Origin: a virus
Lineage: Duplodnaviria > Caudoviricetes
Virus record (IMG/VR): IMGVR_UViG_3300032004_000002
Span: 1 to 64,000 of that record
Strand: one strand, 5' to 3'
DNA: 64,000 nucleotides
Both the position numbers and the translations under genes were made by a program. This document shows positions 1 to 64,000 of the stretch, piece after piece. The notes beneath the pieces were generated by a model, which was not told the origin of the DNA, searched no databases, and was given only the letters and a program-made list of their open reading frames with translations. Positions within the stretch are counted from its first letter, which is position 1. The number at the start of each line of letters is the position of its first letter.

Positions 1-257
1 TTCTTGTTCTTACGGATAGCGTCCATTTGCCTCTCCCATAACCCTATACAACCCACATTCTTATTCTGTGCAAGGGCTAGATCAATTAGGCTTTCACCGG
101 CTGGTTTGGCCTTACATGGATTGACTAGAAGTGCATCACTTGGAAATACAGCTATCGTCTGTTGGGTAGACGGAACAGTACCCCTGCCGAAGCAACCCGA
201 TAATGTTATCACTAAGCAACCCATCATCAGGCAATACATTAGGTTTAAGATTTTCAT
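1..257 (-). CDS. o-spanin (Rz1-like lipoprotein), truncated by the window edge
   Basis: Not in the ORF track. Manual translation from ATG at 257 gives MKILNLMYCLMMGCLVITLSGCFGRGTVP..., with lipobox LSGC; overlaps the 3' end of the i-spanin in another frame. Confidence 0.8.
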   Translation of the reverse strand, partial: MKILNLMYCLMMGCLVITLSGCFGRGTVPSTQQTIAVFPSDALLVNPCKAKPAGESLIDLALAQNKNVGCIGLWERQMDAIRKNK

Positions 258-588
258 TCTTAATATTCTCTTGTTTGGCTGCTACTGGAAGCTTACTCAA
301 AGGTAAACGTAGCTTTTCAATGTTTTCATTTACAATATCAATCTTGTCTTTTAAAGCTTTCTTCTCAGCTTCCACTTCCACCACTGACTTATCATCAATC
401 TTGCAGCTCAAATCCTTTAAGTTAAGGGACTTTTGATACCCTGCAATCGCTTCAGTGACTTGGACTAGTGCTTGCTCGGCTATCACTTTATCGTCGTGTA
501 GAGACAGAGAAAGCCAGCCTAAAGAAAGGGTACTTGCAGACAATCCAAGGATGAGATAGAACATCCAGCTATTGAACATCGTCCTCAT
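136..588 (-). CDS. i-spanin (Rz-like)
   Basis: N-terminal TM helix, coiled coil and C-terminal cysteines; lies after holin/endolysin. True start is probably ATG 579. Confidence 0.75.
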   Translation of the reverse strand: MRTMFNSWMFYLILGLSASTLSLGWLSLSLHDDKVIAEQALVQVTEAIAGYQKSLNLKDLSCKIDDKSVVEVEAEKKALKDKIDIVNENIEKLRLPLSKLPVAAKQENIKNENLKPNVLPDDGLLSDNIIGLLRQGYCSVYPTDDSCISK

Positions 589-811
589 CCTCTTTCTGTT
601 GCTTAATGAAGCGGCCTAGAAAACCAAGACTGGCAACACCGCCCATCACCAGAACAATATAGAAGGGGCTCATATAAACAAGCCCCATTCCAAATGCCAA
701 TGACAGTCCGTAGCTTAAGGCAATCAAAATATTAGCAAAGAGGGAGAGTGCAGAATAACTACGCAGTTGCTTCTTCCAATCTTCAATTAGCTTTGGCTTT
801 TTCAACTTCAT
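569..811 (-). CDS. holin (2 TM, possibly pinholin)
   Basis: 80 aa, two hydrophobic helices, charged termini, located between endolysin and spanins. Confidence 0.7.
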   Translation of the reverse strand: MKLKKPKLIEDWKKQLRSYSALSLFANILIALSYGLSLAFGMGLVYMSPFYIVLVMGGVASLGFLGRFIKQQKEDEDDVQ

Positions 812-1352
812 ATTGATACTCCTTCAGAAACTCTTGGTAGTCTTTCTGTTTTTCATAAGAAAGCTCCCCAAGGCAATATGGAAGTGTTTTTTCCCTCCGC
901 TTGACAAGACCTCCAAGTTTTTTACCCTTGGCATACACCCAGCGGATTAGTTGATCGCAAGCTTCAGCATGCTTGCCTTTGTTAACAAGAGAAAGGAGAG
1001 TGCTAGATTTAACATTCCCAATACCATTGTTAAAAGTAAAGTCTGTCAAAGCTTCACGTTCCCATACAGATTTATAGGGGACTTTCACCACACTATCCAA
1101 CTCGGCTTGATGCTTCTTGTAATCTTGTGCAAAGATTGTCATACACTCTTCTTCAGTGTAGGATTTCTTTAAGACATCTTTCTTAGTAGCTAAGTGGCCT
1201 GCACAGTAAGTTGTAAGGCCAACAGGATCAGAATAAGGGGCTAATACAAGCCCCTCAGACTGTAGTGTTAGATCATAGCCAACATAAGCTGCTGGAGCTG
1301 AAAGTCCAGCAGCAATAAAGGCTACTATTAGTTTCTTTTTTAGGGTGTTCAT
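783..1352 (-). CDS. SAR endolysin, GH24 lysozyme
   Basis: Weakly hydrophobic N-terminal anchor after KKK; SEG-x7-D-x5-T catalytic region; FTFNNG and LVKRR motifs. Confidence 0.9.
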   Translation of the reverse strand: MNTLKKKLIVAFIAAGLSAPAAYVGYDLTLQSEGLVLAPYSDPVGLTTYCAGHLATKKDVLKKSYTEEECMTIFAQDYKKHQAELDSVVKVPYKSVWEREALTDFTFNNGIGNVKSSTLLSLVNKGKHAEACDQLIRWVYAKGKKLGGLVKRREKTLPYCLGELSYEKQKDYQEFLKEYQYEVEKAKAN

Positions 1353-1392
1353 AGTAAACCTTTATAGAAGGCAGGTTGACATATCAATTATA

Positions 1393-3996
1393 TTAACTAG
1401 ACTTTGCTACAACAGCCCTCAGTGTACCTGACGCGAGGTCCAAGACTCCTCCGCTCTCGTTTTGAAGTCTTACAGAAACTGTGTTCGCAGCACTCACCCA
1501 CCCAGTTAGAGTAATACCTTGTAAGTCAAGGGAGAATGAAACACCAGAGACAAAATCGCCAAGAGCTGCCCCAGTAACAGTCACCGTGGTAGTTACACCT
1601 ACCCCATCAGCAAGAGATGGTGGGTCATAAGTAGCAGAGCCCGAAAGGTTTACCCTTCCAAACCCTTGAAATGTACCTGGAGTACCAGCACCCGATGTGC
1701 CGCTAACCGTGCATATCCCTCCCACATACCCGCCGGCTACGGCATTGATGAAACGGAATGTATCGCCTTGTTCATAGTCTCGATAATAGTACTGTGTAGG
1801 GGTGGTACTGGGCATAGAACCAGCAACTACACTCAAAGCACCACGTACAGGACTATGATTATTCAAAGGATCTGCAATTGTATTACCTGAGTACCCTTCT
1901 GTTACCGCGTGAAGGCCTACGGAATACCAATCAGTGCTAGCGGTTGTGGCACTAGCCAATGTGCTGCCCAGGAGTACTTGGGCGAAAGCAGCGCCTACAG
2001 GTGCGACTAACACGACAGTTTGCTGGGACGGAAGGGTAGACGTAGGCGAGGCTGTTGGTACAGGTGCACGGTTGATTGGACAAATTGTATTGGATATGTC
2101 CACAGATGAACTATTAAGCCATCGTACTCCGAAATGTACTGCAATTTGCCCAGCGCCTGTAGGGTAGTTTGCTGAAGTTATCGCCGTAAGCAAGTATTTA
2201 CCACCCGCCACTACCGGTACAGACTCACTTCTGATAGAGTCTGTACCCGAGACGTTAGTGGGGTTCATCCTCAGCCCTCTACCCGTAGATGTTGTAATAC
2301 CTGCATACCTCAGAGTGGGACCTAATGTGCTTGTATAAACCAGCCAATTTGAAGAGGGATCTGTTGCACTAACACTTACTAGATTCGGGTCTCTAATAAG
2401 ATTAGAACTAATACCAACCGAACCATTCAACTTAAGAGCCCCACCATAACAGCGACCAACACCGTCTGGTTTAGGAAGAATACTTACTATCCTACAGCCT
2501 ATGAATTCTATACCTGCCCCATCGTAGTAGAGTGTTTGGATATCACACTCTTCAACCAAGATGTTGTTGCACGAATTACCTGTAAAGGAGTTTTCTTGGG
2601 CAGAGAGGATAGATATCTTAGAATTACAGATTTTAACGCCGCGTACAGGAAGTGTGTCGTTGTTCGGCTCAATATTGATATTAAGTGCAGGCCCAGATGG
2701 ACTAATAATATTGATATTAGTGGAGCCTTCCAAAATAGCTATATCGTTTTGGCTATTGTTTTCAAAATAGCAGTTATCAAGAGTGATGTTATCAGCCCTT
2801 TTAAAATAGGTTCCCCATGCATTATTCAAATCAGGGGCTGCTGCATCTCGAAACCCCACAAAAGAGCATTTATACCAATAAGAGTTTACTCTGTCCTCAA
2901 AAGTAGTTCTAACGTTTGGAAGATTCGTTTCCAAACAATTTAGATATACACCTTCATATCTAGCGTTGCTACCAGCGGCAGCTAGTACAGTGGGACCACC
3001 AACAAGTTTAAACAAGTCAATACGAGCACCAAAAGCCCTAACGTTTTTATTATCGTAACCGAAGAACCAGTGCATTCTATAAGAAGCAGATGTTGGGGTA
3101 AATACGATAGTGGAACCATTTGGGGCAGAAGAAGCACAGGAAGCATATGCTGGCTGGTCGTTGGTCGTACCATCTCCTTTAGCCCCAAACTCTGTTGGGT
3201 AATATACCCCCCCAGAGTCCTGCATTACCCAACAACCCGTCCCAGAAGCATTGGGTGTGAACCATGCTTGTACATCTGCAAGTACTGTCCAATCTGTTGG
3301 GAAACTCTTGGTAGGGTCAATAATCGTCCCACCATTGTGTGTGGTTTTTGGTGTAGTTGCTGACCAATACCTAACTCGCCCACCACCAACTGTAGAACCA
3401 GTGTGATAGCCCGTAACTTGTACGAGGTAGTTGGTAGATGTTGCTGTGCTAAGCAATGCAGGAATCGACCCTACCACGAGCACAGAACTACCAACAATCC
3501 TTGAGCCAATTGTTGGATTGGCTAAGTTGGAAGCAAGGGTGTCAGTGTAATTTTGGTTTTGGGAGTTAGAGATATCCAGTGCTGCTTGGCTGGCAAAATA
3601 GCTAGTGTCCTCCATAGCTGCTGTCCCTAACTCAGAAAGAGTTAGCTCAACTGCGTCCAAACGTGTAGAAATGTCTGCTGGACTATCAATCTGCTCGGCG
3701 GTTGTGCCATTATATTGATAAGTTTGTCCTGTAGACTTAATTACAAACTCAAACCATTTAGGTGTCGGGCTTGAGTAAAAAGTACCCCCAACCGCAAAGT
3801 ACAACCTCTTATCTGTACTATTAAACCATGCTTGACCATTAACGACAGAGGGCAGTGTAGCAACAATACCATCCACATTTCTATCAAACATAAAAGAAAA
3901 CTTTACGAGATTATCATCCATTCCCGTATTCCAACCATTTTCTCCGTAATCCCAGCCGTATTTACCTTCCAAAAACGGACTTAGTTGTTGAGTCAT
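1393..3996 (-). CDS. tailspike / depolymerase with beta-helix (pectate-lyase-like) domain
   Basis: FGAKGDGTTND motif, beta-helix-like repeats and C-terminal beta-sandwich-like regions; position after the tail fibre. Confidence 0.8.
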   Translation of the reverse strand: MTQQLSPFLEGKYGWDYGENGWNTGMDDNLVKFSFMFDRNVDGIVATLPSVVNGQAWFNSTDKRLYFAVGGTFYSSPTPKWFEFVIKSTGQTYQYNGTTAEQIDSPADISTRLDAVELTLSELGTAAMEDTSYFASQAALDISNSQNQNYTDTLASNLANPTIGSRIVGSSVLVVGSIPALLSTATSTNYLVQVTGYHTGSTVGGGRVRYWSATTPKTTHNGGTIIDPTKSFPTDWTVLADVQAWFTPNASGTGCWVMQDSGGVYYPTEFGAKGDGTTNDQPAYASCASSAPNGSTIVFTPTSASYRMHWFFGYDNKNVRAFGARIDLFKLVGGPTVLAAAGSNARYEGVYLNCLETNLPNVRTTFEDRVNSYWYKCSFVGFRDAAAPDLNNAWGTYFKRADNITLDNCYFENNSQNDIAILEGSTNINIISPSGPALNINIEPNNDTLPVRGVKICNSKISILSAQENSFTGNSCNNILVEECDIQTLYYDGAGIEFIGCRIVSILPKPDGVGRCYGGALKLNGSVGISSNLIRDPNLVSVSATDPSSNWLVYTSTLGPTLRYAGITTSTGRGLRMNPTNVSGTDSIRSESVPVVAGGKYLLTAITSANYPTGAGQIAVHFGVRWLNSSSVDISNTICPINRAPVPTASPTSTLPSQQTVVLVAPVGAAFAQVLLGSTLASATTASTDWYSVGLHAVTEGYSGNTIADPLNNHSPVRGALSVVAGSMPSTTPTQYYYRDYEQGDTFRFINAVAGGYVGGICTVSGTSGAGTPGTFQGFGRVNLSGSATYDPPSLADGVGVTTTVTVTGAALGDFVSGVSFSLDLQGITLTGWVSAANTVSVRLQNESGGVLDLASGTLRAVVAKSS

Positions 3997-3999
3997 TTC

Positions 4000-4857
4000 T
4001 TAATATCCTATAGCAATCCAGCGATAAAAGGCGCCGTTAAAAATAGCAGTACCCGAGATACCAATTGAAGCAGAGCCGACTGAGGGTACACAGTACTGTC
4101 CAAAGTTGTCAGTAGAGGACTCAAGAATCCAGCCAACATAGTAGCATATTGTAGTAAATGGTTTGTAAAAGGAGAAAGATGTGGTTTTAGCCGATCCCGG
4201 TGGACTCTGCTCTCTCCCCCACTGTATGGTTATCCCCCCAGGCAGATCTTGGTAGCCCTTAGATGTTAAAAGTTGATTACCGCCCTTAAAAGCATCTGCT
4301 AATTTCAGGGCAGAAAGAAGTACTGTATTGCTAGTTTGCTGTTGTGCTTGCAAAGACGACGCCACTGTAGTTTTAGCATCAACTTCAGTTTTAGTATAAG
4401 TTTGAGCTTGAGAATAAACACTAATATTAGTGCGGAACGTTGCAACGTTTGCAATATCACTACCATTGTTAGCTCGTTGCATAAACAAAGTATCACTCTC
4501 AGATTTCAAATAGAAATCCCCGGCGTTTGCAAATGCTACTTCCCAATAAGTGTTGGACACATCCAGAGTAGGATCTTCACTTATATGGGTTAGAATGCAA
4601 CGATAGATAGTACCATTACTACCTTGAATATAACTCTTATCTGCTTGATATTCAGTGATGGCATCCCACTCAGGAATACCACGTTGATTCAAGTGGGCAA
4701 GGAGTTGATCTTGTTTATAGTCAATGGCATTGAAATATTGACGTGGTGGAATCTCAACTTGCCAACCAGTGGCATATTTAGTGTCACCGGGATAAATCCG
4801 ATCACCACCACTTGCCCACACATTATTGATATTGTCGGGCTTCAAATAAGCAGCCAT
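4000..4857 (-). CDS. tail fibre protein
   Basis: IPPRQYFN/GIPEWD baseplate-attachment N-terminus and LPGGITIQWG C-terminal fibre motif. Confidence 0.8.
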   Translation of the reverse strand: MAAYLKPDNINNVWASGGDRIYPGDTKYATGWQVEIPPRQYFNAIDYKQDQLLAHLNQRGIPEWDAITEYQADKSYIQGSNGTIYRCILTHISEDPTLDVSNTYWEVAFANAGDFYLKSESDTLFMQRANNGSDIANVATFRTNISVYSQAQTYTKTEVDAKTTVASSLQAQQQTSNTVLLSALKLADAFKGGNQLLTSKGYQDLPGGITIQWGREQSPPGSAKTTSFSFYKPFTTICYYVGWILESSTDNFGQYCVPSVGSASIGISGTAIFNGAFYRWIAIGY

Positions 4858-4877
4858 ATTATTTATCCTTTGTAAAA

Positions 4878-5672
4878 TTAATAGATCGTTGCGAAAAAAC
4901 CGCCATCCGTAAGAGTGAAATCACTGTCACCATAGTGAAGTCCATACCCCAGACCATAACCATAAGTTCCGTAGAATTCCCCAAACCCTTTAGCACCGGG
5001 AGCACCTTGGAAACCAAAGTAATTACCAGCTTGGAATTCTCCATAGTTAATACGCACACCAACTGTCTTAGGGATAAGCCTTGAGGGGAAGCCTTGGGAA
5101 TAGGAAACGTAGTTTAGAAGAGCACGTTCAAAGTTAGTGAGAGGTCTTCCAAACAACAAGGTTACAGAGGCATCACCTTCTGTAGTGAGCAAGCTGATTG
5201 GAGTTACAAACAGAAGGTTGATAACCTTTATAAATTCTTCGGCAGTAGAGGTTGTAGTGTTCTTAAAGATTTTAGCTTTAATGAACAATCTGTAAGTGTT
5301 ATCATCAAGGAGAACGTTACCACCAAAAGGAGTACCGAAATCATAGAACAATCCGCCTACTACTGGATCTGTAGTTGTACCAAACGATTGTGCATTCGTT
5401 GCACCTTGGAAACCAAAGTATTCATACAAATCAGCTTCCAATAACTCTCTTGGTTGTCCTACAATTTCTCCAATGTTATCGAGCTGAGCACCAAACGCTG
5501 TATCAATGCTTCGAAGCTGCATCACTTGCTGAATAGCCAGCTCAATCTCGTATTGACCGTTGATTAGGATTTGGAGATATTTGTCGAAGACATCTTTACC
5601 AACAAATTGCTGGGTAACTCTTTCACGAGCTTCTTCAATGTACTCAACTACTTCAAAGGGATTAGTTGCCAT
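4878..5672 (-). CDS. baseplate wedge protein (DUF2612-like)
   Basis: AFGAQLDNIGEIVG motif, YFGFQG repeats, follows baseplate J. Confidence 0.75.
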   Translation of the reverse strand: MATNPFEVVEYIEEARERVTQQFVGKDVFDKYLQILINGQYEIELAIQQVMQLRSIDTAFGAQLDNIGEIVGQPRELLEADLYEYFGFQGATNAQSFGTTTDPVVGGLFYDFGTPFGGNVLLDDNTYRLFIKAKIFKNTTTSTAEEFIKVINLLFVTPISLLTTEGDASVTLLFGRPLTNFERALLNYVSYSQGFPSRLIPKTVGVRINYGEFQAGNYFGFQGAPGAKGFGEFYGTYGYGLGYGLHYGDSDFTLTDGGFFATIY

Positions 5673-5681
5673 AGTCCCTCC

Positions 5682-7127
5682 TTAAAGAACTGTGATTACA
5701 ATATTGTTTGGATCAAGAGAATACAGCTCGTCGAAAGCAATAGGAATGTTACCTACCCCTACAGGACTTGGACTTGTTCCGATAGTGAGGCTATTTACAT
5801 AGTGACCGGGCACCGCGTTGATCGGGGTGTAGATTCGACTATAGAGAATATCGTCTCCGATACCGAAAGTAGCTTTCATATAAGCAACAATATCATCTTT
5901 AATAACTTGTTCACCATCTTGTGGAAACAAACTATCAGTGGTGAGAGTCATGCTGATATAGATTGGTACAGGATCTGGCCTACTAAACCCAATGTCATGA
6001 GGAAAACCTTGACTATCTGTGATAGGAATAATAGTGTTTCCATAGCTTCTAATCCCAAGGGGTTTATTCTCCCAAATGGCACGAGCTACAGCAGAACTAA
6101 TACCACCTAATACAATAGGAAGAAAGCTATGGGCTGGTACACCATTAGAATCTACGATATCAGTGTCGTTCTCATAGATAACAACTTCTTCCACCCCATC
6201 AAGATTGATAAGAGCTGAATACAAAGCTTCAATGATGTTGGAAGCTCTTTCAAACTTACTTACTCGAAACCTTTCACGAAGTTCTTCATCTGTCTCAATG
6301 AATCGTCCTGCAATTGCAGATGTAGGGTTGGTTACACTATCCCATCCAAGTACAGGTGTGGTGATGGTATCAATTGTATTAGGATCTTGTGTGACAGGAC
6401 CATACTCTTGAGCTACCAAATCACCGATCTTTGTAACCTTACTGATCCCAAGATTAGCACTAGTTGTAAAACTAACTGTCTGGAAAATATCAGCTAAAGC
6501 TACATCAAGTCGTGTACCATTTACAGTGGCGATCAGACTAGGATGGCTTGCATCAATCTGAGCCTTCAATCCCGCAAGAATCTCTGCCGTTGTTGCAGAA
6601 GAATCAGAGGTAAAACTAATCGTTGTGTTAGACCCTGGCCTTGTGTAGGTAATGGTGTACAACGTGCTATTAGCTACAGTTGTCACAGTAAAACCAGCAC
6701 CAGATGCCAATGTAGGGGATAGTGCTACAGGGGATACGAGATTGAAACGATTATTAGTGGTGGATGAGCTAACTACAGATGTGATAGGGACAAGAACACC
6801 ATTATCACCTGTGAACAGAGCTTGTGCGGAGGTGTAAGTGTTTTGGAATCTGACTAGTCCACCAAGGGCAACAAGGTTGTCAAGGGCAATACCTGTTGCG
6901 GAGTTTGGATCAAACGCGGAATAAACTTGTTGTAGGGCTTCCCACAAATCTGCTTCACTGGGGGAGGCCAAGGCAATCAATCTGCCAAGAGCGGAGCTAT
7001 CGGAGGTATCAACTTGATCGTTTGGGAGTACAAGGTCTTGGAAAAGAGTTACAGCCAAAGCTCTCTTGGTAGCCAGTACTTCTGTAAGCCTCTTAATTAT
7101 AAGACCTTCTGCTGTAACGCCCGCCAT
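5682..7127 (-). CDS. baseplate J-like protein
   Basis: ATGIALDNL and GRFIETDEELRERF motifs typical of baseplate J. Confidence 0.85.
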   Translation of the reverse strand: MAGVTAEGLIIKRLTEVLATKRALAVTLFQDLVLPNDQVDTSDSSALGRLIALASPSEADLWEALQQVYSAFDPNSATGIALDNLVALGGLVRFQNTYTSAQALFTGDNGVLVPITSVVSSSTTNNRFNLVSPVALSPTLASGAGFTVTTVANSTLYTITYTRPGSNTTISFTSDSSATTAEILAGLKAQIDASHPSLIATVNGTRLDVALADIFQTVSFTTSANLGISKVTKIGDLVAQEYGPVTQDPNTIDTITTPVLGWDSVTNPTSAIAGRFIETDEELRERFRVSKFERASNIIEALYSALINLDGVEEVVIYENDTDIVDSNGVPAHSFLPIVLGGISSAVARAIWENKPLGIRSYGNTIIPITDSQGFPHDIGFSRPDPVPIYISMTLTTDSLFPQDGEQVIKDDIVAYMKATFGIGDDILYSRIYTPINAVPGHYVNSLTIGTSPSPVGVGNIPIAFDELYSLDPNNIVITVL

Positions 7128-7130
7128 ATT

Positions 7131-7490
7131 TTAAATTCCTATATCATTGATTGTAACGAGACTTACAGTTGCATCCTTACAACGAACTTTAAAAGTCAGC
7201 GAATATACTCGTGTTGTCGATGTTGTGAGGGTGGAGTTGAAACTTAAGAGTTCTGCAACACCGGGCTCAAGAAGTATCTGTTCCCTGAAGATATTATCTA
7301 CATCTTCTTTTTGTATCTTTTTTCCAAGAATCCTTTGAAGGTACGGTACGCCATAAACTGTGTTGAATTCCCACTCCGACAAAAAAGTTAATAGACGAAT
7401 CTTCAATCTTTGTGCAACTACGTCTACTCGTTCTTGTGTAACAGGACAACTTCCATTTACAAATACACAATCGTGAGTTAGAGGGTTCAA
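7131..7490 (-). CDS. baseplate wedge subunit (gp25-like)
   Basis: VAQRLKIRLLTFLSEW..YGVPY motif, 119 aa, upstream of baseplate J. Confidence 0.75.
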   Translation of the reverse strand: MNPLTHDCVFVNGSCPVTQERVDVVAQRLKIRLLTFLSEWEFNTVYGVPYLQRILGKKIQKEDVDNIFREQILLEPGVAELLSFNSTLTTSTTRVYSLTFKVRCKDATVSLVTINDIGI

Positions 7491-7497
7491 TAGTATA

Positions 7498-8442
7498 TCA
7501 ATAATACACCTCCCTATATTGATTATTTTGGATTAATAAGAAGGTGGTTAATAACTCTCTATGAAAAGTCTCTGTCCACCCATCTTGCATATCTGTTTTA
7601 GTAAGAAGCGATGGTAGGGACTTTTTAAAGATAGATTCGTGTTTTTGTGCTGTGATGCCATCAAGATAATCCCATACAAACCACTTGACTATGGAACCCT
7701 TAAATCCTCTAGATATAATTCGATGCCTTTTATCCACATCCTTAGCTATACCGTACTTGTAACCTATGACAGAATTATCAAAATCTCTTAACTCTGCAAG
7801 ATATAAACTACTGGGTTCCGTTGGGTTATATCCGTATTTTGTCTGGCAAGGACAACCGATACCAGTTCTTACTACAACATCCAACCGTCTAGGTATAGTA
7901 TTATTACAGTCGTTGCAATTTAAGTACACATCGCTATTGGACTTTAAAACCTCATCAGTAACAGTTCCAACGTAAGTTTGGGTTGTTTTTGATAGACAGT
8001 TTAGTAATTTATTTAAGTACACACTAGCCTTGTCCTTTGCCTTTTTATCCACTTTCACACAACAAGGGCAGTTATACCCTTTATTTACTAGAGAATTATA
8101 ATCCCTTAGGAATATGTTTTCACAGTCTTTACAGTATAAACTGATCTTTTGAGTGCCATCAGTTATTGGAAAGTTATCTACTCTTTTAAAGCTTTTGACT
8201 TTGAGTAGCTCCTCTAAATGAGTGTGCCTATTTTCTGGTGTAACATATTTACTACTACATCCACATGATGTAGTGTTGCCTGTTTTTAAAGCGTTGTACC
8301 GAACAACAAAGATAGTTCCACAGGCACACATAACCTCAACTGCCCTTTTAAACTCCTTACCGGTAGGAATCCTATCTACCTCCCTCAGGACCACCAGATT
8401 AGAATATTCAGTGCCAGGAGTAATTATGATCTTCGCGGGCAT
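7498..8442 (-). mobile_element. free-standing homing endonuclease (Cys-rich N-terminus, GIY-YIG-like C-terminus)
   Basis: CACG..SCGC and CxxC repeats; C-terminal LYLA...YKYGIAKDVDKR; inserted between two baseplate genes. Confidence 0.6.
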
Positions 8443-8472
8443 ACTATATTAACTCCCTGACTACTGTAAAAT

Positions 8473-9231
8473 TTAAACCATAGTTCCGGAAGTTCCAGAA
8501 CCCGGTGTCACGCCGGTATGTTTGTGCAGATTAATATTTACGGTGTTTAATGTGTAAGTGCCTGTTTGAGCATAATTCCCACTCTGGCTGATATTACCTA
8601 TCCATGTAGTTTCAGCAACATCGAAAGTTGCTAATGGTGCGTTAAAATTTAAAGAGTCTGTAGCATTGATAGTTACGCTCTTACCAAGCACTTCAACATC
8701 TTGTGATGTTCTTACTTGAATTACGCCGTCCGCCTTAAGGCGCAGCTCACATTCATTTCCGGTCCCAATGTTATGCACCATAACCATATCTTCGGTGCTA
8801 TGATCCCAAACCCGTTTAGATGGATTGTTGGGGGACATGCTTTGAGGCCATGGGGCCGGGATAGCAACGGCATCTTGCACGTTGAATTTTCTAAAGTCAG
8901 TGGGAGTAGACGGTTTTCCGTTCCCGGCTTTGAACGCATCTAACCCCCGCATAGAAAACATTAACCAGACAGGATCACCCACTCTCAAAGGGAAAGTTAG
9001 CGCGCTTGTTGAGCTGGTTGGGAAGATTACAGGTATATTTAAAATGGGCGGGCGTTCTGCTACCCTGCCATCTAGATAGTTTATGTTTACAGAGGGTTGG
9101 GCATCAATCATTAAAGTATTAAGGTTATCTTTTATAGTAACAATTGTTGCGGGCATTGCTGTGTAAAGTCCAGCGATTTGATGATCAAATGAATCAACCA
9201 AAAGTTGTTCAAGGGAAGCTTCTTGTGCCAT
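8473..9231 (-). CDS. baseplate central spike
   Basis: TFPLRVGDPVWLMFS OB-fold motif; C-terminal HKH metal-binding tip. Confidence 0.85.
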   Translation of the reverse strand: MAQEASLEQLLVDSFDHQIAGLYTAMPATIVTIKDNLNTLMIDAQPSVNINYLDGRVAERPPILNIPVIFPTSSTSALTFPLRVGDPVWLMFSMRGLDAFKAGNGKPSTPTDFRKFNVQDAVAIPAPWPQSMSPNNPSKRVWDHSTEDMVMVHNIGTGNECELRLKADGVIQVRTSQDVEVLGKSVTINATDSLNFNAPLATFDVAETTWIGNISQSGNYAQTGTYTLNTVNINLHKHTGVTPGSGTSGTMV

Positions 9232-10112
9232 TAGACTTTAACCTTATCAGAGCAGAACACTTCAGAATACCAAGGGTTGCCTCTAAAATCTCCGTACATA
9301 CGGACACTATCAACCTTGTAATATCCATCGAAATTTGGGTACTCAAGTTTTATATACTCGCCCGGTACGATTCGTGGATTTAAAAGGCACTTGAATTGAA
9401 TACCCTTCTTTTTTATTTTATCTTTTTTAGTTCTGCGTTTATCACCAGCAACACGGTATGGACGTTCAATAAGTCCAGATTCTTCACTTATAATATAACA
9501 GAGCTTCAGATTATCATTGATCCCACCTGATTGATCGTTGACATATAAAACTCCATCGTCAACTCTCCACTCTGTTTGGGTGAGTTCACTGAGTTCATCC
9601 AATATTCTTCGTGGTTCACCAATAAGTGGGTAGCCATTAATAACTTGATTGTTTAGGTTAGTGCCGTTATAAACCCCACGTACAACACTGGGTAGGCTCT
9701 TGCGAATTTCCTCGTACACGTCCCTATAACTTTGACCGGGTGCGGCTAGCTGACTGATCAGCTCATGGTTTAAATCTGTGTACCCGCTGCCCATTTTTAC
9801 TTGGGTAATAATTTCCGTTCCAGACTTTCGTGTACTACTATCCACCACTTGGCCTGCAAATAGTCTAGCCATCCCAGGATTTATAAATCCTGCGCTGAAT
9901 ACAGCAGCAACATACTCTTGCTCTATTAAAGCGCGATGTTCATCGTTAAGATTGTAGATTTCAATTGTAGCTGAATTAGACTTCTTTTTATTGGAGCTAG
10001 ATTTACTAATCTCAAACGTACACTGTAGATTGGGGATTACAATAGCATTATCAGATTTTCGGTAGTCTCCTATTATTAATTCATACTCCCTGTCAATCTG
10101 ATAAATTGCCAT
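9231..10112 (-). CDS. baseplate hub protein
   Basis: ATIEIYNL and CLLNPRIVPG motifs; position before the spike. Confidence 0.75.
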   Translation of the reverse strand: MAIYQIDREYELIIGDYRKSDNAIVIPNLQCTFEISKSSSNKKKSNSATIEIYNLNDEHRALIEQEYVAAVFSAGFINPGMARLFAGQVVDSSTRKSGTEIITQVKMGSGYTDLNHELISQLAAPGQSYRDVYEEIRKSLPSVVRGVYNGTNLNNQVINGYPLIGEPRRILDELSELTQTEWRVDDGVLYVNDQSGGINDNLKLCYIISEESGLIERPYRVAGDKRRTKKDKIKKKGIQFKCLLNPRIVPGEYIKLEYPNFDGYYKVDSVRMYGDFRGNPWYSEVFCSDKVKV

Positions 10113-10114
10113 GA

Positions 10115-10450
10115 TTATTCTCCGTTATCGTAAAGGTAAAACATGCGGTAGTATTGGTTTAATTTCTCTGGGAATTGCTTGTACTGTTCATTGTTCATCT
10201 CAGCAATGGGCTCTAACCAGAAAAACCCCGTCATACCTGTTATGGCATAGTCCAACATGATTGGATATAATGGGACTATGCCCACACCTGTTGCAATTGG
10301 ACTACTGTCTGCGCTTAGTAGGTCCATTATCCACTGTTCTGATCTTTCGTTATATCTAATATTTACGACGTAACTAATGTCTTCTAAAGCCACAGAATAC
10401 GAATAGAAGGCATCCTCAAATAGTGGAAGTCTGATGTATTGTAAGGACAT
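10115..10450 (-). CDS. small baseplate protein
   Basis: RYNERSEQWIMDL motif; conserved position between Dit-like and hub genes. Confidence 0.6.
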   Translation of the reverse strand: MSLQYIRLPLFEDAFYSYSVALEDISYVVNIRYNERSEQWIMDLLSADSSPIATGVGIVPLYPIMLDYAITGMTGFFWLEPIAEMNNEQYKQFPEKLNQYYRMFYLYDNGE

Positions 10451-10461
10451 TTTGCTCTCTA

Positions 10462-11283
10462 TTATGGTAGTGGTTGACCTATACCAAATCCATTGTCACC
10501 ATTGACCACTCCAGACAGGGAATCAGCTTTAGGGCTATCGGGGTCATCTGATTCTACAGGATTGGATGTACTATCTTGAGTACCTTTCTTTTGTTCTGTT
10601 GTGGCTTTTTTCTTTAACGGTTCAGCAAGATACTTAGGAAGTTGTCCTTTTTTTATCTGTACAAAACTTACTTGCTCCAGAACCATATCAAAATAAAGAC
10701 CATCACCTGTTGCAGTGTCTTCTTTAAATCTTAAAGTTGTTAGAACCAGATTGGAAGTAATCCTTGAAATTACAATCCCTGTATACTCATATAGCTGGAC
10801 TAGTTGAACATTTGACTCAAACTTGTTTCTAGCTTCGTTGTAATTAATTCCAGACATTAATGAAATCAGCCCATCTCTTACTTGATCCGTAACTATAGTT
10901 CTGTCAATCCCTATAGTTACTTCAGGTAATTCTGGCTGGAAAAATTGACCAATAACATCTGGAACAAGTTTGAATAGATCGGATTCTTTAGAATTGATAC
11001 TAACTGCTTCCGTTAAATCATAGGCATTATAGGGGATGTTCCCCTCCAAGTCCCTAATCAAATTAGTGAAAGTACTAATATCAGTTCCACTGATCACTCC
11101 ACTCAACCCAAACACGGGATTTTCTTTTATGAAATGATCAGATATCATGGATCCGCTGTCAATTGGATGTTTTGTTACCTGTCCCTTATAGTCTTGGGTA
11201 AATACTGATATTGCATCAAAGTATATGAGCCCTGATGATTTATCAGGCTCTTCAAGAGAACCCCATTTTAATGAAAAGCTCAT
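10462..11283 (-). CDS. Dit-like tail/baseplate protein
   Basis: VTKHPIDSGSMISDH motif directly after the tape measure. Confidence 0.7.
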   Translation of the reverse strand: MSFSLKWGSLEEPDKSSGLIYFDAISVFTQDYKGQVTKHPIDSGSMISDHFIKENPVFGLSGVISGTDISTFTNLIRDLEGNIPYNAYDLTEAVSINSKESDLFKLVPDVIGQFFQPELPEVTIGIDRTIVTDQVRDGLISLMSGINYNEARNKFESNVQLVQLYEYTGIVISRITSNLVLTTLRFKEDTATGDGLYFDMVLEQVSFVQIKKGQLPKYLAEPLKKKATTEQKKGTQDSTSNPVESDDPDSPKADSLSGVVNGDNGFGIGQPLP

Positions 11284-11293
11284 ATACTATCCT

Positions 11294-13219
11294 TTATTGT
11301 ATTTTACTAAACCGCAAACCTGCTGTCTCAATTTCACTGCGGAAGGCTTCCCCTACCATTTGCCCAGCACGTTGCATGTCTTGTTCACCATTACCTACGC
11401 TGCCCAAACTAATAGTAACATTGAAAGTATTGTTACTATTGTTTGTAGAGGCTTGAGCCATAGCTTGTTCCCTTGCCATATTGCCTGCATTTTCAGGGTT
11501 TTGGGAGTTTAAGTAATTGCCGTACTGAATAGGGGCTTCATACTTCTTCCAATCAGGAGCTTCACCGTTGAGCCAAGCAGAGCCTGTATAAGTTACTAAA
11601 CTGCCCAAGGTTTCTGCTGTGTTCCAAATACTGCTGGCATTCGCACGAGCCAAACCCCAACCTTGTTTCACAAACTCAGGTGCTCCAGGGATCGCGCTGT
11701 TTGCTTGATCGTAGCCTTTTTGATTTTCAGATGCTTGTATTAGCCCAGTATTAGTAACAAAACGAGATACAGAGCCAGCAGCACCTACTGCTAGGGCAAC
11801 ATCATTCGTTGTATTCTTAGCCAAATTTCCAAAGTTCAGGAACGGGTTAGTTTTACCCTCCGTACTTCTCACGATACTATCTATAAGTAACGATACGGAC
11901 TCTAGATCAGTCTTATACTGTTGAATTTTATCAGTACCAAGCCACTCAGCGACCTGACTCTGTTTACCATCAAGAGCCCGACTGAACGACTGTGGAATCA
12001 GTGCAAGTTTGGAGAACTCAATAGTGGCTTGATTAAAGCCTTCAGCTAAGTTTTGAACAAGATTTGTATTGTCATTCAAGCCCGTTGACAGTGTACGGAA
12101 GAGTCTTGCGAAACCCTCCTCGATGCCGGATTTAGAAGCCAGAACAGACATATCACTAACTGCGTTTTGGAAACGGGCTTGCTCACCTTGGGACGCTTGG
12201 GACGCATAACCTAATGCACCGCCTTTATTAGCTCTTTCAGAAGCAGCAGTGCCTGCATAGGTGAGGATGTCACTGCTAACCTTACCCTTCTTCATGTCAG
12301 CCATAAGCTGCTGAATGGCTTTTGCTCCGGTTTTATTACCGCCAATTTGTTTTTGGTAGGCTTCTGCAAACAGTGCAGTACCTCCTGGCAGCGCTTCTGC
12401 AATTTGTTGAGTAAGTTCTTCTGCTTGAAGTTTACCCTTACCTGCCACTTGAGACAGAGCACGGAACAATCTGTTTTGAGTGGTCTTATCGAGCTTGTTA
12501 ACCCTCGCTAATTCAGCAAAACCGCTAAAAACTTTCTGGCTTTCTTTAAGGCCAACACCCGACCCAGTAAGACCAGAGATAAGTTTGTTATAGTCACCAG
12601 AGGCGTCTAAATAATTGAATCCAACGCGGTTGGCCTCAGACCTTAAATATTGAAAAGAATTAGTACCTTCTTGTGCTGTTCCTCCGGCTTGCTGAACTAC
12701 GGCTTGGGATTGTAGTTGAGCACTGACAACTTGTTGGTTACGTTGGTTAAGTTGACTTAAACCATAACCACCTCCAGCCAAAGCCACCGCTGGACCCCAC
12801 AACCTAGAGGCAACACCACCAGCAACACCGGCTCCTGCCATATGACGTCCGTTGATATTATTGCCACCAAGAGGGCGGTTTGCATGAGGACGAAGATTCA
12901 TTTCACGGTTAGCAACAGCCACAGCTTGCCTAACTGCTGTAGATAAACTACGAGTAAGAGCTTGCCTGTCTATAGCAAAATTCGCAAAGGGGACTACTAT
13001 AGCCCTTGAAGCATTATCAACAGCACGTTGTAACACACTTCTAAGTCTGGTGTTGTCTACCGAGAAGTTAGAAAACTTCAGCGCGGTTGTCATCTGGGAT
13101 TTCTGTGCATGACGTTTCATTTTGGCATCAATAAGCTTAAGGTAACGATCAACCTTATTGAGTTGAGCCATGTCAACAGAGACGCCAACTTTGCTAATAT
13201 ACTCGGCAATAGTAGTCAC
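11294..13219 (-). CDS. tape measure protein
   Basis: Ala/Gly-rich helical protein; RALSQVAGKGKLQAEEL..QIAEALPG motif; follows the chaperones. Confidence 0.9.
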   Translation of the reverse strand: MTTIAEYISKVGVSVDMAQLNKVDRYLKLIDAKMKRHAQKSQMTTALKFSNFSVDNTRLRSVLQRAVDNASRAIVVPFANFAIDRQALTRSLSTAVRQAVAVANREMNLRPHANRPLGGNNINGRHMAGAGVAGGVASRLWGPAVALAGGGYGLSQLNQRNQQVVSAQLQSQAVVQQAGGTAQEGTNSFQYLRSEANRVGFNYLDASGDYNKLISGLTGSGVGLKESQKVFSGFAELARVNKLDKTTQNRLFRALSQVAGKGKLQAEELTQQIAEALPGGTALFAEAYQKQIGGNKTGAKAIQQLMADMKKGKVSSDILTYAGTAASERANKGGALGYASQASQGEQARFQNAVSDMSVLASKSGIEEGFARLFRTLSTGLNDNTNLVQNLAEGFNQATIEFSKLALIPQSFSRALDGKQSQVAEWLGTDKIQQYKTDLESVSLLIDSIVRSTEGKTNPFLNFGNLAKNTTNDVALAVGAAGSVSRFVTNTGLIQASENQKGYDQANSAIPGAPEFVKQGWGLARANASSIWNTAETLGSLVTYTGSAWLNGEAPDWKKYEAPIQYGNYLNSQNPENAGNMAREQAMAQASTNNSNNTFNVTISLGSVGNGEQDMQRAGQMVGEAFRSEIETAGLRFSKIQ

Positions 13220-13494
13220 TTAGTATTCTTCCTTTTAATTTCTTCGTCAAGCCTTGCTTGTTCTTTTAAGGCTTCTGTTGCATCAATTATTTCAAGAAAG
13301 TTATAGAAATCATCTAAACAATACTTGGTCCGAAGATCATGAAGCGTGCAGAGCTGGGGGCTGTTGTACATCAATAAACGCATAACACTGTAGTCTTGAG
13401 ATAAATTATCATCTACCTCTTTTTCTACCCTATTAAGTTTTCTTTGTTGCGATTCAGGTTTTACAGTTCTTCTGAATCGCTTACGTCCAAAGGG
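13216..13494 (-). CDS. tail assembly chaperone, -1 frameshift extension
   Basis: Open -1 frame from CCCTTTG (PFGRKRFRR...LDDFYNFLEII...) ending at TGA that overlaps the TMP start. Confidence 0.75.
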   Translation of the reverse strand, partial: PFGRKRFRRTVKPESQQRKLNRVEKEVDDNLSQDYSVMRLLMYNSPQLCTLHDLRTKYCLDDFYNFLEIIDATEALKEQARLDEEIKRKNTK

Positions 13495-13760
13495 TCGGTA
13501 AAGTTAAACTCCAGCACTTCACCATAAAGCTTCATGAGATGTGGCAGGCGGCCGGAGAACAATTGACTGAACTTCTTAGGGTCAATAGCTAGGCTATTAA
13601 GGGTTACACCTTTAGCAATCATCTCTTGGATCAGTTGTGGACTAGGACTAGCCACTTTAAATTGATAATCCAAGCCTGTCATTGCATCATAGGCTGTGAT
13701 TTTATATTCTGTACCATCAATTTCTACTGTTTTAGATGGGCGTTGGTAAATCTCACTCAT
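13461..13760 (-). CDS. tail assembly chaperone
   Basis: 99 aa upstream of the TMP, with a slippery heptamer near the 3' end. Confidence 0.8.
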   Translation of the reverse strand: MSEIYQRPSKTVEIDGTEYKITAYDAMTGLDYQFKVASPSPQLIQEMIAKGVTLNSLAIDPKKFSQLFSGRLPHLMKLYGEVLEFNFTDPLDVSDSEEL

Positions 13761-13777
13761 ATAAATCCTCTTAACTA

Positions 13778-14260
13778 TTAGAACAAACCGCTAACTTTAT
13801 CAACAATGTTGTCAAATAGTTTTGTTTGTGGTTTTGTATTACCACCGTATACCCAAGTGGCAGTTGTTTGACAATAAATATTCCAGACCCTGTATTCAAT
13901 CTCTGATGTATATTCTGCTGCGGGGTATGCTGTAATGTACCCATCAACAGTTGAGAATATACTTCTGCCTGAATTATCTTTAAGAGTTATTACAAGTCTG
14001 CCCGTACCGTACTGAAGATCCAAATCATGGACATTAGCAAGAACATCATTGACAGGGCACGTCTGGATGATAGATAAGCTCAAGGTTGCTGATGTGTTGG
14101 TATTACGAGTTCGAGTGCTTTTGTTTCTAATGCCAACGTAGGGTGTGTACCCTTGCACATTCCTCTGAATAGAAATTCTATCCCAACCAAAAACTTTATA
14201 CCCCCCAATAATCAAATCTACGCTATCAGGCGAGTATGTATTTATACTAAATTCACCCAT
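13778..14260 (-). CDS. tail tube-related structural protein
   Basis: YSPDSVDL motif, distant paralogue of the two upstream genes. Confidence 0.6.
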   Translation of the reverse strand: MGEFSINTYSPDSVDLIIGGYKVFGWDRISIQRNVQGYTPYVGIRNKSTRTRNTNTSATLSLSIIQTCPVNDVLANVHDLDLQYGTGRLVITLKDNSGRSIFSTVDGYITAYPAAEYTSEIEYRVWNIYCQTTATWVYGGNTKPQTKLFDNIVDKVSGLF

Positions 14261-14763
14261 TATAGGAAACTCGAAATAAGTGGTGCAGCAGATGCTACTG
14301 TGTTTAGTAAATCCTCAATTAAGCCAGATTCACCGTCGTTGCCGCCGATATTAATTGCAGCTTGGGCACATTTAATGACCCACACCCTCTCACCGATAGA
14401 ATTAGCAAAGTCCATTACAGGTAGACCTTCAATCCAACATGTTGTAGCTACAAATAAACTGCTACCAAGTTGATCCTTAATGATGACTGGGAACTTACCC
14501 ATCTGGGTGAACTCATCAATTTGCCAAAGCTTTGTAAGGATATCGTTGAATGGGCTTGCACTGTGAAGTGTCAATGTCAGGGTGTAGCTTTGACTATTGA
14601 TGTAACGTCTTGCAATGACACCATCTGCTGTAGTTGTACTTGAAAATGGCGCTATGTCTTTTGATATACCTACAAATGTACCATCTACATAGCCCACCAT
14701 TTCCATGAATCCGGCCAAGAGGATAGTTACATCCTCGGGGCTGTAGGTAAGTAACCCGCTCAT
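14260..14763 (-). CDS. tail tube-like protein (paralogue)
   Basis: YSPEDVTI, GYVDGTF, LTLHSAS motifs shared with 14807..15334. Confidence 0.7.
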   Translation of the reverse strand: MSGLLTYSPEDVTILLAGFMEMVGYVDGTFVGISKDIAPFSSTTTADGVIARRYINSQSYTLTLTLHSASPFNDILTKLWQIDEFTQMGKFPVIIKDQLGSSLFVATTCWIEGLPVMDFANSIGERVWVIKCAQAAINIGGNDGESGLIEDLLNTVASAAPLISSFL

Positions 14764-14780
14764 TAGCTATCCTCAAAATA

Positions 14781-14802
14781 ATAAGGGGCTTTCACCCCTT
14801 AT
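14781..14802 (-). terminator. intrinsic terminator after the tail tube gene
   Basis: ATAAGGGG-TGAAAG-CCCCTTAT followed by TATTTT on the minus strand. Confidence 0.75.
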
Positions 14803-14806
14803 ATAA

Positions 14807-15334
14807 TTATTGCTGAGGTAACCAACGGGGATCAATAGTGCCCCCAAGAGATTGGTAATCAGCAGCGGTGGCAGGACTGAATTCAGCGTTACCCCCTTGG
14901 ACCTGTTCAAGTTTAACCGCATGAATAGACCAATCACGACTATCAATTGCATTGGAATATGTGCTATCTGGGTTATTACCAATATAGCACTGACGGCTGA
15001 AGTAGATACTACGCCCGGTGTTATCCTTAATGGTCATAGAGAACAAGTTTGTGTTGTCGCGAGTCTGCTCGTCGTTACGAAGCAACTGCCCCAAAATATC
15101 ATTACTCTCACTGGTCATCATAAGGGAGAGCGTAAGGGTAGAGTTTTTATTTGAGCGAACAACTCGTGCATTAGAAACATCTGATCCACTATAAGGTTCC
15201 GATGCTAACACAAGACGACTGATAGTAAGAAATGTACCATCAACATACCCATTAACAACATGGGACAAATTACCCTGAGCAATAACGATAGTTACATCCT
15301 CGGGGCTGTATGAAGCTAATACTTCGTTTGCCAT
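14807..15334 (-). CDS. tail tube protein
   Basis: Directly after the sheath; YSPEDVTI, LSLMMTSESND motifs. Confidence 0.8.
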   Translation of the reverse strand: MANEVLASYSPEDVTIVIAQGNLSHVVNGYVDGTFLTISRLVLASEPYSGSDVSNARVVRSNKNSTLTLSLMMTSESNDILGQLLRNDEQTRDNTNLFSMTIKDNTGRSIYFSRQCYIGNNPDSTYSNAIDSRDWSIHAVKLEQVQGGNAEFSPATAADYQSLGGTIDPRWLPQQ

Positions 15335-15353
15335 TTAGTGGCTCCTTTAAGAT

Positions 15354-16640
15354 TTAGATAGAAGCCGTCGCACGAATAATGACTTTACGAACCGAACCAG
15401 CAAGGCGGAAAGTTACGATAAAATCACCAAGTACGCGTTGAGCACGCAACGTAGGACTAACGAGCAATGGGTCCGGTGCGATAACGGTGTATGCCGGATT
15501 AGGTGCAATACCACCATTGGTGACGCCAAGATCTAGAACACCATTCAAATCATTTTGAATAATAGTGGCACCAGCACGGGTGTATGGGATCTTCTTGCTG
15601 TTAATGAAACGAAACACTACAATTTCTTGCCAACGAGCACGCAGCCAATCTAGGAAAATAGTTTCATCAATTGGAGTACCAGAAGCCATGTTACCGTTTT
15701 GGAAGATATTAACACCTGCACGCTTAGTGTAGAGGTTACCATTTTTAGCGGTTACGTTTACACGAGCTGTAGATGAAACATTACTTACAGTAATACCAGA
15801 CGCCTGTTTAAAATCCCAATCATTACTACCTGGGGTTTCAGGGAGTTGAGTGCTCATCCATGCAGCTTCTGGATAGTCAACATCAGCGGTGGCGGTATAT
15901 ACCCAATAAGTCCGGTTATAGCTGTTTGCGGAAAGCATCGCGCCAATATCAGTAGTGCCAGTACTCAGAGCAGCAACATCTTGCGTAGACGTGCCATAGA
16001 TTTTATAACGAGCTTCAATAGCACCTGCCAACGCCATTACATCTGCCGGTACATGAGTCTCAGCAACCATACCGTACCAAACATCATTTTCTTCATCAAC
16101 TGCTGTAAGTGCATCAGGCCAAGTTTCAGTAGATGCAGCATTTGCAAAAGTGAGGTTAGAAGTACCGGTAGCACTCCATGCAGCACCCGGAGTAGTTGGA
16201 GCAATAGAGATACTGGTAGTGCCAGAGACCGTAATACCTGTTGGGGATCCGATTGCTGCCAAAAGACCAGTTACAATACTAGTAGCTGTAGCTGAACCAC
16301 CGGAAGTAAAGCTGTATGGGACGCCATTAATGGTGAGGGTATAGACAGTATTGTTAGCAACGGTTGGTGTGACTACAGTGGAAGGAACTTGTCGGCGTCC
16401 AACCACAATAGACGAAGGTCTAACTCCAGCACCTGAAAAGAGTTTACTAGCTATATTGTAGACATTACTGGTAGAGCTGAAATCATCCCCTACCTCATCA
16501 ATACTCGTGTACGTGCGAGTACGTTCTGAGAAGTTTGTAAAAGTTGCCAACAGAAGTGGGATACCAAAACTTGCTGTGTCAATTGCAGTAGACTCTTTGG
16601 TGATGAAAATTTCCACCATATCTGAGTAGTTGTCTGCCAT
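15354..16640 (-). CDS. tail sheath protein (DUF3383-like)
   Basis: FGIPLL, YPEAAW, KIPYTRAG, FRLAGSVRKV motifs. Confidence 0.85.
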   Translation of the reverse strand: MADNYSDMVEIFITKESTAIDTASFGIPLLLATFTNFSERTRTYTSIDEVGDDFSSTSNVYNIASKLFSGAGVRPSSIVVGRRQVPSTVVTPTVANNTVYTLTINGVPYSFTSGGSATATSIVTGLLAAIGSPTGITVSGTTSISIAPTTPGAAWSATGTSNLTFANAASTETWPDALTAVDEENDVWYGMVAETHVPADVMALAGAIEARYKIYGTSTQDVAALSTGTTDIGAMLSANSYNRTYWVYTATADVDYPEAAWMSTQLPETPGSNDWDFKQASGITVSNVSSTARVNVTAKNGNLYTKRAGVNIFQNGNMASGTPIDETIFLDWLRARWQEIVVFRFINSKKIPYTRAGATIIQNDLNGVLDLGVTNGGIAPNPAYTVIAPDPLLVSPTLRAQRVLGDFIVTFRLAGSVRKVIIRATASI

Positions 16641-16655
16641 TATTATTTTCCTATC

Positions 16656-17213
16656 TTATGGATTGGTGGGAAGTGGTGGGATATAAATTCTCTCATCAGG
16701 ATCTTGTCCCAACCCAAGAATACTAATACGCTCAACCACATCAACTTTCTGTGTGGTCTTAACTGCATAACTGAATGTTACATCTAGGTTTTGATATTCA
16801 ATCCACTTTGTATCACGTTTTATAGGTAAACGTCTTAGTGGACTTTTTCTAAGGGGAGCTAATTGATTCTTCTGAAAAGCTTCCCACATTACTACGTTAT
16901 TACTCATAGCAGTGTTGAAATCATATGCCATATCACCCGCCAAACTACCACAGAAAGTAAACTGTGCTGTAATTTCATATTGTGTGAAGATGGTTAGATT
17001 TTCAGCTTCATCGGTCAGAGTGGAAAAAGATGTCCTGCCAACCTGATCAACGGTCACTATTTGAATAACGACATAGGGTGTACTAGGTTCAGCCCCATTT
17101 TGATGCGAAAATATGATTCCTTTATCCTGATCTTCTTCACTGGGAAAGTAATCGCTTAATACAACGGCAGTACCGTCCCTTAATCCTGTTCTAACTTGGC
17201 TGTACACACTCAC
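16656..17213 (-). CDS. tail completion/terminator protein
   Basis: Position before the sheath; PYVVIQI motif. Confidence 0.65.
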   Translation of the reverse strand: MSVYSQVRTGLRDGTAVVLSDYFPSEEDQDKGIIFSHQNGAEPSTPYVVIQIVTVDQVGRTSFSTLTDEAENLTIFTQYEITAQFTFCGSLAGDMAYDFNTAMSNNVVMWEAFQKNQLAPLRKSPLRRLPIKRDTKWIEYQNLDVTFSYAVKTTQKVDVVERISILGLGQDPDERIYIPPLPTNP

Positions 17214-17216
17214 GTA

Positions 17217-17702
17217 TTATTTCCCTCTTTTACCAAGGCGCCATTCTACGGAGTCGCGCATTTTACCTGTCCAAACAAGAGGATCGTTACGACCTTTTTG
17301 TTCCTGTGTTTTTAAACTATTAGGTGGGGTTTCCCAGTCACTGATAACTTTTTTCAAATCAGCAGATAACTTAGTTCCTATAGTGGCATAAAGTTGCTGC
17401 CAAGTAATTTCACCTACAGCTACTTTTGAAACTAATAGCGCAACTTCTTTTCCGAACTTCTTATCTTTTTTCAAAGCATTTATAAAATAACGCATGAAGG
17501 GCCGCATAGGGTTATCTGGGGTTCCTTCTTCGTTATATTGCGCTACCTGAGCTACGGGAAGATTGTCATTCTCTGACCCATAGTTCGAACCGGGAAAGAA
17601 GCCTAAATCAAGGTTTAAATCCTTACCTTTCATTAGGTTTTTCTTTATGTTTTCCCACGAAGATGTGTCACTTAAGTATCCGCCCTTGTCAACTAAAGCC
17701 AT
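17217..17702 (-). CDS. neck/tail completion protein
   Basis: AQYNEEG..PMRPFMR and PLVWTGKMRDSV motifs. Confidence 0.7.
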   Translation of the reverse strand: MALVDKGGYLSDTSSWENIKKNLMKGKDLNLDLGFFPGSNYGSENDNLPVAQVAQYNEEGTPDNPMRPFMRYFINALKKDKKFGKEVALLVSKVAVGEITWQQLYATIGTKLSADLKKVISDWETPPNSLKTQEQKGRNDPLVWTGKMRDSVEWRLGKRGK

Positions 17703-17715
17703 AGAAAATACCTAG

Positions 17716-18492
17716 TTAATTTGGGGTTAGTTCTGTTCTTGCAGCCCAACCAAGGTCTTCAAAGAAAAATCCATCTTCGACTAAAGTTGCATAACCCCTA
17801 AGAAGAATTGTCATAACTGGGTCAACCTTATGATTACCACCTTTGTGAATTTCTTTGTGACAAGGCACACATAATGTCACTAGGTTGTTTTCGATAAAAC
17901 GGGAATTAACATTTGTTGCCCAAGGTTCAATATGATGCACATTTAGTTGTTTTCCAGTCTGAGAACACCAAGAACAAGTATATTTATCTCTCTTAAGGAT
18001 ATTTAATGCTAACGGCTTAAACTTAGAACGCTCTAAAGAGTCTTCGGTCTCAATAGGAACATTTTCAGGTAGTCCTTTATTTCGACGTATTTCTTTAAGT
18101 TGTGAAATTCTAGTTAGAGAAACAGCCTCTCTTTGTAGGCAGCCACAACTCTTTGTCCCGCCGCTCTGAAGAGAAGACTTTTTACTATAAGCTGTTCCAC
18201 CACACTCACAAGAACATACCCACTTACCTGTGGGCTCATCCAAAGAGATGACAGTCAACCTTCCATAAGTATGCCCGGTCAAATCTTCTCGTTGTGCTCT
18301 ACTGTGCATACCAATCAAGCATCCACAAGATTTAGTGGTGTACAATTTAGGCTGTCGTATAACTTTCTGATTACCGCAGTCACATTCACAGTTAAAGAAT
18401 TGTACCCGCGCCCTAACTCCTTTAGGGGAAACATAGTCTTCTACGTGATCAAGAGAAAGTACTACTAACTTATTAAACCTTCTACCAATCAT
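17716..18492 (-). mobile_element. HNH homing endonuclease
   Basis: CSWC...HHIEPW...NLVTLCVPCHKEIH; N-terminal C-x-C-x-CG..SCGC repeats; inserted between neck genes. Confidence 0.85.
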
Positions 18493-18505
18493 ATAAATCC
18501 CTTCC

Positions 18506-18880
18506 TTAGTTTGGAGTTAACTCTATACGAACACATTTAGCTTCACGGTGATCCCGAACACCCATAACGAAAGTTCGGACCATCATTACTTCATATATAT
18601 CACCGAGCCAAGAAAAACGGTCGGCACCAAACCCTCCAGACCCCTCTTTCTTTTGTCGAACATCAGAAGATGTAAATAACCAAACCCAACTTTTTGTCCT
18701 ATCCGATTCAGGAAGCATCATTACTTGATAATCGGAGAAAGGATGAACGTTAGCTTGGATAGTTACTTGTTGTTCAGACCCTTCCACCCATTCTCCATCA
18801 ACATAACTTCCTTGTGTGTGTCTGAGGATTGTCACGGGTGTTTTTTTAACTAATGAAAAATCAGCAATCGTCATAGCCAC
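18506..18880 (-). CDS. head closure protein
   Basis: GSYVDGEWVEG, IQANVHP motifs; position after the adaptor. Confidence 0.7.
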   Translation of the reverse strand: MAMTIADFSLVKKTPVTILRHTQGSYVDGEWVEGSEQQVTIQANVHPFSDYQVMMLPESDRTKSWVWLFTSSDVRQKKEGSGGFGADRFSWLGDIYEVMMVRTFVMGVRDHREAKCVRIELTPN

Positions 18881-19347
18881 TGACCTTCACAATAGTAACT
18901 ATTAAGATAAAAATCGTAAGATTCGTTATTCCACAAATAATGGTTGTATGGGCATCCTGTAATTCGGGGTAAACATAGCCTTACATTATCCCTATTACGA
19001 TTGTTTTTCAACATATCAATTCTTGAAATACCACCAGCATAAGGCATACCTACATAAAGAGAACTCTCCCCTTTATCAATGAGGTCATCCAATGCTGCTG
19101 TATATAGTGCTGCAAAATCACTCCAGACTTCGTACTTACCTGCTGTTTCCCTTGTTGGGAATTTAGCAATCTGGAAACGAATTACTTTGGCTGCTGCAAT
19201 TGCAGCAAGCATTTCATCGCCGTTGTATTTATCTAGATAATACTGATATGTGCTGTCGTCAAGAATCTCAAAATCGGAGAACACATCGCCCACAAGCAAT
19301 CGTACCCGGTCTATAGCACTTGTTGCAGGGTTTCCGGTGAAAGGCAT
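18871..19347 (-). CDS. head-tail adaptor protein
   Basis: IDRVRLLVGD..LDDSTYQYYL; PYAGGIS motif. Confidence 0.75.
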   Translation of the reverse strand: MPFTGNPATSAIDRVRLLVGDVFSDFEILDDSTYQYYLDKYNGDEMLAAIAAAKVIRFQIAKFPTRETAGKYEVWSDFAALYTAALDDLIDKGESSLYVGMPYAGGISRIDMLKNNRNRDNVRLCLPRITGCPYNHYLWNNESYDFYLNSYYCEGQWL

Positions 19348-19359
19348 GGGGCGGGTTCC

Positions 19360-19545
19360 TTAGACTTTAAGTGCAGCAATCAGTTCGTTTACTTTTGCAA
19401 CAGTAGTGGCCAAATCCGCGCCGCCAGCCAAGGGTGCAACGCTGGTGGGTTTCGTAGCTTGACCTGTGCCAATGTCTACCAGAAGTTTACGCAATGCATA
19501 CCAAAAACCGCCACGCTGGTAGTCTGGTTTCAATTCCAAAGCCAT
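19360..19545 (-). CDS. small virion protein
   Basis: 61 aa with GADLATTVAKVNELIAALK motif, common in head-fibre-like proteins. Confidence 0.5.
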   Translation of the reverse strand: MALELKPDYQRGGFWYALRKLLVDIGTGQATKPTSVAPLAGGADLATTVAKVNELIAALKV

Positions 19546-19576
19546 TTCTTATTCCTTCTTTAATAAAGTAAAGTAC

Positions 19577-19596
19577 TGAGGGGATTTCTCCCCTCA
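19577..19596 (-). terminator. intrinsic terminator after the major capsid gene
   Basis: TGAGGGGA-GAAA-TCCCCTCA followed by a T-rich tail on the minus strand. Confidence 0.75.
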
Positions 19597-19613
19597 TAAG
19601 AACAACCAGCCTA

Positions 19614-20717
19614 TTATGGGTAAGGTTGAACTGGTACAGTGCCAGTAGGCAGATAAGCAACAACGATTTCCTGCGGACGACTTACAAAGTTCAGGAGGTT
19701 AGTCTCTGTTTCAACTTCGATAATTTCGTCTTTAGGGTCGCGGAATTCCCATGCATACGAAGCTTGAGCAACCGAGTTAACAGTGCTGAACTTGTTAGGA
19801 GTAGCATAGTAGGTGGTAAACAGATCCTGTACACCCAGTGGCAGGAAGTATGCTTGACCTTCTGGAATAAAAGTAGTACCAGCTTGTGGACGGACTTCGT
19901 AGAAGGTTACACCTTGGTACTCAAAGCTGCGATACAGAACACCTTGATCACCCGGAACCAGACCGCCAGTCTGACGATTCAGCAGCAGGTTGGAAGTACC
20001 GCCTGCCAATTGAGCCTTCAGGATATCGGTGATGTATGGGTTGTTGATCAGTGCTTGGAAGTAAGTTGGCGAGCACAGAGCGATAAAGCGGTTAACAACC
20101 TCACCCGATTGTAGGTTATCTTGCAAAGCAGCAACAACGTTGTTGATCATTGCATCAGGAGTGGTCGATGCAGCCAGATCGGTAACAATTTGAGTACGCG
20201 ATACACCGAATTGCTGATAGAAGTTCTGAGTTACAGTACCACGTGGAGCATATACACCACCAGTTGTAATCAGGTTGAAACGGGAAACTTCCCGAACCCA
20301 AGCGTGAGCCTTACGGGCTTTTGCCAGTTTACGCTGACGAACAGCGTCGATGGTTTCCAGATCGTTACCTTGATACACTTGTGCCCAAGCAGCGATACCT
20401 TCTACGTCTTGTGGAGTGATGGCATAAGAGGCTGGGAAGTGAGGAACATCAATACGCAGATATTGTTTGTTATCTGGGGTCAGGGTTTGGGATTTTTCAC
20501 CCCAGTTGTAATCTTGCAGAGCACCGCTCAGAACTTCAGTGTACACAGGCACAAGAGCATGTTTTTGGGTCAAAAATACATCTTCAAACAGACCCAGTTG
20601 GTCCATCAAGAAGTAACGGTTAGGGATTACGTTTACCGCTGGGGTAATTTCAATACGCAGGTTGGCGTTTGCTGGATCAAAAGCAAGAGCCTTGCTGATA
20701 ATTTTTTGCTCAGACAT
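19614..20717 (-). CDS. major capsid protein (gpE-like)
   Basis: 367 aa, IPNRYFL..QLGLF, VPHFP, EVETETNL motifs; followed by a terminator. Confidence 0.9.
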   Translation of the reverse strand: MSEQKIISKALAFDPANANLRIEITPAVNVIPNRYFLMDQLGLFEDVFLTQKHALVPVYTEVLSGALQDYNWGEKSQTLTPDNKQYLRIDVPHFPASYAITPQDVEGIAAWAQVYQGNDLETIDAVRQRKLAKARKAHAWVREVSRFNLITTGGVYAPRGTVTQNFYQQFGVSRTQIVTDLAASTTPDAMINNVVAALQDNLQSGEVVNRFIALCSPTYFQALINNPYITDILKAQLAGGTSNLLLNRQTGGLVPGDQGVLYRSFEYQGVTFYEVRPQAGTTFIPEGQAYFLPLGVQDLFTTYYATPNKFSTVNSVAQASYAWEFRDPKDEIIEVETETNLLNFVSRPQEIVVAYLPTGTVPVQPYP

Positions 20718-20746
20718 TTATTAAATTTCCTTTATTAGAATTCAGA

Positions 20747-21148
20747 TTAAACCGCTACCAGCACATCTACGCCTTGGGCGTTGAGTTGGGCAGTAACGAT
20801 GGACATCTGAGCAGTAGAGATACCGTTGACAGATTTCAGGAGGAAGTCGCTAACTTGTGCAGGACCGCGATACATCACCAGACCAAGACCAGCAGAAGCA
20901 AGAGTAAAGGTAGGACGGATGTCGTAATGGTCGCCAAGTACGATACCCAAAACAGAACCAGCAGGCACAGCAGCACCAGCAACGTATTTAGCAAAAGTTG
21001 CAGTGAGGGCAGTACCAACAACCAAAGTACCCAACGGGTAGGTGCCAGCGGCCAAGGTTACTTCTTCACGGCAGTAACCATCAGCAGGAGAAAACTCACG
21101 GACAACCAGATCACCGAGGACACGGATGTTAAAATCAGTAAGAGGCAT
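20747..21148 (-). CDS. head decoration protein
   Basis: 133 aa between scaffold and MCP; YCREEVTL, YRGPA motifs. Confidence 0.75.
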   Translation of the reverse strand: MPLTDFNIRVLGDLVVREFSPADGYCREEVTLAAGTYPLGTLVVGTALTATFAKYVAGAAVPAGSVLGIVLGDHYDIRPTFTLASAGLGLVMYRGPAQVSDFLLKSVNGISTAQMSIVTAQLNAQGVDVLVAV

Positions 21149-22128
21149 TATTTACCTTCCTTTTTATTGAACTTTTCTTGATAGGATTTGGTCAGAGCGG
21201 CAACGCCGTCTTCTTCAGTTTCAGTGACAGTTTCACCACTAACACCTTGCTCTTTAAACATGTCACTTTCTTCAACAGCTTTTTTATCTTTAGCCATTGC
21301 TTTAACAACAGTTTCAAAAGCTTCGGTGCTCAATGCCTCAGTAGATTTGTAGAGAACTTCTACCTCATCTTCAGCAACACCTGCTTCTTTCAACAGTACC
21401 TTGCGGCCTTTTTCGACAGATTCTTTTTCTTTAGCTTGCAAGTTTTTAACAACCTCATGGGCAGCATCCAACTCAGCTTGTTTTGCAACCAATTCTTGTT
21501 CTTTTTCTTCTACGGCTTTTGCAACAGCAGCTTCTACTGCCTTGCTCAGCTCCTTTTCATGAACTGCTTTAGTTACGAACTCGGACATTTCTTTACCTTT
21601 ATTTTTGGTCTTTTCCACAGAGGGAGAGGTTGTATCAATTGATACAGTTACGCCCTCTTTCGAGGACAATGCTTGTTCAAACTTCTTCTGCGTTTCAAGA
21701 AGTAGGAGCAATTCTTCAGGCTTAAGATTGGCAATACCTTTATTAATCTCAGCCTCATTTTTATCCATAATCAAGGATTTCATTAGAGTGACAGCTTCAA
21801 CTCGCTCATCTAGCCACTCTTGATACCAACTAACATAATCTTCTGTATCTTGCTCTTCTTCAACATCAAGACCCATGATACGAGCTAGGACAACTGCATC
21901 GTCATACCAAAGGTCAAAGAATGTGGTGAGAAAGTCTACAATATTCATTTCAACTTGAACCATTGTAGCTTTTTCTACTTGATCTTCAGTAATGTCTTTT
22001 GTGGCTTTTGTAAGGAGGGTGGTTACACCATTGGCTGGACCACCTTGATGCTTTCCAACCAGAGCCACATGACTACCCATACCTTCAAAGTTAAAGTTAG
22101 ATAGCCGCTTGCGTGCTTGTTCTGTCAT
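21148..22128 (-). CDS. scaffold-like head assembly protein
   Basis: HVALVGKHQGGPANG N-terminus and a coiled-coil acidic C-terminus; real start likely ATG 22128 (TAATG overlap). Confidence 0.6.
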   Translation of the reverse strand: MTEQARKRLSNFNFEGMGSHVALVGKHQGGPANGVTTLLTKATKDITEDQVEKATMVQVEMNIVDFLTTFFDLWYDDAVVLARIMGLDVEEEQDTEDYVSWYQEWLDERVEAVTLMKSLIMDKNEAEINKGIANLKPEELLLLLETQKKFEQALSSKEGVTVSIDTTSPSVEKTKNKGKEMSEFVTKAVHEKELSKAVEAAVAKAVEEKEQELVAKQAELDAAHEVVKNLQAKEKESVEKGRKVLLKEAGVAEDEVEVLYKSTEALSTEAFETVVKAMAKDKKAVEESDMFKEQGVSGETVTETEEDGVAALTKSYQEKFNKKEGK

Positions 22129-22586
22129 TAAAGTTCTTCCACAGTAGCGCGGCAACCAATACTAACACCGCAAATATCACCTGATTTAACTTGTTTCCAT
22201 AGTTTTTCACTTTCAACATCTTGTTCAGGAAAATGCCACCATTGGAGCCAAGTACCTTTTTTAATCATTCGTCCATCATCCAATACAAAATCAGAGGGTG
22301 AAATAAATGATTGTTCAATTTTTGCAGTTTCAATCTGAACTTGATGGAAGAGGTTGGCTTTATTACAATGAGTATTGAAGTTAATACAAGCTTTTTCAAC
22401 TTCCTCAGCAGAGTAAATGTCGCCATGCAAGTCTACTGTCTCAGGTTCAAGAACAACAAATAGTGCTCTTCGTTCTTCAATGTCAATTGACTTTGTAACT
22501 TCTACAACCGGTTCTGACTTGTCTTTAGATCCGCCAAAGAATTTCTCTAGGAGTTCATAAAGCTTTTCAGATTTAGATTCACTCAT
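22128..22586 (-). CDS. prohead protease (XkdF-like)
   Basis: VLEPETVDLHGD, ANLFH, GVSIGC motifs; follows the portal. Confidence 0.7.
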   Translation of the reverse strand: MSESKSEKLYELLEKFFGGSKDKSEPVVEVTKSIDIEERRALFVVLEPETVDLHGDIYSAEEVEKACINFNTHCNKANLFHQVQIETAKIEQSFISPSDFVLDDGRMIKKGTWLQWWHFPEQDVESEKLWKQVKSGDICGVSIGCRATVEEL

Positions 22587-24175
22587 TTGAAATCCTCTGC
22601 ATCTTCTTTCATAAATTTATATTTCTTTCCATTCACTTCGATAATTTCAAAGTCTTCATCCGTTGATTTAAACAACGATTTGTTCTCAGTGTTAGCTGTA
22701 GAGCTGTCCCCTGAGCTTCCGGATGAGTTCCCTGTCCCGTTATTAAGGCCGCTTTCCATTCCTTTACCGGAGTTCGAAGTATTATCTGGTAGATAATCAG
22801 TTAAAGGATCTTCATCAATAGCGTGTGGCTTAGCGCCCACAGATTGACGTGTAATATTAAGCACCTCACGATCCAACTCAATAGCACCAGTTGCTGCATA
22901 ACGTTGAATGGCTTTAGAGAGAATATCAAGATCAGTCTCTTGAACTTCTTCATATTGCCAGTAAGGAAGTTCTCCTTCTAAATCCCAACCATTCATTTTG
23001 AATAGAAGATCACGCAGTTCCTTAAGGGTCTCTTGCATTCCCATAAGTTTATCTTCGACTGCCATGACAACCAAACCACGTTTGGTGTCAGACAAACTAA
23101 AAGAGCCTACAGAGTTTTGACCCATCTGGAGAATATCAGCCCATAGAGACTGAAGGATGATGCTGTTGTAACGACCGATGATTGCGTTAGTATCAAAACG
23201 ATTACTGCCTGTAGATGTTACAAGGTCAAATTCAAATTCAAGGTTGCCCTTCTCATCACGGTCGCTTGGCACAACCACAGATGCTTGTTCATTAGCTTGA
23301 ATATTACGACCAATATTCATATAAGCTTCATATGCAGCTTTTTTATCTTCGCTAGCACCTTCAGCCATATACTCGGAAGGAATCTTAAACCGAGGAATAC
23401 CGTTCAAATCACGAGACAGACTTACAGCTTCGTGTTCCTCAATCTTTGTACGGTATTTCCAAGCGTAATAACATTTTAGAAGAGGACTAGTACCCATCGG
23501 GTTTCCACGGGTAGAGTCACAAGTAAAGTTCAGAAGCTTATTTTTACGAATAAAAACTTCGTCAATACTTGTGGCTTTACCACCATTGAATCCACCATAA
23601 AAGTCAAGAATGCCTTTTGGGTTTTGCCAAAATCCTAGAAATGTACGACCATCTTCTGAAAATTCAGCGCGACTAATTGTATCTTGTGAGCGAATTGGAA
23701 GCTTTCTAACCCCTACCAATCCATCGTCATATTTACTTCCGTTAACTTTCAGCCTTTTACGTAGAACAATTTCATGTGGTGCAAAACCGTAGGTATAAAA
23801 ACTCACAGCTTCCTTAATAAAGGAATACCAAGAATGTTCCATGTCATCTTGAACTTGCTTAAGGTAGACCGCTTTTTTCTTAATATCTTCTGAAGCATCT
23901 TGTGGAATGTGAACAGACCACTTAACACGGCTCATCATCATCTGAAACAAGTCAAGACCGGAGGAGATTGTTGCATCACGGCTCATGTTCTTGAATGTTT
24001 TAGCTGCTTGGGGATATTGAAGCTCTTTACGAGATTCTTCTAGAATTTGACCGTTAATTTGTTTAAGGCCGATTGCACCGGTTTCACTATAAGGGATGCG
24101 AGGAATGGACTCAGATCCTTGAGTGAGGTCTAGGCTTTCAGCAGCTTTCTTAACGCGTGCCATAGGCATCACCAA
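22583..24175 (-). CDS. portal protein
   Basis: 530 aa after terminase; YGFAPHEIV, NPMGTSPLLKCY, GSFSLS motifs. Confidence 0.85.
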   Translation of the reverse strand: MVMPMARVKKAAESLDLTQGSESIPRIPYSETGAIGLKQINGQILEESRKELQYPQAAKTFKNMSRDATISSGLDLFQMMMSRVKWSVHIPQDASEDIKKKAVYLKQVQDDMEHSWYSFIKEAVSFYTYGFAPHEIVLRKRLKVNGSKYDDGLVGVRKLPIRSQDTISRAEFSEDGRTFLGFWQNPKGILDFYGGFNGGKATSIDEVFIRKNKLLNFTCDSTRGNPMGTSPLLKCYYAWKYRTKIEEHEAVSLSRDLNGIPRFKIPSEYMAEGASEDKKAAYEAYMNIGRNIQANEQASVVVPSDRDEKGNLEFEFDLVTSTGSNRFDTNAIIGRYNSIILQSLWADILQMGQNSVGSFSLSDTKRGLVVMAVEDKLMGMQETLKELRDLLFKMNGWDLEGELPYWQYEEVQETDLDILSKAIQRYAATGAIELDREVLNITRQSVGAKPHAIDEDPLTDYLPDNTSNSGKGMESGLNNGTGNSSGSSGDSSTANTENKSLFKSTDEDFEIIEVNGKKYKFMKEDAEDFK

Positions 24176-24205
24176 TAGGCATCAAGTCGTGCCTCCTTAT
24201 ATTTA

Positions 24206-25651
24206 TTAAAGTCTAAATTCATTTATCTTTGTGTACACAGGAACTGCGAATGCTGGTATAATCTTTCTTGTGTTGGCGGCTTCAAATGCGTCTGCACAAG
24301 CATCAAACATGTCATTGAACCCTACCCTTGTATTTGAAGGATCTACACGCTCAAGTTCATCAAAAAAAGTATCATTATTTTGGTAAATTTTGTTTTCAAG
24401 ATCGTTGGTACAACCTTTAACGATACTCACCATACCAGCTTGACAAGCCGCTCCAAACGGCCCGAATCTCTGAACCTTGCCTCCACGGCCGGCGACAGGC
24501 ATTGCTTTTGCAGTTACATTATGAGAGACTAATGTTTTAATAATTTCAGCACAATAAGCAGATCCACCTACACCCGGATCTTTAGGGATATATTGTGTAA
24601 CTTCAGGACCGTCCCTTAAAGAGGTTTCTAAAATCAGCTTCATCACATCGCCATGTCTTCCACGATAGCGGATAACGTCCTCGATTGTATATTCACCATC
24701 TTCACTGCGTGAAATAAGAACTGACGCTGTGAAGTCAGGTCGAAGATTATTTTCCGATACAAGGCTGCAAGCTAAGTCCCATGCTCTAACACGAGTACAT
24801 TTTTTAATCTGTGGGAAGTCCACAGTTCGCACCCATGTTCTTTGAAAAAGAGATGAGGATTCTTCTTTGGCATACCATGACCCGTCCAAAAGTCGAGCGC
24901 GTTCGACACGAGGAAGAGACTGAAGTTTGCTAAGGTATGTAGGATCGCGCTCCATAAGAACCGGATTATCTGTGCATTTAGCCGGTACAAATGCGAACGA
25001 CATAGGGCCACAATTGACACCATATTGTTCTATAAGTTCTTCTTTAGTTTTACGCCAGATCATGTCATTGCCCATGCGGACAAACCACATTTTAACACCT
25101 GCCATAGACTCTAGAGGAATTCCGTCTTCATCCAAATAGCCTGCATTTTCTAACCAAACACGAAGAAAGGACTCATAGAGGGGGTTACAGGTCCCAAGCA
25201 TCTGAGGTTGCATCCCTGCATCTGTACGCATACGGGAGATAAAATAAACTACCTGAGATTCTTCAAACTGCTGCATTTCATCTAGGAGGAAAGCACTTAC
25301 TTGCCAACCCTGTAGGTTGTATTTATCTTTCTCTTGTTCACATCCTCGGGCTACAATAGTTGCTTTGGATGGGAACACAAACTTAACTTCTTTGGTCTTT
25401 GCTACTGCACCAAACTCATGATACATCTCTTGACCTGTTTCCCAGATACCTCCGGGACCAGTAATCTGCGGCATAACTCGCCGCATCATTACTCCACGAA
25501 ACTTTGGAAGATGTACCCACTTGAGCATTGCCATAACGCCCAAAAATGATTTTCCTGCTCCGGCTGCTCCACCAAATACTACAATGTCTGCATCATTGTT
25601 TAAAAACATTTCTTGTTTGCGGCTTTTTGGGCCAAGGGTGCTATCAGACAT
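24206..25651 (-). CDS. terL: terminase large subunit
   Basis: Walker A GGAAGAGKS, LLDEMQQF, TCNP; nuclease RAWDLA and DMFDACAD motifs. Confidence 0.95.
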   Translation of the reverse strand: MSDSTLGPKSRKQEMFLNNDADIVVFGGAAGAGKSFLGVMAMLKWVHLPKFRGVMMRRVMPQITGPGGIWETGQEMYHEFGAVAKTKEVKFVFPSKATIVARGCEQEKDKYNLQGWQVSAFLLDEMQQFEESQVVYFISRMRTDAGMQPQMLGTCNPLYESFLRVWLENAGYLDEDGIPLESMAGVKMWFVRMGNDMIWRKTKEELIEQYGVNCGPMSFAFVPAKCTDNPVLMERDPTYLSKLQSLPRVERARLLDGSWYAKEESSSLFQRTWVRTVDFPQIKKCTRVRAWDLACSLVSENNLRPDFTASVLISRSEDGEYTIEDVIRYRGRHGDVMKLILETSLRDGPEVTQYIPKDPGVGGSAYCAEIIKTLVSHNVTAKAMPVAGRGGKVQRFGPFGAACQAGMVSIVKGCTNDLENKIYQNNDTFFDELERVDPSNTRVGFNDMFDACADAFEAANTRKIIPAFAVPVYTKINEFRL

Positions 25652-25663
25652 TGTTTCTCCGGT

Positions 25664-26029
25664 TTAAGATTCTTCCTTTTCAAAAGTAAGGAGATATTCA
25701 CGAATCATTTGTTGGCAATCTCGACCTGTGACGCCTCGTTCTTTAACGATCGGTCTGAGTTCTTGAATGGTCAATGTTTCTAGGTACTCTTTACCATACT
25801 GAACTTCAATAGGCCAAACTCGCAAACCATTTGCCATATCGTCTTCAAGAAACTCTTCAGTCTCTACATAAAGCATGGCTTTATTAGGGAAAGTGTTTTT
25901 ATTCGGATATTTAGTATCCAATTTACCACCCATATTTGCAAATCGTACCACTTGATGTAGAAACATCATACCAGCAGCATCTGTAGCTTTAAGCTCAACA
26001 TTATACTTATTCATATCTACTCTCTTCAA
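25664..26029 (-). CDS. hypothetical protein with a possible C-terminal HeH/SAP-like motif
   Basis: LETLTIQELRPIVKERGV resembles HeH/SAP motifs; has its own sigma70 promoter. Confidence 0.45.
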   Translation of the reverse strand: MKRVDMNKYNVELKATDAAGMMFLHQVVRFANMGGKLDTKYPNKNTFPNKAMLYVETEEFLEDDMANGLRVWPIEVQYGKEYLETLTIQELRPIVKERGVTGRDCQQMIREYLLTFEKEES

Positions 26030-26049
26030 TTAACTAACTTAATAAGAGA

Positions 26050-26078
26050 ATATTAACCTACAAGTTCTTATACGTCAA
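26050..26078 (-). promoter_or_regulatory. sigma70-like promoter TTGACG-17-TAATAT
   Basis: Upstream of 26029 and the terminase operon. Confidence 0.6.
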
Positions 26079-26123
26079 GTATTATTTTAATAAAAATATA
26101 TAAATCGATAAATAAAATAAATA

Positions 26124-26188
26124 GCCCTGTCATACACAACCGGGCATCAGTTGTAGGATGAGCTTCATACCTGAAGCCGTAGCATGAC
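26124..26188 (-). ncRNA. candidate three-way-junction/pseudoknot RNA element
   Basis: P1 GUCAUGC/GUAUGAC, P2 GGCUUCA/UGAAGCU, P3 ACAAC/GUUGU; loop GCCC can pair with the 3' GGGC. Confidence 0.45.
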
Positions 26189-26203
26189 TTACGTGATTTT
26201 ACT

Positions 26204-27451
26204 TTACAAAAGAACTTCTTGCGAAGACTGGAATGTAAAGGTAGGTGTTCCTGTTACGTTAACAGTTCTCAGGCGTACATATTTGCCTGCCGGAATAATA
26301 CCAGATAAGTTGGCTGTTCCTAGGTTTGTAATACTCAACACACCACCGGTTGATTGACCACTTGAACCAACAACTGTTACCCCGGTTGTAAATCCAATTT
26401 CGTTAGCATACTCAAGATAAACACGTCCCGATGTGCCAGCGATTAATACGGCAGCAACAGTTATATCTACAGAATAACTTACCTGTGCATCTTGTGTAGA
26501 ACTAATCTGAAATGCTGTGTTAAGTGTACGTGCCGGATTGGTAAATGTTCTTACCGGAGCACTGTAATTAGGAACATTCAATACACCAGTTGTGCTATTG
26601 TATGTTGCGGCCCCCGTTGTTCCCGTAGTAGTTAAACTTACAGAAGTTCTTGCTCCGGATTGAGTAATATAACTATTGGGGTTAGTAGTTCCGTTATATG
26701 GAGTATAGCCCAACGCTGTAGATACTTGACTACTACTAATATTTGTCAGATAACCAGCGTCATTTGTAAATGCACTAACAGCAGTTGGAACTGTAGGGAT
26801 AGCTGGGAATGTAGCCAAACTGCCATCACCACGAAGATACTGAGTGGTAGTGCCTACAGGAGTATTAAACTTAGTAGAAAGACCGTTTGTCAATGCTGTT
26901 GTTGTAGCATATCCAGCAAGACTAGTACTCAACGCAGATTGACTCACAGCATCTGTGATCCCATAACCAGATACAGTTGTTGGTGTGGCTGTAATAGTTG
27001 ACCAAGCTTGTGTATGGGCTGCGGGAGTAAAGGTGGAAGGTTTGTTGAGCAATACTCCTAAACCACTAACAGCATTCCAATCAGTCTGGACTTGAGCAGG
27101 GGGCGAAGGAACCTGAGAAAGGGTTATGTATCCAGCATCATTTGTAAGTTCGGAAACATTTTCAGGAATTTCAATTCCTAACATTCCCCTGATCATTTGC
27201 TCAGAATTAGATGCTATGATTTGTTGGGCTAGCGGACTGAATGTGAATGGCTTGAAATTTGAAGACGAGTCAGTGCCCATCAGTACAGAAGGTATCTTCA
27301 TACTGGGGACTACAAATCCACTACCTTCCATTTGGTTTGAGCTATTTTTATAGAACAACTCATTTACAGGCATTTCTGCAAGGAAGGTATCCAAACGAGG
27401 GTCGGTTACAGAACCACCACCTTTAACGGGTCTTTGGGGTCCAATAGCCAT
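26204..27451 (-). CDS. virion fibre-like protein outside the tail module
   Basis: TNDAGY repeats, QTDWN, LNKPSTF, PTTVSGYGITDA motifs typical of phage fibre shafts. Confidence 0.6.
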   Translation of the reverse strand: MAIGPQRPVKGGGSVTDPRLDTFLAEMPVNELFYKNSSNQMEGSGFVVPSMKIPSVLMGTDSSSNFKPFTFSPLAQQIIASNSEQMIRGMLGIEIPENVSELTNDAGYITLSQVPSPPAQVQTDWNAVSGLGVLLNKPSTFTPAAHTQAWSTITATPTTVSGYGITDAVSQSALSTSLAGYATTTALTNGLSTKFNTPVGTTTQYLRGDGSLATFPAIPTVPTAVSAFTNDAGYLTNISSSQVSTALGYTPYNGTTNPNSYITQSGARTSVSLTTTGTTGAATYNSTTGVLNVPNYSAPVRTFTNPARTLNTAFQISSTQDAQVSYSVDITVAAVLIAGTSGRVYLEYANEIGFTTGVTVVGSSGQSTGGVLSITNLGTANLSGIIPAGKYVRLRTVNVTGTPTFTFQSSQEVLL

Positions 27452-27729
27452 TATTGTTCACCATCATTAACCATGATCACTACACGTCCAGCAGACGTGC
27501 AACGAATCCAAACACCTGATAAAGTTCCATCAAGATAAACAGTAGCATTAGAGGCAACCGAATACCCATCTGTTGTGGTCACTGGGGTGCTTGGTCTCAC
27601 TTGGATTAAAAATGGGGCCGTGATCTTATTTTGAATAATAAGAGGTTGACCAACAGTAATACCGGTAGCAGAATAAATCTCTGTCCAAACACCGGCAACA
27701 AGTTGTAAATCAGGTAAAGTATTTGCCAC
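27451..27729 (-). CDS. hypothetical, probably a virion accessory protein
   Basis: 92 aa beta-rich ORF translationally coupled to the fibre gene. Confidence 0.5.
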   Translation of the reverse strand: MANTLPDLQLVAGVWTEIYSATGITVGQPLIIQNKITAPFLIQVRPSTPVTTTDGYSVASNATVYLDGTLSGVWIRCTSAGRVVIMVNDGEQ

Positions 27730-27779
27730 TTTAAAACACCTTTTATTATTTTATTTAGAGGTGTCTTGTACTGAGGAAT

Positions 27780-28156
27780 TATAGCCTATAGACAGACAGC
27801 ATAGGCTTTTGGTTGGGCAGCCTCTCTGCTTTGAATCAACCGACCATACTTCATAAATGATTGGTTATAGTATAGTTGATTAGTCTCCCACGCTACCTTG
27901 GAACTAACCTCTGCCTCTACACAATAAGAAGCTCTCACCACTGATCGTCTTTCCGATCTGCCATTTATTTGATCACCTCTTCATTTAAGCATAAACCTAA
28001 ATGGTTAGAATTCCCCGATGGGTATCAGCACAAAGGTGCATAACGGCTCTAACATCACCTACACGTCTTTCCGTAAGTGTCATTTACAACAGACCCCGCC
28101 AGAGGTCTTAAGGTGAGAACTAGGCAGCTCTCGATACCAGACCGCAGTCTGATTCT
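27780..28156 (-). ncRNA. candidate large structured ncRNA (~370 nt)
   Basis: No ORF; many nested stems; two identical C-GGAAAGAC-G loops; terminal AGCCUAU/AUAGGCU hairpin. Confidence 0.6.
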
Positions 28157-28576
28157 TTATTCACCATCATCTTCGTCATTAGGATCAATATATACTAGTG
28201 ACAATCGAGGTTTACTTTGTTCTGCTACTTCTTCTACGGTTGGTTCATCAATTTCAGCTTCGTCCCTTTTCCCTTTAAGACGTGCTTGAAAGTTACCAAG
28301 CTCATCTTGAGATGCAGAACGAGTCATTGTGACAATTGCTGAAAGCAACCACTTAGCACTTGAGAGACTTTCTGAGTTAACTTCCATCTCATTAAGACTG
28401 CGATCAACCAAAGCAATTGCTACATCTTCACGCTCTTGAAGTTTCTCGGCCAACTTACGAAGCTTGGATTTATTAACACGAACCTTACTATTTCCCTTCA
28501 AATTTTGGTTGGACTCTTCAGCACCAAACCTATTCTTAGGGCTAGGATTTCTATTTGTAGTTTTCTTAGTAGTCAT
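28157..28576 (-). CDS. hypothetical, possible terminase small subunit
   Basis: Basic NPSPKNRFG..NQN.KG N-terminus, helical core, acidic tail; upstream of the terminase operon. Confidence 0.4.
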   Translation of the reverse strand: MTTKKTTNRNPSPKNRFGAEESNQNLKGNSKVRVNKSKLRKLAEKLQEREDVAIALVDRSLNEMEVNSESLSSAKWLLSAIVTMTRSASQDELGNFQARLKGKRDEAEIDEPTVEEVAEQSKPRLSLVYIDPNDEDDGE

Positions 28577-28600
28577 GAGATTACCTATTTGTAAATAATA

Positions 28601-28790
28601 TTTCTTAAATACACTCTATTACAGAATGTCTGTGTTCACTACGTGAGGAATGTATTTAAGAAAGCTCACTTATCACGGGAGAGAACATAATAAGTGAGCG
28701 AATAACCAAACAATCCGAAGAGGAGGAGAGAAAAGATTGTTTGGTTAGGAAGACAAAGCTATGTTATAGAATTTCTACTTAGGCTTTGTC
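28601..28790 (-). repeat. array of four abutting perfect inverted repeats (13, 10, 13, 8 bp stems)
   Basis: 28601-613/28651-663; 28664-673/28690-699; 28703-715/28735-747; 28752-759/28783-790. Confidence 0.85.
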
Positions 28791-28798
28791 GGGAGAAA

Positions 28799-28884
28799 TG
28801 GTGGTTGAAGGAAGGAATTGAACCTCTAGCCTTGGCGCCGGATTTACAGTCCAGTGATAGTAGCCATCTATCTCTACATCAACC
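28799..28884 (-). tRNA. tRNA-Tyr(GUA), non-canonical
   Basis: Anticodon arm CUGGA-CUGUAAA-UCCGG, T-loop UUCAAUU, encoded ACCA end; 13-nt acceptor+T 3' strand. Confidence 0.75.
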
Positions 28885-29009
28885 AATAAATAATCCTAGC
28901 GTCTGCTAGGCTACGGCGAAGTACTACACTACCTCTCGCCCTGTCTTGCTCCGTGATTATCTCCATGATAATTCTGCACCGAAGACTTTATGTTCACGTT
29001 AAACACTAC

Positions 29010-29084
29010 AAGCCCTCAAGGGGAGACTCAATAAACTCCGTCAAGTTTAAGGAGTGGATTACCACTATCTACAACAAGGGGCTC
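29010..29084 (-). pseudogene. highly degenerate tRNA-like element
   Basis: 75 nt, GAGCCC/GGGCUU terminal stem, D-loop-like AGUGGUA, ACUCC/GGAGU stem; no T-loop. Confidence 0.3.
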
Positions 29085-29099
29085 AAAGGCCTATACACG

Positions 29100-29178
29100 A
29101 AAACAAGATGAAGGGTTCGAACCTTCGGATGCCTCAGTATTGGGTTTGCAGAACCCACTGCTTGCATTCTATCTGCGT
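29100..29178 (-). pseudogene. pseudo-tRNA (Cys/Ala-like anticodon arm)
   Basis: Perfect T-arm GAAGG-UUCGAAC-CCUUC, UGGGU-UCUGCAA-ACCCA arm; bulged acceptor, no CCA. Confidence 0.55.
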
Positions 29179-29314
29179 CAACAATAGTCCACTCTGTCAA
29201 TCATGTCTCGGAAATGACGCTGTAAAGTCGCCGTCATACTTTATTTGATGCTCAGAGATTTCAACTAAGCACATCAAATTCTTCCCAGCAATTTTCACTG
29301 TCTGACTCGGTATA

Positions 29315-29342
29315 ATTATAGCACCTTTCTAACCATTGTCAA
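29315..29342 (-). promoter_or_regulatory. strong sigma70 promoter TTGACA-16-TATAAT with TG extension, driving the RNA locus
   Basis: Consensus boxes directly upstream of the tRNA-like cluster. Confidence 0.8.
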
Positions 29343-29374
29343 GCAATTTGTAACAATAAACGTTATTTACTACA

Positions 29375-29548
29375 TTAATCTTCATAATCAGGCATTATTT
29401 TCTTAAATCGAGTACCGTAAAAGGAACAACCTTCATGTTGATACTCAAATCTAAACTTGCCTTCAATGATTTCATCTTCTAGCATTTCGTCACAATTACA
29501 GTCTTTATATTCATTGCCACAGGAAGGGCAATAGTACAATTCGCCCAT
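29375..29548 (-). CDS. small Cys-rich hypothetical protein (57 aa)
   Basis: Manual translation MGELYYCPSCGNEYKDCNC...; GGAG RBS. Confidence 0.55.
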   Translation of the reverse strand: MGELYYCPSCGNEYKDCNCDEMLEDEIIEGKFRFEYQHEGCSFYGTRFKKIMPDYED

Positions 29549-29621
29549 CTGTGGACTCCTTATTAGTTATCAATAAAAGAACTATAAACGACACACAGTG
29601 TTTCTGTCAAGCATTATTATT

Positions 29622-29906
29622 TTAAACTGTATTGTATCCACCAAATACAGAAGGAATACACCAATTATCTTTAATCATTTTCTGTTTCTTTGCATTCAAT
29701 ATCTTTTCTTCTGTCTTTAGTTTCTTACAGGAAATAGACTTCCACGGTTCGGGGCAACACCCTACACAGACACAAGAGTGCGGATTGAAATTAGGAAGGT
29801 ATCGTTCTTTACTTCCGCACTCTAGACAACCACGTTTGATATTGAAATGATTAGTTTTACTTTTTACCGCTTCTGCAATCGTCATTGTTGGTAGTTCATT
29901 GTTCAT
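29622..29906 (-). CDS. hypothetical Cys-rich protein
   Basis: CLEC..CVCVGCC; coupled to the polymerase-like gene. Confidence 0.55.
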   Translation of the reverse strand: MNNELPTMTIAEAVKSKTNHFNIKRGCLECGSKERYLPNFNPHSCVCVGCCPEPWKSISCKKLKTEEKILNAKKQKMIKDNWCIPSVFGGYNTV

Positions 29907-31264
29907 TTCTTATCAACCTTGCAAAAAGTTTTATCCCCTAGTACTGTTTCCCATGCTGCATACATGGCGTCTTCTAAATCTTTCTCAGCGCTAGCTTTAA
30001 CCAAGCAACTGTCATGATAAGCTAATACTGTATGCCCCTTGACCCCCATTGCACCAACAATACGCATCATGATCTTACTATCAATATTCTGCAACGTAAT
30101 ACCGGCATCAGAAAAGAAGTGCTCTGCAATAAAATCGTTATGACTTTGCACAGCCTCAAGTACTGCTGAATAATCTACATTACCAACCATTGCATAAAAC
30201 TCTTGATCTTCAATACTATTTTGAGCACGATCAATCTTTACTTTATTACCAAGTGTCCAAGCTGCGCTGTTCTTATCATTAGAATTCATACCAATCAAAA
30301 TAGCTAGCTTAGCTAACTGTCGTACTGGATTGTGTGTTTTACCTGTCACACTTTCCCACTGTTCTTTCAAACGACCATCAACTTTAATAAACGAAAGGTC
30401 TGCATTGTAAGGAGAGAAGTCATCCCCCATCACATCATAAATACTAAAGCCATCTGTATTGTACATAAGCTGATAGCAGATGCTTGGGTGAATTGCTGAA
30501 TAGTCCAACTCCACAACCGGTTCACCGTCAATCTTCAGAGATGATGCACGCACATGTTGTGGAAGAAGCTGCACACCACCACCAAGAGTATAGAGACGTC
30601 CACCACTATCCAAATCCCCACTAAAGATACGGCGGTATGCAACATCAGCAATCGGACGATCATCGAAAGTAATAGATGCACCAGCCAGCATATCATTCAT
30701 ACTCTTAACCTCACCTTTGATGTCTTTAAATCCTTTATGACCCCGTGTTGGAATCATCTCTTTTGTCTCACGATTACGAATGATAGCTAGGTCATTATCT
30801 TCAAGCTCTTTCCATAGGTTGTAATTTGTATTCACATCAGTCCACATGTCTGCTGTTCTCTTTTTAAATATCATACACGAAGGAATGGACTCATCTGGAA
30901 TAAGACTTCCTTTGTGCATCTTCCAAGACTTCACATAGCCTTTATAAAGATCAATGTAACCCTTTGACTCAAGGAAGTCAACAAGAGATTTAATCTTTCT
31001 GTACCCAATACCTTGTCTTGACTTAGTGTAAGCATGTATATCAAGACTGAAGATAAAGCCACCAGCATTCTTCTTCACTGCACGAGCAGAGTTAGACACC
31101 CACCATCTTACTGCTTCTTCCCATTTATAGTTGGTATGTTCTAATACCTGATCTACAATCTTCTTGTAGTACTTAGACTCATGGAAATAGATATAACTTC
31201 GTACACACCTTAGATTAACAGAGTAAGCTTGATGCTCTGTCATATTACTTAATTCATAGATCAA
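29903..31264 (-). CDS. minimal PolA/T7-RNAP-superfamily polymerase-like protein
   Basis: GGRLY, motif A ELDYSAIHP, motif B RQLAK, motif C YHDS in the correct order; TTG start with AAGGAG RBS. Confidence 0.7.
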   Translation of the reverse strand: MIYELSNMTEHQAYSVNLRCVRSYIYFHESKYYKKIVDQVLEHTNYKWEEAVRWWVSNSARAVKKNAGGFIFSLDIHAYTKSRQGIGYRKIKSLVDFLESKGYIDLYKGYVKSWKMHKGSLIPDESIPSCMIFKKRTADMWTDVNTNYNLWKELEDNDLAIIRNRETKEMIPTRGHKGFKDIKGEVKSMNDMLAGASITFDDRPIADVAYRRIFSGDLDSGGRLYTLGGGVQLLPQHVRASSLKIDGEPVVELDYSAIHPSICYQLMYNTDGFSIYDVMGDDFSPYNADLSFIKVDGRLKEQWESVTGKTHNPVRQLAKLAILIGMNSNDKNSAAWTLGNKVKIDRAQNSIEDQEFYAMVGNVDYSAVLEAVQSHNDFIAEHFFSDAGITLQNIDSKIMMRIVGAMGVKGHTVLAYHDSCLVKASAEKDLEDAMYAAWETVLGDKTFCKVDKK

Positions 31265-31420
31265 TCACTTATTCTCCTTGTTGTTGGTAGTAGAGGATAG
31301 AGAGGTGTTAGTAGATAGATGTATTGTATTACATGTTCTCCTCTACAGCCCCCGGTTTATAAGGGTTTGTGCCCTTTCTACTCGGTACTTTCTCATAAAT
31401 GCTCTCTAATTCATCTACTC

Positions 31421-31522
31421 AGTCTACACCCAATCCCACCCACGTCAACCCCCTCTCCAAAACAATTTATCCCACCCTCCTCAGAAAATACCCTTGACAC
31501 CCTGTCTGGTAGAGCTTACTAT
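31421..31522. promoter_or_regulatory. divergent sigma70 promoter pair
   Basis: Leftward TTGACG-16-TAGACT (31448-31421); rightward TTGACA-17-TACTAT (31494-31522). Confidence 0.75.
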
Positions 31523-31577
31523 AGCTAAACACAACGAGGTAAGCATAGCTCTATCAGCGATTCACATATGAGGGGAT

Positions 31578-34500
31578 TTGAAGATGACATACGAAGAAAT
31601 GTATAAGGATTGGAAGTATTTGTGGGACATTGCACCAGCAAATGATATGACTGGTGGTTATGTAGATCAAGATGACTTGAAACGAATGCTCAAAAGTCCA
31701 TCCAAGGCCACAGCGAAGTATTGCCTTGAACGACAAATGGAATATTGGTTTCAGGCTGGCCCTGATGGGTTTGAAATTTGCAGGAACTATGAACATCTTT
31801 GTGAAGAGTATCCAAAAATTGAGCAGATCCGTAAGAAATATGATTTCAATGTAAGGGACTGGCTATGAAACAAATCCAAAACACCCCAAATGGCTGGATG
31901 GCCTACTGCTCAGCCATCAAAGAATCTGTACAAAGAGACTTGACGAAGCGTGACTATAGTGTGATGATGGCTTCGTATATTGGAAGGGTTAGTGTGGATG
32001 AGTGTGTTAGTCAATTGGAGAATAAATAATGACACACATTAAATCAGATTGGCACGAAGGTCTGCTTTGGGCTGAAGATCTTTGTAAGGATGGAGAAGGT
32101 TGGGGAGCAGTGCCTGTGAAGATTATGCTGTCCTATGTTGAAGATGCTTCTTGGAGTTTTGAAGATAGGGAATCTTTTATTGAAGGAGCATTCGATTATG
32201 CTGACCATATTTGGCACAGAGTTGAGGGGTAGATGATGAAACAGTGGAAGATTTATTTGATTGTTGCGATTATCTCCGGTTTTCTTGCAGGTGTGGTCAA
32301 ATACAACGATGACTATATGGTGGAAAAAGACGTACATGTAACATTTATAGATAAAATGGAAAGAAATAGCTGCCACAAGTCAAATTGCACAGGTAAGTTG
32401 TACGGACTGTTCAAGACAGATGATGGAATATTCTTTGACAGACAAATCAGCATGTATATGTACACACAAATGAAAGTAGGGGAAGACTTTAATCTAACTT
32501 TACGAAGGATGGACATTAAACAAACAGGCTGGGATAATGTGATTTATTTCTTTGGTGTCATAACCATGTCTATATTTGTTGTCATGCTCATTGCCTCCCC
32601 TTTAGCGTATTTTGTTTTGGATAAGGAGGATAATTGATATGAGCACCCTACGAGTAATTGAACGTAAACACGGAAAACACAAGGCTTGCTAAGAAAGCTG
32701 TAGAAATATAGCTCAAATTAGCCTATCAATCCCTTGTTTGATGCAAGAAATGATGTATAATTTCAACGTAAATTGAAAATGGAAGGCAGCACAAAGCTAT
32801 AGGAATGTTGCCCTATTTTGATGTGATAAAATCAACGGTAATTTATTAGGAGAGAATTATGAATGTAGGTGAGCTGAAGAAAATGCTTGAGAAATATCCA
32901 GACGAGATGGAAATTTTGAATGGTCGGTACAGTGATTATGATTTGGTTGAGGAAAATGAGTGGCACATTGTTAAGGCAGTTCCTAAAGATGGTTATGTAA
33001 TGCGCTCACATCCCACAATGAGCGAAGAGAACAAGAGTCAAGAAAAAGAATATCTTTACTTGGAAGGTAATTAAGATGAATAATCTCCCATTACTAAATG
33101 CAGAAGAACGTCAAGCACTCTTGGAAAAGGGTAGGCTTGCGAAGTTAGCCAAGAAAGAATTCGCCGAGGCTAATCTTAAATTGGACTATTCAGATGAGAA
33201 TTATTGGACCACCAAATCAGCAGAGCTTGGTATTCGATTACCGCAGAAGTTTGCTGTAGGAGCAAAAGGTATTCGTAAGACAGCTAAAGCACTTGGTGTA
33301 GATATAAAAGAGTTCCTAGATTCAACGGGCTGTAATAACTTGAATGAACTATGCGCGTTGAATCCGACTTGGAACTCAAGAGCACTTGCATCTTTAGTTG
33401 TGGAGTATTATCTTGACGTCCAATAAGGAATATGTAATCATTCAAGCACTACTTAGTCTATTCGGTAAAGTGGACTTACAGACTCCAAAGGATGTGCAGA
33501 TTATTAAAGAATTACATAAAATGCTTAAGGAGATTGAAGAATGAAACTAACCAGTAATCAAAAACAACTCAGCGTGTCAGTTCCAATGCTCATATTCTCT
33601 TTTATGGGGTTGTACTTGAGTTACCCAGCAATTTCACTGTCTTTAGTGCTATGGTTCCCGTTTATTGCTGGGATGGGATGGACTTCTGCAATTCTTGTTA
33701 TTCTTTTTAGTCAGTCAAAATTTGCAAAATGGCTTTTAAGGGATGACAAATGAACATCCAACAAATTGACTACATCAAAGCCCTCAACACAAAATATCCA
33801 TCAGGAACGCTTCAATACATTCTCCTGCAAAACAATTTGCAATCAGCAACATTTGAGGGTACATTGAAGTGGCTGCTTGAAAGGTATGTTGAGCATGTTG
33901 AGGAATACAAGGCTGAGAATGCTAGGATGGCTTTAGCATTGAAGAAGAACAACTTATACACATCAGAGAATGTTTTAGGAGAGTAACAGTGACAGATTTT
34001 AATGAGCTTGTAGGGATTACAGTGAATAGCCTGATTATCAACGATGATAAGACATGTCTAGTGTTTCGAAGTAATGAGAATGTATTGTATTTCTATGAAT
34101 CAGAGTTTGTAGAGATTCGTGGTGTAGATATGTTTGATGATAAATATGGGAACATTAATGGGTATGAGATTATTGGTACAGAATCTTTTGGTGATCATTA
34201 CTTGATTAACTTTAGGGAAGATTATTCATTGTCTGTCAAGAGTGGGACAGAGATTAAATGTGCAGGTGTGATCAATGAGAATGTGTTGAAAGATGCACAT
34301 AAGTTTAGTCAATTGGTTGAGGATTTTTAAACATGAGTCACATACTTCGTAATTCATTGTATGCGTTATATCGTAACGATCATGACATTCTGAATATGCT
34401 AGAGCAGCTGGATTTTAGCGAGCTTACTAGAAAATTTGATGACGAGCTGTACAGCCGTATGCCTAAAGAGCAAGTTAAGCTTGCCCAAGCAATGTTGACA

Positions 34501-34832
34501 TGCGACACTCTGCTCAAATATGATCTTGCTGTAGCAGAAAGTGCAGCAGCCTGTACACAAAAGATTGCTGAAATGATGAGTGTTCTTATTCTACCAACTA
34601 CAGGGAAATCTAACTAATGGAATACCATACAGAACTAGATTTTAATTGCAGCATACCAATGCCTAAAGTGAAACCCACAAAAGATCCTTGTATTGAGGAG
34701 AATGCTATTAAGGAGATTATGAGCTTAGCCCTATTTGGCGCTGCACAAAAGAATATTGAAGAGGGTAAACCAATATTTGACTCTGTGGAAAAAGTTGTTC
34801 AACTATTTAAAGATGCTGGCCTTATCAAATAA
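31578..34832 (+). other. block of about 12 small hypothetical early/middle ORFs
   Basis: Tightly packed ORFs with AGGAG-type RBS; no recognisable family. Confidence 0.7.
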
Positions 34833-34833
34833 C

Positions 34834-34861
34834 TTGACACCAAGCCAACATAACGTATAAT
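34834..34861 (+). promoter_or_regulatory. sigma70 promoter TTGACA-16-TATAAT
   Basis: Consensus boxes upstream of 34882 and the phoH operon. Confidence 0.75.
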
Positions 34862-34881
34862 CAATTTTAAGGAGAATAAAT

Positions 34882-35280
34882 ATGACAGATAAAGTGGTTT
34901 ATGAAGATGTATTGACAAGTTTGGGAGCTTTGCACACAGCTAGCAACAATCTTAATGATGCTGTAGCCTTGACTCCAAACGGAATTGAAATGGATAGTGA
35001 GCTGGATGGTCTTGTTATCACTATGCAACAAATCTCTACATGGGCACAGAATAATATTAACCAAATCAATCAGGAGCAAGTTTTGAATGATTTTCTAGCC
35101 AGCCTTAAAACTTTGATGCTTGAATATTCTGCAAGTTTTGAGATTGGTAGTACTAGTGCAGGATATGGGGTTAGCTATGGGGAAGGTGAGGCTAGTGGGA
35201 TTAGAGTGACGGTGGAAAAGGACGGCGTGGTGAGTAGTCGGGTGTTTGAAGGGAATAGTTTGACAAGTGATGATCTTTGA
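34882..35280 (+). CDS. hypothetical protein
   Basis: AAGGAG RBS, 132 aa. Confidence 0.6.
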   Translation: MTDKVVYEDVLTSLGALHTASNNLNDAVALTPNGIEMDSELDGLVITMQQISTWAQNNINQINQEQVLNDFLASLKTLMLEYSASFEIGSTSAGYGVSYGEGEASGIRVTVEKDGVVSSRVFEGNSLTSDDL

Positions 35281-35301
35281 TTAATTAAGTGAGGCAACAA
35301 C

Positions 35302-36048
35302 ATGGCAAAAAGGAATCAGGCACAAGTAGTTGAAAATCGTTGGGACAAGAAAGCTGAAGTTGGCCGTGTCCTTAAACCTAAGTTCCAAGATGAAAGCTAT
35401 ATTGCAACACCGGTTACTGCCAAGACAGAAGTACAGAAACAGTTCCTACAGGCACTGAAAGAGTATGACGTCATTGTATTCTCAGCGCCAGCTGGCGTAG
35501 GTAAAAGCTACCTTGCAATGAGTGAAGTGTCTGATTGGCTTAAGAAAGGAATCTATGATAAGATTACTCTCTCACGTGCAGTGATTCCAATGGGTCGTAG
35601 TCTGGGCATGCTTCCTAACAACCTGCAACAAAAGTTTGAACCTTTTCTGATGCCATTGCTGGAAGTGTTGTGGAAGCGGTATGGTAAGAGCTACTACGAA
35701 AACTGTCTTGCTCTCGGTACAATTGAGTTGCTTGCACCCGAGTACGCACGCGGTCGGTCTATCTCAGATATTTGCGTGATAGATGAGGTGCAATGTATGG
35801 CGCCCGATGAGCTTTATACAATGCTTACTCGAATGGAACAAGGTGCTAAACTGATTCTCATCGGAGATGGTACTGGTCACCAAACGGATATCAAAGGTGT
35901 AAATGGTATTGAGTGGTTGACTAAGTTTGTAGAAAACAATGTATCACTTCAGAAACACATTAAAGTAATCACAGCAACTAGCGAAGATATTGTTCGTGGC
36001 GGTTTGTGTAAAGCAATGGTGCAGGCTAAAGAGAAGGAGAGTAAATAA
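35302..36048 (+). CDS. phoH: PhoH-like ATPase
   Basis: APAGVGKS Walker A, ARGRS, IDEVQ, LIGD..Q.D motifs. Confidence 0.9.
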   Translation: MAKRNQAQVVENRWDKKAEVGRVLKPKFQDESYIATPVTAKTEVQKQFLQALKEYDVIVFSAPAGVGKSYLAMSEVSDWLKKGIYDKITLSRAVIPMGRSLGMLPNNLQQKFEPFLMPLLEVLWKRYGKSYYENCLALGTIELLAPEYARGRSISDICVIDEVQCMAPDELYTMLTRMEQGAKLILIGDGTGHQTDIKGVNGIEWLTKFVENNVSLQKHIKVITATSEDIVRGGLCKAMVQAKEKESK

Positions 36049-36812
36049 TGAAGCACGAAGAACTAATGATTATGCCCCAAAAGAGTCGTATCACTCAAAG
36101 CTCTCAAGTTGCAAACACCTATGTGATTAAAGTGTGGGAAGATATTGGTGACCCAAATGAATGGACTGAAGAACTGGATATCATTAATGGTGCCTCTGAA
36201 ATTGATACCGTAGTATTAGATATTTGCTCAGGCGGGGGCGTAATGGATACTGCAATGCTTTTTAATCGAGCGTTGCGAAGCTGTCAAGCACATACTGTAG
36301 CTATCATTGGACCAACAGCAGCCTCAGCAGCCTCCGTATTTGCTCTTTCTTGTAAAGAGTTTATTTTGGATGAAACCTCTAGTCTAATGATCCATACAAG
36401 TTCTTATGGAATTGTTGCTAAGGACACAGACATCTTTGAACATGCCAACTTCTCACGTCGTCAATTGAAGACATTGTACGAGAGTGTGTATAGTGGATTT
36501 TTGAGCGAAAATGAGCTTTCTGATGTAATTAAGGGGACACCGTTCTACTTTGATGCTAACGATCTTGAAGTACGTTTGGATAGTTTGGAGGAATACCGTA
36601 AAAATCTTCCATGTCCTTGTGGCGATCCGCTGTGTGGACAATCTCCAGAAGAAGGTGAGGAATTTGATCTTGAAGCCCTGATCGACGATAAAGTTGCCGA
36701 AGCTATCAAAGCCTACGACAAAAGTAAGTTGCAAAAGGAAGCTAAAGCTCGTAAACTAGCCGAGAAGAAAGTAAAGCCAGTTGTTGTGTTTGAAGAACCT
36801 GTAAAAGAATAA
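36048..36812 (+). CDS. ClpP-like (S14/S49) peptidase
   Basis: ICSGGG, AASAAS (catalytic Ser), LMIH (His) motifs; charged C-terminal tail. Confidence 0.8.
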   Translation: MKHEELMIMPQKSRITQSSQVANTYVIKVWEDIGDPNEWTEELDIINGASEIDTVVLDICSGGGVMDTAMLFNRALRSCQAHTVAIIGPTAASAASVFALSCKEFILDETSSLMIHTSSYGIVAKDTDIFEHANFSRRQLKTLYESVYSGFLSENELSDVIKGTPFYFDANDLEVRLDSLEEYRKNLPCPCGDPLCGQSPEEGEEFDLEALIDDKVAEAIKAYDKSKLQKEAKARKLAEKKVKPVVVFEEPVKE

Positions 36813-36819
36813 TCTTATT

Positions 36820-36835
36820 AGCACAAGGATGTGCT
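36820..36835 (+). promoter_or_regulatory. CsrA/RsmA-type binding hairpin
   Basis: AGCACA-AGGA-TGTGCT, 11/12 match to the CsrA SELEX consensus RUACARGGAUGU. Confidence 0.55.
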
Positions 36836-36856
36836 CGCTTTAAAGGGGAGAGATTT

Positions 36857-37159
36857 ATGAGTAAAGAAAAAGAGATTGAAGCAGTGACTATCTCCTATGA
36901 GGATTTTATTGCTTATGACCACCTACCAATTGGGAATTATTATTTCAAGAATGCAATGGGTGAAATAATTTATTTGAAAACAAGTTCTGCACAATTAGCT
37001 CAAGAATGGATCGACAACTATTCAGGAGTGAAAGGGAAGTACAAAGCGATTCCATCCAAGACTTTTAAGGGGAAGAGTCGTAGGGAAGATGGGGGTTACT
37101 CGGCTTCGGGTAGTAACACACGGCGGGGATTCGCGCCACAACTTAAGAAAACAAACTAG
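36857..37159 (+). CDS. hypothetical protein
   Basis: GGGGAG RBS, 100 aa. Confidence 0.65.
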   Translation: MSKEKEIEAVTISYEDFIAYDHLPIGNYYFKNAMGEIIYLKTSSAQLAQEWIDNYSGVKGKYKAIPSKTFKGKSRREDGGYSASGSNTRRGFAPQLKKTN

Positions 37160-37168
37160 GAGAGAAGA

Positions 37169-38074
37169 ATGAATGTTTTAAGTCTATTTGATGGTATGTC
37201 CGTAGGTATGATTGCTTTACAAAAGGCTAATGTTAAGGTGACTAATTACTATGCATCTGAAATTGATAAACATGCAATCAAGGTAAGTCAATACAATTAT
37301 CCAGGAATTGTCCGAATTGGTGATGTAACTAAAGTATCCTACAAGAGTGGGGTGTTGACTACAGAGATGGGAGAATTTAAAGTAGGAGTTATTGATCTTC
37401 TAATCGGAGGAAGCCCTTGTCAAGATTTCAGTACAGCCAAAGCTTTTGGTGAACACGGTACAACCCCGCAAGGATTGAATGGGTCTAAGAGTGGCTTGTT
37501 CTACCACTATTTGCGAATTAAAAAAGAAATTGAGGAATATAACCCAAAACTAAAGTTTTTACTTGAAAACGTTAAAATGAAAAAAGAGAGTAAGAAACAA
37601 TTAGATGATTACCTCGGTGTTGAGGGTATTTATATTAACTCTGAGCTTGTAAGCTTTCAAAAACGTCCTCGTTACTATTGGTCAAACCTTTCTTTTGTGG
37701 CGCCAGAAAATCAATATGTGTCTTTTCAAGACTATAAAGAAATTGGTGACTTGGCTAAATACAAGTTGAACCCAACTCCATCTAGGATTCGTATGTGGGG
37801 AGATGGTAAAGGTACTAACGGTGTTCAATCTTGTGCTAACGTAACGTATGCAGATAAAGTGTATTGCCTAACAACAAAGCAAGATCGTTGCCCTAACAGT
37901 GGATTAGTTGAGTATGAAGACTTTTGCAGATACTTGACACAAAAAGAATTAGAACTCGCACAAACCGTTCCAATCGGTTACACTTCTTGTCTCAGTTATA
38001 ATCAAGCATGTGCAGTACTTGGTAATGGTTGGACTGTAGATGTTATTACACACATTTTTAGTAGTTTAAACTAG
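37169..38074 (+). CDS. DNA (cytosine-5) methyltransferase
   Basis: Motifs I SLFDG, IV GGSPCQ, VI LENV, X LGNGW. Confidence 0.92.
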   Translation: MNVLSLFDGMSVGMIALQKANVKVTNYYASEIDKHAIKVSQYNYPGIVRIGDVTKVSYKSGVLTTEMGEFKVGVIDLLIGGSPCQDFSTAKAFGEHGTTPQGLNGSKSGLFYHYLRIKKEIEEYNPKLKFLLENVKMKKESKKQLDDYLGVEGIYINSELVSFQKRPRYYWSNLSFVAPENQYVSFQDYKEIGDLAKYKLNPTPSRIRMWGDGKGTNGVQSCANVTYADKVYCLTTKQDRCPNSGLVEYEDFCRYLTQKELELAQTVPIGYTSCLSYNQACAVLGNGWTVDVITHIFSSLN

Positions 38075-38479
38075 GAGAAAATAATGCTACAATACGTATT
38101 CACAGATTACCTTGATCTTTCAGCTTCAGACCACTACGCTCTAGCTCAAATCCTTGACCAACACACTGAAACAAATGATTATGAAGAAGAAGAATATGAC
38201 TACTTCTCACTCTCAACGGAGGCTTAAAATGAAATTTTGTAAGATGCTAATGAATCAAAAAGATATCCACAATGGTCATTTCCAAATGCAAGTGAATCGC
38301 ATGTCTGTGAAGAAAGCTATTAAGCTCTGCAAGAAGCTTGAAGCATACACTAAAGACAAATACATGTTCTATGTACAAGTGTTCACCGACAATAGCTGGA
38401 CAATCTATCAGGCCGGATACTTTCCAGATCGTCAAGGGAATCTGGCTGATCGGATGATTTTGAGTTCGGATAATCTCCA

Positions 38480-38890
38480 ATGAAAAGTAAAGAGTACAAA
38501 CTTTACGCCGATATGTGTTCTCGTGTAGCTGAATGCTCTGATGCTGAACGTAAGAAGGTGGGAAGTGTTCTAATTACACCAGATGATGTACTTCTGATCG
38601 GATTTAACGGAACCCCTAGCGGATTTGACAACAAGTGTGAAGATGAGCAAGGCCATACGCTCAGTCATGTTTTGCACTCAGAATCCAATGCGATTATGAA
38701 AGCTACACGAGCAGGGGTAAGCCTTAAAGGAAGTACATTATTTTGCTCACTGAGTCCTTGCCAACAATGTAGTAACCTTATTGTGCAAGCCGGTATCAAG
38801 AAGGTTGTTTACAAGGAAGAATATCGGGACACATCACCATTGATCTTTCTTATTAAAGCATCTGTGATAGTAGAAAAGTACAATCAATGA
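38480..38890 (+). CDS. dCMP deaminase
   Basis: HSE and PCxxC zinc motifs; IGFNGTPSG. Confidence 0.9.
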   Translation: MKSKEYKLYADMCSRVAECSDAERKKVGSVLITPDDVLLIGFNGTPSGFDNKCEDEQGHTLSHVLHSESNAIMKATRAGVSLKGSTLFCSLSPCQQCSNLIVQAGIKKVVYKEEYRDTSPLIFLIKASVIVEKYNQ

Positions 38891-38972
38891 TTCTGTTTAC
38901 AAAGCCAGCATCTTAAGCCATAATTGGTCCTAGATAGCTGGCTATTTTTATATCTGAAACTAGGAGAAACAC

Positions 38973-41900
38973 ATGACACACTATAAAGCTGATAGTACAA
39001 ACGATTTGGCAGATACATTTGCAATCCAATTGAAATCTCTTTGGTCTTTTGCAAACTATCTTGGCTACGAGTTTACATCTCTTGGGATAGACGGAGCGAA
39101 ACCAAATTCTTTCTTCTATTCTGGATACAAGAAGGATGTTCCGTTTAAGTCTTGCGAAGTGATTAATTTTATGACAATGGTCAAGCTGCATAATACTTCT
39201 TGGGTACACAGCTCCCGCTACGCGGGACATCTATTTCCATACCCTGGAGGCGTACACACAGCTACAACGGGACAACCTTTGCGACTAGACTCAAATTCTC
39301 CATTTCATGTGGATGCTTATACGCTTAATAAAGCTCAAGCGGCAAAGATCGTCACTCAAGTGTATCTAAACGGTGGTAAAGGCGGTGTGAGTTGCTATCG
39401 TGATCTAGTGAAATTTGTAGATCCTGTGTATGAACAGCTTTTCTTGAGTCCAATAATTGAGCAAACAAAAGAGAGTCAAGACTACGTTGCAAAACATATC
39501 TCAAATCTTTATGAGGAGTAATAAAATGTTTAAATGGCTTAAAGATTGGTGGCAAGAGTGCGAACAACACAATACAGACCTACATTTTAAGTGTGATGTA
39601 CCAATGCCTGAAGTGAAGCCTTGTAAGGGGAGTAATATATCAGAGCCTGTCCATGCAATGCTGAAAGCTTGGAAAGATAACCCAAAACGGTTTAAATTGA
39701 GCTTGGATAAGAGCATTACCAGTTTGTGGAGCGATTCTATTAAATTTAAATACCACTCGTATTACAGCAATCCAGAAACAGAACTTACTATAACAGATAG
39801 GGAGGGTAAAGAAACTTTTCGCTTTACCTTGTCCCTAACTTCTGGATCGTGTGCAGATGGATACAAGCTTGGATATTATAAATTTATAAGTTTTGCAAAC
39901 CATCGGATTTATCCGGTACTAGGCTCTAGTGTCATATCTAAACCTGCGTGGATGACAGACGACGAAATGGACTACATCATCAAAACTGTAACACCTTACT
40001 ATCTGAAACGTGTGAATCGTTACCGGGATATCATAGAATCTCGTATGGACCGCTCACGTAAGGCTAGTGAATTGAAATCAGAAATTACCAAACAGAAAGA
40101 ACGCCAACGTTTGTGTGAGATTTACAAATGACAGACATTACCAACACAGAAGAGTTTGAACAAATCCCAGAAGAGCTTATCGACCGAATTCAAGCAATTC
40201 GGGACAAGGCCACTGAGAACATTCACAAGGAAGCAGAGCAAAATGCGATAGACGGTGATTATATTCCTGTGAATCAGAGACAAAGGATCTTTACAAGTCT
40301 TCAAGACATGCTATCCTATATTCAAGTGTTTAAGATTGAGAGTGCAAGTTTTCAATCAGGATATCAAAGGATGGAAGATGGTAGTACAGGCAGTAAGAAG
40401 ATTTATCAAATTACACATCATTGTGTTAATGATTGAGGAGAAGAGAAATGAAAGATTTGAATGTACCAGAACGATACACGTGTGAAGATGCTACAGAACA
40501 GGATAAAAATATTTATACATATTACAAAGAGGTACTTGCTAAACTGTCCGAGGATGTCGATCCTTGTGTAATTGACATGTATGGTAATATTATCTGGAAA
40601 GGCAAGAAGGGAGATGTGTTCGATATTAGTACACTCTCTAAGAGGGTTAAATAATGGACGCACAGTCGCAACTTAAAGCTCTACAACAAATCCTAGACAC
40701 TTTGCACATCGCATCGTCCAGGCAAACAGACGAATCGTTCCGTAAAGATGGTAATAAACACTTCACAACAGCTATTCAGAACACAAAGAAGCTTATGAAA
40801 GAACTAGAATTGGAACAAACATTCAATCTGAATCTAGAAGCCAAAGATTTTAGTGATCTTTATGGACATAGTTTGGGTTTGAGTAATATTTAATAGGAGA
40901 TACTATCATGGCTAAAGAAAAGATTTTACCAATGCTTAATTCCGAGCGTAAAGAGCTTCTTGATAAAATCCAAAAACTCAAACAAGAGAAAGATGCGCTG
41001 TATGCAGCCACTCTTAGACGTGTGAATGGGATCGTGGTGACTGCACCATATCTGTCAACAGAGGCTAAGACAATGTTGTTGGAATCTATTTGGAGTGAAA
41101 AAGTATGAGCGGCTATTTCGTAGGACTAATTGTCTGGTGGAGTCTTGTCATTATCTGCCTAACGTATATCTACTTTGAAGGAGAAGAATAGTATGTTTAT
41201 ATTCACGTATTTATCTATTGCTGTGTTAGTGATGTATGTAACGGCTGTTGGTTGTTATGTATGCAAGAAGAAATTCAACTTAATCACTAATGCTATTGCA
41301 GCTATCCTCTGGCCCTTGGCCATTCCTATCACTATCTATGAAGTGCTGCACGAAACAAAGGATTATCCACTGTGAAAATAATCAAAACAAGAATTGATGG
41401 ACTAAAACGTATATATTATCTGCAAGAGAATGGACAAAAGCTCAATGATATCCGCTTTATCCAATATGCAGATGATACAGGGATTTACACAGTGAACAAA
41501 AAGGATGGGGATTATTTCACATTCCTCCCTCCCAATAATTCTTACATGAGCTTGGCTAAGATTATTGAAAAAGGATACGTTGTTCTGCTGATAGACTAAC
41601 AATAATGTAATATCACCCTAGACTTGTGTCTAGAAGGCTACAACACATGAAAATCTTAATGAAAACGTCTATTTTGATGCTGATTTTAACCCAAGGATGT
41701 GGTGTAACGAATGTAAAGCAGCCAACGTATTTATCTTCTAAACAAGAGGCTTGGAAGAGTGAAATCCTTGGGAAATGTGTAGACAAGGCTCATGAATTGA
41801 CGTATCTTGTATGGCAAGACAATAAATTTCTAGATGTTGAGCAACTGACTTATATAGAAAAGCGTTTTCAAGATAAATGTGTTGTACAAAATAATTTGGC

Positions 41901-44900
41901 TATTTGATCAGGAGAATGATGATGACTACAGAAGAACTTAAAAAGAAGAAAGCACAAAGCCTTAAAGCTCTAGAAAAGTATGAAAAACTTAAACAAGAGG
42001 TTAAGGATAACTGTCACCATCCAGAGGAGGAGACTATCTCAAGAGAAAGGTACTGGGAAGGAAGTTATAATGACAGGGCACACACTGTTTATTGGAATGA
42101 ATGTATGATTTGTGGTGTTCGTTCTGAAGAAACTGTTAAACAACACTCTTGGTATGGTTGAGGGGTATTTATGACTACTATATTTCTGCTCTACGAACAC
42201 TTCACTGGAACAATCAGTGGTCGAGATTCCACTTTGCTGGATATCTACACAGACTTCAAGAAAGCTGAAGATGCTCGTGTTGGATTGGAGTGTTACAAAG
42301 AACACGCATGGCTGTCGTACGAGGTAGTAGAATGGACGCTCAAGGATTAATCAGACAACTGTGTATTGATAATAATATCTCAGACACACAAGACGATATA
42401 AGTCGTATGGCTGTAAGGATTACACAAATGTGTGGAGAGTCCATCGAATATGGTACACTAGATTCTGTACAAAGATGTCTTGTAAATCTTGTTAGAAATA
42501 AAGTGATATCCATATCTGAAGCCATGCAATTACACGGAAAATATTTAGAGGAGAGAAGAAATGAATCTGGTGAAAGAACGACTATCATGGCACAAAGAGT
42601 TTGAGTGGGGTGGAACTCCTTGGTGGCCTATGTATGAAGAATACATAGAAAATCGTATGTCAGAGATGTGGCGTTCTTCTAGACCATCGGAAAGGTTCTT
42701 TGAATATGTCTATTGGTTGGAGGGGAAGGTAAATGATCAACAAAGAATTAGCTGAAAAACAACAACTAACACCAGATACAATCACAGCAATTGAAGTGTT
42801 GCACACACAACTTAAAGCTTTCCTTGCACGTCCTACGATGTATGTTGAAGAAAAAGATGCTGCAAGAATTGTTGAAGGAATGGAGTACACACTTCAATTC
42901 TTATGGGGTTTTCCACTTGATCGAAGTTTTCATAGGTATTACAATAAAGTTAAGGGGTGCCTGTGTAGGGCTGAGATGGATAACCTAGAGCTTTATGGTT
43001 CTGGTTATCGTGTGATTAATCCACAATGTCCATTTCATGGAGAACAGCATGACTAAAGTATACAACTACGACGAATACTTGTTAAAAGACTTCATCAAAT
43101 TCTGCTCAGATAAACACAAAGCTTGTATTGTTGAGTTCCCTAATGAATTCACACAAGATCAATATATTAATTACAGGTTTGTGAACAATAGCCATCTCAT
43201 TGAAGAGTTTTTGGCTTATCGGGAGGATGAGGAATGAGTGAATTAAAAAATGAGAATATTGGATTGATTATCGTAGCTTTGCTTGCTGTTATCATAGTAG
43301 GCGGAGTATTTATTGCAAAGACAATTATCAATAGACCAGATAATGACAAGAATATACAAGAAACCATAAAGTGTGAGAAGGCTGGTATGGTGGCAAGGCT
43401 TACACAAGGAGATTATATTGTTTGTACTCCTAAATCACAAAGACTGAGGTTTTTAGAATGAAACCACAAGTTCCAAAACCACCACCGATGAGAGCACTCA
43501 AGGGCTACGAGTGGGTTAATGAATGGGAACTTGTAGACTGGTATACAAATATGCAGATGCTTTATCCGCACCCGCAAAAGAAACTTAATTGGTTTGAGAA
43601 GTTGTTTAAGAAAGATTATCAAATTAAACTTGAACATAGTTTGACTAGGAATCGAATGATGTGTACGGAGTGGCCCAGATGAACAAAGACATACGTTACC
43701 TCCTACACGAGATGGTGAGCCATTTATATCTTGCACAATTAAAGCTCAATAAGCTTGAAGAGCTGGGATATAAACAACGTAATATGGACAGAGAGCTTGG
43801 GAATATTATTGATAGTGTTCTTGAGAGGATTGAGGTGATGGATAGTGGAGAAGTGGAATGACATACTACCAAGCTGTATACCAAACAGATTCACATGGAT
43901 TCAACACCGTGTATTCTAAGAATATCTGGAAGACTGAGGAGGAAGCTTTGGAATACTTGGATGAGATGAATAAGCTTATGCCTGGGTATATTTATTCAAG
44001 TTGGGTGGAAAGCTTATTTGTGGATGATGGGGAGTAGTGTATGTACACAGCAGATGATGTAAAGATTTATATTAATGGACATGAATTTACATGGGCTGAT
44101 GACGAACGTTTAAGCCTTGATAAACAAAAATCAATAACCCTAGACTGCTCAGAGGATTTCTGGGATACAGTATGGGGTGAAGATGTCACCAAAGAAAGAA
44201 AACGTTCTGAAAAACCTTGGTATAGAAAAGAGAGGTGGTGATGGGATATCAGAAATCAGGGTGGTTTGATGGGTTATTGTTTGCTGAATACCTGTCTGCT
44301 CAAGGTTGGACATTTGTATGTGTGAATGAATCAAAAGGATTAGCTGCTTGGAAGTGGGAGGATACAGATGGAATGCAGACAGTATTTGGAGAGGCTGAGT
44401 GGCTAGATGGGGTGAGGGATTACTATAAGAATATGAAGGAGATAATTTGACTTGAGCAAGAAAGAAATACCAGATTACACACAAGAACTACATGCACGGG
44501 TAGAAGCTAACGCTGATGCCCTTGTAGCTATTGGTGTTAAAGAATGGATGAGACAACGGAGGAAGAAAGCCAACATGACTGAACTAGAACAGAAAGAAGC
44601 TGTAAGAAAACTTGAGGAGAAACTAATAGATGACAAGGGGCCGTAAGCCTGTGGTGTTAGTGAACGACATCAAAGAAGAGTTCTGTGAACATTGGTATGG
44701 GAAGGATGAACCAGATACTTGGCCTGTGTGGATTGATGATATTGTGTCGGGTATTGCACGTCTAGATTGGTATGGGGATAAACCTAATCAAATACCACTG
44801 GCTACCACAAACATCATTAAATGCTTTATTTTCTTAGATGAAATATCCACTGATAATGTAATGAACCTTCTTGACCTTAAGAAGAGTCAAGCAAAGCTTT

Positions 44901-45052
44901 ATGTGAAAGCCTGCACACTCTGCTATAGGTTCTTAAAGAGGTCATTGGAAGATATAGAAATTCTCAGAGTGAAATATCCTAGGCAAAGTATTGTAAGTGA
45001 ACAACAGGGGATTGATCTCGGGTATGAATATCAGAATAGGGCATTGATTTAA
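38973..45052 (+). other. block of about 25 small hypothetical ORFs
   Basis: Dense, coupled ORFs on the + strand; none recognised. Confidence 0.7.
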
Positions 45053-45087
45053 TTAAGCCGGTATAATATATAGAGGGAATTGTAAAG

Positions 45088-46242
45088 ATGGAAGAAGAGT
45101 GGAAACAATTAGAAGGTTATTCATTATACTTGATTTCTAACACAGGTAAGATAAAAGAAGTAGCAACGGAAAGATTACTGCCTCAAACAGTCAATGGTGG
45201 GTTTTGGTGCAGTAATCTACATAGAGATGATGGTGTAAAGGAGCTTGCTAAAGTTCACAGACTTGTTGCCACATTGTTTGTACCGAACGAATTTAATGCT
45301 AATCGTGTGGGACACAAAGAAGATCGTCTAGACAACACGTATACCAACTTAGAGTGGAAACCTAAAAGAGTAAAGGAGGTAATAGAAAAAGAAATTAAAA
45401 CCCTAACTCACTTGGGAAGAACTTACACTTATGCGGAATTCTGTGAGGCTGCTAAGTGTGAAATATCAACACTGCGGTCAAGATTAAATAGTGGTTGGAC
45501 CGTGAGAGAATGTTTTATAGGTGTTAAAGATTTTAAAGGTCAAGGCTACCAAGATGAGTATTGCTGGTATCCAACCCGACAGGAATATGAAAGTGGACAA
45601 GTACAGAGAAGACTTGAACAGAAAGTGAAGGATAAACAAGAAAAGAATAAAAGGAATGCTTTAAAGAGAGCTGAAAGGAAAGCTAAGATACATCACGGGT
45701 TTGGTATATTTGTAAACTACCCTATCAAAGGAATTGAAGGACGTAGACCTTCTAGGGCGTACTATGTGTGGCAAGGGATTATTGCTCGATGTCACAATGT
45801 TGATCACGACAGCTATGAAAGATATGGTGGAAGAGGTTGTACTGTTAGTGAAAAATGGAAGCACTTTCAAGACTTTGTTATCTGGTATCAGGAACAGCAA
45901 AAGAGAGGTATGGGGAATGCTCATGTAAACTGGCATGTGGATAAAGACATTCTGGTAGATGGTAATCTAGAGTATGGACCTGACACCTGTTGCTTTGTTC
46001 CTGATGATGTTAATATTTTCTTTGCAAGTCTTAAAGAAACAGCTAGAGGATATACAGAGTACAAGGGTAAATGGACTTCTGGAGTTTCTATTCTAGGCTC
46101 TAAAAATCAACGATGCTTTGATACAGAAGATGAAGCTCGTAATTGGTATCTGAAAGGCAAGTCAATGGCAGCCCAACTTCTTCTTTGGAAATATGAAGGA
46201 TTATTAGAGGATAGGGTTGTAAACAAACTTTCCCAAATATAG
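45088..46242 (+). mobile_element. NUMOD4-HNH homing endonuclease with a second nuclease-like domain
   Basis: WKQLEGYSLYLISNTG (NUMOD4), VHRLVA..F..H....N (HNH), then YGGRG..W..F and DKDIL..GN..YGPDTC. Confidence 0.8.
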
Positions 46243-46253
46243 TAACCACCATT

Positions 46254-46279
46254 GCCCCTCAAATGAGGGGCTTTTCTTT
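46254..46279 (+). terminator. intrinsic terminator ending the + strand block
   Basis: GCCCCTC-AAAT-GAGGGGC-TTTTCTTT. Confidence 0.85.
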
Positions 46280-46404
46280 GTCTGGAATATTGTAAGGTGT
46301 TATCCCAAATATACCACAATCCAGAGTTTTCTCATGGGTACTTAACGCTCTTAGGCCCGGCCACCTATATGTCAAGCATAATATTAAAATATCTCTCAAT
46401 CAAT

Positions 46405-46421
46405 TGGCATGGCTTATGCTA
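46405..46421 (+). promoter_or_regulatory. sigma54-like -24/-12 element
   Basis: TGGCATG-GCTT-ATGCT, GG and GC separated by 10 bp. Confidence 0.4.
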
Positions 46422-46902
46422 TAGCAAGCTTTGTACCACACAGACTAACTCATCAGAATAAATAAACCACTTGACTAAACAACTGTTCGTTGATCTAACC
46501 CTGTAATTGTAACAGACCTACCGAGAATCTATATTATGTATAGTAGCAAAATGCAACTAGCTACTAAATGAGACCATATGTCAACCATAATACTTCACTG
46601 TGTATAACTAGCACATATTACTAGGATATGTCAAGGGATTGTGTATGTGGGGTGTGTAAAGTGGCTAGTAGATGATGGTTAGGATGTTGTCTCATATAGT
46701 GGGATGGGGAGAAGTGAGAGCGGGACACTAACAAGCTTAACACACAAGGTTATCTTTATTCACTGGAAGGTAACTAAAACTACACTGATCAGTGTACATT
46801 AGAGATTACTACAGACTATGATAAACATAGCTTAGAGGATGTTTGTTAGTATCGTTGATAGTGATACTAGGAGAGAATTGTATTAATACTGCTGATAACA
46901 TA

Positions 46903-46924
46903 AAGCCACTCAAATGAGTGGCTT
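46903..46924. terminator. terminator hairpin, possibly bidirectional
   Basis: AAGCCACTC-AAAT-GAGTGGCTT. Confidence 0.75.
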
Positions 46925-47006
46925 AGATTTCCCTGCTAGGATTACTTTCTTTTATTATCTTCTTTACTCCGTTCTGACTAGGCTGTATGTCTCGTCTTGA
47001 TGGTTC

Positions 47007-47035
47007 ATTGTAAGGGTTTGGTTGACCTGTGTAAA
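47007..47035 (-). promoter_or_regulatory. sigma70 promoter TTTACA-17-TACAAT
   Basis: Fires toward the terminator at 46903 with no ORF in between. Confidence 0.55.
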
Positions 47036-47087
47036 GGGGTTTCTTACAGATTCTTACATTATTTTCAAATTCTTTTAACTATTTCTC

Positions 47088-47192
47088 TCAACCCAACACA
47101 CAAATCAACATCAATACAATTGATAGCATTCCCAAGATCATTAATCCTATCGATACACAAGCTATGAATAAATCTTCTTTGTTGATGTTCAT
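47088..47192 (-). CDS. 34-aa hydrophobic peptide
   Basis: GAGG RBS; MNINKEDLFIACVSIGLMILGMLSIVLMLICVLG. Confidence 0.5.
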   Translation of the reverse strand: MNINKEDLFIACVSIGLMILGMLSIVLMLICVLG

Positions 47193-47225
47193 GTCTATTC
47201 CTCTTATAAGCTATTGACAGAAGAA

Positions 47226-47294
47226 TTAATCTTCCCTAAAGAGAATGTAATGACAGACATAAAGCAATGAACAGATAGATAAGATAGTGAGCAT
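47226..47294 (-). CDS. 22-aa hydrophobic peptide
   Basis: GGAG RBS; MLTILSICSLLYVCHYILFRED. Confidence 0.35.
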   Translation of the reverse strand: MLTILSICSLLYVCHYILFRED

Positions 47295-47297
47295 AGT

Positions 47298-47453
47298 CTA
47301 CTCCACAATACGAAACTGAATAGGGGAGTAGTAGTTATGATCCCCCAGCATGTACCATGGCTTGACAAGAAAGCAAGGTTCTACATAGCGAAGATAGCCT
47401 AGAGAGAAATCCACCACTTCCACGATTAGATTGTTATGTTTTCTCATGTTCAT
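47298..47453 (-). CDS. 51-aa hypothetical protein
   Basis: AAGGA RBS downstream of the promoter at 47495-47522. Confidence 0.5.
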   Translation of the reverse strand: MNMRKHNNLIVEVVDFSLGYLRYVEPCFLVKPWYMLGDHNYYSPIQFRIVE

Positions 47454-47494
47454 GATGTTTATCCTTTGTTGTGTATTTGGTTTCTATGTGTTCA

Positions 47495-47522
47495 AGTATA
47501 GAGAATTGAACAACGATGTCAA
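47495..47522 (-). promoter_or_regulatory. sigma70 promoter TTGACA-16-TATACT
   Basis: Near-consensus boxes. Confidence 0.65.
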
Positions 47523-48173
47523 CATTTGTTTTCGTAGAAAACTGAAAAGAATTGAATTATTTCTCGGTATATTCTAACCCAAAATCTTCCAGTAAGCTTA
47601 TAACTTGTGAATGCTGTTCCTCTGTATCCGGAACGAAAGTAAATGGCTCGCTGCTGTGGTATGTCCAATGACAATCTGTATCCTCACTTATCATACATAC
47701 CACACATGCTGCCCCTTCTCTTTCCACTTGTACAGATCTACGATAATCTTTTTCATCTTTACTCCTCAAACACAATAGGCGAATAAGGGGCATAGTCTCC
47801 CATCATAACAAACACTCTATAATGCTCTACATACCTTGTAGATACTGCTAAGACTACAGGAGACACAGAGCCGTCAATGTTCTTTATTGTTGTGTGGATG
47901 AAGGTTTTCATTTGATTAATATTCCACAGCATTGCGGATAACATCTACTTCAAGATAGGCACCATGTTTTACACTGATACGACCAATGACAGCATCCATT
48001 TTAGCCAATTTGAGCTTCAACATAGTGTTCATTGCTTTGGTGGCTTCTTCCTTAGTAAAACCTTTCTCCATGATAATTTCAATGAAGGCATTTTCTGCAT
48101 TAACGATACGTTGGGCTGTGTGCAAGTTGCCGATCATGTCCGTCTTCCTCTGGTTGTTTGCTTTCTATGAGTA

Positions 48174-48202
48174 ATTCTATTCTCCCCACAATCCCCTGTC
48201 AA
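48174..48202 (-). promoter_or_regulatory. sigma70 promoter TTGACA-17-TAGAAT
   Basis: Intergenic, near-consensus. Confidence 0.75.
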
Positions 48203-48581
48203 GCCTTTTACGCCAGCTTTTGATAGATTGTTTGAGGGGACACATGACACAAAAAGAAAGGAGACACTAATGAAAGCTGTCTCCTTGAGAATTCTTGTTT
48301 ATTACATTCCAACCATTGCCAAACGAATGTTGGTTTTCGTGTACTTCACACCATCTGGAGTTTCTTCTCCTTGCAAATCCCACATCATACGTTCTGCTGC
48401 AAGTTCCTTTGTATCAGTTGCTTGGATGCAGTCTTGAGCCAAACGATACAAACCCTCGTCGTTGTTGATCCACAGGCTCACGTTCCAAGCGTTGTAGCTC
48501 TTGTGACCGTTGTAGGATTTAGTAGTCATGGCTTTAATCTCTTCTAGTTTGTGGGTTGCTTTTGCTTCCCTCTTGAAACCA

Positions 48582-48610
48582 ATTATGGACCTATCCCACA
48601 AGGCTGTCAA
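48582..48610 (-). promoter_or_regulatory. sigma70 promoter TTGACA-17-CATAAT
   Basis: Intergenic, near-consensus. Confidence 0.7.
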
Positions 48611-48761
48611 CAAAAGATTTAAAGAATTTCAATTGAATAAATTTATTGATTTTCAGTCGTTGATAGAGATCTCCCAATTCATTAGTGATTCATAGGCTCT
48701 TGGGTCAATTGAATCTTTATAGATATTGGCAGCCTCTTTAATCACACGCTCTTTGTTGACT

Positions 48762-48962
48762 TTATAGAATTGAAATGCTTCCGCAAACTGTACAGCGTGT
48801 ATTCCCTGCAACCAGTACGATTAAAATGTACACGGGCAGATACAACAATCCCGTAAGAAACACAAGTACAAGATTAAACAAATGACCAATCCCGCTCAAT
48901 CCTGTACGGATACCAATACGATTAGCTTTGCAGTGTTTGCAGTTTACCATGCAGTTGCTCAT
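48762..48962 (-). CDS. small membrane protein with flanking CxxC motifs (paralogue 1)
   Basis: CKHC..GLSGIGHL..TM..RCTVCG. Confidence 0.6.
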   Translation of the reverse strand: MSNCMVNCKHCKANRIGIRTGLSGIGHLFNLVLVFLTGLLYLPVYILIVLVAGNTRCTVCGSISIL

Positions 48963-49516
48963 GATTTAATCTCCATAGTCCGCAACACACTGCATATAAT
49001 CTTCATACTGACAACTATCACAAGCTGTACCTTGACCCCGATTGGGCATCACCATTGCATGGCAGCAAGAACACACAGGGAAACTTTTACCGTTGTCATC
49101 AACTTGATAGGTTTGAGGGTGGTTATAGTCATTCACACTATCGTAAAAGTAATCCTCAAAGACTTCTGCAATAGCCCGTTCCATCTCTTTGTGGTAGCGA
49201 TCTTCTAGCTGTTGTTCTTCCAACAATGATGCAGAAAGAGCATCAAGTAGTTCTTGTTCTTCCGAGTACTTCAATTCTTCATTAGTCATTTCTATATCCT
49301 CAATTAACAAGCCATTTAATTAAACACATCCCAAGCATACTCAACCCTACATACACAGTCAAGCTATTTCCCATCAATTTCTTAACATTTGATGCAGAAA
49401 ACCAAGGTAGTGCGGGCGATAAGGGATATTGTCGTTGTGGGACTCATCCTGCCGGATGTTGACAGACTCTTGATAGGATTCTTCCATGTCTTCATAGTCG
49501 TCTTCGTAATCATCCA

Positions 49517-49723
49517 TCACTTAACCCTCTTAGCAATCTTCCCACATGAGACACAGCGGGTTGTCTTACTTGTAGCTGCAATCAGAAAGTAGACAATTAT
49601 CCATGCAAAACCTGTAAGAAACACCATCACTATGTTAGCCAAGTGACCGATTCCAGACAAGCCTTGTGTAATTCCTAAACCAATGCCACACTTTGAGCAT
49701 TTACAGATTGTTTGGTTGCTCAT
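49517..49723 (-). CDS. small membrane protein with flanking CxxC motifs (paralogue 2)
   Basis: CSKC..GLSGIGHL..TM..RCVSCG. Confidence 0.6.
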   Translation of the reverse strand: MSNQTICKCSKCGIGLGITQGLSGIGHLANIVMVFLTGFAWIIVYFLIAATSKTTRCVSCGKIAKRVK

Positions 49724-50324
49724 GACTCACCATCCTTAAACTTAGCAGACAACCGCTCGAATTCTTTCTTGTCACGTTCTTCTTGCCACACTTTCATCTT
49801 AGCTTCATGGTCCACACGGATTTGATACTCTTTGTCTGTTTCTTCTTCCAATACCTTGACAAACAAGTAAGTGGTATCTTCGTAAGGATAGGAATCGTTC
49901 TCAAGCTTAGCATCTGGTCCGTAGGTGTCTTGCAGACTCTTGAGGTACTCGATAGCTTCGCCAATTGTCTTGTAATCAAGATCTACAGTTTCTTTCTGGT
50001 GCATCACTAGCTTTTTCATCTCAGTATCCTCAATTAACCAACCATGTAAAGAATAATAGCACACTCACACTAGAACACAAGAAATAAATCAAGCCCTTAA
50101 CATGAAGCGAGTCAGAGGTTAACTTCTTTTATAGATAAAATCTTGTAGCCACTGTACAATTTTTCTATCTTAGCTTTTAATCGCACATCACTAAAAGCTG
50201 TAATAATTGCGGTTGTAGTTTTGCAATCAACCCAAATTGTACGATTATCATAGATACACCAATCTTGTATCTTACTTGGTTTGTCAATAATAACTTCAAA
50301 GGTTTTCATATTTCATTTCTCCAG

Positions 50325-51026
50325 TTAAACCAATATTTTCAACAATACTAACACAACCACAGAGCTAGTCAAGAAATAAATCAAATCCCTAGGCACTTTT
50401 ATGGCCACAATCCCCTTATTTGATGCAGAAAACTGAGGTGAATTCCTACGTTCTGTGTCTACCTCTTTGTCTGACACAGATGGAGAGTTGTCGTAAGAAT
50501 TTGTGTAATATTCTTCCTCATCTTTGTCTGTAGCTCGCTGTGTGTTGATAGCCTTTTTGTATAACACTTCAGCACGTTCTTTACGAGCAAAGGCTACATT
50601 TCTTAAGATTGTGTATTCTTCAGGGCTGTATTCACCAGAACGATAGGCTTTCTCAAGCTCTAGGATTTCTGCGTTGAGTTTATCAAGTCTTGAAAGTTGT
50701 GGTATAATCCTTTGTTTTAATGGAATTTTTGTTGACTTCTTGGTTCGTACAACAGGATCGGCATAAGCAAGTAAGTTTGCCTTTCCGTTTGGTAATGTGT
50801 GGGACAAGTTCACAGTGTCATTCTCAGCATATATCTCTAATGGAACATCGTAACTATCTGTTATTTGTTTGCGGACATGCCAGTAATCCGCCCCAGAAAG
50901 GTCACGAGTAAGCATTGTAGACGGATTTTTCCACTGTCTACCATTACGGGATAGACAAGACCAGTCATCATAATCACCGACTGTAGCTGAATCACCGTAA
51001 CCTGACCGACCTTGACCTTTCCACAT
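50325..51026 (-). CDS. hypothetical protein with a C-terminal membrane anchor
   Basis: 233 aa, hydrophobic C-terminus LIYFLTSSVVVLVLLKILV. Confidence 0.55.
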   Translation of the reverse strand: MWKGQGRSGYGDSATVGDYDDWSCLSRNGRQWKNPSTMLTRDLSGADYWHVRKQITDSYDVPLEIYAENDTVNLSHTLPNGKANLLAYADPVVRTKKSTKIPLKQRIIPQLSRLDKLNAEILELEKAYRSGEYSPEEYTILRNVAFARKERAEVLYKKAINTQRATDKDEEEYYTNSYDNSPSVSDKEVDTERRNSPQFSASNKGIVAIKVPRDLIYFLTSSVVVLVLLKILV

Positions 51027-51088
51027 GTCACACCTCTAAAGCTTTTCTGTTTCTGATCTGGTGATCTTAACCTAGTGAGAGCAGGCCG

Positions 51089-51745
51089 TCAAGCGTCCTT
51101 TGGAAGATTCCCATAATTTTCATACCTATCAATCAGAGCCTTTGCAACCCTTTCATCGGTCTGTTCTTTGGCAAGTATACGAGCCTGCTCTAATTTAAAC
51201 TTTAACCAAGCTTTGTGTCCCTCTTTTGGGTCATTATATAATCCCAGATGTTTACTTTTATTCATAACGACATCCCTGCACTCAGCTTTATATTTACCCG
51301 AGTTACTATCAAAACTTACGCCAATAAGGGAACCATTTTCCTCCGAACCTCTTTTGTTACCAATGAATGTATTTATTCTAGCATCAATAAAAACACAAGT
51401 GTCCGGGCCGTATACCTTATTTCCTGGGACTAAAATGTCTTTATCTAACTCTTTACCCTCCCAAGGTTGTGAAACCATCCAAGCCTTGAAGTTACTGAAT
51501 AAGAGCCATTCCTGTATAACTAAACAGCCAACGTAGGTAGGATAATCCAAAAGAAACTTGCTGCTATAGCAACGTCTGAGCATACCACACCACCGTTGGT
51601 AGAAGGGGCAGACCCTGAGTGTTGTTGTCTTATCACCTGGGATATCCCGTTTGTACACAGTATAGTCAGCATCGTTGATACCAATGCCGTAAATTAGTCC
51701 TCTATTTCTATTCATATATTCCTTCCTCAATAAAGAAACCCACAA
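51089..51745 (-). mobile_element. HNH-like homing endonuclease
   Basis: YGIGIND, YQRWCGML.RC, ELDKDIL.PGNKVYGPDTC..N; AP2-like C-terminus. Confidence 0.75.
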
Positions 51746-52748
51746 TTAAGTGGGCAAATTTTTCACGCTGTTAAATCAATCCCAATTGCCACGTTTCATA
51801 CTACGTTCTTCACGCCGTGATTTATCACGATTCCGCTTCCCCTCTCGCCACTCATCCCGCCCCTTCCCACGTACATCTCTATATTCATCCATCGTACTAT
51901 CTACGCTATATTCTTCAAACTCTTCAGCAATCATTGTCTCTTCTTCCCAGGCATTTAGGTAGTCAAAATCTTGTATTGTTGTCATTTAGTTTAAACTAAC
52001 CTTGTCAGACCAGAAGTCAAAATCAGCCACAATAAACGGGGATAAGTCATCCTCGACAAACACACCATCGGGACCGTATGTCACACTATCAATTTCCAAT
52101 CGGTTGCGCATATGATTAAAATTACCAGCCCAATATGTACCAAACTCTGTTGGTTTATTGTCGCCTTTCAAGGTGATAGCCTTCATTTCCCTTCTCCCAC
52201 ACCTTTAGTTTGTATCCCATGCCCATAAAAGGGAATCACATTGCTCATTTCTACACACCACTCTCCATCTGTGTTTCGTCCAAGCTTTGCGCTAAAGGGC
52301 TTACCCTTAGAACTTGCTTCAGAGATGCTTTGCTCATAGAGAGTGTGTAAATGTTGTGAAGCTTGATTGAGGTTCATTTATTATTCTCCTGTCCCAACTA
52401 CACCACCACGACTTTCAATAACAGCCTCGATGACAGATACTGGTACATAGGCGTATACAGTATCTGTTGGGCATGATTCGTCTTCAACGTAAGGCATCAG
52501 TTCATCAATTTCTACCGAAGGAAACCCAATTTCAAACTCTTCATAGTTCCAGTAATGGGTATCGATTCGTGGTGAACAGTAGTGAAAGTTTGAGGCTTGA
52601 ACAGACATCGTGGTGCCATCACCCAACACCAAGGTTTTAGTATTAGTCGAACGACCTTCACGACGGCCCTCTTCCATAATCATTGTAAAATGCTTTTTCA
52701 TCTCAAATCTCCTGTTTCATATTAGGCTTTTGCCTTTGTCTAAGCTGA

Positions 52749-52777
52749 ATTCTAGGCTGATTGGATAGGGGTGTCAA
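52749..52777 (-). promoter_or_regulatory. sigma70 promoter TTGACA-17-TAGAAT
   Basis: Intergenic, near-consensus. Confidence 0.75.
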
Positions 52778-52809
52778 GCGTTACACGCTCGAATCAAGCG
52801 TATTTTCAA

Positions 52810-53208
52810 TTATTTTAAGCAAAGATTTCTATTATCCCATCCAAAATGCTCAAGAAGAATGTCGCACATAATCTCCCAAGCTTTAGGACTTTTCTCAGCC
52901 ATCCTAGCAAGCCCTGTACCAATCCCACCAGAGGGGAATACGATTGTGTGAGATTGAGCTAGAATATAAAGCTTTCGTAAATCAGCCTTGACAGCTTCAA
53001 TCTCATCAGGTTTGTCTGAGAAATAAGCCCAATCATCACGGCTAGGGTAGCGCTTTGTAACCACACCAAAAGCATTAGGACAATCACGGATAATGGCTTG
53101 TCCACCTTTACCGTATCGCTTTAAGTTGTCACCATAGACGTAAATTGTCTCAGGAAATAACAGAGGCATATCATGAACATAATTTATTGCACAGACATTA
53201 ATGTCCAT
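52810..53208 (-). CDS. conserved phage protein, possibly macrodomain-like
   Basis: YVYGDN..RYGKGGQA..R..PNAFG..TK; glycine-rich loop reminiscent of macro folds. Confidence 0.4.
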   Translation of the reverse strand: MDINVCAINYVHDMPLLFPETIYVYGDNLKRYGKGGQAIIRDCPNAFGVVTKRYPSRDDWAYFSDKPDEIEAVKADLRKLYILAQSHTIVFPSGGIGTGLARMAEKSPKAWEIMCDILLEHFGWDNRNLCLK

Positions 53209-54347
53209 CTTGCACCAGCAGTTCAGAAATTTTCTTCACCCTGTCCAAATACCCTTGTGTATTTTCATCCCACTTAAGGTCGTTCTCGTAAGAGAAAGTC
53301 CAATTGCTAAGATGTTCTTTGGCTGCTGTCTCAGAATCAAGCTCAAGGGCATACCCCAAATCGTACGACAAATCTGACCAACCTTGAAGGTATTCAGGTT
53401 CGTACAAGTCTCCAGTCATAGGACCAAAGTAGGCATCTGGCTGTGTTTGGGCAATAGCTTTTTGTAATGCTAGGAGGTAGGTCATTTCCAACCCTCAAAA
53501 ATTGTTTCGTAAACTTCTTTACCATTCGGAGTGCTGACCTTAAGCTTCTCAGTAATCCAGTCTGTATTCTGATGGAATACTTGACCAGCACAGAAAATAG
53601 CTTGGGACAAATCAGTACCAACGACTTGATAGTTCTTTATGCGGGTTTCATCTTTGTCAATATGAATCTGTTCAACATACACATCATAGATTTTCATCTC
53701 ACACCCCACCTAAGTTTTTAGCTACCGACTTGACAAGCTCGCCTCTGAAATGACTTGAGCCTACAAGGTTCTTGCCATCACAACATAGCCACATATTCTT
53801 CTCAGACACTTTATCATGTGTCTTGCTGAATGTGAAGCCAGCTTGAATTAGAGCTTGTTCTACTTGGGATGTGTTCATACCAACCTCACTACATAGCGAA
53901 CAGCACCATAGGTCAAGTCTTTCTTGTTAGCAAAGTTACGTGCTGCTTGGCCTTTACCTTCACCATATTGCTTGATCACTGCTTTGGTTTGGATGTCTAC
54001 CACTTCGTATGCGATTTTTATGGCTGTGATTCCTATATGTTGTTTGTATAGAGACAGAATAGCTAGAGTGGAAGGTTGTGTCAAGGATTATCTTCAGCTA
54101 TACCCAACTTTCTCTTTAACACTCTCAAGCACTTCCAAAGCTTCAGCCTTAAGCCTACATTCTGTCAAGTAATTAATAATCCCCATCAGACCAAATGCAT
54201 TGATCGTTCCCCAGCTATAACCGTAGAAATGATAAGCTTCTGTGTAGCTTTTAGAGGTTATCATCAAATGAAAAGATTCTCTACTCCATTTTATAGCTTC
54301 GTCAGTGGTCATATTTCATCTCATATCTGTTATTTGATGCAGAAAAA

Positions 54348-54366
54348 GAGGGGCATAAAGCCCCTC
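54348..54366. terminator. intrinsic terminator
   Basis: GAGGGGC-ATAAA-GCCCCTC with TTTTT on the minus strand. Confidence 0.8.
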
Positions 54367-57257
54367 AATTGATCTACCATCAGTTGGCACGCGCAACTGT
54401 ACGGAACGCTTCTTGAAGGCGTGGTTTATCCCTAACTTTTCCATCTTGACGATAGACACGATAGGTTCCATCGCTGAGCTTGCGAATCACTCCAAGCAGA
54501 TTACCCGATGCATCATAGCAATGACGTACACCACTGCCAGCAACATCACTAAATTTCCCATAAACGACATTGGTCTTCATTTTGTATATCTCCATAGAAT
54601 TAATAGTGCACCTGATCGATGCCATCTCTCTTTTCTGGAAAACTACATTTCGTTTCCATGGACAAATCTTAGGATAGCTTTTTAGGAAAAGCAATAGCCT
54701 TTTTGAATATTTTTCTATAAATTTCTCTGTTTTAAGCTATCTTCTTGATTTTACAGGGAAATTATTTCCAACTGAATCACCTCAGCCATAACGATAGGCT
54801 CGGCTACGACATCCTTCTTCTTAGCCTTTCTGTTCACAAGGATTGTTTTGCTTGAACGTGTCACCCCTAAAGCCTTAGCAATCTGAAGGATGCTGCTGTC
54901 CTTGACGGGGCGAATGTCGTAACAAGAGCTATCCACGGCATAAAACCCTAAGACAGCTCCAATGATAGGATTGCCTTCCCCGTCGAATGTGATGCGTACA
55001 TTGTAAGAACGATTCTTAATTGAATTTGACATTTTTAGCGCTCCTGTTCTTTGTTTGTGCTTCTGTTTGTAATGATAGAGAGACAGGTGGCAAATAGCAA
55101 TGACAATTTGAGAGAAGAAGTGTAAAGATTTTGTAAGGAGGGGAACTAAACTGGAAATGGAAAATACATTCTGGATGGAATATTTATTTTATGGGGAAGC
55201 CCTCGTGAGAGGGCTGGGGTTATTTCTCTACCTTTACAACGTCTTCAAATGCACGTTGACTGACAATTGTATCATTCCAACCATTTCGGTACTCTTCATG
55301 CTCAATTTTCACTGTCTTTTTGTTGATTTGTACGATAAAACCGGTGTGTAAAGCCATCTTCTGAGCTTTCCCGAACACAACCTTGTCTCCTACATTTAGC
55401 TCGTTTCCTAGGATGTCTTTTGTTGACATTAATAGTCCCCAATCAATACAAGTGGTTGCAAAATGTAAACTGATTGTTCATCAAATTTCTTCTTATGAAA
55501 CTCATAATAACTACTTGATGGGTGGTAAGGTTGTTTAGCGAACGACCACCAACTAGCCTTAGCACCCTGTTCAGATTCATATAAACCACCAAAGCGACTA
55601 CCGTCGCGGCTGTCAATGATTACCCAAGCTTCAATTCTATGTGTCATTCTTCATCTTCCTCTTTAGGTTATTGCCAATCTGGCGGGCGGGACAAATCCCA
55701 ACCATTCTCACCTCAATATTGACACTGAGAGCATTCACAATGATTAGGCAGATTGCAAGAATCTTTCCCGAAGTTGATATAATCTGTCATTTATAAGTCC
55801 TCTTCATCCCACGATGTAATAGATATGACTCCCCTGTCTTCTCATCCAATCCCATAACAACTGTCACCAACCATCCAAGATCATCGATAGACTCTACAAC
55901 AGAGATCTTTAGAGTGGTGGCGTGTAGATCAGGCCATTTGAATATACTTTTGTCTGTGAGTTCTTTGCTGAATACTGAAGTCATAATATCACCAATCAAT
56001 ATCAATGACATAATCACCAGCTTCAATCAAGCCCTTCTCATGCAAATCATTAGCAATCATCTGCACATCAGGATAGAAATTCCTTTCCCACCAAAGCTTA
56101 ATGTAATGGCCACCGCCATCTGCAATTGGTTGTTTAGGGTCCCGCTCAAGCCAAGCTTTAAAGCTTACGCCCATATCCTCATGATTAACAATCTCTGGAA
56201 CTGTATCATTCTCATAATCATAAGCTTCATCAGGAATTGTAATCTGCACACGTTGACGTTCTTTACAGCCATCTTGTTGCTGAAAGCTATAAGGTCGTCC
56301 GTATGTGTTGATTACAAGATTATCCCAATCACCTACATCAATAACTTGTTCTGTTCGTGTTGTAATGTTCATTTAATCTCTCCTAAAAATAAACTGTAGA
56401 AGGGTGGATATCAAACCCATCATAATAAGAATCAACAGAATGAATATATTCTCTCAACTCTTGTTCATTTTCTATTGGTGGACATGAGAAATTGGATTCG
56501 TAAGCACCATCTGTGTTGAACCTACTTTCTTTCCAGATATGCACTTCAGAGGATGAATCTGAACAGCATCCACACCCTTCTGCCCAACTGTAGTATTCGT
56601 ATAGGATAATGTATTTCATTTCACTAGCACCTTCTGACTTACATTAGAAATTAAGTATCCACCGATAGACATGACAATCAATGTACTAAATGTTGATTGG
56701 TCAATCTTCGCATACCAAAGCAGAAGTGTAAACACAAGGCTAAAGAATACACTCACCCATAGTTTCCTACTTGTCCATTTGGAGGGTGTCGTTTCTGTTG
56801 AAACGTTTTCTGTTGTGTCGTTCATTCTATTCTCCATTATCTACAACAGTTATACCAGAACGCTCAAGAAGAATATTTCTAGTAATCTGCACTTCATTAC
56901 GGTCTTCAACACCAAACCACTGATGAGAATTCCAAACACCAAACTTACGGATTGCGTTGTTCCACATGTCTTCTCCTGTACGTTCTTCGACAAGAGGAAT
57001 TTCATTTGGTCCGAGATAGTCTTTCATTTCACAACCCTCAAGTCTTCAATTTTAGGGAATCTTTCGTATTTATTTTCAGGGTTAGGATTACACCAAACAG
57101 ACCCTTTAATTCTGTAAGCGATAATCCTGTTATCCTCTACGACATACTCTGATTCGTAGAAATCAAAATCATCTGTGTAGTAGTGAGTGGCTTTCATTGC
57201 TGTTTCTCCTCAACAAATCGCAAATTTATATTCTTTACTTGACTTCATCACGTCATT

Positions 57258-57417
57258 TCACTTATCAACAGCTTCCGTCACGCTAGTGACCCCTCTCACA
57301 GACATCTTAACCCCATGAAATTTGCCAAATAATAGCTTTCTCTTTTGCTTCGATTACAGCTTGTTCAATAGATGTCCCGGCTAGGAATTCTACGTTGATG
57401 CAGATGTTTGAGTTCAT
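57258..57417 (-). pseudogene. probable frameshifted small gene
   Basis: MNSNICINVEFLAGTSIEQAVIEAKEKAIIWQI then stop; another frame continues FHGVKMSVRGVTSV; span is 160 nt. Confidence 0.4.
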
Positions 57418-57418
57418 T

Positions 57419-58009
57419 TCAAACCTCATTTAAACATTGATTAATAAGAGAATCCCTTGCTTTCTCCATACTACCACAAGAAAACCTACCTTCAAACCGT
57501 TCTTTCATTTTCTGCCCATGCTTATCAGACCAGCGATAATTTTCTTTCAAGAACATGACTCGACTAGCAATAGTTAGTTTGAAATCTCGGTGCAAGTGAA
57601 TCTCACCAACTTGACTGTACCAAGCTTTGCAGATACTCACATCCATGTTATCAACCACTTTAAAACGGTGTTTAGGCTCATTCATCTGAATCAGTTGAAC
57701 TTTCATACCGTCCACTTCAACATTCCAAATACGTTGCAACCCTTCCATACGTGCATAGAGCTCATTGGTTGCTGGACACTTGACAGGTGTTGCATCCAGT
57801 CCAACACGTTTAAGTTGTTTCTCTACTCGGTTAAACACAGAACCTGTAGAACAAAAATAGAAGTCAAGGTCATTACATTCCTGTCCAAGATACCAATCTC
57901 GTGGGGCACCGCCTGCAAGAACACAGGATGGATCGATAAGTGTTAGCATATCATACACTTTGTTTGCAACTTGTTTCTGATTTTCGATATTCATTTCAAA
58001 TACTCCCAT
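57419..58009 (-). CDS. minimal nucleotidyltransferase (CCA-adding/poly(A) polymerase head domain)
   Basis: LAGGAPRD and DLDF catalytic motifs; D.SIC downstream. Confidence 0.8.
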   Translation of the reverse strand: MGVFEMNIENQKQVANKVYDMLTLIDPSCVLAGGAPRDWYLGQECNDLDFYFCSTGSVFNRVEKQLKRVGLDATPVKCPATNELYARMEGLQRIWNVEVDGMKVQLIQMNEPKHRFKVVDNMDVSICKAWYSQVGEIHLHRDFKLTIASRVMFLKENYRWSDKHGQKMKERFEGRFSCGSMEKARDSLINQCLNEV

Positions 58010-58313
58010 AAAAGATTTGGATTACGTTCTGTATAGAAATACTCCCAAAGCCCCGTTTCCTGCCAATGCCTCAGCGTAAGAAGGCTATCCAGCACTGTAG
58101 TCTTATACCTTGCACCAACATACCAATATTCAGGGAACAAAGCAAGATATTCTTCCTCTGTGTAGTAGGAGAGGAATACTTTGTCTTCTTCGTTGAGGCG
58201 CCTAGTTGAATCGTATTTCTCCCACCAGCATGGTGAGTACCATTCATATTTTGGTGGATTTGGGCCGAAGAATTCGGGAAACCATTTCCTGAACCATGAG
58301 TCACTTAGCATGA

Positions 58314-58805
58314 TTAATACTCCAAATCTTCAAGGTTGAAATTGCTTTCAGGATAATAGTTAATGTCAGGCATATTGTCAAGGACATCTTCAGGAAAATC
58401 GTACTCAAATTCCAACATCTCAATGACTACAGCAGCCTTTTGGCTGCCTTTCTTCTTATCTTTATACCACAATTGTAGGTTTGGTACGTATGTATAGACG
58501 TTCTTAGGATATCCGTTGAACCTCTTTTTATATACAGTTGTCAAACCATCTTCAATGAATTTCCTAAGAATATTCCCTGTTGCCTTCAAGTCCATGTTGC
58601 ACATATCAGCGATAGATTGCTGTGTGTCATAATACTCATTTCCAAGACTCTTGAAGAAGTCAAATCTATTTTTTAGATGTGCATAAATAACCTTATCACT
58701 AAGGTTCATCTTGACACATTCACCGTTGCTATTTACATACCCGCCAGCATTCAACAGCTTATAGGGCATCATCAGAAATTGGTTTTCGTTCCTTTGCTTT
58801 GACAT
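58314..58805 (-). CDS. winged-HTH protein, replication-initiator-like
   Basis: LSDKVIYAHL..TQQSIADMCNMDLKATGNILRKF HTH. Confidence 0.55.
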   Translation of the reverse strand: MSKQRNENQFLMMPYKLLNAGGYVNSNGECVKMNLSDKVIYAHLKNRFDFFKSLGNEYYDTQQSIADMCNMDLKATGNILRKFIEDGLTTVYKKRFNGYPKNVYTYVPNLQLWYKDKKKGSQKAAVVIEMLEFEYDFPEDVLDNMPDINYYPESNFNLEDLEY

Positions 58806-58868
58806 ACATTACCTTTGTTCTTAAAGTTCTTTTCATTTGGTTGTGATTCCTAAAGTTCTTAAATTTTA

Positions 58869-58997
58869 TTAACTGTTCTTCATTTCAGACACCTCCATAA
58901 TTTTAAACATACACTGCAAAATAAAGGATTGACGGGATTTACTCCCACGATTCTGGTCAATCCAAGTCAGCAAGTGTTTAGGGATAATAAGGCTCAT
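58869..58997 (-). CDS. 42-aa ribbon-helix-helix-like protein
   Basis: GGAG RBS before ATG 58997; MSLIIPKHLLTWIDQNRGSKSRQSFILQCM. Confidence 0.45.
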   Translation of the reverse strand: MSLIIPKHLLTWIDQNRGSKSRQSFILQCMFKIMEVSEMKNS

Positions 58998-59262
58998 TTG
59001 TAACTCTCCATAGGGATAATTTCGTATGGGGTAAAAATGCCCATACACATTCATATCTCTTTCACTTCGTTCTGGCACACAAACAATATTAAGAGCATAC
59101 ACCGATGTGATGCCGAATGCAAGACAAGGCATGCAGATATGCAATCAAAAGAAAAAGATCTTCGCTCTGCTCATGTCGTGCTCCGATCTTAAATTGTACG
59201 CTATCTATTTATCAATCTTGTTATTTCAATCTATTTTATTCAATATAATTATTGGTGTTAAA

Positions 59263-59307
59263 ATACCCATAGGGTGTGTGGCGAAAGTACCTACAGGCTA
59301 TGGGTAT
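59263..59307. repeat. 10-bp perfect inverted repeat next to an AT-rich tract
   Basis: ATACCCATAG...CTATGGGTAT. Confidence 0.7.
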
Positions 59308-60567
59308 AAAATGACTATAGACCATCTTCCCACTCAATCACTATTTCACCAGTCTTATGGTCATGAAACTCTAAATATTTCAACCCATCTCTAGGCACCC
59401 AATCAGATTCAACAAAACTAAACTGAACAGGAAAACCCTTATCCTTCAAGATCCTCATGATATTTGTATCTCCTCCAGGAGAAGGAGGACACTTCATTAT
59501 CTCATCCATCCCTATACGAATTTCTTTAATCATAACATGTGCTCCAAAGAATTGACAAACGAAAGATTCTCAAGCTCATTTGAATCAAAGTGAATTGTGT
59601 TCATCTTCCAAGGCTTACTAAAATACTGATCAATCTTCCCATTCAACTCAAGCCAAGTGTATTTCATCTCTGTCCAACTATCACACTGACCTTTAAACAA
59701 AATCTCTTGCCCAATATCTACGTCACCATCTGGACCATCATAACTGTAGTAACTGGTGTACGCTACAGAGATTTTGAAGACAACTTTCCACAAACCTTTG
59801 ACTTCCTCGTAATCGACACCAAACGTATTCAGATAGAAATCCCATTTGATGTAATCCTTAATATCATCCTCTACTCTGTATAAATCTCCAGCACACAGAG
59901 GAATAATCTTTACAGAATAATCTTCTTGACGAAGAGGGCTACACCACACTTCTACGATTGCTTTAATCATCTTCCAAATCCCCACTGCCGTTTGATAACC
60001 AAGCCATTTCAGCGTTGTAAGTCCCAGTGTCCCAAAATTGTAGAAGAATCCCACAGTCTAGGCAATAAAGATTAAAAGCCATGACATACCCATCAAGACT
60101 GTCCATCACTTTCTTATGGAAAGTAGTGCAACCACACTCGTAACATTTCTTTGGTGTCAAATCTTCGTTGTAGTGCTCTGAATCAAATGTTGGTGTCATT
60201 CTGTTTCCTCCCACATTGTATATTCTGACACACTATCGCTACAGCACCCACAGCCAAGATCATATGTGTTGTAGTAGTATTGGATTAGGCTGGTCATTTA
60301 TTCACCCCAATAGAAATCAAAAATTGTATTGAACGTTTCACGACCTTGGAAACTATGTTTACGCAAATTTTCCTTGGCAAATTCTGGTGTACGGTCCCAC
60401 CAATTAAGAGCTTGCTTCATTGTCCGAGAGTCATCCCCCTGCGCCTCTTTATGCTGTTCAATTGTACTCAAAGAATGCATGAAAATGGCATGACTGTAGC
60501 TATATTCTTCTTTGTTCATCTCTATCTCCCAGCAGCCCAAATGCTGCTTTATCTGTGAATGTCCCTC

Positions 60568-60671
60568 ATTATGGAGTGAGCCAAGGATGATGTCAAGGGA
60601 TGGTGTGGAGATATTTTTCTGGAAATTTTGTGAAGGGAGGGGGTTGACGTAGGGAATGTGTGTGGTAAGGT
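60568..60671. promoter_or_regulatory. second divergent sigma70 promoter pair
   Basis: Leftward TTGACA-17-CATAAT (60596-60568); rightward TTGACG-16-TAAGGT (from 60644). Confidence 0.7.
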
Positions 60672-63600
60672 GTGTCCAGAAAGCTTGGTTGGCAAGCCTA
60701 ACAGGAGAATTGAGATGACTAGGTTATACACTGTTCACGACAATACAAAAGGGAACACAAAGATTTTTAATGAGACTGATCTGTTTGAATTTCTTATGCA
60801 GGTGTGCGTAAAATATGACTTTACGTCGTCTGACATGCTGTTCAAGGTCAACGAGTATGGACCTCAGATTGTAGGTAATCGTTATGTTGTTACAAAACAA
60901 CTGGATTCAAGTATTTACGGTTGATCCTTGACAATGAACATTTATGTGTCCACCCTAACACAACAAATGGATGGTGTCAGCGATGACGCACAGTTGTGCG
61001 AGCATTTGAAAGATGCTAAATTATTGTTGCATAAAATTAAATTGGAAGGAGAGAAGAGATGAGTAAAGAAAAAGATTTGAAGCATATGCTACGGTTGATT
61101 ACAAGCGTTTCTGAGGACTTGTTGGAACAGGTTATCAATGCTACTGAAGATTTTGATGATCCAATCAGCGAAGAAGAGATTGAAGAATATGAAGCATACT
61201 TCGCACAAGCTAAGGAGTTGTTGAAATGAGCAACGTAAATTGGGAAGTTGTGGCAAAAGAACAAATGAAGATTATTCAGGATAAAAACAAGCAGCTTGAT
61301 GTGGCGATTAACGCCATGCAAAATGCTGTTGAAAAGCTAGATGAATATGACAAATCTGACATCTGCTGGAACGCTGTGTTAGATTATGTTCTCAACAAAG
61401 GCTACATGGAATCTCCAATGGAATTCCTACGTTGCTGGAATGAAGGTAACTTTGAAGCATTGCGTGAAGAATGGCCTGATGCACCAGAAGAGATTTATCT
61501 TGCAGATCCACTTTACAAAGGGGAGAAATGATGGGTATGCAAAGTTGGGCATTCAGTATGCTGGTTATGCATGACCTTTGTGTTGATTTTTATGCTCATA
61601 TGATCACAGATACTGAAAATAATGAGTGGTATTGGCAGGGGTCGGATATTGAAAACTTCTACAGTTTGCTTGAAGAAGTGGTAGCAAGTCTACCTGAAGG
61701 AGAGAAGTGATGAGTACATTTGGTGATGGTACATTCAAGCAATATGTTTACGAAGAAATTAAGTATAAAATGGGTGATATGGATATGAAGCCATCAGAAG
61801 CTGTTCAGGAAGTTCTTGAGGTTTGTAGCTGGATTTTAGGCAGTGTTGACTATGATTCTGAAGCTTATCAACAGGGACTGCGAGACGCTAAGAGTAAATT
61901 CAAGAAAGAATTGGACCGATTGACTGATGATCAGTGAAATCCAAGTTGAACAGTATTGCTTTTATGTAGACTACTCTGTTGAGTCGGGCGACGATTATCA
62001 CTGCCTCGATTGGATTGACTGGACCTGCATCGGCGGCCATGTCTGTAACGAATTTGACGAAATCGTTGACAGTAGCCCAGAATGGATGCAGAATGAGGCT
62101 GAGTTGTTTAGTGAGTGGATTGATAAATTGATTAGAGAGGAGTTATTGAAATGAGTAAGATTACATTGTTATACTTTAAACCAAGTGGTAAATGGGGATA
62201 TGAAGGTCAACTTGACTTTTGTGACACGAACTCTATGTACCATCTAAATGAATTGGTACGAGAGTTGAAGTTTCTATGTCAGCTTCCGGGACTTGCATCT
62301 GGTAGTTGGGAGGGTCCTATTTATATTGACTCCTCAGAACATCCACTTGGATTTCCACAACTTATTATCTGAAGGTGAAGTAAATGAGCGAACTAACCTT
62401 TCTATTCCTTGGTATTTTCTTTGGAGTAATCTCTGCATTCTCTTATGTGACAGAGAATGAGTGGAATCAAGGGCAAGAGATGTGTAAACTAAATGGTGGA
62501 ATGCAGAAATTTGTTGCTAAGCCATTTGAGAATCCTGAAGTGACGTGTGTAAATGGTGCGTATTTTACATTGAAGAGGGGAGAGTGATGAATCCAACTAC
62601 AGCAACGCCAGTATTGAAAGTAATTTCTATTGATGATCTTGGTGTCAACATTGTAGAGCTTCCTCACGGAACTTTCCTTGTTGACGGTGAGGTTGTGAGC
62701 AACACAGGTTACAACTCTTACAACGCTAAACATCAGCTTGCAGTTAAAGATGTTGAGAATATTAAATCTATCAGCAAGACTAATATCCTTGTGGGCTATG
62801 TTCCAACAACTGAAGGTATTACAGACGATGTTCTGTCTGTTGAAGGCTACAATGATTTCCTTCAAGAGCTTAAGGTAAATTGCACTCAGGATGAAGATGG
62901 TGATATTGACTGGAGCGATCTAGACTCAGAGTTCACTTACCGTAAATTTATCTCTCAATGGAAAGCTAAGTACAAAGAAGAGATTACATACTCAGAGCCT
63001 CTGTTAGTGGATCGTAGTCACATCCGCCAAGACTCTGGCAATCCCTACATTGTTGCAGGCTTCTTGACTGGACGTTCTGATGTTCCTTTGTACAGCTACT
63101 CTCGCTCGAATGCTGTAGCATCTCTCTTGGCTAAGAAATTTGAAAGCCTCGGTATGGAATTTAAAGAAGGATTGAGCTATGGACAAACTGAGGGTAAGAA
63201 AGTTTGGAGTAATTCTAACCATTCTGGTCTTGAGTATGTGACAGCCTTCGGTAAATACATTATTGGTAAAAACATTGTAGCCAAAACACGAGGCGAGTTT
63301 AAAGGTTCATTTGAGCATCTTGAAAAGATTTACAAAGAAGATAAAGAGTGGATTGAGAATCTGATTCAGGTAGGATACAATCTGCACTTTCGTAATGAAG
63401 GAGCTTCCACGGTATTGCTCAGTGAAGTGTATAGTGGAATTAAAACTTGTATTAATTATGTGAATACCCTTGATGTCAAAGTGAAGTCTGAGACAAGTAA
63501 ACGTTCAGCACTTGCACAATTGAATAAACTTCTTGAAAGTGTTAATCAGGAGATTTTGAAATGAACGATTCCCTATCAATCTACAAAGCTATTATTCAGT

Positions 63601-63973
63601 CATATTCCGATTTACCCCTTACATCCTTGTACATGCTACAAGAGCTATTGGCTGAGGAAGTGAAGCTACGTCATATGGGATTTGCTAATATTGATGAATT
63701 TGAAAAGCCTAAAGCTAAATTTACAGTGATTAAGGGGGATAAGGTGTGAAGATTAAAGAATATAGTTTTGATAACGGTAAATATAAAATTCGTGTGGCAG
63801 ATGACGGCAGTATGATTAAGGCCTATAGATATGATGAATTTTGGCAAAATCTTATTGGCGATAATTTGACAGCATCTATGCTCAATAGGATTGATGAGCT
63901 TGAACAACAAGTTAGTAATACTGTATGGGAAGCATCTGCACGACATGCTCAAGCTACAGGGGGTTGGCAATGA
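60658..63973 (+). other. block of about 11 hypothetical ORFs, including a ~325-aa protein (62586..63564)
   Basis: Dense, coupled + strand ORFs. Confidence 0.7.
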
Positions 63974-64000
63974 CTTTAATTGAATTGATCGAGAAACGTC

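Follow-up and report, generated by a model that had tools for sequence, protein, structure and literature searches.

The window, i.e., the whole stretch of DNA analysed here, covers the initial 64 kb of a virus record in IMG/VR that is 84.7 kb long and has direct terminal repeats. On its minus strand, the gene for a 139-aa protein (p139), which ends with a stop codon at 28159-28157, is separated by a spacer of 427 nt from the gene p92, which begins with a GTG start at 27729. Beyond p92, the same strand encodes a 415-aa ORF, a 121-aa ORF (p121), the large terminase, and the portal. The spacer was confirmed to be intergenic on the minus strand, with no conserved ORF, and as a whole it folds better than shuffled sequence (z = -3.4, 0 of 100 shuffles as good). 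An earlier note on this DNA had proposed a structured RNA at 27780-28156. An RNA does lie there, but its boundaries differ: the family RNA ends at 27865, and positions 27864-27780 of that interval (~85 nt) belong to a separate leader element of p92. From sequence comparison, the 294 nt at 28158-27865 on the minus strand are predicted to belong to a structured non-coding RNA family that has six helices, P1-P6, and is uncatalogued. The features of the locus are as follows.

28157..28576, minus strand: p139 gene, 139 aa, upstream neighbour of the RNA
28152..28158, minus strand: 5' boundary motif AAAGAAU, overlapping the p139 stop by two bases; 5' edge of most members
28138..28151, minus strand: hairpin P1, 5 bp, UGCG loop; its six model pairs are all changed on both sides, 90% of cells paired
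28133..28137, minus strand: junction GUAUC, consensus GGUAUC; near-invariant where P1 is present
28115..28132, minus strand: hairpin P2, 7 bp, loop GCCU, contains CUAG
28091..28108, minus strand: hairpin P3, 6 bp, with the near-invariant hexaloop CUGGCG at 28097-28102
28056..28079, minus strand: P4a, first P4 copy, capped by CGGAAAGACG (28064-28073); aligns to P4 of the model in the 5' half-match
27962..28055, minus strand: phage-specific insert between P4a and P4b; fold z = -1.0
27941..27960, minus strand: P4b, second P4 copy, capped by CGGAAAGACG (27946-27955); aligns to P4 of the model in the 3' half-match
27933..27940, minus strand: junction J4/5, consensus GUGGAGA, here GUGGUGAGA; near-invariant across the family
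27913..27932, minus strand: hairpin P5, 6 bp; seven model pairs, all changed on both sides, 98% of cells paired
27909..27912, minus strand: junction J5/6, AGAG in most members, ACG, AAG or AUG elsewhere
27878..27908, minus strand: P6, a helix in two segments with the G at 27885 bulged out; its 11-nt loop at 27889-27899, consensus AGGNAGCGUGG, is conserved
27865..27877, minus strand: A/U-rich 3' tail, consensus ACAAYUAUUUUAUA
27834..27864, minus strand: hairpin-forming spacer outside the family core
27736..27833, minus strand: p92 leader, consisting of element B (27765-27833) and a hairpin over the Shine-Dalgarno sequence (27736-27764)
27451..27729, minus strand: p92 gene, 92 aa, phrog_4770; one of several alternative downstream neighbours of the RNA

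Identification and distribution of the RNA family

The family was recovered in three ways, i.e., by motif scans, through protein neighbours, and with a covariance model (R1). IMG/VR contigs collected through neighbouring proteins could be aligned with the spacer only over its first ~105 nt or its last ~108 nt, which indicates that the spacer holds two separate conserved elements. Motif scans derived from the conserved 5' part found true relatives in viral, metagenome, and genome collections. The first of these scans was too loose, with the majority of its 119 matches arising by chance, and matches in cyanobacterial genomes were rejected as RNA copies, being conserved coding sequence. A protein search with p139 returned 42 homologue clusters, and the contigs of these clusters contributed further copies of the RNA. 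Model R1 was built from 12 simple members that were aligned and annotated by hand with the six helices, and it detects the RNA in every member (E 1e-7 to 1e-46). The window itself matches R1 significantly, with P1 to P6 in order and the conserved loops present; the match comes in two halves of 66.3 bits (E = 1.8e-16) and 58.9 bits (E = 2.2e-14) because the insert, with the doubled P4 segment, splits the RNA.

More than 30 distinct copies, all on uncultured phage contigs, were examined. They range in length from 146 to 425 nt, and each genome carries a single copy as determined with R1. The carriers are uncultured phages of ~80-92 kb that belong to one clade and come from soil and rhizosphere samples. 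The sequencing runs that contain the phage studied here likewise derive from rhizosphere and soil and are all DNA runs, with no RNA run among them. By large terminase, the nearest cultured group is Pseudomonas Pakpunavirus (~47% identity). The carrier phages look lytic. A blastn search with the RNA stretch against 50,697 phage records gave zero matches, and when genomes from 185,579 species of bacteria and archaea were scanned with a strict motif, the RNA turned up on a single 3.6-kb contig only, which looks like phage DNA.

The whole 64-kb window had zero matches to Rfam 15 (4227 models) at the gathering threshold, and at E <= 10 the region 27400-28600 had only two chance-level matches, to mir-27 and to SR1 antisense, the latter scoring 17 bits where the threshold is 45. 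The proposal of a novel, multi-domain structured RNA on the minus strand is thus supported, with no Rfam 15 family found even at this permissive cutoff. We found no description of the p139-linked RNA in Rfam or in the searchable literature. According to the accessible text of a catalogue published in 2023 (PMC10690425), 8,495 candidate structured RNAs of 29-151 nt were predicted from IMG/VR, and part of the p139-linked RNA may already be listed there, without a function.

Conserved fold and covariation

The core of the family measures ~150-180 nt and consists of the six helices with near-invariant loops and junctions between them. Its order is AAAGAAU, P1, GGUAUC, P2 (loop GCCUAG), P3 (hexaloop CUGGCG), AAAUG, and the variable P4, followed by GUGGAGA, P5, AGAG, P6 (bulged G, loop AGGNAGCGUGG), and the A/U-rich tail. 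P1 is capped by UUCG, GNRA or UNCG tetraloops in the family. Some relatives carry an extra 5' domain between AAAGAAU and P1 that is closed by a covarying helix, and AAAGAAU forms the 5' edge in these members as well.

Covariation in homologues had been set beforehand as a test that could refute the RNA, and it proved strong. In an alignment of 35 rows, 94.7% of cells were paired; the share was 59.6% in shuffles and 27-42% when the partners were slid. Of the 34 model pairs, 32 were changed on both sides, and none of 500 shuffles reached any of these measures. P6 has both-side changes in all nine of its model pairs and 98% of cells paired. The 35-row alignment was fitted to R1, and most of the covariation table rests on it. 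P3 was therefore re-tested on a gap-free MAFFT alignment of 32 copies that was anchored only on the P3 loop. Its six pairs were 91-100% paired in this alignment (slid controls, 32-47%), and all six showed both-side changes, including the loop-closing pair, which is U-G, U-A or G-C. P2 forms a local hairpin in every member folded alone, with arm sequences that differ between members, and its CUAG is invariant in the 12-member alignment, with one relative reading CUUAG. Two of the hairpins singled out by the earlier note, CAGAC/GUCUG and AGACC/GGUCU, correspond to helices P1 and P3 and are conserved and covarying in relatives. On this comparative evidence, we regard it as close to certain that the family and its fold exist, and the fold of the p139-linked RNA is evidently real and under selection.

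Among the pairs of the family, G-U combinations occur 103 times and A-C combinations 4 times, which argues that the structure is that of an RNA transcribed from the minus strand, and neither of duplex DNA nor of the opposite strand. The same strand asymmetry speaks against a site acting at the DNA level, such as a pac site, a promoter or a protein-binding array, and against a chance fold without RNA function, since compensatory changes keep the pairing on one strand only. A DNA site could account for tails that look like -10 or T7-type promoter cores in some members and for the repeated CTATAAT boxes just upstream of the RNA in L018 and L203. However, the tail motif occurs once in the 84.7-kb genome and is thus no repeated promoter, and we give this explanation hardly any credence. 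The 3' tail was accordingly rejected as a repeated phage promoter, its likeness to T7/SP6 cores in some members notwithstanding, and element B was rejected in the same role, being present as a single copy.

Not all pairings that had been drawn for the window are features of the family. The 9-bp helix GUUCUCACC/GGUGAGAGC is present in the window, but relatives can form only 3-6 bp, no better than shuffles, and the helix competes with the conserved local hairpin P2. The pairings GCAC/GUGC and GUUAGA/UCUAAC and the possible pseudoknot GGUAUC/GAUACC fell away, as they depend on the 94-nt insert, which has no homologue in the loci searched and a fold z of -1.0. The only candidates for a pseudoknot or loop-loop contact in the family are CUAG x CUGG and GUGG x tail; both would pair invariant bases, so covariation gives no verdict on them.

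Duplication of the P4 module

The 10-mer CGGAAAGACG, reported to cap two separate stems, indeed has exactly two occurrences in the 64 kb, both on the minus strand (27946-27955 and 28064-28073), where 0.05 would be expected by chance. Both occurrences lie in a segment 'AAAUG, P4, GGUGA' that is doubled in the window, with P4a at 28079-28056, P4b at 27960-27941, and 94 nt between them. The sequence thus points to a duplication of the P4 module in this phage with an insert of ~95 nt between the copies, which explains why a single 10-mer caps two stems. The insert has no homologue among the ~220 loci searched and folds no better than shuffles. In relative L212, the same two-hairpin layout is found with a similar 3' half and a different insert.

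The part of the family fold that varies is P4. A single hairpin with the loop GGAAAGAC is found there in most members, others have GGUAAG, GGCAAG, GUGAAUAGUG or CUUAAGAA instead, and L198 lacks P4 altogether and has a total length of 147 nt. Unrelated additions of ~30-260 nt are found at the P4 site in nine relatives (L002, L005, L145, L187, L188, L200, L203, L207, and L212). Two sites in the RNA, the P4 region and the 5' domain of some relatives, tolerate large additions, as judged from the alignments.

This variability bears on the proposal that the RNA acts as a sponge, titrating CsrA/RsmA through GGA loops. Two hairpin loops of the window do present GGA, and J4/5 reads GGAGA in most relatives, whereas it is GGUGA in the window and several others. 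The GGA loop GGAAAGAC, however, sits on the dispensable P4 and is replaced by other loops in at least nine relatives, which leaves the one in J4/5 as the only widely conserved GGA. Known CsrA sponges carry many GGA motifs. No match to the CsrB or RsmX/Y/Z families was found in Rfam either, and we consider binding of RsmA/CsrA through the GGA loops, as suggested in the earlier note, an extremely improbable function of this RNA.

Boundaries toward the downstream genes

Downstream of the family RNA, the hairpin-forming spacer at 27834-27864, which has a similar counterpart in L146, supplies the 3' arm of a long stem AAUCAAC.../...GUUGAUU that had been drawn between the tail and the following sequence. 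In the window, the tail can indeed pair downstream (z = -2.7), but over the family as a whole such pairing shows no enrichment (mean z = -0.2, with 2 of 30 members below -2), and the stem is not a family feature. The p92 leader that follows is a conserved element of its own. L003 and L004 carry it at 83% identity, again in front of p92 but with no RNA immediately preceding it, and two of its hairpins show both-side changes between copies. In the complete genome behind L003, the RNA instead stands in front of an 832-aa gene that precedes the p92 leader.

The gene after the RNA varies between phages, while p121, terminase, and portal are conserved further on. Downstream genes include p92, genes for 98-100-aa proteins, SGNH lipase-like proteins, 123-, 222-, and 272-aa proteins, and the 832-aa protein. 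The distance from the RNA to the next start codon ranges from ~30 to 250 nt, and the downstream genes have their own leaders. The RNA thus behaves as an autonomous, self-contained module: its ends are conserved but the spacing to the following gene varies, and the genes that follow are unrelated and have leaders of their own. An intrinsic terminator within 450 nt downstream was absent in 24 of 30 members, and no alternative pairing of the RNA tail with downstream sequence was conserved across 30 members, which together leave no recognisable expression platform.

These findings make it very improbable that the RNA controls the downstream gene as a riboswitch or another kind of ligand-sensing leader. 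Its complex fold with a conserved core is aptamer-like, and the downstream pairing in the window could be read as a switch. However, the genes behind the RNA belong to no consistent functional class, separate leaders lie between them and the RNA, and neither a terminator nor a conserved alternative structure is at hand. The RNA does not appear to be a switch for whichever gene happens to follow.

Two further candidates were rejected. A group I intron had no match among Intron_gpI and the other Rfam families; p139 has its own stop codon, and the downstream genes have their own starts and differ between members. The template RNA of a diversity-generating retroelement came into question since tail-fibre genes precede p139 in some relatives. 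However, the 84.7-kb genome contains the stretch only once, and the neighbour proteins that were scanned include no reverse transcriptase family.

Linkage to p139 and to tRNA genes

A homologue of p139 (131-139 aa) is encoded just upstream of the RNA in 32 loci. The gap between the two is usually 0-170 nt and is occupied in single cases by a tRNA, a 54-aa ORF or a 222-aa ORF, and in the complete genome G003, p139 is followed by 288 nt and then the RNA. Exceptions exist in both directions. The L175 record, a fragmentary contig that is 16% complete, has p139 and no RNA detected within 14.6 kb, and L187 has the RNA and no p139 in 1.2 kb of upstream sequence. The linkage may also merely reflect that both lie at the head of the same operon.

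p139 had been taken for a putative TerS in the earlier note, which we could not substantiate. The protein has no significant match in Pfam or PHROG, its AlphaFold model is a plain helical hairpin (mean pLDDT 70.5) for which Foldseek returned no PDB match at E <= 0.001, and the neighbour of TerL is p121. In the protein atlas, p139 has only a weak lead to DUF5681 (10% of one cluster), and p121 has sub-threshold leads only. Another protein, p453, had zero matches to PDB sequences. Zero matches were also obtained by tblastn of p139 against the 50,697 phage records, i.e., no cultured phage in this set encodes it. The N-terminus of p139 is conserved, basic, and disordered, and two long helices come after it. 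This basic N-terminus, the helical hairpin, and the near-constant linkage make p139 a reasonable candidate for an RNA-binding partner.

The earlier note had further argued from the occurrence of large phage RNAs near tRNAs. ARAGORN found no tRNA in the 64-kb window, but same-strand tRNA genes lie near the RNA in about a third of related loci. In L099, the encoded CCA end of a tRNA-Thr is located 4 nt before P1, and in L187 a tRNA-Trp begins directly after the RNA tail; tRNA processing would thus free ends of the RNA in those phages. The RNA sits in a region where related phages keep tRNA genes, and in Pakpunavirus a tRNA array is located just upstream of the terminase gene.

A rival reading is that the RNA is a new ribozyme, e.g., a self-cleaving one that cuts the polycistronic transcript or helps to mature neighbouring tRNAs. 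Near-invariant junction and loop nucleotides around freely covarying helices, with tolerated peripheral inserts, are a pattern typical of catalytic cores, and it is this pattern that the family displays. The two members that abut tRNA genes are moreover reminiscent of phage theta ribozymes, which abut tRNA genes as described in the accessible text of a preprint (bioRxiv 10.1101/2023.06.13.544163). Nevertheless, we consider a ribozyme improbable: the RNA matches none of the ribozyme families in Rfam 15, an adjacent tRNA is absent in most members, and a cleavage site is not inferable from sequence.

The terminase and portal genes in the same region bring to mind a packaging RNA that acts on the portal/terminase motor, as pRNA does in phi29. 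The core is of similar size (~150-180 nt), and the palindrome CUAG in the P2 loop could allow intermolecular pairing. However, no match to the Rfam family Phage_pRNA was found, and the AG of CUAG is paired inside P2 in most members. The P2 and P3 loops are near-invariant, so that CUAG x CUGG contacts are possible but show no covariation between lineages. These phages also encode a complete large terminase of the T4 type (PF03237; phrog_979, E = 1.5e-157), and to our knowledge an RNA is needed by this type in no studied system. A role as packaging RNA is therefore highly unlikely in our view. Packaging RNA and ribozyme had both been suggested in the earlier note, and nothing specific speaks for either one.

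Discussion

The evidence fits better with a stable processed RNA that acts as a protein scaffold or partner than with a riboswitch, a CsrA sponge or a packaging RNA, and we assign this reading a probability of roughly 40%. Large peripheral inserts next to near-fixed junctions and loops are more easily reconciled with a stable processed RNA that has a conserved binding or catalytic core than with a switch for one particular gene, and we likewise counted the stable tetraloops (UUCG, GNRA) and the expansion segments of up to ~260 nt toward a stable RNA. We infer its processing, its stability, and its protein partner along the following lines. The RNA would be transcribed together with the upstream p139 gene, and the transcript would be trimmed at the A/U-rich sequences on either side of the RNA or, next to an abutting tRNA, by the enzymes of tRNA processing. 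The trimmed RNA would then persist as a stable folded species and serve as scaffold or partner of a protein, for which p139 is the prime candidate.

In compact members, only ~30 nt separate the RNA from the next start codon, and the RNA may thus act in cis within the mRNA. Such a module could act on late transcripts either by antitermination of RNA polymerase, as in the HK022 put or Bacillus EAR type, or through a structure, placed between p139 and the structural genes further on, that serves processing or stabilisation. In support of this, the RNA is always on the coding strand, holds a fixed place at the head of a ~28-kb cluster of tail, terminase, portal, and head genes, and is independent of the identity of the following gene, as is EAR; a perfect sigma-70 promoter is located 1.2 kb upstream (29342-29315). 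Antitermination would, however, be expected to meet terminators. In addition to their absence within 450 nt in most relatives, a simple consensus scan of the minus strand found no terminator-like site downstream to 25500. The fold has no similarity to EAR or any other Rfam family, and the 95-260-nt inserts and the directly abutting tRNAs fit a processed stable RNA better. We therefore consider a cis-acting module unlikely, although it is one to be reckoned with.

Known systems offer partial analogies to a stable processed RNA with a protein partner. The p139-linked RNA seems to resemble the orphan stable RNAs of phage tRNA regions and RNAs whose genes lie next to that of their protein partner. 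Species 1 and 2 RNAs of T4 (rnaC, rnaD) are structured RNAs of 100-plus nt in the tRNA region that are co-transcribed and processed. Like these, the RNA described here is phage-encoded, structured, and located beside tRNA genes in some members; unlike them, it is tied to a protein gene, p139, and only some members touch tRNAs. GOLLD and ROOL are orphan complex-folded RNAs of ~500-800 nt that often occur in phages near tRNA genes. A conserved core with a variable periphery is shared with them, but the p139-linked RNA is shorter (146-425 nt), has other helices and motifs, and gave no Rfam match. The pRNA of phi29, a phage-encoded folded RNA that serves as a protein-bound scaffold, sets a precedent for RNA function late in infection. 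It is of similar size to the core, yet its model is not matched, the loops here lack lineage covariation, and the carriers have a classical large terminase.

HK022 put and Bacillus EAR act on the RNA polymerase that transcribes them so that it reads through terminators, and EAR is located after the first genes of a long operon. The p139-linked RNA shares with both the layout of an autonomous folded module within an operon that is independent of the identity of flanking genes. It differs from them in its larger size, its big tolerated inserts, the absence of detected downstream terminators, and the lack of similarity to the Rfam EAR family. TnpB reRNA, IscB omega RNA, and tracrRNA provide another analogy, each being a structured RNA of ~150-plus nt that adjoins one protein gene on the same strand. 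In contrast to these systems, p139 has no nuclease or other known domain, and the RNA has no variable guide-like end. As far as their defining features can be tested in silico, the p139-linked RNA fails those of pRNA, CsrA sponges, riboswitches, group I introns, and retroelement templates.

Few RNA classes exceed 150 nt and combine a complex fold with strong covariation, and those with solved function, such as ribozymes, riboswitches, and guide-RNA scaffolds, brought new biochemistry to light. The comparative work presented here yields a seed alignment, a covariance model, and a candidate protein partner that is open to testing. The clear expansion sites of the family make minimal constructs easy to design, and a natural 147-nt form is available in L198. 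It is a tentative and rather doubtful proposal that the RNA forms the core of a new phage system, either a p139 ribonucleoprotein acting late or a new class of ribozyme. Such a ribonucleoprotein would act, for example, in virion assembly or packaging, or on a host enzyme. If true, a p139 ribonucleoprotein or a new ribozyme class would explain why junctions and loops of this RNA are near-invariant while its periphery is freely expandable.

A second expansion site and putative promoters of the RNA

In some relatives, the structured RNA family carries an extra 5' domain of ~60-240 nt between its 5' boundary motif AAAGAAU and helix P1, as seen by eye in the following loci of related uncultured phage contigs.

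Extra 5' domain of the RNA (by eye)
L203:1915-2075
L207
L209:2510-2580
L210
L211
L212:1615-1855

The closing helix of this domain covaries, again by eye (UUUGUCUG/CAGACAAA, UUUAUCUG/CGGAUAAA, UUUGAAGG/CCUUCAAA and UUUGAGG/CCUCAAA), and the RNA thus has a second place at which it expands. Separately, a ~260-nt insert within the RNA of L212 (L212:1990-2215) contains, by eye, a putative ATG-started frame of ~40 codons.

Immediately 5' of AAAGAAU, three or four CTATAAT/CTATAAA boxes stand in tandem in two loci, where they may serve the RNA as its own promoters.

Tandem CTATAAT/CTATAAA boxes
L018, ~50 nt upstream of the RNA
L203:1960-2010

A conserved leader upstream of p92

Distinct from the RNA, a further conserved element precedes p92 (phrog_4770), one of several alternative genes downstream of the RNA.

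Leader of p92
Window 27736-27833, minus strand, conserved upstream of p92

Copies are also found at L003:2894-3000 and in L004, L059, L144, L146, L210 and L212. In two of its hairpins both arms are altered between copies, with AGCCUAU/AUAGGCU versus AGCCUGU/ACAGGCU in hairpin 1 and ACACCU/AGGUGU versus ACAAUCC/GGAUUGU in hairpin 2. Hairpin 2 covers the Shine-Dalgarno sequence and a TATAAT box lies inside the leader, which is a candidate control element for p92, acting either translationally or transcriptionally.

Genes flanking the p139-RNA pair

The usual upstream neighbour of the RNA is p139, a 139-aa gene of no known family, whose homologue in the complete relative genome G003 (G003:C1:68937-69329, locus L221) is reported with one in-frame TAA within the match. 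The TAA may interrupt the gene or may be an artefact at the edge of the alignment. Further upstream, relatives carry tRNA arrays at the position matching window 28600-29345, while ARAGORN called no tRNA genes across the whole 64-kb window. This region of the window, on the minus strand, may hold degenerate or non-canonical tRNA genes.

Features upstream of p139 in the window (minus strand)
29903-31264, gene of a 453-aa protein (phrog_4756), which relatives also keep upstream of p139 and the RNA
29342-29315, perfect sigma-70 promoter (TTGACA, 16 nt, TG-TATAAT), from sequence
29126-29110, T-arm-like GGTTCGAACC, from sequence
28699-28664, terminator-like hairpin of 14 bp, from sequence

The 453-aa protein shares 56-91% identity with its counterparts at five loci; at two others the figure is 25-31%. 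It had no match in Pfam or among PDB sequences.

Several relatives have tail-fibre-like genes immediately before p139, with matches to phage_tail_N and, faintly, to YadA_head.

Tail-fibre-like genes before p139
L203:1-1491
L206:102-1199

After the RNA, L198, L200 and L207 encode SGNH/GDSL lipase-like proteins of 462-611 aa. Together, the tail-fibre-like genes on one side and the lipase-like genes on the other suggest that the p139-RNA pair is located at a hot spot for the exchange of host-recognition genes.

Follow-up and report, generated by a model that had tools for sequence, protein, structure and literature searches.

Conserved hairpins with CUCUCC loops form a predicted folded RNA in a clade of uncultured soil phages

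The closest architecture described for the element reported here is that of the cuckoo/alpha-r14 small RNAs of Alphaproteobacteria (Rfam RF02344, ar14), which include NfeR1 of Sinorhizobium and CcsR1-4/RSs0680 of Rhodobacter. These RNAs consist of two to four adjacent hairpins that present one CU-rich loop motif on highly variable stems (PMC4615179), and NfeR1 uses its three motifs, redundantly, to pair with the translation start regions of targets and silence these (PMC10746234). The pyrimidine hairpin loops of the Firmicutes RNAs RNAIII, RsaE/RoxS, LhrC and SprX also pair with Shine-Dalgarno regions, in this case those of Gram-positive host mRNAs, and block ribosome loading; SprX, which is carried by converting phages, does so with a CU-rich loop (PMC4005690). 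Two small stable RNAs of T4, rnaC and rnaD (species 1 and 2), are encoded beside the phage tRNA genes in the same orientation. In the CsrB/RsmZ sponges, many copies of a short motif are distributed over the loops and linkers of a modular RNA. To our knowledge, trans-acting small-RNA regulation is known in few lytic phages.

Here we describe an element of four successive hairpins beside a tRNA gene of a phage. The IMG/VR record of this phage is 84.7 kb long and has terminal repeats; its first 64 kb, a stretch of 64,000 nt, is referred to as the window. Like the cuckoo RNAs, the element and its counterparts in related phages contain two to four adjacent anti-Shine-Dalgarno-like CU-loop hairpins, of which both the number and the stems vary. 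However, the loop word is CUCUCC(U) instead of the cuckoo motif CCUCCUCCC, the element resides in lytic-type phages beside tRNA genes, and it has additional parts, namely a 5' box, a first hairpin (H1) with AAAUUCUA and a last hairpin (H4) with a three-way junction. Searches of the whole window at the gathering threshold and of positions 28400-29700 at E-values up to 10 gave no match of the element to Rfam 15 or to the RF02344 covariance model. Membership in the cuckoo/alpha-r14 family was rejected on account of the lack of an Rfam match, the different loop word and the extra conserved parts, and homology is not visible; by analogy, the phage element would work on paper as the cuckoo RNAs do. 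In contrast to the Firmicutes RNAs, to which it is unrelated in sequence and architecture, its best-matched sites are in the phage's own genes. It shares its position beside tRNA genes, and its orientation, with T4 rnaC and rnaD, but the folded T4 region contained no pyrimidine-loop hairpins and no other resemblance, and these RNAs were dismissed as relatives. The repetition of a short motif in loops and linkers is that of CsrB/RsmZ, although the phage motif is the complement (CUCUCC, not GGA) on the transcribed strand. The literature searched described no phage RNA of the box/H1/CU-loop/H4 kind.

Hairpins, promoters and tRNA genes at the locus

The phage genome has a GC content of ~40%, and its large terminase is 47% identical to those of Pseudomonas Pakpunavirus phages. 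The sequencing runs that contain the stretch are rhizosphere and soil metagenome DNA, with no RNA runs among them. All genes at 1-31.3 kb, including those for terminase and portal, lie on the minus strand, and the interval 28577-29375 holds no credible ORF. The main features, in the direction of the minus strand, are as follows.

29903-31264, minus strand: gene for p453, a 453-aa protein of PHROG 4756 without a Pfam family
29581-29610, minus strand: second sigma-70-type promoter, 11/12 matches
29315-29342, minus strand: sigma-70-type promoter (TTGACA, 16 nt, TATAAT, TG; 12/12 matches) feeding the RNA island
28799-28884, minus strand: atypical tRNA-Tyr(GUA) gene with encoded CCA, directly 5' of the element
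28791-28798, minus strand: 5' box UUUCUCCC, the putative processed 5' end and first single-stranded pyrimidine patch
28752-28790, minus strand: H1, an 8-bp stem around a small inner hairpin with conserved AAAUUCUA, without a CU loop; closing inverted repeat 28752-28759/28783-28790, perfect over 8 bp
28703-28747, minus strand: H2, the first CU-loop hairpin, with 13 perfect pairs and one G-U; inverted repeat 28703-28715/28735-28747, perfect over 13 bp
28664-28699, minus strand: H3, the second CU-loop hairpin, terminator-like, with 14 pairs and the 8-nt loop UUCUCUCC; inverted repeat 28664-28673/28690-28699, perfect over 10 bp
28654-28663, minus strand: U-tract UUUCUUAAAU, immediately 3' of H3, the same bases forming the 5' arm of H4
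28601-28663, minus strand: H4, a three-way junction in which a 16-bp stem encloses two small inner hairpins; inverted repeat 28601-28613/28651-28663, a perfect 13-bp core found by direct reading of the sequence
28157-28576, minus strand: gene for p139, next downstream and the first gene ahead of the terminase/portal module
32848-32856, plus strand: example of a AGGAGAGAA ribosome-binding site, complementary to the H2 loop

Folding of the minus strand with RNAfold gave four successive hairpins of 8, 14, 14 and 16 pairs (G-U extensions included), separated by spacers of 4, 3 and 0 nt, at -70.3 kcal/mol. Dinucleotide shuffles gave -31.5 kcal/mol, and none of 200 equalled the energy of the native sequence (z -10.5). 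The plus strand folded more weakly (-61.6 kcal/mol, z -5.7). These results confirmed, in coordinates and in stems, the original prediction of four back-to-back hairpins at 28601-28790 that start 8 nt past the CCA end of a tRNA. The inverted-repeat search reported the fourth pair as 25-nt arms with 80% complementarity. The anti-Shine-Dalgarno-like loops ascribed to the hairpins were found in part: H2 and H3 have pyrimidine loops, whereas H1 and H4 do not. The H2 loop is 17 nt long (UUUCUCUCCUCCUCUUC) and includes CUCUCC. The window copy is a two-CU-module variant adjoining the tRNA-Tyr gene and measures 198 nt from the box to the end of H4, which lies 24 nt before the start codon of p139. H3 has the form of an intrinsic terminator, that is, a hairpin with G+C followed by a U-rich tract: 14 pairs, five of them G-C, precede the tail TTTCTTAAAT, and termination is predicted at this site.

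Ahead of the structural module, the promoters at 29342 and 29610 are the only ones with at least 11/12 matches, and both face the RNA island. The structural module itself was scanned for strong sigma-70-type promoters and none was found. In the whole genome, promoters of this strength are restricted to 29-61 kb. Two small Cys-rich ORFs on the minus strand, of 57 and 94 aa (29375-29548 and 29622-29906), are located between the polymerase-like p453 gene and the RNA island; the 57-aa ORF is conserved in several relatives. The promoter-to-tRNA interval contains another structured ORF-free RNA stretch (28890-29095, minus strand) with a terminator-like hairpin at 28895-28910, and this stretch has the 12-mer GGAGCAAGACAG in common with the relative L003/L008 (L003 about 2560-2740). 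At 29095-29165 on the same strand, a degenerate tRNA-like element combines a hairpin resembling an anticodon arm with a perfect T-arm (GAAGG UUCGAAC CCUUC), after which comes a U-tract. The D-arm is missing and the acceptor stem is poor, and neither ARAGORN nor Rfam called the element.

The CCA of the tRNA-Tyr gene ends at 28799 and is followed by the 8 nt of the box and then by the first stem. With the Rfam tRNA model (RF00005) the gene scored 28.8 bits against a gathering score of 29, and it was not called by ARAGORN. It is 84-87% identical to tRNA-Tyr(GUA) of PhiPA3, Bruynoghevirus and Pakpunavirus, which ARAGORN does call, and comparison with the Pseudomonas-phage copies revealed compensatory changes in the acceptor and anticodon stems. 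Judged from these comparisons, the tRNA-Tyr-like gene is probably real though atypical. Copies of tRNA-Tyr(GUA) in other phages were located in L004 (2501-2587), L005 (1501-1587) and L006 (1501-1589). This tRNA is common to otherwise unrelated phages and is often missed or mislabelled in annotation: it is unannotated in JG004, labelled tRNA-Val in PhiPA3, and placed in WS1160 on the strand opposite to the ARAGORN call. Among the relatives examined, only the present phage has a tRNA-Tyr(GUA) of this kind. The Pakpunavirus, PhiPA3 and Bruynoghevirus loci were considered as carriers of the element and rejected; they have the tRNA-Tyr alone in common with the window, and no strong CU-loop hairpins were found in them. 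A horizontally spread tRNA-Tyr could counter tRNA-targeting host defences.

The element family in related phages

Relatives were gathered through homologs of p453 and p139 and by a DNA pattern scan of IMG/VR, which gave 65 hits, 21 of them with a downstream p139 homolog. The element was present in 26 related uncultured phage contigs, mostly of 85-92 kb. Twenty-five contigs were analyzed; in the 26th (L020), H2-H4 are essentially identical to those of the window. From 5' to 3', the family layout opens with the box and with H1, which contains the inner AAAUUCUA hairpin. A linker of pyrimidines leads to the CU-loop hairpins, two to four in number, and these are followed directly by the U-tract UUUCUUAA, which doubles as the 5' arm of H4; the ribosome-binding site of the next gene comes 20-30 nt after H4. 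The box follows the consensus (A/G)GUUUCACC, with the core UUUC(A/U)CC, and was found in 16 of the 18 pattern-found members, while the U-tract after the last CU hairpin was retained in every member. The element is ~200-250 nt long overall, and members with three CU hairpins measure 210-251 nt from the box to the end of H4. Upstream of it, in the same orientation, are genes for tRNA-Thr, -His, -Asn, -Met or -Tyr, which differ between phages; in L009, as in the window, the box comes straight after the CCA. The hairpins look like one modular element and not, as originally proposed, like four equivalent units of an array from which separate small RNAs are released.

In five of the 21 pattern-found members with a p139 homolog, 2-3.5 kb of inserted genes, an HNH endonuclease gene among them, part the element from p139, indicating that the element is not merely a leader of p139. 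In L002 (2309-3001) and L007 (about 2330-3000), the position directly upstream of p139 is taken by an inserted ORF; that of L002 is HNH homing endonuclease-like, and the hairpin element of this phage is found a further 3.5 kb upstream (L046). L011 (about 7090-7190) and L022 (about 7270-7370) carry, between H4 and the p139 homolog, a tRNA-like remnant with the T-loop GGUUCGAUUCC, which scored below the Rfam tRNA threshold. A candidate promoter just 5' of the box in L023 had 10/12 matches and was discarded, being not above shuffles.

When whole arrays were aligned with MAFFT and folded with RNAalifold, the base of H4 alone was recovered, and the terminator hairpins were aligned out of structural register. 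The case for selection consequently rests on alignment-free statistics. Folding was better than that of shuffles in all 25 arrays (z -3.7 to -9.9, median -5.9). In 11 of 12 arrays the sense strand out-folded the antisense strand, owing to the A-C mismatches that replace G-U pairs in the latter. The stems themselves drift: 45 distinct 5-nt closing arms were counted among 55 stems, with all Watson-Crick pair types and G-U at every position, and between phages the stem sequences are essentially unrelated. Among the stems, sequence conservation is confined to the base of H4, since the U-tract is needed there.

Covariation and loop conservation in relatives had been named as checks of the original prediction. 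In H4, 15 of the 23 consensus pairs show changes on both sides. Of the 71 loops, 57 contain CUCUCC; loop composition predicts 7.2, and the highest count in 2000 shuffles was 16, which supports selection on the loop sequence itself. The loops contain 767 pyrimidines (C 418, U 349) and 30 purines (A 26, G 4); the commonest is the 8-mer CCUCUCCU, and the variant CCCCCUCC occurs in the L003/L065 phage. The ribosomal core CCUCC was found in just 13 of the 71 loops, and the conserved word is accordingly CUCUCC, which corrects the earlier reading on this point.

The better folding of the minus strand, the conserved U-tract and the tRNA context agree with the earlier assignment of function to this strand, and an RNA rather than a DNA-level element is favoured by the U-tract together with the promoters upstream and the tRNA genes in the same orientation. 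It is very likely that the locus holds a selected, structured element of the minus strand. The sequence evidence points to a conserved and uncatalogued folded RNA of a clade of uncultured soil phages with genomes of 85-92 kb.

Complementarity to ribosome-binding sites and a possible role in translation

The original prediction had matched a word of the first pyrimidine loop to the ribosome-binding sites at 32848, 37158 and 61047. This match was reproduced: UUCUCUCCU in the H2 loop is the complement of AGGAGAGAA, which is located 4-5 nt before start codons at these three positions and also at 42549 and 61698. The 9-mer occurs eight times in the window, whereas 0.69 occurrences are expected. The shorter word GGAGAG is found at the ribosome-binding site of 18 phage genes, of which 16 are on the plus strand and two are small minus-strand genes at 56-59 kb; none is structural. 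On the plus strand, non-structural genes mostly have strong (U)AGGAGA(G/A)A sites with short spacers, whereas the structural genes at 1-31 kb mostly have weaker AAGGA or UAGGA sites. The predicted duplex with the H2 loop has a mean energy of -10.4 kcal/mol at plus-strand starts, -6.9 kcal/mol at structural starts and -5.3 kcal/mol in the coding background, and several sites reach -20 to -25 kcal/mol. Five complete relatives have 10-19 GGAGAG sites before ATG each, compared with 2-7 for a control pattern.

These numbers are to be read with the general composition of the leaders in mind. After GGAG, the sites continue as GGAGAA in 30 cases, GGAGAG in 18 and GGAGAT in 11, and GGAGAG enrichment was therefore set aside as specific evidence, being no stronger than the general purine preference after GGAG. 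The statistics of pairing between loops and start regions are compatible with pairing but are weak and unspecific evidence for it, since any pyrimidine tract is predicted to bind purine-rich leaders. Complementarity to the sarcin-ricin loop (GAGAGG) was also put aside, because the conserved core CUCUCCU fits AGGAGAG better.

The reading that we prefer, with a probability of roughly 40%, is that the element is a multivalent anti-Shine-Dalgarno-like small RNA or leader, which would damp translation. Host RNA polymerase would transcribe the minus strand from the consensus sigma-70-type promoters, within the island of RNA genes. The 5' end would be freed at the UUUC(A/U)CC box by tRNA 3' processing or by RNase E, and most transcripts would stop at the last CU-loop hairpin and UUUCUUAA. 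The resulting RNA would be ~140 nt long here, and relatives that have three CU-loop hairpins would make one of 170-200 nt. In read-through products, H4 would be kept and would give the next gene a structured 5' UTR. Such an RNA would display four to six single-stranded pyrimidine patches, namely the box, the linker between H1 and H2, and two to four CUCUCC(U) loops. These patches would most likely pair with purine-rich Shine-Dalgarno regions of the GGAGAG type and block ribosome binding. The best-matched targets would be the phage's own non-structural genes, and structural genes, with weaker AGGA-type sites, would largely escape. The long stems that close 8-nt loops limit full pairing.

This mechanism may be extended to a temporal switch, in which accumulating CUCUCC patches would sequester the strong GGAGAG-type starts of non-structural genes and leave the weak AGGA-type starts of structural genes translatable. 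If the RNA is transcribed early, from promoters of the host type, it would encounter early and middle mRNAs at once, and a temporal switch thus needs extra assumptions; we consider such a switch doubtful.

Other readings of the element and their implications

The CUCUCC loops, the box and the linker may instead be binding sites of a pyrimidine-specific RNA-binding protein, with the RNA serving to titrate or recruit it. Candidate binders are ribosomal protein S1, Era (which binds the 16S 3' tail) or a similar KH-domain factor, Rho and cold-shock proteins. A CsrB/RsmZ sponge is likewise built from variable stems, with one short motif recurring in the loops and linkers; the phage motif is conserved far beyond what composition predicts, and the length of exactly 8 nt of the commonest loop suggests a fixed recognition unit. 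Yet no bacterial or phage protein that recognises CUCUCC loops could be named. A possible phage binder is p139, a helical protein whose N-terminal tail is basic and conserved and whose C-terminal tail is acidic. PHROGs, Pfam, NCBIfam, a PDB sequence search and an AlphaFold model (pLDDT 70) searched with Foldseek yielded no functional assignment for p139, and proposals of a small terminase or an RNA-binding protein were dropped for lack of any family or fold match. Moreover, the element persists apart from p139, and the cuckoo RNAs, its closest architectural analogue, use base pairing (PMC10746234). We regard protein binding as rather unlikely.

The hairpins may also serve as punctuation in cis, that is, as stacked terminators, processing sites or stabilisers with loops that have no function in trans. 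In that case they would keep early transcription by the host polymerase from reaching the late structural genes, and would shape the late mRNA at its 5' end. The location suits this role, with the element lying exactly between the sole strong sigma-70-type promoters on that side and the promoter-poor structural module; H3 with its U-tract is terminator-like, H4 covaries close to the p139 start codon, and long perfect stems are plausible substrates of RNase III. What punctuation in cis does not need is a conserved loop word, yet CUCUCC is kept while the stems drift. Similarly, the U-tract follows the last CU hairpin only, yet two to four CU hairpins are retained, and the 5' box and the linkers are pyrimidine-rich as well. 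We regard this explanation as unlikely.

A signal at the DNA level was considered in connection with p453. In this case the hairpins would form in single-stranded or supercoiled DNA, with the C/T loops as priming or origin sites of p453, or they would be hairpin promoters or packaging signals. The predicted fold of p453 is that of a minimal A-family polymerase without an exonuclease domain (pLDDT 92; Foldseek probability 1.0, E 1e-6). D254, R315, K319 and the H417-D418 pair are invariant, and residues like those of motifs A, B and C are conserved. On the basis of this model, p453 may be a primase-polymerase of the TV-Pol/CCPol kind, and the related CCPol-MP primase-polymerase starts on template pyrimidines and has its origin downstream of its own operon (PMC7581432). 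The p453 gene lies 1-3 kb upstream of the element wherever both were seen. However, homologs of p453 are also found in Vibrio ICP1, Aeromonas and Rheinheimera phages, which have no p139 homolog, and within a single clade the co-occurrence of p453 with the element amounts to ordinary synteny. An RNA is the better fit to the conserved U-tract, to the tRNA genes in the same orientation and to the promoters upstream, and the G-U pairs favour one strand. A DNA-level function is very improbable.

The remaining idea, a plus-strand decoy of CsrA/RsmA with GGA-containing loops, is extremely unlikely: the loops do read GGAGAG or AGGA on the plus strand, but GGA is found on that strand only and not in the loops of the transcribed strand, the best plus-strand promoter has 9/12 matches and is not convincing, the plus strand, which has no U-tract, gives the poorer fold in 11 of 12 arrays, and every neighbouring gene and tRNA lies on the minus strand. 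Rsm decoys on the plus strand, DNA cruciforms and hairpin promoters had been the alternatives offered with the original prediction, and the strand asymmetry, the conserved U-tract and the tRNA context disfavour them; even jointly, the DNA-level and plus-strand readings appear quite improbable. The original interpretation as a whole is partly supported.

No RNA in Rfam has the layout described here. If the loops bind a protein, the RNA would provide a handle for finding a pyrimidine-loop-binding factor. If the preferred anti-Shine-Dalgarno pairing holds, the element would be a modular, conserved RNA with exposed bases that are the mirror image of ribosome-binding sites in the phage itself, and phages would have independently reached the multi-hairpin design of the alphaproteobacterial cuckoo RNAs. 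The temporal switch, if true, would be an RNA counterpart of the shut-off of early translation by T4 RegA/RegB, widespread in a clade of uncultured phages. Pairing of this kind would give these phages a simple RNA means of partitioning translation between gene classes.

What the first reader, a model, noticed from the sequence alone, without database searches (positions are those of the whole stretch)
29903..31264. Stand-alone 453-aa polymerase of the PolA / T7-RNAP superfamily
Seen, in the correct order: DLDSGGRLY (cf. T7 RNAP DWRGRVY), motif A ELDYSAIHP (cf. Pol I DYSQIELR), motif B R-x3-K with L and N where Pol I has F762/Y766, GITLQNIDS, and motif C YHDS (cf. T7 IHDS). There is no 3'-5' exonuclease domain, and the N-terminal ~200 aa look wHTH-like. 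Established: minimal superfamily-A polymerases (TV-Pol type) are known from mobile elements but are largely uncharacterised. Inference: a phage RNAP about half the size of T7 RNAP for middle/late or ncRNA transcription, a primase, or a template-independent polymerase; loss of the YG motif suggests altered sugar or template selectivity.
Basis: partly seen in the sequence, partly recalled or inferred. Interest (0 to 1): 0.8.

Follow-up and report, generated by a model that had tools for sequence, protein, structure and literature searches.

The report
Miniature accessory family-A polymerase (divPolA2)
This phage gene encodes a real, probably active, half-size relative of DNA polymerase I and T7 RNA polymerase with a DNA-binding-type front domain; the family was named divPolA2 in 2024 and nobody has tested what it makes, and the evidence here favours an enzyme that starts new chains at chosen DNA sites over a general transcriptase or a repair polymerase.

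Summary
ORF 29903-31264(-) is a 453-aa protein with a conserved TTG start, and every quoted motif is present.

**Fold.** The AlphaFold model (pLDDT 93) matches only family-A DNA polymerases and single-subunit RNA polymerases (Z up to 13.5). It has no exonuclease domain and no two-helix thumb. The N-terminal domain is weakly winged-helix-like.

**Known family.** It belongs to divPolA2 (Yutin et al. 2024, PMC11348598), whose function is untested. This scan has already reported the family in at least 22 other genomes. It is the phage's second polymerase, beside a T7-like primase-helicase/PolA replisome.

- In 267 members the catalytic R223/D254/K319/D418 are invariant. The residues that Pol I and CcPol use to reject ribonucleotides are replaced family-wide by H259, L/M323, N327 and S419. 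The published exemplar is a lone exception with the DNA-polymerase-like residues.
- Four divergent bacterial proteins fuse a complete DRT4 reverse transcriptase to this polymerase core.
- Bacterial relatives lie beside integrases, resolvases and transposases, the setting described for TV-Pols. The family is nearly absent from plasmids.
- The genome has no T7-style repeated promoter.

**Best reading (about 0.4):** a site-targeted, de novo-initiating primase-polymerase, possibly making RNA. A mini transcriptase (0.25) and an accessory DNA polymerase (0.15) remain open.

The parts
29903..31264 (-). Coding sequence of the 453-aa divPolA2-type polymerase (P0001). It starts with TTG. Its TGA stop overlaps the ATG of the next ORF (ATGA).
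30815..31264 (-). N-terminal domain, aa 1-150, with a winged-helix-like alpha/beta fold. It takes the place of the exonuclease and thumb regions of Pol I.
   Evidence: Models. Matches are nearly all winged-helix proteins but weak (VIA Z at most 5.8, Foldseek E at least 0.12). A weak profile hit to TrmB has E 0.27.
30638..30814 (-). Linker, aa 151-209, with one 15-residue helix (179-193, conserved N190). It stands where family-A polymerases have a two-helix thumb.
   Evidence: DSSP secondary structure of the model; N190 invariant in A1
30587..30637 (-). Beta-hairpin, aa 210-226, with GGR223LY225. This is the T/DxxGR motif arginine.
   Evidence: R223 is 100% and Y225 96% conserved in 267 members. 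It aligns to Taq TGRLSS and to T7 RNAP 416-428 (not significant).
30479..30523 (-). Motif A, aa 248-262. D254 is the catalytic aspartate. H259 occupies the steric-gate position (Taq E615, Klenow E710).
   Evidence: HMM alignment to Taq Pol I; D254 100%, H259 97%
30281..30328 (-). Motif B (O-helix), aa 313-328: R315-x3-K319-x3-L323-x3-N327.
   Evidence: R 99%, K 100%, L/M at 323, N327 92%
30074..30103 (-). GITLQNIDSK, aa 388-397, with conserved Q392 and D395. By register it corresponds to Pol I Q849 and the T7 RNAP H784-x2-D787 region (my inference).
   Evidence: Q 87%, D 96%
30002..30025 (-). Motif C, aa 414-421. H417-D418-S419 holds the second catalytic aspartate, followed by Ser instead of the DNA-polymerase Glu.
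   Evidence: H 99%, D 100%, S 90% with G/A 8%
31421..31448 (-). Sigma-70-type promoter candidate, TTGACG-16-TAGACT. It is conserved as TTGACA-N17-TAATCT-like in relatives, which implies early expression by host RNA polymerase.
31353..31394 (-). Conserved 42-nt block in the leader, unique in the window. It is a candidate protein-binding site (operator or initiation site); its function is unknown.
   Evidence: Conserved in 7-8 relatives whose flanking sequence has diverged. Single copy in the window. No covarying RNA fold.

Best explanation
The gene encodes an active member of the divPolA2 family. This is a palm-and-fingers core of the family-A polymerase superfamily that lacks the proofreading domain and the two-helix thumb, and it is joined to an N-terminal winged-helix-like domain. 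It is made early, from a host-type promoter. It is extra to the phage's own T7-like replisome (primase-helicase plus PolA with exonuclease). The most likely mechanism, which is inferred and not shown, has three steps. The front domain places the enzyme on a particular DNA site. The core then starts a chain de novo on the opened or single-stranded template and extends it only a short way. The product is handed to the replisome, for example as the first primer at an origin or at a restart site. In short, it would work as a primase-polymerase in the sense proposed for TV-Pols. The positions that Pol I and CcPol use to exclude ribonucleotides are replaced family-wide by His, Leu/Met, Asn and Ser, so the product may well be RNA or mixed. 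Shown here: the fold, family membership, conservation of the catalytic residues, the genomic setting, and the existence of the fusions. Inferred: de novo initiation, site targeting, the sugar choice, and the link to replication.
For: **Identity**
- The model has pLDDT 93.
- The top 20 fold matches are all family-A DNA polymerases or single-subunit RNA polymerases. Examples: 9qsc Z 13.5 (246 aligned), 8jrb Z 13.4, 6ymv Z 12.3, Klenow Z 11.7, T7 RNAP Z 11.4. The best Foldseek E-value is 7e-7.
- The A1 profile hits the published divPolA2 exemplar AUR84708.1 at E 5e-36 over profile positions 43-448.

**Active site**
- R223, D254, K319 and D418 are 100% conserved and R315 99% in 267 members.

**Not the replicative enzyme**
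- The genome also holds a primase/helicase, an 811-aa PolA with exonuclease and canonical D..E, R..K..Y..Y and HDE motifs, and an exonuclease.

**Primase-polymerase line**
- hhalign to the Ma-LMM01 TV-Pol gives E 7.6e-5 over 148 columns. The two share GGxQ, D-x4-H and K..IN.
- 371 bacterial loci were found. They lie in the genera of Iyer's TV-Pol list, next to tyrosine integrases or a resolvase with transposases.
- The only TV-Pol that has been tested, CcPol-MP, is a primase (PMC7581432).
- Four divergent proteins (34-66% identical to one another) fuse a complete DRT4 reverse transcriptase to this core without the front domain, and they keep GGRLY, DYSxxH and HDS.
- DRT4 makes random single-stranded DNA (PMC12783706). 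In DRT7 the equivalent place in the protein is held by an AEP primase-polymerase that copies the DNA made by the reverse transcriptase.

**Targeting and timing**
- The front domain's matches are nearly all winged-helix DNA binders.
- The gene heads a transcription unit at a divergent junction, behind a conserved sigma-70-like promoter and a unique conserved 42-nt block. The same position is kept in 83-92 kb relatives.

**Sugar choice**
- H259 is 97%, N327 92% and S419 90% conserved, whereas CcPol keeps the E710 and F762 equivalents and uses dNTPs.
Against: - No biochemical data exist for any divPolA2 member.
- The phage already has a primase domain in its gp4-like protein, so a second primer-maker needs a special role.
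- Yutin et al. report 1-3 paralogs per genome in variable neighbourhoods, not next to replication genes. Aeromonas phage 2L372X has two full-length copies.
- The winged-helix assignment is below the usual significance thresholds.
- The link to TV-Pol is moderate only: hhalign probability 62% and HMMER E 0.005.
- The GC-skew turn at about 32 kb simply follows gene orientation, so it is not independent evidence of an origin.
- In ICP1 the theta origin is 'near 60 kb', while the homolog lies at 52.4-54.0 kb of ICP1_2006_C. That is suggestive at best.
- The motifs GGRxY and HDS, and the lack of the gate Glu, fit a transcriptase equally well.
Confidence: 0.4

Rival explanations
1. It is a miniature single-subunit DNA-dependent RNA polymerase. 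It would be made early by host RNA polymerase and would then transcribe a set of phage genes, middle/late genes or non-coding RNAs, from promoters read by its winged-helix-like domain.
For: The sequence features are RNAP-like: GGRxY (T7 RNAP R425/Y427; alignment), motif C HDS as in T7 RNAP rather than HDE, and no steric-gate Glu or F762/Y766 equivalents. Fold matches to mitochondrial RNAP (Z 12.3) and T7 RNAP (Z 11.4) are as good as those to DNA polymerases, as Yutin et al. also saw. No sigma-70 region 2 was found in the genome and the protein has no other RNAP match. The gene sits at the head of the strand block that runs into the structural genes, and this holds in relatives too. Paralogs with different front domains could read different promoter classes. 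ICP1 is said to encode no RNAP, and its late genes do not need replication, yet ICP1 has a full-length homolog.
Against: There is no repeated phage-specific promoter: no 16-mer occurs 3 or more times, no 12-mer occurs 5 or more times, and the only enriched intergenic words are AT-rich -10-like strings and the ribosome-binding site. Strong sigma-70 consensus promoters are present, for example a 12/12 match at 29342-29315. Without a thumb, the processivity needed for a roughly 27-kb late block is hard to see. Bacterial relatives sit in small integrase/resolvase elements, where a private transcriptase is unexpected. The T7 residues Y639 and G542 are not matched (the protein has N327 and H259). 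There is no Pfam RNA_pol hit at E<=10.
Confidence: 0.25
2. It is a primer-dependent accessory DNA polymerase for repair, lesion bypass, gap filling or recombination-dependent synthesis. It would be distributive because it has no thumb, and error-prone because it has no proofreading.
For: The best fold matches are DNA polymerases (apPol, Aquifex Pol I). Yutin et al. give this as their first option. The published exemplar AUR84708 has DNA-polymerase-type residues: gate E, O-helix Y and motif C FDE. CcPol alone can only extend primers.
Against: 97% of members lack the gate Glu, 92% lack the O-helix Tyr and about 98% lack the motif C Glu. These are hallmarks that the phage's own PolA keeps. A sequence-reading front domain and an early-operon position are not expected for a repair enzyme. 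No repair genes are linked to it. A fusion to a template-independent reverse transcriptase suggests action on single-stranded DNA that has no primer.
Confidence: 0.15
3. It is a template-independent or otherwise unconventional nucleic-acid synthase. It could make decoy or signalling polymers that act in the phage-host conflict, for example against host defences. Alternatively it serves the adjacent non-coding RNA locus.
For: The core is fused to DRT4, a defence enzyme that makes random DNA. Polymerase theta and other family-A enzymes can act without a template (established knowledge). A 1.5-kb ORF-poor region with a tRNA-like gene lies just downstream.
Against: The template-contacting hairpin Arg and the Q392 region are conserved. 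The non-coding locus has its own 12/12 sigma-70 promoter. The family is far more widespread in phages than any one defence system would explain.
Confidence: 0.1

Closest known systems
divPolA2 (Yutin, Tolstoy, Mutz, Wolf, Krupovic, Koonin 2024, Virol J 21:200; PMC11348598), exemplar AUR84708.1 of Vibrio phage 1.063.O
   Same: It shares the architecture: a family-A palm and fingers with motifs A, B and C, no thumb, no exonuclease, and an N-terminal globular domain. It is a second polymerase beside a regular replicative one. It is homologous by profile (E 5e-36). It also matches the barbavirus copies and Barba5S gp036.
   Different: This phage's regular polymerase is a T7-like PolA, not a PolB. 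The exemplar carries DNA-polymerase-type residues (E, Y, FDE) at the three positions where this protein and 90-97% of the family have H, N and S. The paper found no similarity for the N-terminal domain, whereas the matches here are consistently, though weakly, winged-helix.
TV-Pol family (Iyer, Abhiman, Aravind 2008; PMC2579912), e.g. Microcystis phage Ma-LMM01 BAF36121.1
   Same: It is a minimal family-A core with the hairpin Arg, two palm Asp and RxxxK. It also shares GGxQ, D-x4-H and K..IN (hhalign E 7.6e-5). Bacterial relatives of this protein lie with integrases, resolvases and transposases, as described for TV-Pols.
   Different: It has no two-helix coiled-coil thumb. It has no D5-like helicase fusion or neighbour in this phage. 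Its front domain is alpha/beta and winged-helix-like rather than all-helical. The sequence link is only moderate (probability 62%).
CcPol-MP primase of SCCmec (Bebel et al. 2020, PMC7581432; Rice 2023, PMC10061031)
   Same: It is a truncated family-A polymerase from a mobile element that starts chains de novo. It is the only member of the TV-Pol circle that has been tested biochemically.
   Different: CcPol needs a small OB-fold partner (MP), and no conserved small partner follows this gene. CcPol keeps the E710 and F762 equivalents and uses dNTPs, whereas this protein has H259 and L323.
T7-type single-subunit RNA polymerases, including N4 RNAPII and mini-vRNAP
   Same: It shares the right-hand palm and fingers fold (Z 11.4 to T7 RNAP, 12.3 to yeast mitochondrial RNAP, 6.8-8.2 to the N4 enzymes). 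It also has GGRxY, HDS and no gate Glu.
   Different: It is about half the size of T7 RNA polymerase. It has no Pfam RNA_pol or RNA_pol_N match. Its front domain is unrelated. N327 stands in place of Y639. The genome has no repeated promoter set.
DRT7 (UG10) RT-primase-polymerase defence proteins (bioRxiv 10.64898/2026.04.18.719102)
   Same: The DRT4-divPolA2 fusions found here share its domain logic: a class-1 reverse transcriptase followed by a second, DNA-templated polymerase domain.
   Different: In DRT7 the second domain is an AEP primase-polymerase, whereas here it is a family-A core. The phage protein itself has no reverse transcriptase.

Membership tests
divPolA2 | Sequence homology to the published exemplar AUR84708.1 and to the barbavirus proteins | tested here: met
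   The A1 profile hits MG592441.1 25478-26644(-), inside AUR84708.1, at E 5e-36 over profile positions 43-448. tblastn hits 115 Rheinheimera barbavirus records.
divPolA2 | Family-A palm and fingers with intact motifs A, B and C | tested here: met
   Fold Z up to 13.5. D254, K319 and D418 are 100% and R315 99% conserved in 267 members.
divPolA2 | No thumb homologous to DNA polymerase thumbs, no 3'-5' exonuclease, and an N-terminal globular domain instead | tested here: met
   DSSP of the model shows one 15-residue helix (179-193) between the N-terminal domain and the hairpin. The N-terminal 150 aa fold as a separate alpha/beta domain.
divPolA2 | Encoded in addition to a regular replicative DNA polymerase | tested here: met
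   An 811-aa PolA with exonuclease, plus a primase/helicase, lies at about 64.8-69.7 kb of the same 84.7-kb genome.
TV-Pol (Iyer 2008) | Beta-hairpin with an absolutely conserved Arg, two palm Asp, and fingers with RxxxK | tested here: met
   R223, D254, D418, R315 and K319
TV-Pol (Iyer 2008) | Thumb built on two antiparallel coiled-coil helices | tested here: not met
   Only one short helix (179-193) is predicted in that position. Yutin et al. report the same for the family.
TV-Pol (Iyer 2008) | Detectable homology to a published TV-Pol | tested here: inconclusive
   Against Ma-LMM01 BAF36121.1, hmmsearch gives E 0.005 over 54 positions. hhalign gives probability 62%, E 7.6e-5 over 148 columns. 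No other reference TV-Pol sequence was available, and the paper's supplement is not held.
TV-Pol (Iyer 2008) | Linked or fused to a D5-like helicase, or to a resolvase, integrase or transposase | tested here: not met
   This was not seen around the phage gene. It is met for bacterial relatives only.
T7-like single-subunit RNA polymerase (Pfam RNA_pol PF00940 / RNA_pol_N PF14700) | Match to the family profiles | tested here: not met
   hmmscan of P0001 against Pfam at E<=10 gives 0 families. hhalign against a T7-like RNAP alignment aligns only 13 columns, at E 0.11.
T7-like single-subunit RNA polymerase (Pfam RNA_pol PF00940 / RNA_pol_N PF14700) | Sugar-selecting Tyr (T7 Y639) and a small residue at the gate (T7 G542) | tested here: not met
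   By the R-x3-K register and the Taq alignment, these positions hold N327 and H259. The T7 residue numbers come from established knowledge.
T7-like single-subunit RNA polymerase (Pfam RNA_pol PF00940 / RNA_pol_N PF14700) | A set of near-identical phage promoters in the genome | tested here: not met
   No 16-mer occurs 3 or more times, and there is no enriched intergenic motif beyond AT-rich and ribosome-binding-site words. A few divergent promoters would escape this test.
Pol I-type family-A DNA polymerase (PF00476) | Profile match; steric-gate Glu; O-helix F/Y...Y; motif C HDE | tested here: not met
   There is no Pfam hit. The protein has H259, L323, N327 and S419, while the phage's own PolA has all four canonical residues. 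The fold is shared.
PolA-SSB primase (CcPol-MP type) | Conserved small OB-fold partner encoded next to the polymerase | tested here: not met
   The genes immediately downstream in six phages share no similarity. Their folds were not predicted.

The most novel reading that the evidence does not exclude
The His/Asn/Ser-type divPolA2 enzymes would be the smallest natural DNA-dependent RNA-synthesising polymerases. They would be guided by a winged-helix domain to make either transcripts or origin primers. On this reading, model phages thought to lack any RNA polymerase (ICP1) carry one. The same core would be reused by a bacterial defence system, fused to DRT4, to copy DNA made by the reverse transcriptase.
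Probability: 0.3. Interest if true: 0.85.

Novelty: new member of a known kind. Interest (0 to 1): 0.5.

Why it matters
divPolA2 is one of the largest phage enzyme families with no tested member. A profile search finds at least 10,899 clusters at 50% identity, none of the 31 diverse members scanned matches a Pfam polymerase family, and every database name seen is 'hypothetical protein'.

The family occurs in ICP1, a tractable model phage. The ICP1 literature states that the phage encodes no RNA polymerase, and how its replication starts is unknown.

Knowing whether these half-size polymerases make RNA or DNA, and where they start, would do three things:
- It would fill a gap in how many phages begin replication or switch transcription.
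- It would define the minimal working core of the Pol I/T7 RNAP superfamily.
- It could yield a very compact, programmable polymerase.

The family-wide His/Asn/Ser replacement, the single Glu/Tyr/Glu exception and the DRT4 fusion give concrete experiments to run.

Tried and rejected
**Sequence and profile searches that gave nothing useful**
- Pfam, NCBIfam and PADLOC scans of the protein returned no family.
- phmmer and hmmsearch against PDB sequences gave only non-significant hits: TrmB at E 0.27 and Taq at E 1.8.
- hhalign against the phage's own PolA (probability 2%) and against a T7-like RNAP alignment (13 columns, E 0.11) was not significant. The RNAP alignment had low diversity (64-88% identical to T7 RNA polymerase).
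- megablast of the locus against phage records found no match.
- The ESM Atlas returned only 'hypothetical protein' clusters.

**Tests of specific roles**
- Plasmid Rep idea: rejected. Only 3 of 72,556 plasmid records match the bacterial relative, and none match the phage protein.
- Conserved small partner subunit (as in CcPol-MP or N4 RNAPII): rejected. The downstream genes are unrelated to one another, although several are translationally coupled.
- Structured RNA leader: there is no covariation, and the consensus fold is only -1 kcal/mol.
- Iterons: only GGGTGGGAT occurs twice, 36 nt apart. That is too little to call.
- Own-genome search for PF00940 was uninformative, because the control genomes were also silent.

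**Literature and data look-ups**
- No RNA holder is listed among public runs for 27000-32000.
- The ICP1 literature gives the origin only as 'near 60 kb', and no late-promoter motif or phenotype is reported for the homolog.
- The supplement of the TV-Pol paper is not held as text.

**Limits of the tools**
It was repeated with five bacterial members.
Full report
**1. Observation**

The minus-strand ORF 29903..31264 encodes 453 aa from a TTG start. An AAGGAG sequence lies 9 nt upstream. The same start, TTG or ATG followed by I-Y-E/D-L, is kept in 20 related contigs.

- GGRLY in a hairpin (aa 210-226)
- ELDYSAIHP (motif A)
- R315-x3-K319-x3-L323-x3-N327 (motif B)
- GITLQNIDS
- YHDS (motif C)

The gene's TGA stop overlaps the ATG of the next small ORF.

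**2. What the window is**

The window is the first 64 kb of an 84,724-bp complete viral record with 127-bp direct terminal repeats. The DNA comes from rhizosphere and soil metagenomes.
- Positions 1-27.4 kb, minus strand, hold myovirus structural genes: tail fibre, baseplate, tape measure, sheath, major head protein, portal and large terminase.
- Positions 31.6-46 kb, plus strand, hold small genes plus PhoH, a ClpP-like protease and a methyltransferase.
- Positions 64.8-70 kb hold a T7-like replication module: a 575-aa primase/helicase, an HNH endonuclease, an 811-aa PolA with exonuclease, and an exonuclease. Thymidylate synthase and ribonucleotide reductase follow.

The polymerase studied here is therefore a second polymerase, about 35 kb from the replisome genes. 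The replicative PolA carries the canonical D-x4-E, R-x3-K-x3-Y-x3-Y and HDE motifs.

**3. Fold**

An AlphaFold2 model built on 51 homologs has mean pLDDT 93 and pTM 0.88.
- The VIA-align search of 48,161 chains lists only family-A DNA polymerases and single-subunit RNA polymerases in its first 20 rows. These include apPol 9qsc (Z 13.5, rmsd 4.3, 246 aligned), Aquifex Pol I (Z 13.4), yeast mitochondrial RNAP (Z 12.3), Klenow (Z 11.7), T7 RNAP (Z 11.4), T7 DNA polymerase (Z 11.3) and the N4 enzymes (Z 6.8-8.2).
- Foldseek agrees, with a best E-value of 7e-7.
- DNA polymerases and RNA polymerases are effectively tied, so the fold does not settle the product.
- There is no exonuclease domain. Between the N-terminal domain and the hairpin there is only one 15-residue helix where Pol I has its two-helix thumb.
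- The N-terminal 165 aa were modelled alone (pLDDT 86). Their matches are almost all winged-helix proteins (Nse1/3, CodY, CAP/FNR, MarR/PadR, ORC/Cdc6). The scores are low, however: Z at most 5.8 and Foldseek E at least 0.12. I therefore call the domain winged-helix-like, not proven.

**4. Family**

Pfam, NCBIfam and PADLOC return nothing for this protein. PHROGs places it in phrog_4756, 'unknown function' (E 4e-79).
- tblastn finds homologs in 244 phage records: Rheinheimera barbaviruses, Vibrio phages including ICP1, and Aeromonas, Pseudoalteromonas and Shewanella phages. All are annotated as hypothetical.
- A profile search of 1.84 billion cluster representatives finds 10,899 with E<=1e-3 and 4,614 with E<=1e-30.
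- The literature search led to Yutin et al. 2024 (PMC11348598). They named this family divPolA2. They describe it as lacking a thumb and an exonuclease, with an N-terminal domain of no detectable similarity, as extra to the regular polymerase, and present as 1-3 paralogs per genome. They proposed a repair DNA polymerase or an RNA polymerase.
- Membership was tested directly. The A1 profile hits their exemplar AUR84708.1 at E 5e-36. It also hits the 553-aa ICP1_2006_C protein ADX88373.1 at E 2e-58 over the full length.
- No later paper uses the name divPolA2.
- This scan has already reported the family in at least 22 other genomes, with the same identification.

**5. Relation to TV-Pols and mobile elements**

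- The profile also retrieves bacterial proteins. One is P0241 of Rhodovibrio salinarum (E 2e-68), which lies among DDE transposases, a resolvase and an integrase.
- A scan of one genome for each of 185,579 species found 371 confirmed loci. They are mostly in alphaproteobacteria (Loktanella, Roseovarius, Sulfitobacter, Paracoccus, Methylobacterium, Rhizobium) and in mycobacteria. These are the genera listed for TV-Pols by Iyer et al. 2008.
- In two of the loci inspected, a tyrosine integrase lies one or two genes upstream.
- hhalign of the family against the Ma-LMM01 TV-Pol BAF36121.1 gives E 7.6e-5 (probability 62%) over 148 columns. The two share GGxQ, D-x4-H and K..IN.
- The family is almost absent from plasmids.

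I therefore treat divPolA2 as a phage-rich branch related to TV-Pols. I do not file it as a TV-Pol, because the defining coiled-coil thumb is missing and the sequence link is only moderate.

**6. Active-site census**

I aligned 267 members.

| Position | Role or equivalent | Conservation |
|---|---|---|
| R223 | hairpin arginine | 100% |
| D254 | motif A aspartate | 100% |
| K319 | motif B lysine | 100% |
| D418 | motif C aspartate | 100% |
| R315 | motif B arginine | 99% |
| H417 | motif C histidine | 99% |
| H259 | Taq E615 / Klenow E710, the steric gate | 97% |
| L/M323 | Klenow F762 | Leu or Met in about 89% |
| N327 | Klenow Y766 / T7 RNAP Y639 | 92% |
| S419 | Klenow E883 | 90%, with Gly/Ala 8% |

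- The equivalence of H259 to the steric gate comes from the HMM alignment to Taq. The equivalences of 323 and 327 follow from the R-x3-K register.
- CcPol, the only biochemically tested member of the TV-Pol circle, keeps the E710 and F762 equivalents and uses dNTPs (PMC7581432).
- The single exception in my set is the published exemplar AUR84708. It has Glu, Tyr and F-D-E at the three positions, which is the DNA-polymerase state.
- This three-way switch suggests that the positions work together. It also suggests that the common His/Asn/Ser state is not a standard dNTP-selective site. Whether it admits NTPs is inference only.
- ICP1 and both copies in Aeromonas phage 2L372X have His and Asn with HDA or HDS; Barba5S gp036 has Trp at the gate position with Asn and HDS.

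**7. A fusion that bears on mechanism**

A search for longer relatives found four proteins of 934-950 aa.
- They are 34-66% identical to one another and come from different data sources. P0390 occurs on five contigs.
- Residues about 10-510 match the complete Drt4 (UG15) model (E 1e-169).
- Residues 659-937 align to aa 155-453 of the phage protein (26% identity, E 3e-17). They keep GGRLY, DYSxxH and HDS in all four; P0390 and P0393 also keep R-x3-K..N. The front domain is absent.
- P0390 sits in a defence island with a type I restriction system and a PDC-S41 helicase.
- DRT4 makes protein-primed, random single-stranded DNA (PMC12783706).
- In DRT7 the corresponding place is held by an AEP primase-polymerase that copies the DNA made by the reverse transcriptase.

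By the logic of non-homologous displacement, the divPolA2 core is a module that works on DNA lacking a primer. The scan's notes contain no earlier mention of this fusion.

**8. Local setting**

- The gene is the first of its strand block, next to a 313-bp divergent intergenic region.
- In 83-92 kb relatives (35-90% protein identity) the arrangement is the same, with the large terminase gene about 4-5 kb downstream.
- Upstream, a TTGACA-N17-TAATCT-like promoter is conserved. A 42-nt block (31353-31394) is also conserved, is unique in the window, and shows no covarying RNA fold.
- In Barba5S, ICP1, 2L372X and 1.063.O the gene also lies within a few kb of a divergent junction among small genes. 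This fits early expression.
- No conserved small partner follows the gene.

**9. Tests of the transcriptase idea**

- The genome has no 16-mer present three or more times and no 12-mer present five or more times.
- The only enriched intergenic words are AT-rich -10-like strings and the ribosome-binding site.
- Strong sigma-70 consensus promoters exist.
- No sigma-70 region 2 was found. The PF00940 genome search was uninformative.
- A T7-style promoter set is therefore absent, but a handful of divergent promoters cannot be excluded.
- The ICP1 literature says that phage has no RNA polymerase and that its late genes do not depend on replication. The ICP1 theta origin is 'near 60 kb', while the homolog lies at 52.4-54.0 kb in ICP1_2006_C. 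Neither fact is decisive.

**10. Verdict**

The protein belongs to a family that has been described computationally but never tested, so it is a new member of a known kind.

I rank the mechanisms as follows:
- A site-targeted, de novo-initiating primase-polymerase, with a product that is possibly RNA (0.4).
- A miniature transcriptase (0.25).
- A primer-dependent accessory DNA polymerase (0.15).
- An unconventional synthase (0.1).

The identity and activity statements carry about 0.9 confidence. The steps on initiation, targeting and sugar choice are inferred.

Noticed in passing
L130:10001-12814 (proteins P0390-P0393): Four divergent bacterial proteins of 934-950 aa join a complete DRT4/UG15 defence reverse transcriptase to a divPolA2 polymerase core. 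P0390 lies in a defence island directly after a PDC-S41 helicase and a type I restriction system. I found the fusion neither in the papers I read nor in the scan's notes.
   Followed up: partly
L011:3470-4762 (Vibrio phage 1.063.O AUR84708.1): The published divPolA2 exemplar is atypical. It has Glu at the gate position, Tyr in the O-helix and F-D-E in motif C. In contrast, 90-97% of 267 family members have His, Asn and H-D-S.
   Followed up: partly
window 28577-29374 (minus strand): An ORF-poor stretch lies behind a perfect 12/12 sigma-70 promoter (29342-29315). It contains a tRNA-like gene at 28803-28883 (Rfam tRNA 28.8 bits against a gathering score of 29, missed by ARAGORN, CCA encoded). 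A second T-arm-like GGTTCGAACCC sits at about 29110-29126, and several terminator-like hairpins follow.
   Followed up: partly
window 31353-31394 (minus strand): A 42-nt leader block upstream of the polymerase gene is conserved in relatives whose surrounding sequence has diverged. It is unique in the window and has no covarying RNA structure. It may be a protein-binding site.
   Followed up: partly
window 31433-31441 and 31469-31477: GGGTGGGAT occurs exactly twice, 36 nt apart, and one copy lies in the spacer of the candidate promoter. There are no other exact copies in the window.
   Followed up: partly
window 45088-46242, 51089-51745; L001 3055-3726, 17733-18353: At least four paralogous HNH endonuclease genes (phrog_953) are present. 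One sits between the primase/helicase and PolA genes. Another follows a ribonucleotide reductase large-subunit gene that appears split into two ORFs (L001 15074-17092 and 17028-17681). This looks like homing-endonuclease traffic.
   Followed up: no
window 49387-49401, 50418-50432, 54332-54346: The 14/15-mer ATTTGATGCAGAAA(A) is the only word of 14 or more bases that occurs three times in the genome, and all three copies are on the same strand.
   Followed up: no
window 29622-29906 and 29375-29548 (minus strand): The two small ORFs after the polymerase gene are cysteine-rich (CxxC pairs, zinc-ribbon-like). The first is translationally coupled to the polymerase gene (ATGA overlap). They are not conserved in the other phages compared.
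   Followed up: partly
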